Assembly: GCF_000172995.2 (NCBI RefSeq)
Contig: NC_014729.1
Coordinates: 540,001 to 572,000 of the forward strand
Reading direction: 5' to 3'
Length of the DNA: 32,000 bases
Origin: Halogeometricum borinquense DSM 11551
GTDB taxonomy: Archaea; Halobacteriota; Halobacteria; Halobacteriales; Haloferacaceae
The position numbers were made by a program, and so were the translations under genes. Within the stretch, counting starts at the first letter, position 1; the number at the start of each line of letters is the position of its first letter. Of the stretch, positions 1-32,000 are shown one piece after another. The notes under the pieces are model-generated. The model made no database searches. It was not told the origin of the DNA and saw nothing but the letters and a program-made list of their open reading frames with translations.

Positions 1-159
1 GGGTTCCTCGTCGTCTTCGAGGGCGGCGGCGACGCGGAGGCTCCGGCCGCGTTCGGCGTTCGTCAAGCCGTAACTCTTGTCGGCAAAGACGCGGCCGAGG
101 CAGGGGTCACAGATGGGTCCCTGTGCGGCGAGTTCGCGCGCGTCCTCCAAGATACTCAT
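1..159 (-). CDS. pus10: tRNA pseudouridine synthase Pus10, N-terminal 53 codons only (the gene runs off the window)
   Basis: The reverse complement of 1-159 reads MSILEDARELAAQGPICDPCLGRVFADKSYGLTNAERGRSLRVAAALEDDEEP. The ATG is at 157-159. The CxxC zinc-ribbon start and the LGR-FAD-S-GLTNAERG pattern match my memory of archaeal Pus10 N-termini. Confidence 0.6.
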   Translation of the reverse strand, partial: MSILEDARELAAQGPICDPCLGRVFADKSYGLTNAERGRSLRVAAALEDDEEP

Positions 160-248
160 ACCGAGTGATACGGTGGCGCGCGTTTCTGTCTTCCCCTTTC
201 AGACGACGCTTGTACGAGTGTCCGCTGAGTCAGGGAGAAAGGACTGAA

Positions 249-290
249 ATGGGGAAGGACGGGACCGAGATGGGGAAAGGAGGGACCGAG
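249..290. repeat. Two tandem 21-nt purine-rich direct repeats (ATGGGGAAGGACGGGACCGAG / ATGGGGAAAGGAGGGACCGAG), with a degenerate third copy just upstream (about 231-248)
   Basis: Read directly from the sequence. It lies in the 183-nt spacer between the stop of the 343-654 ORF and the pus10 start. On the transcribed (minus) strand it is a C/T-rich tract. Confidence 0.8.
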
Positions 291-342
291 GTGAGATGAG
301 TGGAGGGCCGAAGTCAGGGGTGCATCCGCAAGTGTGAGTCGC

Positions 343-654
343 CTACGCCATCGACACCTCTCGGACCTCCTTCACACCGAACCCGGCTTCGAGAGCGTCG
401 GCAACGCTTTCGGCGTCGGGTGGGCCGCTGACGCGCAACGCGGCGTCGAGATCCACGCGCATGTCGTTCAGTGCGGGTCGCAAACCGCTCACGTCTACGC
501 GGTCCACGCTGGCGACGCACTCCACGGCATCGAGGCGGGCGCGGACGCCCTCCTGTAAGTCGCCGTCCGCATCGCGCGTGACGAGGACCGTCAGCGAGGC
601 GGCAACTGGGTAGTCGTCTTGCTGTGCATTCTGGCTGGGTTGGGTGATTGCCAT
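343..654 (-). CDS. Hypothetical small acidic protein (103 aa)
   Basis: This is the only one of several overlapping ORFs here with haloarchaeal-type acidic composition (many D/E/V/A). The alternative frames are Arg-rich. It has an ATG start and a TAG stop. I recognise no motif. Confidence 0.45.
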   Translation of the reverse strand: MAITQPSQNAQQDDYPVAASLTVLVTRDADGDLQEGVRARLDAVECVASVDRVDVSGLRPALNDMRVDLDAALRVSGPPDAESVADALEAGFGVKEVREVSMA

Positions 655-1200
655 AGGCTCCCGGCGCGAGTCGAACGCGCACCTCGTGTCGTCTGTGACG
701 ACACGCGACTGCCGACACGGAAGCGGTCCGGTCTGGATGCTCCGTGCTCAGCACGAACACAGGCCGCGCGAGAAAGGGGGAACGAGCCCGATCCGTCTCG
801 ATTGTGAGTGACACGCGAGAACGGAAACCGGGTACCCGGACCCCGTCCGCGCGGCGCGTGGTTATGCGCCGAGCGCGGACCGGACGCAGAGGGAACTGGG
901 TTTTCCATTTTCGGAAAAGCCCGTGTAAATGACCCGTACCATCCCCTCACCGGTTGCGGCGGCCGCAGTCGCGGCTGCCCCAAGTGGCGGATGGCGTGTG
1001 ATGGTATTCCGGGTCATCGGTTCCTCTGCCCGCAGGGTCGCGGGACTCAGTTCGGGAGACGACTCCGTTTCACTTAACGTTTGTTCAGGTGTGGGAAAAG
1101 GTAGCAAAGTATACCCGGCGCGAACGCATGAGCTACGATGTTCGCTCGCCGGGCGGTACGTCCGATGCCCACGGAGTACCGGTTTGACGCAATCGCTCGG

Positions 1201-2244
1201 TTAGTCGTCGCTCTCGATGGGGGTGCTCTCCTCTTCGGAGAAGCCCTCGGAGTTCTCGATACGGTTGCGTGCCTCGCCGTCGAACTGCATCTCCGTCTCT
1301 TGGTAATCCGAGACGAAGGAGAGTTCGTGGTGCGATTCGGTCGGGTGGTCGAGGTAGCGTCCTTCCAGGTCGAACTGCGCTTCCTCGTCCGTTTCGGCCA
1401 GCGCGCGGAAGTCCTCGTAGACGCTGTGTGCGCCCGAGTGCAGGCCGAACAGCGTGATGAAGATGTACTCGTAGCCGAGGTCCCCGAGTTCCTCGAACGT
1501 GAGTGGGTCTTCCTCTTTCGACCACGCAAACGACGAGGAGTAGTTGAACGCTAACTTCAGATCCGGATGCGTCTCGTGGATGGTTTCGGCGTAGTTGACC
1601 GCGTCCTCGCGGGACGGGTCGGGCATCTCGGGCCACACCATATCGACACCCGCGTCGGCGTATATCCGGCCGCGTTCGAGATGTTCCTCCCAGTCTCCGT
1701 TCGACGACCCGTATGCGTCAGTCCGGGCGATGATGAACGTATCCTCAGACTGCTTTGCGTCCACAGCCGCCTCGAAGCGCGCGCGGGCCTTGTCGCGGGA
1801 GATAATCTGCTTGCCCGCGATGTGTCCACACCGCTTGGGCGTCGTCTGGTCCTCGATGTGGATGGCGGCGACGCCGGCCTTCTCGTACTCGCGGACGGCA
1901 CGGCGGACGTTGTGGACGCCGCCGTATCCCGTGTCACAGTCTGCGATCACGGGCAGATTCGTCGCCTCGACGATGCGCTTTGCGTTCTCGACCATTTCGG
2001 TCATCGTGACCATTTCGAGGTCCGGGAAGCCGAACTGACCGAGAACCGTCGAGTAGCCGCTCATGTACGCGGCATCAAGGTCGGCGAGTTCAGCCAGACG
2101 CGCGTCGAGCGCGTGGTAGATGCCCGGTGCGAAGACGAAGTTCTGCTCGTCGAGCATCCGCCGGAACTCCCGGGCCGACGGATTGTCCACGTCGCGGGTG
2201 AACACGTCAGCGCCCGTCGTTCGCTCGTATGGGTCCTCGCTCAT
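1201..2244 (-). CDS. aceA: Isocitrate lyase / PEP-mutase superfamily enzyme, probably the haloarchaeal-type isocitrate lyase (347 aa)
   Basis: It carries the KRCGHIAGK active-site signature (K-[KR]-C-G-H) in a TIM-barrel-like context ([24 protein letters not shown]). The length matches the roughly 345-aa Haloferax AceA as I remember it. Methylisocitrate lyase cannot be excluded from sequence alone. Confidence 0.65.
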
Positions 2245-2588
2245 TGGTTTTCCTCCATTCGCGTCTCGATTCGGTCGAGTTGCGTCCGGAGGGCCGCGAT
2301 GTCGCGCCGGAGGTTTCGAATTTCGTTGTCAGATGTCTGTTCGGTCGGGTCGATAATGAACGGGACCAGTGGGGCCTCCATGTTCTCTTCGTCGTTCGGG
2401 CGATCTCGGGTCATCGGTCGGGTCGTACGTCGGGTCATGTGTTTCGTCATCTGGGTCGTGTCGGTGGATCTGGGATGTCTGTCGAGCGATTCGGCGTACG
2501 GAACGTGTGTCGATGGGCGCGTACTGCGCCGGGTACTGCCATCGGGTGTCACCTCATCTCCCGAATTGAGGCTCTCGTAGATAAACAT
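2241..2588 (-). CDS. Small protein (up to 115 aa) with a basic Thr/Arg/Pro-rich disordered N-terminal half and an acidic coiled-coil C-terminus, translationally coupled to aceA
   Basis: Its TGA stop overlaps the aceA ATG (ATGA at 2241-2244). The ATG at 2586-2588 sits about 23-28 nt downstream of an AT-rich TATA-like element, so a leaderless start is plausible. The C-terminal segment is [27 protein letters not shown]. An alternative internal start at 2379-2381 would give 46 aa. Confidence 0.5.
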
Positions 2589-2600
2589 AATGATTTATAG

Positions 2601-2621
2601 TGATAATATTCTTTAATTAGG
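2601..2621 (-). promoter_or_regulatory. TATA-like element (minus strand TTAAAG / AATATTAT) for the 2588 mini-gene plus aceA transcript, inside an AT-rich divergent promoter island (about 2589-2660)
   Basis: An AT-rich island sits in otherwise GC-rich DNA. The spacing to the ATG at 2588 fits an archaeal TATA at about -25 with a leaderless mRNA. Confidence 0.35.
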
Positions 2622-2767
2622 TTTATTCCTACCATCCAGTAAGTGTGTGGTTAATTAACAAGGGAAAGGTCCACAGGACAGTTTCTACCTCATCTCTCAC
2701 CCCGCCCGCGCACACAGTTCCGCGTTCGGTGCGCTTAATCCGTCCAATCGTCGATAGCCGGTATCCG

Positions 2768-3721
2768 ATGTCTTCTGCGATAACGATACGCGACTTGCGC
2801 AAGTCATACGGCGGCGTACAGGCGTTGGACGGCGTTGACCTCGACGTGCCTGAGGGCTCATTTTTCGGGCTTCTCGGCCCGAACGGCGCGGGGAAGACGA
2901 CGTTCATCAACATCCTCGTGGGTCTCGTCCGCAAATCCGGCGGCGAGGCACGCGTCTTCGGTTACGACGTGGAGGACGACTACCGCGAGGCCCGCGACAG
3001 AATCGGCCTCGCACCGCAAGAGTTCAACGTGGACCGCTTTTTCCCCATCCGCGAAGTCCTCGAACACAAGGCGGGCTATCACGGAATCCCCGCGGACGAG
3101 GCGCGCGAACGTGCCGACGAAGTCCTCAAACGCGTCGGTATCTACGATAAGCGCGACACGCGATTCGACTGGCTCTCCGGCGGCATGAAGCGACGCTTCG
3201 TCCTCGCGCGTGCGCTCATCACAGATCCGGATCTCCTCATTCTCGACGAACCCACCGCGGGCGTGGACGTGCAACTCCGCCACGAACTCTGGGAGACCAT
3301 CACTGAACTGAACGATAGCGGGACGACCATTCTCCTCACGACACACTACATAGAGGAGGCGGAACGCCTCTGTGACGAAGTGGCAATCCTCGACTCCGGT
3401 CGCGTCCTCGAAGTCGCAAGCCCGGACGAACTGATGGACCGCGGCACCGACGACATCGTGGTGACGCTCCGAGATCAACCGACCGCGGTTCCGGACTTCA
3501 CAGTCGACGACGAGAGAGTCGAAGCGGTCGAACTCGACGGCACGAGACTCGTCGTCACGGCGCGCGAGGGTGGGCTGGTCGCCCCCGAAGTAGTCCGCCG
3601 CCTCGACGCCGCAGGCCACGAAATCGTGGACCTCGAAATCTCCCGAACGTCGCTCGAAGAAGTGTTCGTGGAGATGACGAGACAGGACGAGGGTCGCGCG
3701 ACGATGGAGGTAGAGCAGTGA
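2768..3721 (+). CDS. ABC transporter ATP-binding protein (ABC-2 / drug-exporter type), 317 aa
   Basis: Walker A is GPNGAGKTT, the signature is LSGGMKRR and Walker B is LLILDEPTAGVD. The start is placed at MSSAITIRDLRKSYGG, a typical distance from Walker A. The ORF-track start at 2645 would add an atypical 41-aa extension. Confidence 0.9.
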   Translation: MSSAITIRDLRKSYGGVQALDGVDLDVPEGSFFGLLGPNGAGKTTFINILVGLVRKSGGEARVFGYDVEDDYREARDRIGLAPQEFNVDRFFPIREVLEHKAGYHGIPADEARERADEVLKRVGIYDKRDTRFDWLSGGMKRRFVLARALITDPDLLILDEPTAGVDVQLRHELWETITELNDSGTTILLTTHYIEEAERLCDEVAILDSGRVLEVASPDELMDRGTDDIVVTLRDQPTAVPDFTVDDERVEAVELDGTRLVVTAREGGLVAPEVVRRLDAAGHEIVDLEISRTSLEEVFVEMTRQDEGRATMEVEQ

Positions 3722-4485
3722 GCGTCGAACGTACGGGTTTTCTCGCCCTGCTCAAGCGCGAGGTACTCCGATTCGTCCGCCGTCCGAGAAACACGTTCGT
3801 GCCGCCGTTCATCACGAACGTCCTCTACTTCTCGGTGTTCGGCGTCATCCTCGGCGAGCGAATCAACGAGATTGCGGGCGTGCCGTACATCCTCTTTATC
3901 CTCCCCGGCCTCATCGTTCTCGGAGCGGTGTCGAACGCGTTCGAGAACGCATCCTTTTCGATTTTCCACGGACGGTGGAACCGCTACATCGAGGAAGTTC
4001 TCACGTCGCCACTGTCGTATCGGTCGATGGTCGGCGCGTACGTCCTCTCGTCGGCGACGCGCGGCATCTTCGTCGGCGCACTCGTCGCAGTTATCGGCGT
4101 CTTCTTCACTACTGTCGGCGTCGTCCGCCCGTTCTATCTCATCGCGTTCATGCTCGTCATCACTCTGTTATTCGCAAGCCTCGGCGTCGTCGGCGGTCTA
4201 TGGGCTGAGGACTTCGACGATCTGACGATGATGAACCAGTTCATCCTCCGGCCGCTGGTGTTCTTCGGCGGCGTGTTCTACTCGCTGAACGAACTGCCCG
4301 CGACGCTCCAGCAGGTATCGCTCCTCAATCCGATGATATACATGGTCAACGGCGTCCGCTATGGCTTCCTCGGCGTCAGCGAAGTTGATCCGAACATGTC
4401 ACTCGCCGTCCTCGTCGCACTCACGGTCGCCGTTTCGGCGGTGAACGTCGCTCTGTTCCGCCGCGGCTACGGGCTCACCGACTGA
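3718..4485 (+). CDS. ABC-2 type transporter permease, 255 aa
   Basis: Its GTG start overlaps the ATPase stop (GTGA). It has about 6 hydrophobic helices and the usual ABC-2 layout directly after its ATPase. Confidence 0.85.
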   Translation: MSVERTGFLALLKREVLRFVRRPRNTFVPPFITNVLYFSVFGVILGERINEIAGVPYILFILPGLIVLGAVSNAFENASFSIFHGRWNRYIEEVLTSPLSYRSMVGAYVLSSATRGIFVGALVAVIGVFFTTVGVVRPFYLIAFMLVITLLFASLGVVGGLWAEDFDDLTMMNQFILRPLVFFGGVFYSLNELPATLQQVSLLNPMIYMVNGVRYGFLGVSEVDPNMSLAVLVALTVAVSAVNVALFRRGYGLTD

Positions 4486-4787
4486 CCGAACCGACCACGA
4501 GCGCGGTCAATATCCGCTGTTACCGCCGAATCCGCCGCTTCGGCTTTCATCTCTTTCTCCCGACGGCTCTCATCGTCGTTGCCGTCTCCGGAAGGAGACT
4601 CTCGGCGTTGGCCGTGTCTGTAGAGAATGAGTACCGCGCCGGAGAGCGCAACGGTAGTGAGCGCTCCCGTCAGTAACTCCGTAGATACCCCGCCGACGAG
4701 GTGTGAGGCGAGTGCGAGGGCCGCACTGCTGAACGTGATTCGCCACGTCCACGGAGACCCCGCGAACTTGGTGGTATCGTCTTCCAT
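4467..4787 (-). CDS. Hypothetical small membrane protein (106 aa)
   Basis: It has two hydrophobic helices (ITFSSAALALASHLVGGV, LTGALTTVALSGAVLILY) followed by a charged tail. It is convergent with the permease gene and overlaps its end by 19 nt. Confidence 0.4.
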   Translation of the reverse strand: MEDDTTKFAGSPWTWRITFSSAALALASHLVGGVSTELLTGALTTVALSGAVLILYRHGQRRESPSGDGNDDESRREKEMKAEAADSAVTADIDRARGRFGQSVSP

Positions 4788-4925
4788 ACGGATATTCTTA
4801 CATGACTGTCATATATGTCTTCCGTGGCCCGGGCAGACGGCGGGTCCCATTGTCCTCCCGCTCGATACCCACCCTGCTGTGCCCCTTGGAGTGGACTTTT
4901 TCTCCCGCATTCAAAACTAAATATC

Positions 4926-6611
4926 ATGAATATTGACGAAAACGCCGACATAGACCGCTTTACTTCACGGCGCTCGACGGTGTACGGGCAGCGCGGCGTC
5001 GTCGCTACCAGTCAGCCACTCGCGTCGGCGGCGGGTATTCAGATGCTCCGCGAGGGCGGCAACGCCTTCGACGCCGCCGTCGCCACCGCTGCGGCGCTCA
5101 ACGTTGTCGAACCAACATCTACAGGCCTCGGCGGCGACGTATTCGCTCTCTACCGGACGGCAGACGGCGACGTGGGTGCGATGCGTGCCTGCGGCGGCGC
5201 ACCCGCCGAGGCGACGATCGAGAACGTCCGCGAGTCTGTCGCCGAAGAGAACGATGTAGACTCAGAGGATGCCGAGATGCCCGATACGGGCGCACACACC
5301 GTTACCGTTCCCGGAACGGCCCGCGGGTGGGAAGCCACAGTCGATGCGTTCGGCCGACTGACACTTGCAGATGCACTCCAGCCGGCAATTCGGTACGCCA
5401 CGGATGGCTATCCCGTCAGCGAAGTCATCGCCGACGCGTGGACGCACGGCGAGGAGGTGTTCGAGACTGACAACGCTCGTGAGGCGTTCCTGTTCGACGA
5501 CGAGGCCCCTGACGTGGGGCAGACAGTAACGTTCCCGAAACTCGGCGCGACGATGGAACAAATCGCCGAGAAGGGCGCGGATGTCGTGTACGAGGGCGAC
5601 ATTGCCGAACAAATCGCAGACGAAGTGCAGTCGCAGGGCGGATTCATGACTGTCGATGACCTCGCGGACTTCGAAGTCGAGTTCCCCGATCCGATTTCCA
5701 CGACGTACAACGGCGTCGAAGTCTTCGAACTCCCTCCGAACAATCAGGGTCTTATCGCGCTGGAAGCGCTCAATATCGCCGAGGAAATCGGCGCACACGA
5801 GTCCGAACTCGGCTCTGCTGACCGGATTCATTACTTCGGAGAGGCGATGAAACTCGCGTTCCACGACGGCCACCGTTACATCACTGACCCTGCATACGAG
5901 GAGATTCCACCACTCGCCTCGAAAGAATGGGCCGAGAAACGCGCCACAGCGATTGGTGAGGAGGCCAACGACGATGTGTCGTTTGGCGTTCCGGACGCCA
6001 GCAACGAAGCTCCCGGAAGACAACGGCCGCCGAACCCACAAGAACCTCCAGAGCCGCCTGAGGATTCGGACACGGTCCTTCTGACGGTCGCCGACGACGA
6101 AGGCAACGTCGTCTCTTACATCAACTCCCGATTCGCTGGATTCGGATCCGGTCTCGTCGCGGGCGACACCGGAATTGCCCTCCAGAACCGCGGCAGTTCG
6201 TTCTCGTTGGATCCGTCCCATCCGAACCGGCTCGAACCCGGAAAGCGGCCGTTTCACACGCTCATCCCCGGTCTCCTCAAGTTCGACGAGGACGACTGGG
6301 CGGCGTTCGGTGTCATGGGTGGCTACATGCAACCGCAGGGGCACCTGCAAGTCGTCTCGAACATCGTCGATTACGGAATGCCGCTACAGGCGGCGCTGGA
6401 CTTTCCACGGTGGCGTTACCGTGAGGACGGATCGCTCGCAATCGAGGAACGAACCGGCGACAGCGTCGGAACGAAACTCACGCGTCGCGGACACGATGTG
6501 CGACTTCTCTCCCCGAGTCTGTTCGGGGGCGCACAGATCGCGCGGAGCGACCACGGAACGCTCTCGGCGGCGACGGAACCACGAAAAGACGGGAATGCAC
6601 AGGGGTACTGA
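4926..6611 (+). CDS. ggt: Gamma-glutamyltransferase family protein (Ntn hydrolase), 561 aa
   Basis: It shows GVVATSQPLASAAGIQMLREGGNAFDAAVA, TSTGLGGD, the predicted autoprocessing site D-T(383)-VLLTVADDEGNVVS, PGKRPFHTLIP and GGYMQPQGHLQV. The start is placed at MNIDENADI rather than the upstream ORF-track start. Confidence 0.85.
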   Translation: MNIDENADIDRFTSRRSTVYGQRGVVATSQPLASAAGIQMLREGGNAFDAAVATAAALNVVEPTSTGLGGDVFALYRTADGDVGAMRACGGAPAEATIENVRESVAEENDVDSEDAEMPDTGAHTVTVPGTARGWEATVDAFGRLTLADALQPAIRYATDGYPVSEVIADAWTHGEEVFETDNAREAFLFDDEAPDVGQTVTFPKLGATMEQIAEKGADVVYEGDIAEQIADEVQSQGGFMTVDDLADFEVEFPDPISTTYNGVEVFELPPNNQGLIALEALNIAEEIGAHESELGSADRIHYFGEAMKLAFHDGHRYITDPAYEEIPPLASKEWAEKRATAIGEEANDDVSFGVPDASNEAPGRQRPPNPQEPPEPPEDSDTVLLTVADDEGNVVSYINSRFAGFGSGLVAGDTGIALQNRGSSFSLDPSHPNRLEPGKRPFHTLIPGLLKFDEDDWAAFGVMGGYMQPQGHLQVVSNIVDYGMPLQAALDFPRWRYREDGSLAIEERTGDSVGTKLTRRGHDVRLLSPSLFGGAQIARSDHGTLSAATEPRKDGNAQGY

Positions 6612-6640
6612 GCCGATTCGGCCGACGACTCACGTCCGAC

Positions 6641-6847
6641 TCAGGCAGACGTGAACGCCCGGCGCGTGACGCTCGCCGACTTGACAAGTAATGCGGCCCC
6701 GGAGAGGAGGACGATGCCGAAGGCGAGTTGCCACGGCGGTTCGTTCGAACCGAGGACGTGGACCAATCCGAGTCCAATGAGGAGGGTCCCGAACATCGTT
6801 CCGAGGAGGCTAGTCAGGACGCGGCCGACTGCTTTGAGGGAGACCAT
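6641..6847 (-). CDS. Hypothetical small membrane protein (68 aa)
   Basis: It has two hydrophobic helices and an ATG start. I recognise no motif. Confidence 0.35.
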   Translation of the reverse strand: MVSLKAVGRVLTSLLGTMFGTLLIGLGLVHVLGSNEPPWQLAFGIVLLSGAALLVKSASVTRRAFTSA

Positions 6848-6988
6848 TGTTCGAGAATGTTGTCAACAAATCAAAACATTGTGCTGTTCGGAACCGCTTC
6901 GGGAAGCAGTCAATTCTGTCGCACTGTGGTTGAGACGCCCGCGACCGACGGAAGTAAACGATACGCGCGCCTACCTGCCTGTCGAGAG

Positions 6989-7492
6989 ATGTCTCCTGCG
7001 GACGGCCCCACTGGAAAACGAGAAGACCGCCATGGCTTCGACGACACCAAGAGTCCGATTACCGATGCGCTTGGGAAGTTCGTTCCGCAGGCCATCGTCA
7101 AACGAAGCCTTTCGCTTTCGGTTCGAACGGACAAAGAGACGTACGCACCCGGCGAACCAGTCGAACTGACGGTCGAAATCGAGAACCGACTGCCACTCCC
7201 TGTCGCCGTCCACACCCCGACACATCGTCTGTGGGGGTGGACCGTGGACGGCGAACTGGAGGCCAGCGACGAACAGATCTACCTGCCCGAGTCGCCGTCG
7301 AAACTCTCCTTCCGTGCGGGCGAGCGTAAAGTACTCACCCAGACGTGGAACGGTCTCCTCAAACGGGTCGGTGACGACGATACGCCGACTCGGTGGGTCG
7401 AACCGACGTGCGGCGTCCACGAAATCGGTGCGTATCTCGCACTTGACGGCACTCGACCCGAAGACACGACAGAGATTCGAATCGCTGATTGA
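6989..7492 (+). CDS. Hypothetical acidic protein (167 aa), probably a beta-sandwich domain
   Basis: It has acidic composition. The pattern KETYAPGEPVELTVEIENRLPLPVAV...W.WTVDGE is reminiscent of beta-sandwich (BsuPI-like inhibitor or Ig-like) domains, but that is only an impression. The ATG at 6989 is chosen because the earlier in-frame part crowds the divergent gene. Confidence 0.5.
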   Translation: MSPADGPTGKREDRHGFDDTKSPITDALGKFVPQAIVKRSLSLSVRTDKETYAPGEPVELTVEIENRLPLPVAVHTPTHRLWGWTVDGELEASDEQIYLPESPSKLSFRAGERKVLTQTWNGLLKRVGDDDTPTRWVEPTCGVHEIGAYLALDGTRPEDTTEIRIAD

Positions 7493-7494
7493 CG

Positions 7495-7549
7495 CCGTTT
7501 CCCTCCACCGTCTGACGGAAGCTTCCCCCCAACGTCTGACGGAAAACGG
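7495..7549. terminator. Convergent-intergenic inverted repeat (CCGTTTCC / GGAAAACGG) enclosing two direct copies of CGTCTGACGGAA
   Basis: Read directly from the sequence. The direct copies are at 7509-7520 and 7533-7544, and the outer arms are at 7495-7502 and 7541-7549. It sits between the ends of the 6989-7492 gene (+) and the Dpp operon (-). Confidence 0.3.
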
Positions 7550-7578
7550 AGCGTCGAAGAAAGTGTGAGACGCGTCAG

Positions 7579-8871
7579 TTAGTCGGCGTTCGCGCTCCCC
7601 GAGATATCGTCGTGGTGGAGGTGGCAGGCGGCGATGTGGATGTCGTTTCCGTGTTCGGATTCGACTTCGTACTCGGGTATCTCCTGCGCACAGATGCTTT
7701 GTTCTGCGAACGACTCGGTGAGCCGTTCCTCCGCAGCGTCCCAGTCGTCGTTGAGGACATCGTCGATACTCGTCTCGACGAGTGATCCGGCTTCACCGTC
7801 CGGAGTTCCGTTCGGGAAGAACTCCTGACGGAGGGACGCCTCCCCGTCGAGTTCGAAGGTTCGGCGCTCCGTCTCCCGCATGAACGCCTTTATGTCGTCC
7901 CACTCTTCGAGCGTCAAGTCGTACTTTTCGGGCGCGATGAGTCGCGGGCATCGCGTCCGGAACCGACAGCCGGACGGCGGGTCGATGGGCGACGGGACGT
8001 CGCCTTCGAGCACGCCGCGCTGACCGCCGTGTCGTGGGTCGGGGACCGGAATCGACTGCAACAGCGCGTTCGTGTACGGGTGCTGTGGGTTCTCGAACAG
8101 CTCCTCGGTTTCGGCGAGTTCGACCAACTGCCCGAGATACATCACCGCTACACGGTCGGAGATGTGCCGGATGACGGAGAGGTCGTGGCTGATGAACAGG
8201 TACGTCAATCCGAACTCGTCCTGCAGGTCCCGCATCGTGTTCAGCACTTGGGCTTGAATCGAAGCGTCGAGTGCCGAGGTGGGTTCGTCGCAGACGATGA
8301 AGTCCGGGTTGACGGCGAGTGCGCGCGCAAGATTCACGCGCTGGCGCTGGCCACCGGAGAACTGGTGCGGATAGCGATTGTAGTGTTGGGGGTCGAGACC
8401 GACTTTTTCCAACAGCATCCGCGCGCGTTCTTCGCGCTGGCCCTTGTAGAGACCGTGTGCCTTCATCGGCTCCTCGACGATGGGGCCGACCTTCATCCGC
8501 GGGTCCAAGGAGGACTGCGGGTCCTGGAAGATCATCTGCATGTCCTCACGCATCGTGCGGAGTTCCTCGCCGCTCATCTCCGCGAGGTTGTCGTCTTTGA
8601 ACCACACTGCGCCGTCGGTCGGTTCGAGGAGTCGCAGTACCGTCCGCGCGAGCGTAGATTTCCCACACCCGGACTCGCCAACGAGGCCGAGCGTCTCGCC
8701 TTTGGCGATGTTGAACGTCACGTCGTCTACGGCTTTCACCTCGTCGTCGTTGAGCAGATTCCCGATGAAACCGCTCCCTTGACTGAAGTATTTGGTCAGT
8801 CCTTCGACTCGGAGGAGGGTTTCCCCGAAGTTGACTTCCTCGGAACTCTCAGTTACCATTCCTTTGCTCAT
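7579..8871 (-). CDS. Oligopeptide/dipeptide ABC transporter ATP-binding protein (OppF/DppF type), 430 aa, with an insertion in the C-terminal Cys-rich domain
   Basis: It has [29 protein letters not shown] and the OppD/F C-terminal motif GCRFRTRCP. Its ATG overlaps the upstream stop (ATGA). Confidence 0.9.
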
Positions 8872-9983
8872 TCTCCATCACCTCGCGCTTCGACGAGTCC
8901 GCCGCTGAAGGCGTCTGTTGCCTCGGTTTCGAGCGGCTCGGCGTCGTCGTACCCCACGTTCTCGTATTTCACACACGAGACGTAGTGGGATGACTCGTTT
9001 GGGTCGCTCACGTCTTGATACGTCGGACGGACTTCCTTGCAGACGGTCCGCGCCTCCGGACACCGCGTGTGGAACCGACATCCCGACGGCGGGTTGATTG
9101 CCTCGGGCATGACGCCCTTGATCGGGTTGAGTTCATCGACGCTCTGGTCCGGCCGCGGGATCGAATCTAACAACGCATCCGTGTACGGATGGCGCGTCTT
9201 GTGGAACAGGTCGTCAACGTCCGCCTGTTCGATAATCTCACCGAGGTACATCACGTTCACCCGATCACAGATCTCGGCAACCACGCCGAGGTCGTGCGTA
9301 ACCCAGACGAACGACGTGTTGTACTTCTCTTGAAGTTCCTTGACGAGGTCGAGAATCTGCCCTTCGACTGTCACGTCGAGTGCGGTCGTCGGCTCGTCAG
9401 CGATGATGAGGTCCGGTTCGCAGGCGAGCGCCATTGCGATAATGACGCGCTGGCGCATCCCGCCGGAGAACTGGTGGGGATAGCTGTCGTATCGCTTTTC
9501 GGGTTCCGGAATCCCCACTTCCCGAAGCATGTCGATTGCGATTTCTTTGGCCTGTTCGGACGAGACATCTCGGTTGATCTCGATGAACTCGCGGAGTTGC
9601 CCACCGACGGTGAACACCGGGTTCAGAGCCTCCATCGGGTCTTGGAAGATGATCGCTATCTCTCGCCCCCGGATCTGCTTGCGCATCTCCTCGTTCGAGA
9701 GCATCTCCGAGGATTGGCGGAGTTCGCCGTCTGAGCCCTCCTCGATGTCGATCAGCTTCTTTCCTTTGTAGGTTACTGTCCCGCCGACGACTTCGCCGGG
9801 ATCTTCGACGAGTCGCATGATCGAACTCGTTGCGACCGACTTGCCAGCGCCGGACTCGCCCACGAGGCCGACGAGTTCCCCTTCGTTCACCTCGAAAGAG
9901 ATACCGTCCACTGCACGGACAGTCCCCTCCTCGGTGAAGAACTGCGTCTTCAGGTTCTCGACTTTGAGTATTGGTTCGCTCAT
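8868..9983 (-). CDS. Oligopeptide/dipeptide ABC transporter ATP-binding protein (OppD/DppD type), 371 aa
   Basis: It has [28 protein letters not shown] and the C-terminal [15 protein letters not shown] motif. Confidence 0.9.
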
Positions 9984-11002
9984 CAGTTGTTAATCCGTGG
10001 GTCGAGTGCGTCTCGGAGGCCGTCGCCGATGAGGTTGAACCCGACGACGGTGATCAGGATAGCGATACCGGGCCAGATGCTGAACCATGGGTTCGGAAGC
10101 ATGTACTCCCGAGAGTTCGAGAGCATCTGTCCCCACGACGGCGTCGGCGGCTGTGCGCCGTAGCCGAGGAACGACAGGCCGGCGATGATGAGAATGTTCA
10201 CGCCGACTTGGAGCGTCGCCTGCACGAGGACGGGGGCGAAACTGTTCGGGATGACGTGCCGGAGGATGATATCACGGTCACGTACCCCCGCCGCCTGTGC
10301 TGCCTCGATGTAGTCTTCTTCACGTACCGAGAGCACGCGGGAGCGGATGAGGCGTGCGAACGTCGGAATCGTGGCAATACCGACCCCAATCATCGCGTAC
10401 GTCAGGTTCTTACCGAACGCAGTCATGAACGCGATGACCAAGATGAGGAACGGAATCGCGTACAGCGTCTCCGATGCACGCATCAGCGCGTCGTCGATCC
10501 AGCCACCGTAGTATCCGGCGACTGCACCGACGAGCATCCCGAATATCATGGCGATACCGGTCGAGACGATAGCCACCGTGATGGCGATACGCGTGCCGTA
10601 GAACAGGCGCGCAAGGATGTCACGCCCTCGGTGGTCAGTCCCGAGCGGGTGTGCCCACGTACCGGGGTCGTTCGGGTACAGTTCGTTCGTCTGGTAGACG
10701 GGCGGACGGAGAATCTGTGCGTTGCTCGGATCGTTCACCGGGTTGATCCAGAACATGTCCGCCAGCATGTACTGATGAATTCCCATGTTGGCGAACGTCT
10801 TGAACTCCGCAAGGAAGCCGAAGAGGACGCCGTCGATGAAGGCGATGAGTGCGACAGTCGTCATCAGTGCGATGACACCCAGTCCAACAAGTGCTGTCGG
10901 GTCGCGTCGCACTTGCGAGAGGGTGTAGCGCAAGCCGACTCGCGCTTCAGGCTGCTCGGGACCGCTTTCGTCTGCGTCAGTTCGGGTTGTTGCGTTCGAC
11001 AT
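9983..11002 (-). CDS. Peptide ABC transporter permease (DppC/OppC type), 339 aa
   Basis: It is a multi-helix BPD-type permease with an EAA-like loop (YIEAAQAAGVRDRDIILRHVIPN). It holds the expected operon position. Confidence 0.9.
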   Translation of the reverse strand: MSNATTRTDADESGPEQPEARVGLRYTLSQVRRDPTALVGLGVIALMTTVALIAFIDGVLFGFLAEFKTFANMGIHQYMLADMFWINPVNDPSNAQILRPPVYQTNELYPNDPGTWAHPLGTDHRGRDILARLFYGTRIAITVAIVSTGIAMIFGMLVGAVAGYYGGWIDDALMRASETLYAIPFLILVIAFMTAFGKNLTYAMIGVGIATIPTFARLIRSRVLSVREEDYIEAAQAAGVRDRDIILRHVIPNSFAPVLVQATLQVGVNILIIAGLSFLGYGAQPPTPSWGQMLSNSREYMLPNPWFSIWPGIAILITVVGFNLIGDGLRDALDPRINN

Positions 11003-11004
11003 CG

Positions 11005-12003
11005 TTATTCTTCACCCTCGAAGGAGACTCGTGGATCGACGTAGGCGTACGACAGGTCTGTGAGGATGACACCGATGACGAACACCAGTCCGAACACCAG
11101 CGTCGTCCCCATCACGAGTTGGAAGTCCTGATTTTGGATGGCTGTAATGATGAGCCGACCCATGCCGTTGATGGAGAAGACTGTCTCCGTCAGTACTGCA
11201 CCACCCAGCGCGCTCGTTAGTTGCAGACCGACGAGCGTGATGAGTGGAAGCTGTGCGTTTCGGAAAGCGTGCTTACGCACGATTTTACTCTCGCTGACGC
11301 CGTAGGCGCGGGCGAGTTTGACGTACTCCTCACCGAGTACTTCGAGCATCGAGGAACGCTCGATACGGGTGAACGCAGCCATCTGGAGCGTTCCGAGCGT
11401 AATGGTCGGCAAGATGAGGTGGTGAATCGACGTGAGTATGACGTCGATCTGATTTGCCGCTCCGTCGACTGCCGCCGGTGCCGCCCACGGCAGGACGATG
11501 TTGGTCGCAGGGAAGATGTCCAGCCAGAACGAGAAGATGATGATGAGCATCAGGCCGATCCAGAAGGAGGGCGTACTGACGCCAAGGAGGGCGACGATAC
11601 GCGAGACGTGGTCTGTCGGCTTGTTACGCCGCTTTGCGGAGATAATGCCGAGTGGAACGGCGGTTATCAGTGCAAAGGTGAAACTGGAGAGCAGGAGATA
11701 CAGCGTGATCGGTAGGCGTTCTGCAATCTTCTGCGTGACCGGCACGCCGTAGTAGATACTCGTTCCGAGTTTGAGTTGAACGACGTCTAGTAGGTACTTG
11801 AAGTACCGAACGTGGACGGGCTGGTCAAGTCCGAACTTTGCGCGGATGGCTGCGGCTTGTTGTGCGCTCGGCGATGGGCCGAGCATGATCTGTACTGGGT
11901 CCCCCGGAATCGCGTCGGTGAGGAAGAACGTGATCGTAATCACACCCACGATCACCGGGATCGATTGGAGGAGTCGGCTGATTGTGTAGCGAAGGCGTCC
12001 CAT
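11005..12003 (-). CDS. Peptide ABC transporter permease (DppB/OppB type), 332 aa
   Basis: The N-terminus MGRLRYTISRLLQSIPVIVGVITITFFL is typical of DppB. It also has the loop YVKLARAYGVSESKIVRKHAFRNA. Confidence 0.9.
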   Translation of the reverse strand: MGRLRYTISRLLQSIPVIVGVITITFFLTDAIPGDPVQIMLGPSPSAQQAAAIRAKFGLDQPVHVRYFKYLLDVVQLKLGTSIYYGVPVTQKIAERLPITLYLLLSSFTFALITAVPLGIISAKRRNKPTDHVSRIVALLGVSTPSFWIGLMLIIIFSFWLDIFPATNIVLPWAAPAAVDGAANQIDVILTSIHHLILPTITLGTLQMAAFTRIERSSMLEVLGEEYVKLARAYGVSESKIVRKHAFRNAQLPLITLVGLQLTSALGGAVLTETVFSINGMGRLIITAIQNQDFQLVMGTTLVFGLVFVIGVILTDLSYAYVDPRVSFEGEE

Positions 12004-12087
12004 TGTTACACCACTTACAGTATCGTGTCCATGTATGACTCTAGGCGTCGTTTAGTGGTCGGTTTGTACATAAATATGGCGTCACCG

Positions 12088-12124
12088 CCTCTGTCTGTAC
12101 GATTATTTCGTACCGACAGAGAGG
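12088..12124 (-). other. Imperfect 13-bp stem-loop spanning the stop codon of the substrate-binding-protein gene, within the 99-nt SBP-permease spacer
   Basis: The mRNA sense reads CCUCUCUGUCGGUACG-AAAUAAU-CGUACAGACAGAGG. The arms are at 12109-12124 and 12088-12101, with one mismatch and one 2-nt bulge. Confidence 0.45.
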
Positions 12125-13755
12125 TTGTTGTAGTCGGTCGCCACCGTGAAGCTGTCCACCGGGTGGGCGTGGAAGTCTTTGACGTAGTCTTTCACGCCGA
12201 AGCTGTTCTTGAGGTTGTACGCGGGCAGGTGCGCACGGTCTTCGAGAAGCGTCGTCGTCGCTTCCGTGTAGAGCTGTTTACGCTTGTCACGGTCGAGCAT
12301 CTGACGCGCTTTGATGAACTTCTCGCTGACCTCTTTGCCGGACTCGCTGTTGTTCCCGTAGTACGTCCCGTTCGTCACGCCGAGCGTGTCTTCGTCACGG
12401 CCGAACAGGAAGTACGAGAACGCGTCGGGGTCGGGCGAGCCGGACCAACCGAGCGTGTAGATGTTGTAGTCGTCCTCGCTGCCGGAGACGTACTTGTCGA
12501 GGAACGCACCCCAGTCGAGACGCTGAACGCTTGCGTCCCAACCGGCCTCCTTGATACCGTTGGAGATGGAGATACCGATCTGTTCACGTTTGTCGTCCGG
12601 CGGGACGATGACCTGGAACGAGTAGTCGTCCGACACGCCGGCCTCGTCAAACAGGGACTTCGTCTTGTCGATGTCCTTCGAGTGGGGGATACTTTTCCAC
12701 TCGTCGAGCGGGAAGCCCCAGTCCTCGGAGATCGATTTCGGGTAGGGGCTGTACTGACGAATCCCCGTCGGTTCGACGTAGGAGGAGACCGCCTGATCCA
12801 TATCGAACGCGTAGTCGATTGCCTCGCGGACCTTCGGGTCAGCCGTCGGGCCTTCCTTACAGTTGAACGCCGCGTAGAAGTACCCGATACCGGGCACTTC
12901 CTGAATGCTTGCGTCGGAGATGCTGCGGACCGTCGGGTACTGCTTCGGCGGAATCTCCTCGATAACGTCGTTCTCGCTGTTCTTAAGGGTCGTGACGCGC
13001 GTCGTCGCCTCAGTGACCGGCACGAATTCGATTTCCGGAACTTTCGGCTTCGGTTCGCCCCAATAGTTCTCGTTGGCCTTGATGCGAGCGTACTGGCCTT
13101 CCTGCCAGCTATCGAAGACGAACGGGCCGGAGCCGATCAGGCTGTCGCCGCTTTTGAACGCATTCTTGTCCTCCTCGCGGACGGACTTCGGAACGACGTA
13201 CCACGTGAGCGTGGTCATGAACGGCGCGTACGCGTACTTCAGGTCGAACTGAACCGTCTCTTCATCGACAACCGTGATGGTGTCGATCATGTTCAGTTCG
13301 GAGGCGTTCTCGGTCTCTTCGGTGACCGGGGCCGTGTACGAGTATTTCACGTCCTCGGCCGTGACTTTGTCACCGTTGGAGTACGTCGCATCGCTGTTCA
13401 GTTTGACGACGTACCGTTTGCCTTCCTTGGACACTTCGGGTTCGCCCTTGGCGAGGGCCGGGACGATACCCGTACTCTCGTCGTACGTGTAGAGGCCTTC
13501 GACGATACGGTCGATGACCTGCGACGACGGAACGTCGTTTGCGATGATGGGGTCGAACTCGATGGGGCTCTTGACGAGGGCCATCTTGAGCTTGTTGTTC
13601 GACTCTTCGTTCCCACCGTCTGTGTTTCCACTGTCGGTTCCGGTGTCGGAGCCGCCAGCACACCCGGCGAGGCCTGCGATACCGGCACCACCGAGGCCTT
13701 GGAGGACACGGCGACGGTTCAGTTTACTGTGAGTTGTATTGTTTTTATCTGACAT
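12103..13755 (-). CDS. Peptide ABC transporter substrate-binding lipoprotein (family 5 SBP, DppA/OppA type), 550 aa
   Basis: It has a Tat motif plus lipobox (SKLNRRRVLQGLGGAGIAGLAGC) followed by a Ser/Gly/Thr/Asn-rich linker. The body is typical of family 5 and it is the first gene of the operon. Confidence 0.9.
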   Translation of the reverse strand: MSDKNNTTHSKLNRRRVLQGLGGAGIAGLAGCAGGSDTGTDSGNTDGGNEESNNKLKMALVKSPIEFDPIIANDVPSSQVIDRIVEGLYTYDESTGIVPALAKGEPEVSKEGKRYVVKLNSDATYSNGDKVTAEDVKYSYTAPVTEETENASELNMIDTITVVDEETVQFDLKYAYAPFMTTLTWYVVPKSVREEDKNAFKSGDSLIGSGPFVFDSWQEGQYARIKANENYWGEPKPKVPEIEFVPVTEATTRVTTLKNSENDVIEEIPPKQYPTVRSISDASIQEVPGIGYFYAAFNCKEGPTADPKVREAIDYAFDMDQAVSSYVEPTGIRQYSPYPKSISEDWGFPLDEWKSIPHSKDIDKTKSLFDEAGVSDDYSFQVIVPPDDKREQIGISISNGIKEAGWDASVQRLDWGAFLDKYVSGSEDDYNIYTLGWSGSPDPDAFSYFLFGRDEDTLGVTNGTYYGNNSESGKEVSEKFIKARQMLDRDKRKQLYTEATTTLLEDRAHLPAYNLKNSFGVKDYVKDFHAHPVDSFTVATDYNNLSVGTK

Positions 13756-14132
13756 GGGTCAGTGCACCTTATGTTGAGGGATACCGAGAATCAACCGCCG
13801 GTTAGATAAATACCTAACGAATGTTTCCCGGTATCGGCAAATCTTGTTTTCTAGTGGTCTTGTACGCCGATTTTTGACTTTTTGCCCATTAGTTACTTTT
13901 GAATATAAGTATGTAGATATCAATCTAATACGTTCGATATTTCTGGACAATTATGGCATTTATGGTGGGAACAGTGGTATTAATATCTTCCAAAATCTCA
14001 AATACCTCCTTGTTTGTTCAATCGATTCTCTATGATAGTTCATTATGCTTGTCGCAGGTAAATGTTACCGCTAGTGGTGTTTTCGCTCTGCCGGAAGGAC
14101 AGACCCTTGGTGAATCGGTGGGAGTTCCCCGT

Positions 14133-14729
14133 ATGAGACAGTTCGTCATCATCGGTCACGACGCTCCGACAACGCCAGAGTTCTCACTTGACGACTTGGC
14201 AGGCGGCGCAGGTCGCCTCGATGTCCTGTGTCGATGTGTCAACTCCGCGTTTTTCCTCTCGCACGCGATTCGAGAGTCCGTTCGTGTCCATCTTGTTCTC
14301 GGCGACGAGTTCACTGTCCGATTCGAGGGTGCAGAGTTACGTCGTCTCAACCCCGATGAACGGAGTACAGCCGCCCTGATTCGCGGCGCACTCGACGTCC
14401 GCGAGGAAGCTATCGGACACATGCCTGCCGAGGCGAGCCCCGGCGTCAGTATCCGCCGGATGGGATTCGACGCGACGCTCGACGCCGTCGCTACTGACGG
14501 TACTGTCATCGAACTTCACGAGAACGGCGACCCGGTGGCCGACGTCGAACCGCCCGAAGACCCAGTGTTCGTTCTCTCGGATCACCACGACTTTACGGAC
14601 GACGAGGCGGCCGCCCTCGCTGATGCGGCCGACGAACGGGTTCGTCTCGGTCCCGAGGTGTTGCACGCCGACCACTCTATCACCGTCGCGCACAACTATC
14701 TCGACACCGACGGCTTCTCGTCATACTAA
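14133..14729 (+). CDS. trmY: tRNA (pseudouridine54-N1)-methyltransferase TrmY (SPOUT, COG1901/DUF358), 198 aa
   Basis: [23 protein letters not shown] closely matches the M. jannaschii TrmY core ([21 protein letters not shown]) as I remember it. It also has NPDERS and the C-terminal [15 protein letters not shown]. The start is placed at [11 protein letters not shown]. Confidence 0.8.
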
Positions 14730-14794
14730 CTGACGGCGCTCGGACACCGTGAATCACAACTGTTAAACGCGACGCCGGACTCAATTCAACGTGC

Positions 14795-14867
14795 GGGCCG
14801 GTGGGGTAGCTTGGTATCCTTCGGCCTTCGGGTGGCCGTAACCGCGATTCGAATTCGCGCCGGCCCA
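14795..14867 (+). tRNA. tRNA-Pro (anticodon CGG at 14829-14831), 73 nt, no encoded CCA, no intron
   Basis: I folded the cloverleaf by hand. The acceptor is GGGCCGG/CCGGCCC (7 perfect bp) and U8, A14, G18G19 and A21 are present. The anticodon stem is CGGCC/GGCCG with loop UUCGGGU, and the T-arm is CGCGA-UUCGAAU-UCGCG. The 53:61 pair would be A:U rather than G:C. An oligo-T tract (TTCTTTT) follows. Confidence 0.9.
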
Positions 14868-14999
14868 CTTCTCCCGCATTCTTTTCCGACGAGCACCGTG
14901 TGGCGTCTGAGTCGCCGCGAGCAGAGCGAGCGGTGTGTCCGGGTATCTACCGAGTTTCTTCAGAGACGTTATCCTCGCCGGACCCGACCACCGACACGA

Positions 15000-15722
15000 A
15001 TGACCGAGGCGATAGATTTCGATTTCGCTGATACTGCCGCCGTCGCTGAACGACGCGACGAGGTTGTCGCGGCCGTCGAGTCGCACGCGGGGCGGATTGC
15101 GCGCGAACTCGCCCTTCTGCAGGGCGGCGACTACGGCCAAGAAGCGTTCAACACGCCGCGGGGGACGTGGACGGTCAAGTACGAGGGGGGTGCGCTCCAG
15201 TACCTCCGATACGAAGGGAACGGCGGGTCCGAAACGTACGTCGTCTCCACGAAGCGCCAACCGGACCCGACGGAACTGGCGACGGCGATGCAGGATTACG
15301 AGTCGTTCGTGGAGTCGTACAACGACTACGTCGAGTCGCGTTCGGGCGTCCTCGACGACGTTTCGACTGACTTTCCTGAACCACACGAAACATCGGGCGT
15401 CGTCGCCGAACGCGATCGGATCGTAGACCGCATCCGTGAGGTATGCGACGAGATTGCCGTCCAGTTACACCGCTACGATGGCACCGACTACGGCACTTTC
15501 GCTACGACTGTCTCGGGCACGCGATGGGAACTGAAGCGAGAACTCGACCGTACGTCGTACCTCCGTGTCGGCGGCGAGGGCGGCGTCTACCTGCTCTCAC
15601 AGTACGAACCACCCGCCGCGCCGGACGTTCGCCAACTGGTCGGCGGATTCGAGGGATTCGTAGAATCGTACAACGACTACGTCGCGGAGTTGGAGTCGGA
15701 CCTCGACGGTATCTCGCTTTAG
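15000..15722 (+). CDS. Hypothetical acidic protein (240 aa) made of two tandem homologous halves
   Basis: The start is at MTEAIDFDF, because the upstream part of the ORF overlaps the tRNA. The halves share VAER, DYG, GT-W-K-E, YLR-G-GG-Y, and FVESYNDYV occurs twice. Confidence 0.65.
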   Translation: MTEAIDFDFADTAAVAERRDEVVAAVESHAGRIARELALLQGGDYGQEAFNTPRGTWTVKYEGGALQYLRYEGNGGSETYVVSTKRQPDPTELATAMQDYESFVESYNDYVESRSGVLDDVSTDFPEPHETSGVVAERDRIVDRIREVCDEIAVQLHRYDGTDYGTFATTVSGTRWELKRELDRTSYLRVGGEGGVYLLSQYEPPAAPDVRQLVGGFEGFVESYNDYVAELESDLDGISL

Positions 15723-15739
15723 ATCAGGTGGTCGGTGAT

Positions 15740-16759
15740 CTAGATGAGAAGATAGGCGACGAGGTACGCCACTGCGGCGATGGTGAGCGTCGCTAACCCG
15801 ATTGTCAGAGCGCGAACTGCTCGCATTCTCCGCGACGTAGCGCCCCGTCCGAATGCCGTCGCCCCGACGACGACGGCGAGAGGAACGACGGTAAAACCGA
15901 GATAGTGCGCATCAACCATCGTCGGACGTGGAAGTACAAACGCGGCCGCGGCGTAGCCGACGCCGACCACTGCTCGCCCCGCGAAGGCGTCGCGGAGACG
16001 GTGCCCGGTGAGACGGAGGTACGTGAACAGACCGGCCCACACGGTGGCGACTTCCACGAACAAGATGTTGAGGAGGTTCACCGTCTCGTCTGCCGAAAAC
16101 ACCACGCGGTCAGTGAGCGGTGAGGGTGCAGCGGGTGCGAAAAGCGGCGGCGGGGCGGCCATGAGCACGTCACCGAACGGGTGTGTGAGGAAGCCAACAC
16201 CCGCGGCGAATGCCAGAGTCGGTGTCCCGATACCGAGTCTGCTCTCCTTCCCGAATCGACGGCTGACGGCCGCACCGACGACGCAGACGGTACCGAGGTA
16301 GGTGGCGGCGACGACGGCCGCCGATTCGCTCGAGACGCGGGCCATCGCCCAGATGACGGCCGCGGCGACGACACTCGCGACGACGGCGAGAGTTGTGTGG
16401 ATGAGCAAGCCGTGCGGCGTTCGGTTCTGCATCCGCGTTTCTTTGCCACGACCGCGGGCGGGAACGATGGCAACGGCGGCCGCGAAACAGAGCGTGGCAG
16501 CGGCACCGACGGGAAGCGGATGGGTAACCACGCGGTGGACGCCGTTTGTAACTCCCCAGAAGGCGTCCCACGAGAGGGTCGTTCCATCTGCAACGGCCAG
16601 AAGATACGTGGCGAACCCGTAGGCGACATCTAAATCCGGAAGCAACGCACACAGAGCGGCCACACCGCCAGCAAACAGTGCGGTACGCGCGTCTCGTCCG
16701 GTAAGTCGGGTCAGTGTTCCGGCGAGGGCGAACGCGAGGAACTCGTGGCCGACGAACAT
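15740..16759 (-). CDS. Membrane-bound metal-dependent hydrolase family protein (YdjM/DUF457-like), 339 aa
   Basis: It is a polytopic membrane protein that starts MFVGHEFLAF and has the LLPDLD and HRVVTHP His/Asp motifs typical of that family. Confidence 0.65.
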   Translation of the reverse strand: MFVGHEFLAFALAGTLTRLTGRDARTALFAGGVAALCALLPDLDVAYGFATYLLAVADGTTLSWDAFWGVTNGVHRVVTHPLPVGAAATLCFAAAVAIVPARGRGKETRMQNRTPHGLLIHTTLAVVASVVAAAVIWAMARVSSESAAVVAATYLGTVCVVGAAVSRRFGKESRLGIGTPTLAFAAGVGFLTHPFGDVLMAAPPPLFAPAAPSPLTDRVVFSADETVNLLNILFVEVATVWAGLFTYLRLTGHRLRDAFAGRAVVGVGYAAAAFVLPRPTMVDAHYLGFTVVPLAVVVGATAFGRGATSRRMRAVRALTIGLATLTIAAVAYLVAYLLI

Positions 16760-16983
16760 CTATTGACAGTTAATTGAGATTGTTGGAGTCAGTTTGTCGG
16801 TGCTGTCACCGGCAGTGTACGCGAAACGAGACATTTCAGGTATCGAGACTGACTGCCGAGGATGGTATAGTCTTTCCGTCGTTGCTCGGCAGTGTCGCAC
16901 TCTCTACGATTACCGGACTATTACCGCCGCGCGAGCGCGGACCGAACACTTTTCGTCGCCGTGGGTACTGCCTTCGATAACTG

Positions 16984-18246
16984 ATGACCGGATTACGCCC
17001 GGATACGGGACGACAGGCGGGGACGATGCTCATCGTCTTCGGTGTCGTCCTTTTGGTCTCCTCGCTCGTCGTCAGTGCGGCCCTCGCACCGAGCGTCGGC
17101 GCCGCCGGTAACGACGGAACTCCTCAGACGCTCGTTGGGTCGCAAGGTGGCGGCCCCGGCCTCCACGAGAGCGGTTCCGTCTATCTCCTCGACGGGAAAG
17201 AGACCAAATGGAAAGCGGCAGAGACAGACAGCTATTTCGACGTGACGATGCTCGACAACGGGAGCGTCGCCACGGGGTTCATGGACTCCGGATACGAGGA
17301 CTGTGAACCGTACGAATCTCCGTGTACGCACACCGGCTTCCGCATCCTCGAACCGACCGACGACGGCGGTGCTGAAATCGTCTACGAGTACTCCTTCCCC
17401 GTTCGGACGCGTTCGAACAGCGAGGTCCACGACGTGGAACTGCTGGACTCCGGCGAGTTCCTCGTCAGCGACATGGAGTACGAGCGCATCTTCACCGTGA
17501 AAAACGGCGAGGTGACGTGGCAGTGGAACGCGAGTTCGATGTACGACGCGCCCGCGGACCCGACGACGACCGATTGGCTCCACATCAACGACGTGGACGC
17601 GCTTTCCGAAGACCGGTATCTCGTCTCGGTTCGCAACGCGAACCAACTCGTCGTGATCGAACGCGGTGAGGGCGTCGTTGAGGTTATCAACAAAGACGAG
17701 AACGGCGACGGCACCGGCGACCCCGAGGTACTGCTGCAACAGCACAACCCTCAGTGGTTAAACAACGGGTCGGTCCTCGTCGCCGACAGTCACAACGACC
17801 GTATCGTCGAACTCCACCGTAACAACACAACGGACGAGTGGGAAGTCGCCTGGGCCGTCTACGAGGCCGAGGGCGTCCCGTTCAGTTGGCCGCGCGACGC
17901 GGATCGGCTGGCGAACGGCAACACGCTCATCACCGACTCGCTGAACCAACGCGTCGTGGAGGTGAACGAGTCCGGCATGACGGTGTGGAGTTACAAGACT
18001 CCCTACGTCCCCTACGAGGCCGAACGCCTCCCCGAGGGTGAGACGGTCGGTGCCACCACCTACGCCGTCAATGAGGACGCCACGGTGTACGGTAATGGGG
18101 ACGTGCCCGTCCTCTCGCTACTGTTGATCCTCTTCCAGACGGGGATTCAGGTACCGTTCTGGTTCACCGAACTGCACGTCGGGGTAACGCTCGTCTCTCT
18201 GACGATGACGATTGCAGGAACCGTTCTCATCGTCCGCGACCGATAG
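16984..18246 (+). CDS. Arylsulfotransferase (ASST)-like / beta-propeller repeat protein with N- and C-terminal transmembrane helices, 420 aa
   Basis: It has an N-terminal helix (MLIVFGVVLLVSSLVVSAAL) and C-terminal helices. Repeated propeller-like blades are visible (LDNGS, LDSGEFLVSD, NNGSVLVADSHNDRIVEL, ANGNTLITDSLNQRVVEV). An alternative start is at 17026. Confidence 0.55.
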   Translation: MTGLRPDTGRQAGTMLIVFGVVLLVSSLVVSAALAPSVGAAGNDGTPQTLVGSQGGGPGLHESGSVYLLDGKETKWKAAETDSYFDVTMLDNGSVATGFMDSGYEDCEPYESPCTHTGFRILEPTDDGGAEIVYEYSFPVRTRSNSEVHDVELLDSGEFLVSDMEYERIFTVKNGEVTWQWNASSMYDAPADPTTTDWLHINDVDALSEDRYLVSVRNANQLVVIERGEGVVEVINKDENGDGTGDPEVLLQQHNPQWLNNGSVLVADSHNDRIVELHRNNTTDEWEVAWAVYEAEGVPFSWPRDADRLANGNTLITDSLNQRVVEVNESGMTVWSYKTPYVPYEAERLPEGETVGATTYAVNEDATVYGNGDVPVLSLLLILFQTGIQVPFWFTELHVGVTLVSLTMTIAGTVLIVRDR

Positions 18247-18327
18247 CCCCGGTCCGTCTATCCTTCGATACGGGGTGAAGCGCTTCCCACCACGCGGCTT
18301 TTTCTGGTATCCGACCGGAGACGGCGT

Positions 18328-18903
18328 ATGGTCGATGACGACGACACTGCACAGGCGGACGAACTCGCGTGGGAAACGACCGCTTCTGCTGTAGAGTACA
18401 CCTGTCCGGGGTTCGACGTTCAGATGGACGACGTCGTTCTTCCCGATGGGACGGAGACGGAGTTCCACTACGTTGACGAACCGGAAGCCGTCGTCGTGCT
18501 TCCGTTCACGCCCGACGACGACGTCGTTCTCGTCGAAGAGTGGCGGCAGGCGGTCGGTCGAGTGAATCGCGGCCTTCCGGCAGGCTCACTGGAATCCGAC
18601 GACGACGATATCGCCGCGGCGGCCCGGCGCGAACTCACTGAGGAGACGGGCTACGAGGCCGGTTCGCTCGAATACGTTGGGTCAGTTGAGCCGGCAAACG
18701 GTCTCTTGAACAGCGTGCACCACCACTTCGTCGCCCGCGACTGCGAGCCGACCGGAGAGCAGGAACTCGACTTCAACGAGAGCATTCGCGTCGCCGTCGA
18801 ACCGTACGACGACGTACTCACAGCCGCGTTAGATGGCGAAATGCGTGACGGCCGCGCTCTCCACGGAGTTCTCCGCTACGAACTCGCAGAGCGTTGGCGG
18901 TGA
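18328..18903 (+). CDS. Nudix hydrolase (ADP-ribose pyrophosphatase-like), 191 aa
   Basis: A Nudix-box-like segment is present: GSLESDDDDIAAAARRELTEETGYEA. Confidence 0.8.
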   Translation: MVDDDDTAQADELAWETTASAVEYTCPGFDVQMDDVVLPDGTETEFHYVDEPEAVVVLPFTPDDDVVLVEEWRQAVGRVNRGLPAGSLESDDDDIAAAARRELTEETGYEAGSLEYVGSVEPANGLLNSVHHHFVARDCEPTGEQELDFNESIRVAVEPYDDVLTAALDGEMRDGRALHGVLRYELAERWR

Positions 18904-18966
18904 GTCGATAGTGTGGAGAGGTCGTGAGGCAACCGAACCACGAATCGTTTTGACGGAGCGTTACCA

Positions 18967-19749
18967 ATGCAGACTGTGTCCTCCGAACCAGACGCTTCCT
19001 CGCCCAGTAGTCAACTTCGTGCACTCGCAGTCGCCATACTTCTCGCCATCGCCGGACCAGCACTCGGCATCGCTTTCGTCTTCCTCGTCTCGGTTCCGCT
19101 AGTGCTCACCGGGATCGAGATCACGCCGATACTCAACATCTCGATTTCCCTCGTCTTCCTGACGTGGGGCGGCATCGGCGGGATGGCGTTCCTGTACCTC
19201 AGGTACCGCAACGAAGACCTTTCGTACTTCGGGATTCACCTCCCGGGCCCCCGTGACATCCTCGCCGCCGGCATCGGTTACGTAGCGGCTCTCGGCCTCG
19301 GCTACTCGTCTGTCATCCTCGTGAGCCAGTTGAACGTCGAGACGGGAACCAACCAAGCCGCGCAGTTGGGGATGGAGAATCCCGAGGTGTTGCTGCTCTT
19401 GATCCCCGCCTCGTTCCTGTTCATCGGCGTCGGTGAGGAACTGTTGTTCCGCGGCGTCGTCCAGAGTCGCCTCCGAGAGTCGTTCTCGCCTGCCGTCGGT
19501 ATCTTGCTTGCAAGCGTCATCTTCGCCGCCATTCACTTCTTTGCTATCGGTGGGACTCCGATGGCCCGTCTCACCAGTATTAGCATCTTGCTCTTACCAA
19601 GCGTCGTCTTCGGCATCGTCTACGAGTATACGGATAACCTCCTCGTTCCGATATTCATCCACGGCGCGTACGATGCGACTATCTTCTTCTTCCTCTATCT
19701 CGCGGTGAAGTTCGGCACTGTCCCGCAGGAGTCGTTCCTCTTTTTCTGA
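18967..19749 (+). CDS. CPBP family intramembrane glutamic endopeptidase (CAAX protease-like), 260 aa
   Basis: It is a polytopic membrane protein with GEELLFRG (EExxxR), FAAIHF (FxxxH) and IHGAYD (HxxxD) motifs. Confidence 0.85.
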   Translation: MQTVSSEPDASSPSSQLRALAVAILLAIAGPALGIAFVFLVSVPLVLTGIEITPILNISISLVFLTWGGIGGMAFLYLRYRNEDLSYFGIHLPGPRDILAAGIGYVAALGLGYSSVILVSQLNVETGTNQAAQLGMENPEVLLLLIPASFLFIGVGEELLFRGVVQSRLRESFSPAVGILLASVIFAAIHFFAIGGTPMARLTSISILLLPSVVFGIVYEYTDNLLVPIFIHGAYDATIFFFLYLAVKFGTVPQESFLFF

Positions 19750-19764
19750 GTTCCGCTCGCCCCG

Positions 19765-20361
19765 TTATTTTACGTCGAGGCCCGCCGCTGAGAGGGTCCG
19801 CTGGGCCTCCTCGAATCGTTCCTCACCGTCGGACGTGTACAGCGAAGGGAGCATGAGAACTCGCTTTCTGGTCGCGCCGTCGGCGTCGTACTCGACGAGG
19901 AGGCGGGGACTCGTGAGACCTTTCGTGCCACGATTGGATTTGACGGTCCGTACATCCGCCAACGGGATGCGACTCGCGGAGGTGTACCCCTGTACGATTC
20001 GTCGGAAGGCGGAAATAATGACGAACACGCCGATGGCGCTGAGAAAAATGAGTGCTGGCGTTCCAAGTGGGTCCTCCCGTGTCACCCAGAGGGCTGTCCC
20101 CAAGCCGTAGAGTGGCGCGAACATCGCCGCAAGAAAGACGAACCGACCAACCCATCCGCTCGACCAGTAATCATACATATTTCGATAGGTCCCCACGAAT
20201 GATTCTTCGACGTGGAGATACGTGTCGTCTACGAGGCAGCGGCCGCGTTTCGTGCGAAACGAGCGAACCGAATCACCCCGTTCGTCTGCCGATGTCGCGG
20301 GTTCCGGCGGTGCATTCTGCTGTGCCGGTTCAGCTTCTTCTGTCATCGATTCGGAGGGCAT
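19765..20361 (-). CDS. Hypothetical membrane protein (198 aa): acidic N-terminus, two central TM helices, soluble C-terminal domain
   Basis: The composition and helices (FVFLAAMFAPLYGLGTALWV, ALIFLSAIGVFVIISAF) support it. I recognise no motif. Confidence 0.5.
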   Translation of the reverse strand: MPSESMTEEAEPAQQNAPPEPATSADERGDSVRSFRTKRGRCLVDDTYLHVEESFVGTYRNMYDYWSSGWVGRFVFLAAMFAPLYGLGTALWVTREDPLGTPALIFLSAIGVFVIISAFRRIVQGYTSASRIPLADVRTVKSNRGTKGLTSPRLLVEYDADGATRKRVLMLPSLYTSDGEERFEEAQRTLSAAGLDVK

Positions 20362-20533
20362 CCTGGCCCCTCTTTTCCCGTCATCGGCTTGAACGTTCTC
20401 ATCGTTCCGACGCGCAGTACTTCACACCGCAAAATATCGTCGTGGCGCGGGTGCTCGCACGGTTGTCGCTTTGTACCGGTAATCGCTGAGCCGGTGAGAC
20501 CGAGTACCGGTACAACAGTTGCAACCGTCCGTA

Positions 20534-22081
20534 TCAGTCCGACTGCCCCATCCCGGCGGCGTTGTTCGGAACCGCCTGTTGGTTCGCAGATAGCGTGTCA
20601 TCGGTCTGCGTGGGTTCGTCGGTCTCGTCGGACTCACCCTCGTTTAACTCCATCGGCGTCTGCGATACCTCGAATCCGGAGACGATGGCCTGCAACTGCT
20701 GGGCCTGCTCTGAGAGTTCGTTCGACGCCGATGCGATCTCCTGCGTCGCGGCCGTCTGTTCTTCGGCCGCCGCGGAGACGTTCTGTGCTTCCGTCGCCGT
20801 CTGATCGCTGAGGTCCGTCACCTCGTCCACCATCGAGACGACTCCTTGCGTGGACTTGGACTGTTCGTCCGTGGCGTCGCTGATCGACTGAATCGATTCG
20901 TTGCTCTCCTCGATTCGGCCGACCACGTCTCCGAGTTTTTCGATGGCTTCGCCCACGGTATCCCGACTGCGCTGAATCTCGTTTTGCGTCTCGTAGATGT
21001 CGTCGGTGACGTTCTCGGTGGACGTTTCGACGCCGTCGATCAGCGATTCGACCTCCTCGGTCGCTTTCGCCGTCTCTTCAGCCAGCGACTTCACTTCTGA
21101 TGCGACCACTGCGAATCCCTCGCCCGCATCGCCGGCGCTTGCAGCCTCGATAGACGCGTTCAGCGCGAGGATGTTCGTCTTGTCCGCGATGTCGTCGATG
21201 AGTTCTACGACCTCGCCAATCTGTTCGACCGACGACTGGAGTTCCTCGACCTCGGCGACGGTTTCGCTCGCCCGCGATTCGAGCTGTTCCATCTTTTCGG
21301 TCCCTTTGTTTGCGGCTTTGCGGCTCTCTTTGGCCTGTTCGACGGTCCGCTGGGACTCCGCGGCGACTTCATCCGCCGAGGAGGCGATTTCCTCAATCGT
21401 CGCCGAGAGGTTGCTGAGTTCGCCGCTGGCGTTGTCGAGATTCCGGTGTTGTGTCTCCGTTGCTGCCGAAATCTCCTCAACGCTACTGGCCACGTCGGTA
21501 CTGGTCTGCTTTACCGCGTTCGCGCTCGTGGTGACTTCGGTACTCTCCTCGTCCACGCGCTGGGCGAACGACTGTATCTGGAGCGTGACCGATTCGATGT
21601 CAGCGACCATCGAGTTGAACGCCTGTCCGATTCGCGTCATCGCGTCGCTCTCGCTGTCGGGATCAACCCGAACTGTCAGGTCGCCGTCGGAGGCGGCTTC
21701 CATCTTCTCGCTGTACGACTCCGCCTGCTGTTCGAGCGTCTCGGTCAGCGCGTTGAGTTCTTCGCTCTTCTCCTCAGCGTCCGAGACGAGAACTTTCATG
21801 TCCTCGACGATGGCGAGCGTTGCCGTCCCACCGATGGCGAACACGGCGACCGTCGAAGCCATGAGTGGGCCTGTTGCAAGGTCGAACACCTCCGCGTAGA
21901 TACCCGCTTTTTCCAGCATGAGTGCTATCGTCCACGCAACGCCCAACACGGACGCGAAGGTGAACGTCATCCAGAACGGCGACTCTGCGTCGCTGTCACG
22001 GTAGTTAAGGTAGCCGAGCGCTGCCGCACCGACGAATCCCAGAGCGCCGATGGCGTCGAATATGGGTGCAATTGCAACCAT
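20534..22081 (-). CDS. Methyl-accepting chemotaxis protein / halobacterial transducer (Htr), 515 aa, with 3 N-terminal TM helices and no extracellular domain
   Basis: It has the highly conserved signalling hairpin IADKTNILALNASIEAASAGDAGEGFAVVASEVKSLAEET, heptad-rich methylation helices, and a HAMP-like segment after the third TM helix. Confidence 0.9.
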   Translation of the reverse strand: MVAIAPIFDAIGALGFVGAAALGYLNYRDSDAESPFWMTFTFASVLGVAWTIALMLEKAGIYAEVFDLATGPLMASTVAVFAIGGTATLAIVEDMKVLVSDAEEKSEELNALTETLEQQAESYSEKMEAASDGDLTVRVDPDSESDAMTRIGQAFNSMVADIESVTLQIQSFAQRVDEESTEVTTSANAVKQTSTDVASSVEEISAATETQHRNLDNASGELSNLSATIEEIASSADEVAAESQRTVEQAKESRKAANKGTEKMEQLESRASETVAEVEELQSSVEQIGEVVELIDDIADKTNILALNASIEAASAGDAGEGFAVVASEVKSLAEETAKATEEVESLIDGVETSTENVTDDIYETQNEIQRSRDTVGEAIEKLGDVVGRIEESNESIQSISDATDEQSKSTQGVVSMVDEVTDLSDQTATEAQNVSAAAEEQTAATQEIASASNELSEQAQQLQAIVSGFEVSQTPMELNEGESDETDEPTQTDDTLSANQQAVPNNAAGMGQSD

Positions 22082-22087
22082 TCGTGT

Positions 22088-22357
22088 TCACCCCTTCACA
22101 ACCGACTCACGGCGGACGTACGCCGCGGCCAGAAACACCACACCTGCGGCACCGATACCGATGGCGTGTTCGACGACGTTGAGCACTGGCTCCAGTGCAA
22201 ACGTTTCGAGGTTCGTTGCAACCATCCCCACCACGAGCAGGACGTAACCCGCGGTGAACAGTTTCGTCTCGTCCCTGTATTGCGTTAGCACCGGAACTAG
22301 CCCGATGAGCGAGACGACGAGTCCCGTTACTTCGAGTGGTGATAGACTCCCCAACAT
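22088..22357 (-). CDS. Small 3-TM membrane protein (89 aa) closely linked to the transducer gene (stop 6 nt before the Htr ATG)
   Basis: The ATG at 22355-22357 lies about 20-29 nt downstream of a TATA-like element. It has three hydrophobic helices. Its YRD and LE motifs mirror the Htr N-terminus. Confidence 0.6.
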   Translation of the reverse strand: MLGSLSPLEVTGLVVSLIGLVPVLTQYRDETKLFTAGYVLLVVGMVATNLETFALEPVLNVVEHAIGIGAAGVVFLAAAYVRRESVVKG

Positions 22358-22376
22358 AACTTGACGGAAGGCGAAG

Positions 22377-22386
22377 CTATACTTAA
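22377..22386 (-). promoter_or_regulatory. TATA-like box (minus strand TTAAGTATAG) for the mini-gene plus Htr operon
   Basis: It is an AT-rich element at about -20 to -29 from the ATG at 22357, consistent with a leaderless transcript. Confidence 0.35.
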
Positions 22387-22564
22387 CATCCGCGCCCAAA
22401 ATACCAATTCTGGTAACTAGAGTTATCTGTTTGGTTTCGAATATCCAACAATACTACCTGATCATAAACTAAAAACTGACCTTTAGTTTAAAACGCCAGT
22501 CACTGGCGGAACAGATACCGCTCACGAACGCAACCCTTAGCAACGCCCCTCGGAAAAACGAACC

Positions 22565-24067
22565 ATGCGCGATCACTTCGAGATACGCGATGGGGACGTT
22601 GCCGGCCGAATTGGCGAACTCACTGTCCCCCGCGCGGGCGTAACAGTTGAGACGCCGGCGTTGTTGCCGGTGATCAACCCCAACATCGTCACGGTGTCGC
22701 CCGCGCGCCTCGAATCCGAGTTCGGGGCGCAGATTCTCATCACGAACTCCTACATCATCCACAAGAACGACGACTTACACGAGGAAGCCCTCGACGTCGG
22801 TCTCCACGAGATGCTGGACTTCGACGGTGCGATCATGACCGACTCGGGGTCGTTCCAACTCGCGGAGTACGGCGATATCACGGTGACGACGCGTGAGATT
22901 CTGCAGTTCCAGTACGATATCGGGACGGACATCGGCACACCCGTCGATATTCCGACGCCGCCGGACGTGCCCCGCGAACAGGCCGAGCGCGAACTCGCCG
23001 TCACCGAGGAGGCTCTGCAAGATGCCGAAGACGTTGATACTGGTGAGATGCTGGTCAACGCACCCGTACAGGGTTCGACGTATCCGGACCTCCGAGAAGA
23101 GGCAGGTCGGGCGGCTTACGAAACCGACTTGGACGTGTTCCCCATCGGCGCTGTCGTTCCGTTGATGAACTCTTACCGCTACGACGACATGGTGGACGTT
23201 GTTGCGGGCGCAAAGCGGGGACTCGGCCGCGACGCGCCAATTCACCTGTTCGGCGCGGGCCATCCGATGATGTTCGCTCTCGCCGTCGCTATGGGGTGTG
23301 ACCTGTTCGATTCAGCGGCCTACGCGCTTTACGCCCGTGACGGCCGCTACCTCACCGTCCGCGGCACCGAACATTTAGAGGACCTCGACTATCTTCCGTG
23401 TTCGTGTCCCATCTGTACGTCGCACTCGCCGGACGAACTCCGCGCGGCCGACGAGACGGAACAGGAACGTCTTCTCGCAGAACACAACCTCCACGTTTCC
23501 TTCGAGGAACTGCACCGCGTGAAGCAGGCGATTCGCTCGGGCAATCTCCTCGAACTCGTCGAGGAACGTGCACGGTCACACCCGGCGATGCTCGATGGCT
23601 ACCGCGCTCTCCTCGAACACACCGACCAACTCGAACGCGAGGACCCCGTCTCGAAAGGGTCGTTCTTCTATCTCTCCGAGGAGAGTGCGTTCCGGCCCGA
23701 GGTCCGTCGGCACCACGACAGACTCGCTCGGCTGGATGCAACGGGGACAGTTCTGCTCACACAGGGCGGGACACCGAAAGGCGATCAGTTCGACGCGACG
23801 TGGCGGGTCGTCCCGCCGTTCGGTCCGTTCCCGCGCGCCCTCTCGGAAACGTACCCGCTCACTGCGGAGGTGCCGGACCGAACCGACCGCGCCGCCTACG
23901 AGATGGCCGCCGAGGGCGTCGCACGACTCGCCGCGGAGAATCCCGAGACCGCGTTCGTCCTCGCCCACGACGGGTGGCCTGAGTCAGCACTCGAACGCGT
24001 CCCGGACGACGTGACGACGGAGTCGATCCACAGCGTCTCGCCCGAAAACGGCGAGGAGACGGTCTGA
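22565..24067 (+). CDS. tgtA: Archaeosine tRNA-guanine transglycosylase (ArcTGT catalytic protein, without PUA domain), 500 aa
   Basis: It has [44 protein letters not shown], the LFGAGHP Zn site and CSCPICTSH. Confidence 0.9.
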
Positions 24068-24146
24068 CTGTTCAGTTTCGACTAGACGACCACATCAACC
24101 GATCCGTTCGATGGGCTTAGGTGGCGCGCGCGAGTGACTGCGTACG

Positions 24147-24422
24147 ATGGAGGCCGTCTTGTGGTACGTACTCACGGGCACGCGTGGCGGAGCGAACCGT
24201 GCGCGTATCCTTCGCGCCCTCGACTCGCGGCCTCGGAATGCGAACCAACTCGCTGAAGACCTCGATTTAGACTACAAGACGGTCAGACACCACCTCGACG
24301 TACTGATGGAAAACAGCGTCGTCCAGAGTAGCGGGGACGATTACGGTGCCGTTTACCTCCCCACTGATCGGGCACGCGCGAACTGGGACACGATAGAGGA
24401 GATACTGGACGGAATGGACTAA
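24147..24422 (+). CDS. Winged-helix (ArsR-like) transcriptional regulator, 91 aa
   Basis: It has ARILRALDSRPRNANQLAEDLDLDYKTVRHHLDVLMENSVV. It has no Cys, so there is no classical ArsR metal site. Confidence 0.8.
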   Translation: MEAVLWYVLTGTRGGANRARILRALDSRPRNANQLAEDLDLDYKTVRHHLDVLMENSVVQSSGDDYGAVYLPTDRARANWDTIEEILDGMD

Positions 24423-24476
24423 CCATGGTGGAATTTGGGAAAGTGTATATCAAGTGCAGGCGGCAAGGGAGAACGA

Positions 24477-24782
24477 ATGAGCATCTGGTTTGACGTTGCG
24501 CGGGTTGCGAGCGCCCTGAACGTCCTGTTACTGCTAGGTCTCGCCTCGGTCTGGGCCCGTAACTATCTCGAAATCCGCTCGAAGTACCCGCTCGGTCTCC
24601 TCGTCTTCGCCGTCCTTCTCCTCGCCGAGAACGCCCTCGCGTTGTATATCTACCTCGTGGACCCCACGCTGAGGGACTGGTTCACCACTGACGTTCCGGC
24701 TATCGCGTGGCGAGCGATGATGCTCCTGCACGTCCTCGAAACGCTCGGTCTGCTGTTCCTCGCGTGGATTACGTTCGACTGA
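24477..24782 (+). CDS. Small 3-TM membrane protein (101 aa) paired with the HTH gene
   Basis: The ATG is at 24477 and three hydrophobic helices are visible. It is on the same strand, 54 nt after the regulator. Confidence 0.55.
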   Translation: MSIWFDVARVASALNVLLLLGLASVWARNYLEIRSKYPLGLLVFAVLLLAENALALYIYLVDPTLRDWFTTDVPAIAWRAMMLLHVLETLGLLFLAWITFD

Positions 24783-24943
24783 CGCTTCTTTTCGGCTGTC
24801 TTTACCCGCTCTTGTTTGTCGCCTGTTGATACTGTCGCGCTGACACACCGTTCTGACTTCGTGACAGTTCCGATGCCGGTCGAAAAACCGAGGCACGTCG
24901 GTCGAATCAGGGGTGAATTTGGGTGAAAGTCCGGAAAATCTTC

Positions 24944-24952
24944 TTTTAAATA
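24944..24952 (+). promoter_or_regulatory. TATA box TTTTAAATA for the repeat-protein gene
   Basis: Its centre lies about 23 nt upstream of the ATG at 24971, which fits a leaderless haloarchaeal transcript. Confidence 0.4.
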
Positions 24953-24970
24953 TCGATCCCCGTCCATGGT

Positions 24971-27004
24971 ATGCAACGCGCATTGACAGTGTTCGTAACG
25001 TTGGTCGTTCTCGTCGGAACCGCTCCGGCGGGCGCGGCCGCAACGCCCGCGGCGCAGCAGTCGTCGGGGGCGTCGGTATCGTTCGCCGCACAATCATCCG
25101 GTGGTTCGACGGTCGTCGTGGAAAACGTCACACTTCCCGACGGCGGGTTTGTCACAATCCACGACGCATCCGTCGCAGACGGTAATGTCCTCGGGAGCGT
25201 TGTCGGGTCGTCGGCGTATCTCGATGCGGGAACGCACGAGAACGTGACCGTTCACCTCGACGAACCGCTCTCGGAATCCGGCGCGTTCGTCGCCATGCCG
25301 CACATGGACACCGACGGTGACCGCGTTTACGACTTCGTCGCGGACAACGGCGAAACCGACGGTCCGTACACGGCCGACGGGAGCGCCGTCATCTCGCAGG
25401 CGAACGTCACCGTCTCTGCGACAGTGTCGATGTCGGACCAGCCGACCGACGGCACGTCCGTCGTCGTTGACCGCGTGGAACTCTCCGACGGTGGGTTCGT
25501 GACGGTTCACGACGCCTCTGTCACCGAGGGTGAAGTGTTCGAGAGCATCCGCGGCACGTCCGCATATCTCGAAGCGGGCGTCCACGAGAACGTCCGCATC
25601 ACTCTCGACACGCCTGTCGAGAAGAACACCACGCTGGTTCCGATGGCACACATGGACACCGACGGCGACCAGATGTACACCTTCCCCGAAAGCGAAGGTG
25701 AGACGGACGGTCCGTACACGGCTAACGGCAGCGCTGTCGTCGATACCGCCGCCGTGACGCTCTCGGAGACGGCGAACGTCACCTTCTCTGCGCAGTCCTC
25801 CGGCGGACAGTCCGTCGTCGTTGACTCCGCGTACCTGCCAGAAGGCGGGTTCGTGACGGTTCACGACGCGACGCTGAACGATGGTGCGGTGTTCGAGAGT
25901 ATCCGCGGCACCTCCGCGTATCTCGCCCCCGGCCTGCACAAGAACGTCCGCGTCAGCCTCGATGCGCCGCTGAACAACTCCACGACGCTCGTTCCGATGG
26001 CGCACATGGATACGGACGACAATCAGGAATACACGTTTCCTGAAAGCGAGGGCGAGGCGGACGGTCCGTACACGGCTGACGGCGGTGCCGTCGTCGCGCA
26101 GGCCAACGTCACGCTCTCGGCCAGCGTTGACATGTCGATGCAGGCGTCTGACGGCCACAGCGTCGTCGTGGACCGCGTCGAACTTTCCGAAGGCGGGTTC
26201 GTGGTTGTCCACGATTCCTCCCTGTTCGCCGGCGAAGTTGAGGGAAGCATCCTCGGCACCTCTGACTACCTCGAACCGGGTGTCCACGAGAACGTCACCG
26301 TGACGTTCGCAGAGCCGATTCGCGCCTCGCAGACGCTGGTGCCGATGGCGCATATGGACACGAACGGCAACGAAGCATACGATTTCCCCGAAGCGGACGG
26401 CCCGTACACCGCAGGCGGTAACGCGGTCGTCGATACGGCCCGTACCTCGGTGAACGCCGTCGTCACCGCCGCCGACCAGACGACTGACGGACAGACGGTC
26501 ACTATCGACTCCGTGACGCTCCACGACGGCGGGTTCGTCACTGTCCACGACGCAACCGTCTCCGAGGGTGCTGTGTTCGAGAGCGTGCGCGGCACGTCCG
26601 CGTATCTCTCGCCCGGGACCCACGAGAACGTCACTGTCGAACTCTCCAAGCCGCTGACCGAGACGACGACGATTGTTCCGATGGCGCACATGGACACGAA
26701 CGGCAACGAGGCGTACGACTTCGTGACCAGTGACGGTGCAGAGGACGGTCCCTACGTTGCCCTCGGCGGCGCGGTCGTCGCGACCGCCGAAGCCTCGGTC
26801 GAAGACGGCGAGATGACCGAGACCGAGATGAACGCAGAGACGATGACGGAAACCGAAATGGCGGACGAAGAGACTGAGATGGAAACCGGGACTGAGATGA
26901 ACGAGGCGACGGACGGCACCGATACCGGAACGCCCGGATTCGGCGTCGTTGTCGCCATCATCGCACTCGTCGCCGCGGCCCTTATCGCTGTCCGCCGCGA
27001 CTAA
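24971..27004 (+). CDS. Secreted cell-surface protein with five tandem domains of about 115 aa and a PGF-CTERM (archaeosortase) anchor, 677 aa
   Basis: It has a signal peptide (MQRALTVFVTLVVLVGTAPAGAAA), five homologous repeats and an acidic Met/Thr/Glu linker. The C-terminus is TPGFGVVVAIIALVAAALIAVRRD. Confidence 0.85.
   Translation: MQRALTVFVTLVVLVGTAPAGAAATPAAQQSSGASVSFAAQSSGGSTVVVENVTLPDGGFVTIHDASVADGNVLGSVVGSSAYLDAGTHENVTVHLDEPLSESGAFVAMPHMDTDGDRVYDFVADNGETDGPYTADGSAVISQANVTVSATVSMSDQPTDGTSVVVDRVELSDGGFVTVHDASVTEGEVFESIRGTSAYLEAGVHENVRITLDTPVEKNTTLVPMAHMDTDGDQMYTFPESEGETDGPYTANGSAVVDTAAVTLSETANVTFSAQSSGGQSVVVDSAYLPEGGFVTVHDATLNDGAVFESIRGTSAYLAPGLHKNVRVSLDAPLNNSTTLVPMAHMDTDDNQEYTFPESEGEADGPYTADGGAVVAQANVTLSASVDMSMQASDGHSVVVDRVELSEGGFVVVHDSSLFAGEVEGSILGTSDYLEPGVHENVTVTFAEPIRASQTLVPMAHMDTNGNEAYDFPEADGPYTAGGNAVVDTARTSVNAVVTAADQTTDGQTVTIDSVTLHDGGFVTVHDATVSEGAVFESVRGTSAYLSPGTHENVTVELSKPLTETTTIVPMAHMDTNGNEAYDFVTSDGAEDGPYVALGGAVVATAEASVEDGEMTETEMNAETMTETEMADEETEMETGTEMNEATDGTDTGTPGFGVVVAIIALVAAALIAVRRD
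25070..26800 (+). repeat. Five diverged tandem coding repeats (about 330-350 nt each)
   Basis: Each unit contains GGFVT(V/I)HD(A/S), GTSAYL..G.HENV and PMAHMDT(D/N)G(D/N)..Y.F...(E)DGPYTA.G.AVV. The periodicity is visible in the translated ORF. Confidence 0.85.
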
Positions 27005-27103
27005 ACGCGACTGACTCCGGCATCTCACGCACTCGTACTTCTTTCACGCGTCGCTGACCGAGTGGCGACACTCGCTTTACTTTACGGAAACACAAGGAGA
27101 AAG

Positions 27104-27123
27104 CCCCGCCCTTTAGAGCGGGG
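27104..27123. terminator. GC hairpin CCCCGC-N8-GCGGGG in a convergent intergenic spacer
   Basis: Read directly from the sequence. It lies between the stop of the repeat protein (27004) and the stop of the minus-strand gene (27130). Confidence 0.3.
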
Positions 27124-27129
27124 AGGATG

Positions 27130-27633
27130 TCAATTGTCGTTGGCGTCGCCGTTCGACTCGTTGTTCGCCTCATCAGCAACTACGTCGCGCATCCGACCAG
27201 AGTAGTCCCACGAGTGCAGGCGTGTGGGCGTGATGCGGATTCGAACCTCCTCGCGGTCGTCGTCGAGGAGAAACGAACCGAGTTCGTTCTCCGTTCCGCC
27301 GAGGTATCGTTCCAAGAGGCTTCGCAACAGTGTTTTCTCCTCGTCGGGTTCTATCGACGCCGTGCCCCGCCCGCGGACGCCGCGGTACGGCGGATCGTTC
27401 GTCGAGATCTCGAACGCGACATCGTCGTTTGCGCGGAGAAAACGCACCACGTCGGCGTCGGCGCTCGTCGCACAGCACAACTCAGAACTATCCTCTCCGC
27501 CGACCCATTCGTACCACAGCGAAAGCATCCACAAATCGTCGCTCGGCGTCCGGCACGCCAGACGTACGGGAACCGTCGATTCTCGGAGGAACGTCTCCGC
27601 CTCGTCCGCCGGCCAGTGGTCGGTTCGTTTCAT
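27130..27633 (-). CDS. Pyridoxamine 5'-phosphate oxidase family (FMN/F420-binding split-barrel) protein, 167 aa
   Basis: It has ADEAETFLRESTVPVRLAC, PYRGVRGRG and RIRITPTRLHSWDY, a pattern typical of the PNPOx-like family. The start is placed at MKRTDHW. Confidence 0.7.
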   Translation of the reverse strand: MKRTDHWPADEAETFLRESTVPVRLACRTPSDDLWMLSLWYEWVGGEDSSELCCATSADADVVRFLRANDDVAFEISTNDPPYRGVRGRGTASIEPDEEKTLLRSLLERYLGGTENELGSFLLDDDREEVRIRITPTRLHSWDYSGRMRDVVADEANNESNGDANDN

Positions 27634-27837
27634 ACGTTCCGTTCGTACTCTCGACAGAAAAAACACGAGGCAGAACAATATTGGACATTCTCGGGAGCTA
27701 CTGTATGCTTTTGGTTACTAGTGGCAGTATATTAGTTTCTTCGCGTGCGCGAGTGCGAAGGACCGGCAGAATGATCGCAGAATAGAGCGCCACTGGAGAA
27801 GGGAAGATAGTTCACCCTCCACGGCCGAATCCGAGGT

Positions 27838-29595
27838 ATGACTGACTACTTCGAGATTCACGGGCGCGACGGGGCGGCCCGTCTCGGCGAACTCCGACTC
27901 GCCGATCCCGTGACGACTCCCGCTCTCGCCGACGAGGTGGTGGAGGACACAGGGAGTCTCTGGGCTGCAGAGCGGGACGTTCCCGAGGGGGCCGACGACG
28001 TGCTGACGGTGCTTCCCCACCGGTCGTTCCCCGCCGGAACCGACGACAAAGTACAGTCGTCGTTCGCCGTCGATTCCCCTGACGTTGACTATCCCTCAGC
28101 AGCCGTCGTCACCGCTGAGACGGCCACCGACGCCGGTTCGGACGCGTATATCCTCTCGAACGCACAGGGGTTCGTCGGCCACGCCTCCGCGTTCCGCGAC
28201 GCTATCGTCGCCGCAAAAGATGCGCTTCCCGCCGATACGGCACTCTATCTTTCGGGTGTCGCCACGCCGCGCAACGTCGCCACGCTCGTCTACGCCGGGG
28301 TTGACCTCGTAGACGCCAAACTCGCCCGCGTAAAGGGCCGACAGGGGATGTATCTCACGAGCGAGAACGAGTATTTCCTCGAAGACCTTGATGAACTCCC
28401 CTGCACCTGTGCGGCGTGTCAGACGCCCCGTGAGGAGTTCACCCACGAAGACTGTGCGGCGCACAACGTGAACGCGCTCCGCGCAGAACTCGCAACTGTT
28501 CGCCAGCGGATTCGAGACGGCCGTTTGCGTGATTATATCGAAGGACAGGCCCGCCACAACCAGTGGTTGACCGCCGCCTTCCGGGAGTTCGACCAGCAGT
28601 ACGGCTACCTCGAAGAGCGGACGCCTCTCATCCGGAACTCAGAGATTGCCGCGGCCTCTTCGGACAGCATTCGGCGCGTCGAGATTCAACGGTTCGCAGA
28701 GCGGGTGACGTCGCGCTACAAGAACCGATTCGATAATCCGCTCGTCCTCGTTCCGTGTTCGGCGACGAAACCGTACAGCGAATCGCAGAGTCACAGCCAG
28801 TTCCACGACGCCGTGCAGTTCCGTGCGCATCTTGCCTCGATGACCTCTCCGATCGGTGTCGTCCCGTCGGAACTCGAACTCACCTATCCCGCCCAGCACT
28901 ACGACACCGTGGTGACGGGGCGGTGGTCCGAAGACGAAAAGCAGTTCGTCGCCAGTGTCCTCACACAGTATCTCGAACGCAACGACTATCCGCGGGTTGT
29001 CGCACACGTCCCCGAACACGGCTACCGCGACATCTGCGAACGCGTCGAGCAGGAAGTCGATGTACCGTTCGAGTACACCGTCGAGGACCACCCGACGACC
29101 ACAGACTCCATCGCCAACCTGATGTCCACGCTACAGGGCGAACTGAAGTACTCAAAGCGGGAACGCCAGCACAACACCGTGAAAGCGATTGCCGACTATC
29201 AATTCGGTGACGGTGCTGGTGACGCGCTCTTCGCTGACGTGGACGTGCAGATGACGAGTCGCTACCCGAAACTCCAGGTCAGAAACGGCGACGGCGATCA
29301 GTTGGCCGCGATGGTACCGCAGTACGGCGTTCTCTCCTTTACGCTCGCCGGTGCGCGTGTCTGGAGCGACTCGGACGCACCAACGAAACGCGTCGAAATC
29401 GACAACTTCGCGCCGCACGGGAGTGTCCTCGCACCCGGTGTCGTGGACGCGGACGACGATATTCGCGTGGGCGACGAAGTCATCGTCGAAGGCCCGAAGG
29501 CGTTCGCCGTCGGCCGCGCGGAGATGTTCGGCGCGGAGATGACCGAAAGTACGCGCGGCGTCGCCGTCGAAGTACGCCACGTCGAAGAGAAGTAG
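27838..29595 (+). CDS. arcS: Archaeosine synthase ArcS (TgtA2 paralogue with C-terminal PUA domain), 585 aa
   Basis: It has a TGT-like N-terminus (FEIHGRDGAARLGELRL), Zn motif CTCAAC...H, and the PC-X3-KPY-X2-S-X2-H-like segment LVPCSATKPYSESQSH. A PUA-like C-terminus is present (GDEVIVEGPKAFAVGRAEM...GVAVEVRHV). Confidence 0.85.
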   Translation: MTDYFEIHGRDGAARLGELRLADPVTTPALADEVVEDTGSLWAAERDVPEGADDVLTVLPHRSFPAGTDDKVQSSFAVDSPDVDYPSAAVVTAETATDAGSDAYILSNAQGFVGHASAFRDAIVAAKDALPADTALYLSGVATPRNVATLVYAGVDLVDAKLARVKGRQGMYLTSENEYFLEDLDELPCTCAACQTPREEFTHEDCAAHNVNALRAELATVRQRIRDGRLRDYIEGQARHNQWLTAAFREFDQQYGYLEERTPLIRNSEIAAASSDSIRRVEIQRFAERVTSRYKNRFDNPLVLVPCSATKPYSESQSHSQFHDAVQFRAHLASMTSPIGVVPSELELTYPAQHYDTVVTGRWSEDEKQFVASVLTQYLERNDYPRVVAHVPEHGYRDICERVEQEVDVPFEYTVEDHPTTTDSIANLMSTLQGELKYSKRERQHNTVKAIADYQFGDGAGDALFADVDVQMTSRYPKLQVRNGDGDQLAAMVPQYGVLSFTLAGARVWSDSDAPTKRVEIDNFAPHGSVLAPGVVDADDDIRVGDEVIVEGPKAFAVGRAEMFGAEMTESTRGVAVEVRHVEEK

Positions 29596-29680
29596 TCGGC
29601 TCGGAGCGGATCTGCCGACCGTTCCAGCACGACTCGGAATCGCCCACGACTTTTTATCTTCCCGTGACGACGGATTGTGC

Positions 29681-30085
29681 ATGACAGACGATACCAGCGA
29701 CCGACGGATTTCGCTCGGCGTCCCACAGCAAATTCTCGACTCACTTCCCGAGGATGGCGGGAACGCGGCGGCGGATCTGAAACGGGCAGTCGAGGGTATC
29801 GAGACGAGTTTGAACGATGCGTTCGAGCGGGCAGAGTCGGATTCCGAGGCGGCGAGTTACGCCGTTGACGCCATCGAACACCTCGAAGACCGGATGGAGA
29901 CGTACGACGCGTTCGTTCCTGAACTCCGCGCGTGGGGCCAGTCGCCAATCTATGCTATCGCGTGGCGAAACCTCCAAGCCGACCTCATCGCGCAAATTCG
30001 AGCGTACGACTGGCTCGACACGCACATCGAACGCGAGCGGAACTACCGACTAGTCGAAGACGGAATTAGGTTCGACAAGCGCTGA
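29681..30085 (+). CDS. Hypothetical acidic helical protein (134 aa)
   Basis: It has haloarchaeal composition and an ATG at 29681, two codons inside the ORF-track start. I recognise no motif. Confidence 0.5.
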   Translation: MTDDTSDRRISLGVPQQILDSLPEDGGNAAADLKRAVEGIETSLNDAFERAESDSEAASYAVDAIEHLEDRMETYDAFVPELRAWGQSPIYAIAWRNLQADLIAQIRAYDWLDTHIERERNYRLVEDGIRFDKR

Positions 30086-30131
30086 ACACGACGGCGCGCA
30101 CTTTTTTGGCCGCCGGAACGCATCGATACGT

Positions 30132-30416
30132 ATGAGGGTGCAGATGCGGTTCTTCGCCAATTTCCGTGAGGCGGTGGGGACGAAGACCATCGAACGAGAC
30201 TACGAGGTGACGACCGTCGGCGACGCCCTGCGCGAACTCGAAGCCGAGTACAGTGGTCTTGCGGGGGAACTCCTCGAAGACGGCCACGTCCGTCCGCAAG
30301 TGAACGTGCTGTTGAACGGCCGCGACGTGCAACACGAACAGGGCATCGAAACCGAACTCGGCGACGAAGATACGCTCAGTATCTTCCCGCCGGTCGCCGG
30401 AGGTATGCGTGATTGA
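30132..30416 (+). CDS. MoaD/ThiS/SAMP-type ubiquitin-fold (beta-grasp) protein, 94 aa, with the C-terminus ...FPPVAGG followed by Met-Arg-Asp
   Basis: The pattern FANFREAVG...TVGDALRELE...VNVLLNG...GDEDTLSIFPPVAGG parallels Haloferax SAMP1/MoaD as I remember it (...TVGDALDAL...INVLRNG...GDELALFPPVSGG). The frame continues ATG CGT GAT TGA (30405-30416). Confidence 0.75.
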   Translation: MRVQMRFFANFREAVGTKTIERDYEVTTVGDALRELEAEYSGLAGELLEDGHVRPQVNVLLNGRDVQHEQGIETELGDEDTLSIFPPVAGGMRD

Positions 30417-30687
30417 CGACGATGAAGGGACGGTAACGCGTGAGAAATCGTTCCGCGGAATCTCAATGCGTCTCGCCGGTCAGTACCTCGAAAATCTAGG
30501 CGGCGAACGCGTCGCAGAGGACCGTGTTGAGGGCGACGGGTGGACCGCGTCGCTCTCGGCCCAGAAGGTTCCTATCGGGCCGACTATCGAGCTCACCGAG
30601 GTCACCGTCACGTTCGAGGGCGACCCGAGCATCCTTGACGACCTCATCGACCGCTTCTCCCAGAAGGCGATGCGGGCGGGCGGCTAA
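30409..30687 (+). CDS. Small conserved-looking protein (92 aa) overlapping the Ubl gene by 8 nt and ending ...KAMRAGG
   Basis: The GTG start at 30409 lies inside the last codons of the Ubl gene. It has acidic composition and a TAA stop at 30685-30687. It may correspond to a MoaD-associated domain described in archaea, but that memory is unverified. Confidence 0.55.
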   Translation: MIDDDEGTVTREKSFRGISMRLAGQYLENLGGERVAEDRVEGDGWTASLSAQKVPIGPTIELTEVTVTFEGDPSILDDLIDRFSQKAMRAGG

Positions 30688-30692
30688 CTCGG

Positions 30693-31052
30693 ATGACGAC
30701 GACGGTTCCGCTGGACGGCGACGTTCTTCTCCTTGCGGGTGCGCGTGCCAGCGTCACTCCCAACCAACTACCTGACCTCGTTCATCGCGCGCAGTCGTAT
30801 CTTGTTCAACGGACTGCAGAGTACGACCGCCGGTTCGAGTGCATTTACGACGACGCCGACCGGTCTGTCTTTCTCGTTCCTAAGGACCACTGGGCCGAAC
30901 TCGGATCGGAGCTCGAACTCGAAAACCGGGAGGCAGACGCACTCCGCCGCGCACACGAACAGCAACTGCTCCGCATCGGCACGAAACACGGGCGACGTGA
31001 CGAGTTCGAGTCCGCAATGGAGATTCGAGAAGCCGTCGTCGTCGGTCGATAG
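30693..31052 (+). CDS. Hypothetical protein (119 aa)
   Basis: Its ATG is 5 nt after the previous stop. It has acidic/helical composition. I recognise no motif. Confidence 0.55.
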   Translation: MTTTVPLDGDVLLLAGARASVTPNQLPDLVHRAQSYLVQRTAEYDRRFECIYDDADRSVFLVPKDHWAELGSELELENREADALRRAHEQQLLRIGTKHGRRDEFESAMEIREAVVVGR

Positions 31053-31074
31053 CTTGGCCCCTCCGCTTTGGAAG

Positions 31075-31380
31075 CTATTCGACGTGTTCACGCCTGGTGA
31101 GTGAGCTGTAGACCCCAAATCGATCCGGGAGGATTCCCGTTCGGGCGTGAATTGCACTGGCATTCGTCTGTGCATCGATGCCGAGAACGGTTGCGTTCCC
31201 GCTAGTTGGCCGCGTGTAATCCATCAACATGTCAATGGTGGTTGACTTCCCTGCGCCGTTCGGGCCGAGGAATCCGTAGACTTCTCCTTCCCGCACCGAG
31301 AGTGAGAGGTCTGTAACTGCGGGAGTTCCGTCGTCCCGCTTTGTCAGGTCGCTTGTCTCAATGGCTGGCATGGGGACCAT
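31075..31380 (-). pseudogene. Truncated ABC transporter ATP-binding gene, N-terminal roughly 100 codons only
   Basis: It has Walker A (GPNGAGKST) and a Q-loop region (ILPDRFGVYSSLTRREHVE), then a TAG stop. No signature motif or Walker B occurs in any downstream minus frame. The space beyond is occupied by the convergent 30693-31052 gene. Confidence 0.7.
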
Positions 31381-31506
31381 CTTTTTCTGTGATCTCAACC
31401 GTTAATATTGGTTTGATTGACAGGTTCTCTGGAGACTGAAATGTCTGGGGACGACCCTATAACCCGGTTGACGAGCGTAGTGTTGCACGGTACAACGCTG
31501 CGTCCG

Positions 31507-31971
31507 CTATTTCTCGGGTTGCGCTTGGTTTCTCGCGGTCGTAATATCGTCAAGCGTTGCTTGGACGCCGTCTGTTACGGCGTCTGCTCGTTCAAGAGCG
31601 AGTAATCGATGTTTTAGTGTCTCTCCGTGTTCCCCGCCAGCGGAGAACCCACCGAGTGACTCGGTGCCGACAATCCGGTGGCACGGGACGAGAATCGGAA
31701 CGGGGTTTCGACCACAGGCTTGACCAACCGCAACCGGGGCCGTTTGGAGTTCTGTCGCAATTTCCCCGTAGGTTCGGGTTTCTCCGTACGGGATCTGTCG
31801 CATACAGCGCATCACCGCTCCAGTCAATCCTTCTGGGAACCGAATGTCCACGTCGAACGTCGAGCGTTCTCCTCGCTCGTACGCTGCGATCTGGTTTCGG
31901 ATCGATGTTGGTTCAGAATCAGTGATCGATTCGTCCAATTCGACGTCGATATCGAAGACTGTTACTTGCAT
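31507..31971 (-). CDS. ogt: Methylated-DNA--protein-cysteine methyltransferase (Ogt/MGMT), 154 aa
   Basis: It has the active-site PCHRIV motif, YGEIA, and NPVPILVPCHRIVG. The ATG is at 31969-31971; an upstream GTG at 31983 is also possible. Confidence 0.85.
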   Translation of the reverse strand: MQVTVFDIDVELDESITDSEPTSIRNQIAAYERGERSTFDVDIRFPEGLTGAVMRCMRQIPYGETRTYGEIATELQTAPVAVGQACGRNPVPILVPCHRIVGTESLGGFSAGGEHGETLKHRLLALERADAVTDGVQATLDDITTARNQAQPEK

Positions 31972-32000
31972 TGGGGTTTGCACCGGCTATTCGGAGGTGA

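What the first reader, a model, noticed from the sequence alone, without database searches (positions are those of the whole stretch)
30132..30687. SAMP/MoaD-like ubiquitin-fold gene with a capped diglycine (..PPVAGG-MRD) overlapping a second small gene that also ends in Gly-Gly, immediately downstream of arcS
Seen in the sequence:
1. The ORF at 30132-30416 has the beta-grasp MoaD/ThiS/SAMP pattern up to FPPVAGG.
2. The frame does not stop there. It continues ATG-CGT-GAT-TGA.
3. A GTG at 30409 inside these extra codons opens a 92-aa ORF with an 8-nt overlap, which fits translational coupling or a fixed stoichiometry.
4. This second protein also terminates ...KAMRAGG-stop.

Established knowledge: MoaD, ThiS and the archaeal SAMPs need a free C-terminal Gly-Gly for adenylation and thiocarboxylation by the E1-like enzyme (UbaA/MoeB). 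Ubiquitin-type proteins made with C-terminal extensions need a processing protease, such as a JAMM/MPN+ enzyme or a DUB. The characterised Haloferax SAMPs are, as I recall, encoded ending exactly at GG.

Inference:
- This is either a precursor-type archaeal Ubl that must be processed, or a Ubl kept inactive until cleavage. Either way it is paired with an obligatory small partner that may itself be a GG-terminated carrier or adaptor.
- Its position directly after arcS raises the possibility of a dedicated Ubl or sulfur/amide carrier module linked to tRNA modification rather than to Moco synthesis.
Basis: partly seen in the sequence, partly recalled or inferred. Interest (0 to 1): 0.7.

Follow-up and report, generated by a model that had tools for sequence, protein, structure and literature searches.

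The report
SAMP3 gene overlapping its GG-ended partner
This is the haloarchaeal ubiquitin-like protein SAMP3 and its conserved small partner gene, both already described; the three extra codons after SAMP3's Gly-Gly are best explained by the way the two genes overlap, and the pair sits next to tungsten/molybdenum-cofactor enzyme genes more often than next to tRNA-modification genes.

Summary
ORF 30132-30416 encodes a MoaD/ThiS-type ubiquitin-like protein ending FPPVAGG-MRD-stop. A GTG at 30409 opens a 92-aa gene with an 8-nt overlap, and that protein ends KAMRAGG. Both sequences occur unchanged in Halogeometricum borinquense records.

ORF1 is the orthologue of Haloferax SAMP3 (HVO_2177, PDB 2M19). 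ORF2 belongs to DUF1952/"MoaD_arch" (arCOG06308). Makarova and Koonin (2010) already described that family as a GG-terminated protein with a TBP-like fold, encoded beside a MoaD-like Ubl and two small unknown genes.

The post-GG tail is not a conserved cap:
- In 81 places (80 genome loci plus the window) it ranges from 0 to 47 aa, and six loci carry in-frame fusions.
- It occurs almost only where the SAMP3 stop codon overlaps or abuts the ORF2 start codon (43 of 46 adjacent junctions).
- Where the two genes lie apart, 28 of 29 SAMP3 genes stop exactly at GG.

Thermus protein 1V8C is the same Ubl-DUF1952 fusion.

arcS is not adjacent (a 134-aa gene intervenes) and is linked in only 24 of 80 loci. 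An aldehyde:ferredoxin oxidoreductase gene is linked in 45 of 80 haloarchaeal loci, and in bacterial loci too, together with MoeA, ThiF and tungstate-transport genes.

This is an ordinary member of a known but functionally unsolved module.

The parts
30132..30416 (+). SAMP3 orthologue (MoaD/ThiS-type ubiquitin-like protein, arCOG00536), 94 aa; the Ubl core ends at Gly-Gly (30399-30404)
   Evidence: Pfam ThiS E 2.9e-18 and NCBIfam NF041918 at 100 bits, with the profile ending at GG. The best solved structure is 2M19 at E 8e-30, against about 1e-8 to 5e-9 for true SAMP1 structures 2L83/3PO0/4HRO. The Ala-Gly-Gly ending is that of SAMP3 (PMC7305310). Exact match to WP_049890435.1.
30405..30413 (+). 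Three post-diglycine codons (Met-Arg-Asp) followed by TGA at 30414-30416; a non-conserved tail
   Evidence: Read directly from the sequence. Tails vary between relatives (MRD, MCD, ARD, TRD, ARE). Their presence is tied to overlap with the downstream start codon.
30409..30416 (+). 8-nt overlap between the GTG start of ORF2 and the stop of SAMP3 (GTGATTGA); a junction of the translational-coupling type
   Evidence: The same 8-nt arrangement occurs in H. limi (L001). 43 of 46 adjacent junctions have the ORF2 start within -8 to +2 nt of the end of the SAMP3 stop codon.
30409..30687 (+). DUF1952 / 'MoaD_arch' protein (arCOG06308), 92 aa, TBP-like beta-alpha-beta4-alpha fold, ends KAMRAGG
   Evidence: 393 homologues, all 120 listed ending in GG. 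AlphaFold model with pLDDT 88.8. The only significant PDB fold matches are chains of 1V8C (E 3e-5, probability 1.0); the end-to-end sequence alignment places the matching domain in the C-terminal half of 1V8C. Exact match to ADQ66210.1. Described in PMC2948915.
29681..30085 (+). Conserved small gene upstream (134 aa, DUF7971), between arcS and SAMP3
   Evidence: Found within 4 kb in 71 of 80 loci. Alignment A3 has an invariant ELRAWGQS motif. Pfam DUF7971 in the precomputed table. No PDB relative by sequence.
30693..31052 (+). Conserved small gene downstream (119 aa, DUF8048), 5 nt after the ORF2 stop
   Evidence: Found just downstream of ORF2 in 76 of 80 loci. PF26222 precomputed. AlphaFold model with pLDDT 90.4, no significant PDB fold neighbour.
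27838..29595 (+). arcS (archaeosine synthase alpha subunit); a neighbour on the same strand, linked in only part of the Halobacteria
   Evidence: NCBIfam NF040592 at 856 bits. Within 4 kb upstream of ORF2 in 24 of 80 loci. Absent from the Haloferax locus.
30102..30107 (+). T6 run in the 46-nt spacer, centred about 27 nt upstream of the SAMP3 ATG; a possible archaeal TATA-like element and/or oligo-T terminator (inference only)
   Evidence: Read from the sequence. No tool for archaeal promoters was available.

Best explanation
The locus is the Halogeometricum borinquense copy of the conserved haloarchaeal SAMP3 cluster: DUF7971, then SAMP3 (a MoaD-type Ubl), then a DUF1952 protein with a TBP-like fold that ends RAGG, then DUF8048.

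Shown here:
- The two middle genes are joined by a coupling-type junction.
- Across Halobacteria this junction slides between TAG-ATG, ATGA/GTGA 4-nt overlaps, an 8-nt overlap and complete in-frame fusion.
- Whatever lies between SAMP3's Gly-Gly codons and the partner's start codon is translated as a tail of arbitrary sequence.

The three residues MRD are such a junction by-product, not a conserved cap.

Inferred: the invariant FPPVAGG end is the functional terminus. Tails and fused partners are probably removed by a JAMM/MPN+ desampylase of the HvJAMM1 type before the E1 UbaA can adenylate SAMP3. Alternatively they lower the active fraction.

Inferred from gene fusions and neighbourhoods in archaea and bacteria: the Ubl and the DUF1952 protein act together, made in about equal amounts. 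Their common context is the maturation or control of the tungsten/molybdenum-pterin cofactor of AOR-family oxidoreductases, not archaeosine synthesis. The partner's Ub-like [ML]R[AG]GG end may be a second E1 substrate, but this is untested.
For: Identity:
- ORF1 is closest to 2M19 (E 8e-30) and much further from true SAMP1 structures. Its Ala-Gly-Gly end matches SAMP3 (PMC7305310).
- The Haloferax locus has the same order, ThiS / MoaD_arch / DUF8048.
- The ORF2 model matches only 1V8C significantly.
- A natural haloarchaeal fusion aligns end to end with 1V8C, which also has an internal FPPVAGG and ends RGGG.

Junction:
- 46 adjacent unfused junctions have tails of 0-47 aa, and 43 of them have the start codon within -8 to +2 nt of the stop codon.
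- There are 6 in-frame fusions.
- Among 29 separated pairs, 28 SAMP3 genes stop at GG (p = 3e-8).
- Tail sequences are not conserved.

Processing precedent: HvJAMM1 cleaves a linear SAMP1-MoaE fusion exactly after GG in vitro and in vivo, and cleaves SAMP3 conjugates (PMC4443979).

Functional context:
- The DUF1952 family has 193 clusters at 50% identity, and 134 of the best 150 end in GG. Members include Bacillota.
- A Ubl is directly upstream or fused in 7 of 8 non-halophile contexts.
- AFOR is adjacent in 4 of 5 long contigs, with MoeA, MoaA, ThiF and tungstate ABC genes.
- An orthologue-like AFOR lies within 4 kb in 45 of 80 haloarchaeal loci.
- aorDE ('resembling MoaD') raise the specific activity of recombinant W-AOR from 4.5 to 16 U/mg (PMC6365974, PMC9295118).
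- The module was listed in PMC2948915.
Against: - No JAMM or UbaA gene lies in the window or in the 20-kb H. borinquense locus, so processing is inferred, not shown.
- The 1V8C match covers residues on both sides of the internal diglycine in one chain, so an uncleaved form exists at least in the crystallised protein.
- In H. volcanii SAMP3 is not needed for DMSO reductase and is described as a protein modifier (PMC4443979). A role in the AOR cofactor is extrapolated from neighbourhoods.
- No AFOR gene lies within 10 kb downstream in H. borinquense itself. An insertion carrying an IS605 TnpB gene interrupts the synteny seen in Haloferax.
- I could not verify that AorE is a DUF1952 protein.
- The Fisher test ignores phylogenetic non-independence.
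- The predicted C-terminal helix of ORF2 runs almost to the GG, unlike the flexible tails of beta-grasp Ubls.
Confidence: 0.6

Rival explanations
1. Regulated precursor. The tail is a purposeful cap that keeps SAMP3 inactive until a protease exposes Gly-Gly, as in eukaryotic Ub/SUMO/NEDD8 precursors. The overlap fixes the stoichiometry with an obligatory partner.
For: 67 of the 120 closest SAMP3-like clusters carry 1-47 extra residues. Six loci are full fusions that keep FPPVAGG. A haloarchaeal protease that cuts after GG exists (PMC4443979).
Against: Tail length and sequence are not conserved even within Halogeometricum. Tails are absent in 28 of 29 loci where the genes are apart and in 16 of 46 adjacent ones. 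Tail presence tracks the position of the ORF2 start codon. No protease gene is linked.
Confidence: 0.15
2. Non-covalent complex. In tailed and fused forms the Ubl diglycine is never freed. SAMP3 and DUF1952 work as a two-domain unit, and the only activatable terminus is the partner's C-terminal RAGG.
For: Fusions occur in Halobacteria and in bacteria. The 1V8C match spans both sides of the internal diglycine in a single chain. The partner's GG is conserved in 134 of 150 cluster representatives across phyla. PMC2948915 proposed Ubl-type activity for these TBP-like proteins.
Against: FPPVAGG stays invariant in the six haloarchaeal fusions, and many species encode it as a free end. In H. volcanii the SAMP3 C-terminal Gly is isopeptide-linked to targets in a UbaA-dependent way (PMC7305310). 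The GG of ORF2 follows directly on a predicted helix. The ORF2 profile shows no similarity to ThiF/E1, although that test is weak.
Confidence: 0.15
3. An arcS-linked tRNA-modification module. The Ubl pair supplies a sulfur or amide group, or a regulatory modification, to archaeosine synthesis.
For: arcS is on the same strand 537 nt upstream of SAMP3, and tgtA is 6 kb upstream. arcS lies within 4 kb in 24 of 80 loci from about ten genera. PMC2948915 argues for an ancestral link between Ubls and tRNA modification.
Against: A separate gene (DUF7971) intervenes, and in L015, L032, L057 and L058 it stays next to arcS while SAMP3 is further away. arcS is missing from the 4-kb flank in the congener H. 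limi (L001) and from the Haloferax, Haloarcula and Natrinema loci. The homologous bacterial pair sits in AOR/Moco clusters, and archaeosine is an archaeal modification (established knowledge, not tested here). AFOR linkage is about twice as frequent.
Confidence: 0.05
4. Annotation or sequencing artefact. The true SAMP3 stops at GG and the tail reflects an error or a strain-specific mutation.
For: Many orthologues stop at GG.
Against: The exact 94-aa protein is held under H. borinquense records, and a second assembly of the species carries the tail MCD. H. limi and metagenomic relatives have 3-aa tails with the same GTGANTGA geometry.
Confidence: 0.02

Closest known systems
Haloferax volcanii SAMP3 (HVO_2177; solution structure PDB 2M19)
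   Same: MoaD-type beta-grasp Ubl ending PPVAGG. It is the best solved-structure match (E 8e-30). In Haloferax it has the same downstream neighbours, MoaD_arch and DUF8048. It is known to be isopeptide-linked to proteins through UbaA and removed by HvJAMM1 (PMC7305310, PMC4443979).
   Different: The Haloferax gene stops exactly at GG, and its partner starts 1 nt after the stop. Here three extra codons and an 8-nt overlap are present. NCBI labels the window protein 'SAMP1'.
arCOG06308 / Pfam PF09189 (DUF1952, 'MoaD_arch'): small GG-terminated protein with a TBP-like fold (Makarova and Koonin 2010, PMC2948915)
   Same: Same family, same C-terminal GG, and the same four-gene neighbourhood with a MoaD-like Ubl and two small unknown genes. 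The beta-alpha-beta4-alpha topology is reproduced by the model.
   Different: The 2010 paper called the family unique to Halobacteria. Here it has 193 clusters including Bacillota and other bacteria. The paper passages I read do not mention tails or haloarchaeal fusions. The local Pfam copy hits the window protein only below threshold.
Thermus thermophilus 'MoaD related protein', PDB 1V8C
   Same: A single chain holding a Ubl with an internal FPPVAGG plus a DUF1952 domain ending RGGG. It aligns end to end with the haloarchaeal fusion in L004 and is the only significant fold match of ORF2.
   Different: Fused rather than split, bacterial, and with no published function that I could find.
Linear Ubl-MoaE fusions processed by JAMM/MPN+ proteases (HvJAMM1; DRJAMM of Deinococcus)
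   Same: A MoaD-type Ubl whose diglycine is blocked by a peptide bond and has to be freed. Cleavage exactly after GG has been demonstrated (PMC4443979; abstract of PMC8832034).
   Different: The blocking moiety here is a 3-residue tail, or in relatives a DUF1952 domain, not MoaE. Cleavage of these substrates has not been tested.
aorD/aorE of the Aromatoleum aromaticum tungsten AOR operon
   Same: Two small genes 'resembling MoaD' encoded with a W-AOR. Adding them raises recombinant AOR activity (PMC6365974, PMC9295118). This matches the AFOR-adjacent Ubl + DUF1952 pairs and fusions found here.
   Different: I could not retrieve the AorD/AorE sequences, so the equivalence of AorE with DUF1952 is a lead, not a result.
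Eukaryotic ubiquitin/SUMO/NEDD8 precursors
   Same: The diglycine is followed by extra residues that must be removed before E1 activation.
   Different: Those tails are removed by dedicated DUB/ULP enzymes. Here the tail is variable, often absent, and explained by gene overlap.

Membership tests
MoaD/ThiS/SAMP ubiquitin-like sulfur carriers and modifiers | Sequence match to the ThiS/MoaD family profile over the whole domain | tested here: met
   PF02597 E 2.9e-18 (residues 5-91), TIGR01687 at 79.5 bits, NF041918 at 100 bits against a cut-off of 60.
MoaD/ThiS/SAMP ubiquitin-like sulfur carriers and modifiers | Beta-grasp fold | tested here: met
   Inferred from a full-length alignment with the solved structure 2M19 (E 8e-30) and with 1V8C, 2L52 and 2G1E. 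No separate model was built.
MoaD/ThiS/SAMP ubiquitin-like sulfur carriers and modifiers | Free C-terminal Gly-Gly in the primary translation product | tested here: not met
   The frame continues Met-Arg-Asp after GG. The family profiles end at GG. Maturation would be needed.
MoaD/ThiS/SAMP ubiquitin-like sulfur carriers and modifiers | Adenylation or thiocarboxylation by an E1-like enzyme (UbaA/MoeB) | not testable with these tools
   No E1 gene lies in the window or in the 20-kb locus. Biochemistry is required.
SAMP3 (HVO_2177) orthologous group | Closer to SAMP3 than to SAMP1 or SAMP2, with an Ala-Gly-Gly end and conserved synteny | tested here: met
   2M19 at 106 bits against 38-40 bits for SAMP1 structures. 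Ala precedes GG, as in SAMP3 A90 (PMC7305310). Haloferax synteny agrees. That 2M19 is HVO_2177 rests on my memory together with its 92-aa ...VAGG sequence.
DUF1952 / MoaD_arch (PF09189, arCOG06308) | Match to the family profile | tested here: inconclusive
   The local Pfam copy gives no hit for the window protein. It hits 4 of 28 family members (best E 4e-4). The precomputed tables list PF09189 for all homologues and for the H. borinquense gene.
DUF1952 / MoaD_arch (PF09189, arCOG06308) | Fold of the C-terminal domain of 1V8C (TBP-like beta-alpha-beta4-alpha) | tested here: met
   Model with pLDDT 88.8 and topology S-H-S-S-S-S-H. Foldseek hits 1V8C chains A and B at E 3e-5 and 7e-5, probability 1.0, with no other significant hit.
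DUF1952 / MoaD_arch (PF09189, arCOG06308) | Conserved C-terminal Gly-Gly | tested here: met
   120 of 120 close homologues end KA[MIL]RAGG. 134 of 150 representatives at 50% identity end in GG.
DUF1952 / MoaD_arch (PF09189, arCOG06308) | Encoded next to, or fused to, a MoaD-type Ubl | tested here: met
   A SAMP3-like gene lies within 4 kb in 80 of 80 loci. Counting the window, 46 places are adjacent and 6 are fused. In non-halophile contexts 7 of 8 are adjacent or fused.
Processed Ubl precursors (conserved C-terminal pro-peptide plus a dedicated protease) | Extension conserved in orthologues | tested here: not met
   Tails range from 0 to 47 aa with no shared sequence.
Processed Ubl precursors (conserved C-terminal pro-peptide plus a dedicated protease) | Cleavage after Gly-Gly in vivo | not testable with these tools
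   The only support is a precedent for SAMP1-MoaE with HvJAMM1 (PMC4443979).
Translationally coupled overlapping gene pairs | The stop codon of the upstream gene overlaps or abuts the start codon of the downstream gene, and this is conserved | tested here: met
   43 of 46 adjacent junctions lie within -8 to +2 nt, and 27 have the 4-nt ATGA/GTGA overlap. Coupling itself (termination-reinitiation) was not measured.

The most novel reading that the evidence does not exclude
DUF1952 proteins are a second class of E1-activated carriers that do not have the beta-grasp fold. Their Ub-like [ML]R[AG]GG end would be adenylated and thiocarboxylated, or conjugated, and they would work in tandem with a dedicated MoaD-type Ubl (SAMP3) in AOR-specific tungsten/molybdenum-pterin cofactor maturation. 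JAMM-dependent splitting of fused or tailed forms would act as the on-switch. Makarova and Koonin raised the Ubl-like idea in 2010. The AOR-specific two-carrier version and the processing switch are not in the passages I read and are not excluded by anything found here.
Probability: 0.15. Interest if true: 0.7.

Novelty: new member of a known kind. Interest (0 to 1): 0.3.

Why it matters
On its own the locus is an annotated orthologue of a published gene cluster, so it changes little.

The comparative results do sharpen an old open question, namely what SAMP3 and its GG-ended partner do:
- More than half of the closest SAMP3-like clusters are encoded with a blocked diglycine or as fusions. That predicts a maturation role for JAMM proteases in many Halobacteria.
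- The partner family is not restricted to haloarchaea. In both domains it travels with AOR-family genes, and in bacteria also with tungsten-cofactor genes.

This yields one concrete, cheap experiment in Haloferax: delete HVO_2177, its downstream partner and the DUF8048 gene, then assay AOR activity and metal/pterin loading.

The work also flags two annotation problems: these proteins are labelled 'SAMP1', and the partner gene has a truncated 73-aa start call.

Tried and rejected
- **PDB sequence searches with ORF2.** Searching with ORF2 alone and with its 28-sequence profile found only a designed protein at E 0.016-0.17. The link to 1V8C appeared only with a natural fusion as query and by fold search.
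- **E1 relationship.** A profile comparison of ORF2 with a ThiF/E1 protein, to test the published idea that it resembles the E1 C-terminal domain, gave no similarity (probability 0.2). The test used a single E1 sequence and is inconclusive.
- **Flanking genes.** Profile searches of DUF7971 and DUF8048 against the PDB found nothing. The accepted DUF8048 model has no significant fold neighbour.
- **Programmed +1 frameshift.** I considered a frameshift making a SAMP3-ORF2 fusion in this species. ORF2 is in the +1 frame, but GAT-TGA offers no re-pairing for the P-site tRNA and there is no slippery run (sequence). Rejected as unsupported.
- **Shine-Dalgarno role for the GG codons.** GGAGGT lies 4 nt before the GTG and could act as a ribosome-binding element. 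GGAGGN is used in only a minority of loci, so there is no general signal.
- **Literature.** Searching for HVO_2178 found no paper. Humbard 2010, Miranda 2014 and a 2013 review are not held. My recollection that HVO_2178 was tagged and gave no conjugates is therefore unverified and is not used.
- **UbaA and JAMM.** Neither was found in the window or in the 20-kb locus.
Full report
**Observation.**
- ORF 30132-30416 encodes 94 aa ending FPPVAGG-MRD.
- The two glycine codons are GGA GGT at 30399-30404.
- ATG CGT GAT follows at 30405-30413, and TGA lies at 30414-30416.
- GTG at 30409 opens a 92-aa ORF (30409-30687) in the +1 frame, so the two genes share 8 nt.
- That protein ends KAMRAGG.

Both ORFs have the third-position GC bias of coding regions and several hundred homologues each. 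Both proteins occur, residue for residue, in public Halogeometricum borinquense records, and another assembly of the species carries the tail MCD. The tail is therefore not a sequencing error.

One detail is wrong. arcS (27838-29595, NCBIfam NF040592 at 856 bits) is not the immediate neighbour. A conserved 134-aa gene (29681-30085) lies in between.

**What the two genes are.** ORF1 matches Pfam ThiS and the archaeal MoaD models, and the profiles end at the diglycine. NCBI calls it 'SAMP1', but three things point to SAMP3:
- Its best solved relative is 2M19 at E 8e-30, which I recall as Haloferax volcanii HVO_2177 (a 92-aa protein ending VAGG).
- The true SAMP1 structures score only about 1e-8 to 5e-9.
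- SAMP3 is the paralogue with Ala90 before the diglycine (PMC7305310), whereas SAMP1 ends VSGG (PMC4443979).

ORF1 is therefore the SAMP3 orthologue. SAMP3 is known to be attached to lysines of target proteins in a UbaA-dependent way, including the active-site lysine of MoaE, and to be removed by HvJAMM1 (PMC7305310, PMC4443979).

ORF2 belongs to a family in which all 120 listed homologues end KA[MIL]RAGG.
- An AlphaFold model built on 28 sequences is confident (pLDDT 88.8). Its order of elements is strand-helix-four strands-helix, which is the TBP-like topology.
- Its only significant fold matches in the PDB are the chains of 1V8C, the Thermus thermophilus 'MoaD related protein' (E 3e-5, probability 1.0).
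- The family is Pfam PF09189 (DUF1952, 'MoaD_arch') in the precomputed tables. The local Pfam copy detects it only weakly.

**Already in the literature.** Makarova and Koonin (2010, PMC2948915) searched arCOGs for small proteins with a conserved C-terminal GG. They reported arCOG06308 as a protein with a TBP-like fold and a C-terminal GG. They placed it in a conserved haloarchaeal neighbourhood with a MoaD-like Ubl (arCOG00536) and two small uncharacterized proteins (arCOG06307, arCOG06309), and suggested Ubl-type activity. That is this cluster. The flanking genes are DUF7971 (29681-30085) and DUF8048 (30693-31052).

**Why there is a tail.** I collected 80 genome loci that encode the ORF2 family and read every junction, adding the window as an 81st place.

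| Arrangement of SAMP3 and ORF2 | Places | Tail after GG |
|---|---|---|
| Adjacent, not fused (includes the window) | 46 | none in 16; 1-47 aa in 30 |
| In-frame fusion (Ubl...FPPVAGG-linker-DUF1952...RAGG) | 6 | not applicable |
| More than 400 nt apart | 29 | none in 28; present in 1 |

- In 43 of the 46 adjacent junctions an ORF2 start codon lies within -8 to +2 nt of the end of the SAMP3 stop codon. The forms are TAG-ATG, the 4-nt overlaps ATGA/GTGA (27 cases), and the 8-nt GTGANTGA seen here and in H. limi.
- The six fusions are in Halospeciosus, Halopenitus (two), Halostella and two metagenome-assembled genomes.
- The contrast between adjacent and separated pairs gives Fisher p = 3e-8, without correction for phylogeny.
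- Tail sequences differ even among close relatives (MRD, MCD, ARD, TRD, ARE).
- Among the 120 closest clusters, 53 end at GG and 67 carry tails.

The simplest reading is that the stop codon is held at the partner's start codon, and the codons in between are translated as a by-product. The tail is not a conserved pro-peptide.

The diglycine motif itself is kept in the six in-frame fusions. HvJAMM1 cleaves a linear SAMP1-MoaE fusion exactly after GG both in vitro and in vivo (PMC4443979). Removal of tails and fused partners by a JAMM protease is therefore a fair inference, but nothing here shows it. No JAMM or E1 gene lies in the window or in the 20-kb locus.

**The same architecture in bacteria.** A natural haloarchaeal fusion aligns end to end with 1V8C (residues 5-183 against 3-168). 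1V8C has FPPVAGG at residues 81-87 and ends SRGGG. A profile search of 1.8 billion representative proteins found 193 clusters of the DUF1952 family. Of the best 150, 134 end in GG, usually as [ML]R[AG]GG, and about a dozen are Ubl fusions of 175-225 aa. Named members come from the Bacillota Microaerobacter and Heliorestis. The family is therefore not unique to Halobacteria.

**What it is linked to.**
- **Non-halophile contexts.** In 7 of 8, a ThiS/MoaD-family gene is directly upstream or fused. In 4 of 5 long contigs an AFOR-family gene (tungsten/molybdenum-pterin aldehyde:ferredoxin oxidoreductase) is adjacent. It comes with MoeA, MoaA, ThiF and tungstate-type ABC transporter genes.
- **Haloarchaeal loci.** An AFOR gene 48-59% identical to the Bacillota one over the aligned stretch lies within 4 kb of ORF2 in 45 of 80 loci. 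In 43 of these it is downstream and convergent.
- **arcS.** It lies within 4 kb in 24 of 80 loci. It is absent from the Haloferax locus, where AFOR lies 6 kb downstream. It is also absent from the 4-kb flank of the congener H. limi.
- **DUF7971.** In several loci DUF7971 stays next to arcS while SAMP3 is further away.
- **H. borinquense itself.** A stretch of about 9 kb that includes an IS605 TnpB gene separates DUF8048 from the AzlCD genes that follow it in Haloferax. A MOT1-type molybdate transporter gene lies 8 kb downstream, and no AFOR gene lies within 10 kb.
- **Experiment in bacteria.** In Aromatoleum, two genes 'resembling MoaD' (aorDE) in the tungsten AOR operon raise the specific activity of the recombinant enzyme from 4.5 to 16 U/mg (PMC6365974, PMC9295118). 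I could not check whether AorE is a DUF1952 protein.

**Mechanism proposed.**
- Shown: the gene identities, the coupling-type junction, the variability of the tail, the fusions, and the neighbourhoods.
- Inferred: SAMP3 and the DUF1952 protein are made together and act together. Tails and fusions have to be cut after GG before UbaA can use SAMP3. The shared context is the maturation or control of the AOR-type metallopterin cofactor.

The rival readings are a purposeful cap, a never-cleaved two-domain unit whose only active end is the partner's GG, and an arcS-linked module. I rate them lower for the reasons given with each. The function of the DUF1952 protein and of DUF8048 remains unknown. 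The DUF8048 model is confident but has no structural neighbour in the PDB.

**Verdict.** This is a correct observation of an ordinary, already annotated member of a published gene cluster. The 'capped diglycine' is common among orthologues and is explained by gene overlap. The suggested tie to archaeosine is weak. What remains of interest is the unsolved role of the SAMP3/DUF1952 pair, for which the AOR linkage gives a testable lead.

Noticed in passing
window 30132-30416: NCBIfam NF041918 and RefSeq name this protein 'ubiquitin-like small modifier protein 1' (SAMP1). It is far closer to the SAMP3-type structure 2M19 (106 bits) than to the SAMP1 structures (38-40 bits), and it has the SAMP3 Ala-Gly-Gly end. 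The label looks misleading for the whole orthologous group.
   Followed up: partly
window 30409-30687: RefSeq also carries a 73-aa version of ORF2 (WP_049890549.1). It appears to start at the internal Met20 (30466), which would avoid the overlap but remove the invariant REKSFRGIS first strand. The family alignment and the model favour the GTG at 30409.
   Followed up: partly
window 30102-30107: A T6 run lies in the 46-nt spacer between DUF7971 and SAMP3, centred about 27 nt before the SAMP3 ATG. It could be an archaeal TATA-like box for a leaderless transcript, an oligo-T terminator for the arcS-DUF7971 transcript, or both.
   Followed up: no
window 22565-24067 and 27838-29595: tgtA (TGT domain, E 1e-86) and arcS, two archaeosine-pathway genes, lie 3.8 kb apart on the same strand. 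Between them are a small HTH gene, a DUF8036 gene, a surface protein and a PNPOx-like gene.
   Followed up: partly
window 24971-27004: A 677-aa secreted protein made of five DUF7282 repeats, with a PGF-CTERM archaeosortase signal and an acidic Thr/Glu-rich linker.
   Followed up: no
window 31075-31398 (-): A 107-aa ORF holding only the N-terminal part of an ABC ATPase domain (profile positions 2-78 of 137). It is probably a gene remnant. It sits exactly where synteny with Haloferax (DUF8048 then AzlCD) is broken. About 3 kb beyond the window there is an IS605 OrfB/TnpB gene (L090 14126-15451).
   Followed up: partly
window 30693-31052; model m5ae185480b3a: DUF8048 lies just downstream of ORF2 in 76 of 80 loci. 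It gives a confident AlphaFold model (pLDDT 90.4) with no significant PDB fold neighbour. Glu49, Trp67, Arg86, His88, Arg101 and Arg112 are invariant in both alignments and Gln91 in one (A2, A4), which hints at an active or binding site.
   Followed up: partly
L015, L032, L057, L058 (and window 29681-30085): DUF7971 stays within about 50-90 nt of the arcS stop codon in loci where SAMP3 has moved 0.5-1.6 kb away. This small gene may belong with arcS rather than with the Ubl pair.
   Followed up: no
L065 3465-3880 (Haloquadratum walsbyi J07HQW1): SAMP3 carries a 47-aa post-GG tail of low complexity (…QTQTQLQLQFQFDFD…). It still ends in a 4-nt overlap with the partner's start codon.
   Followed up: no
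L081 6001-6282 (Heliorestis convoluta): A DUF1952 gene ending in GG with no Ubl, AFOR or Moco gene nearby. Upstream is a 101-aa protein with a hydrophobic N-terminal stretch, and downstream is a Zip transporter. It is the one exception among the eight non-halophile contexts.
   Followed up: no
L090 18386-19492 (H. borinquense, 8 kb downstream of the window's DUF8048): An MFS_MOT1-type molybdate transporter gene lies near the cluster, next to AzlCD.
   Followed up: no
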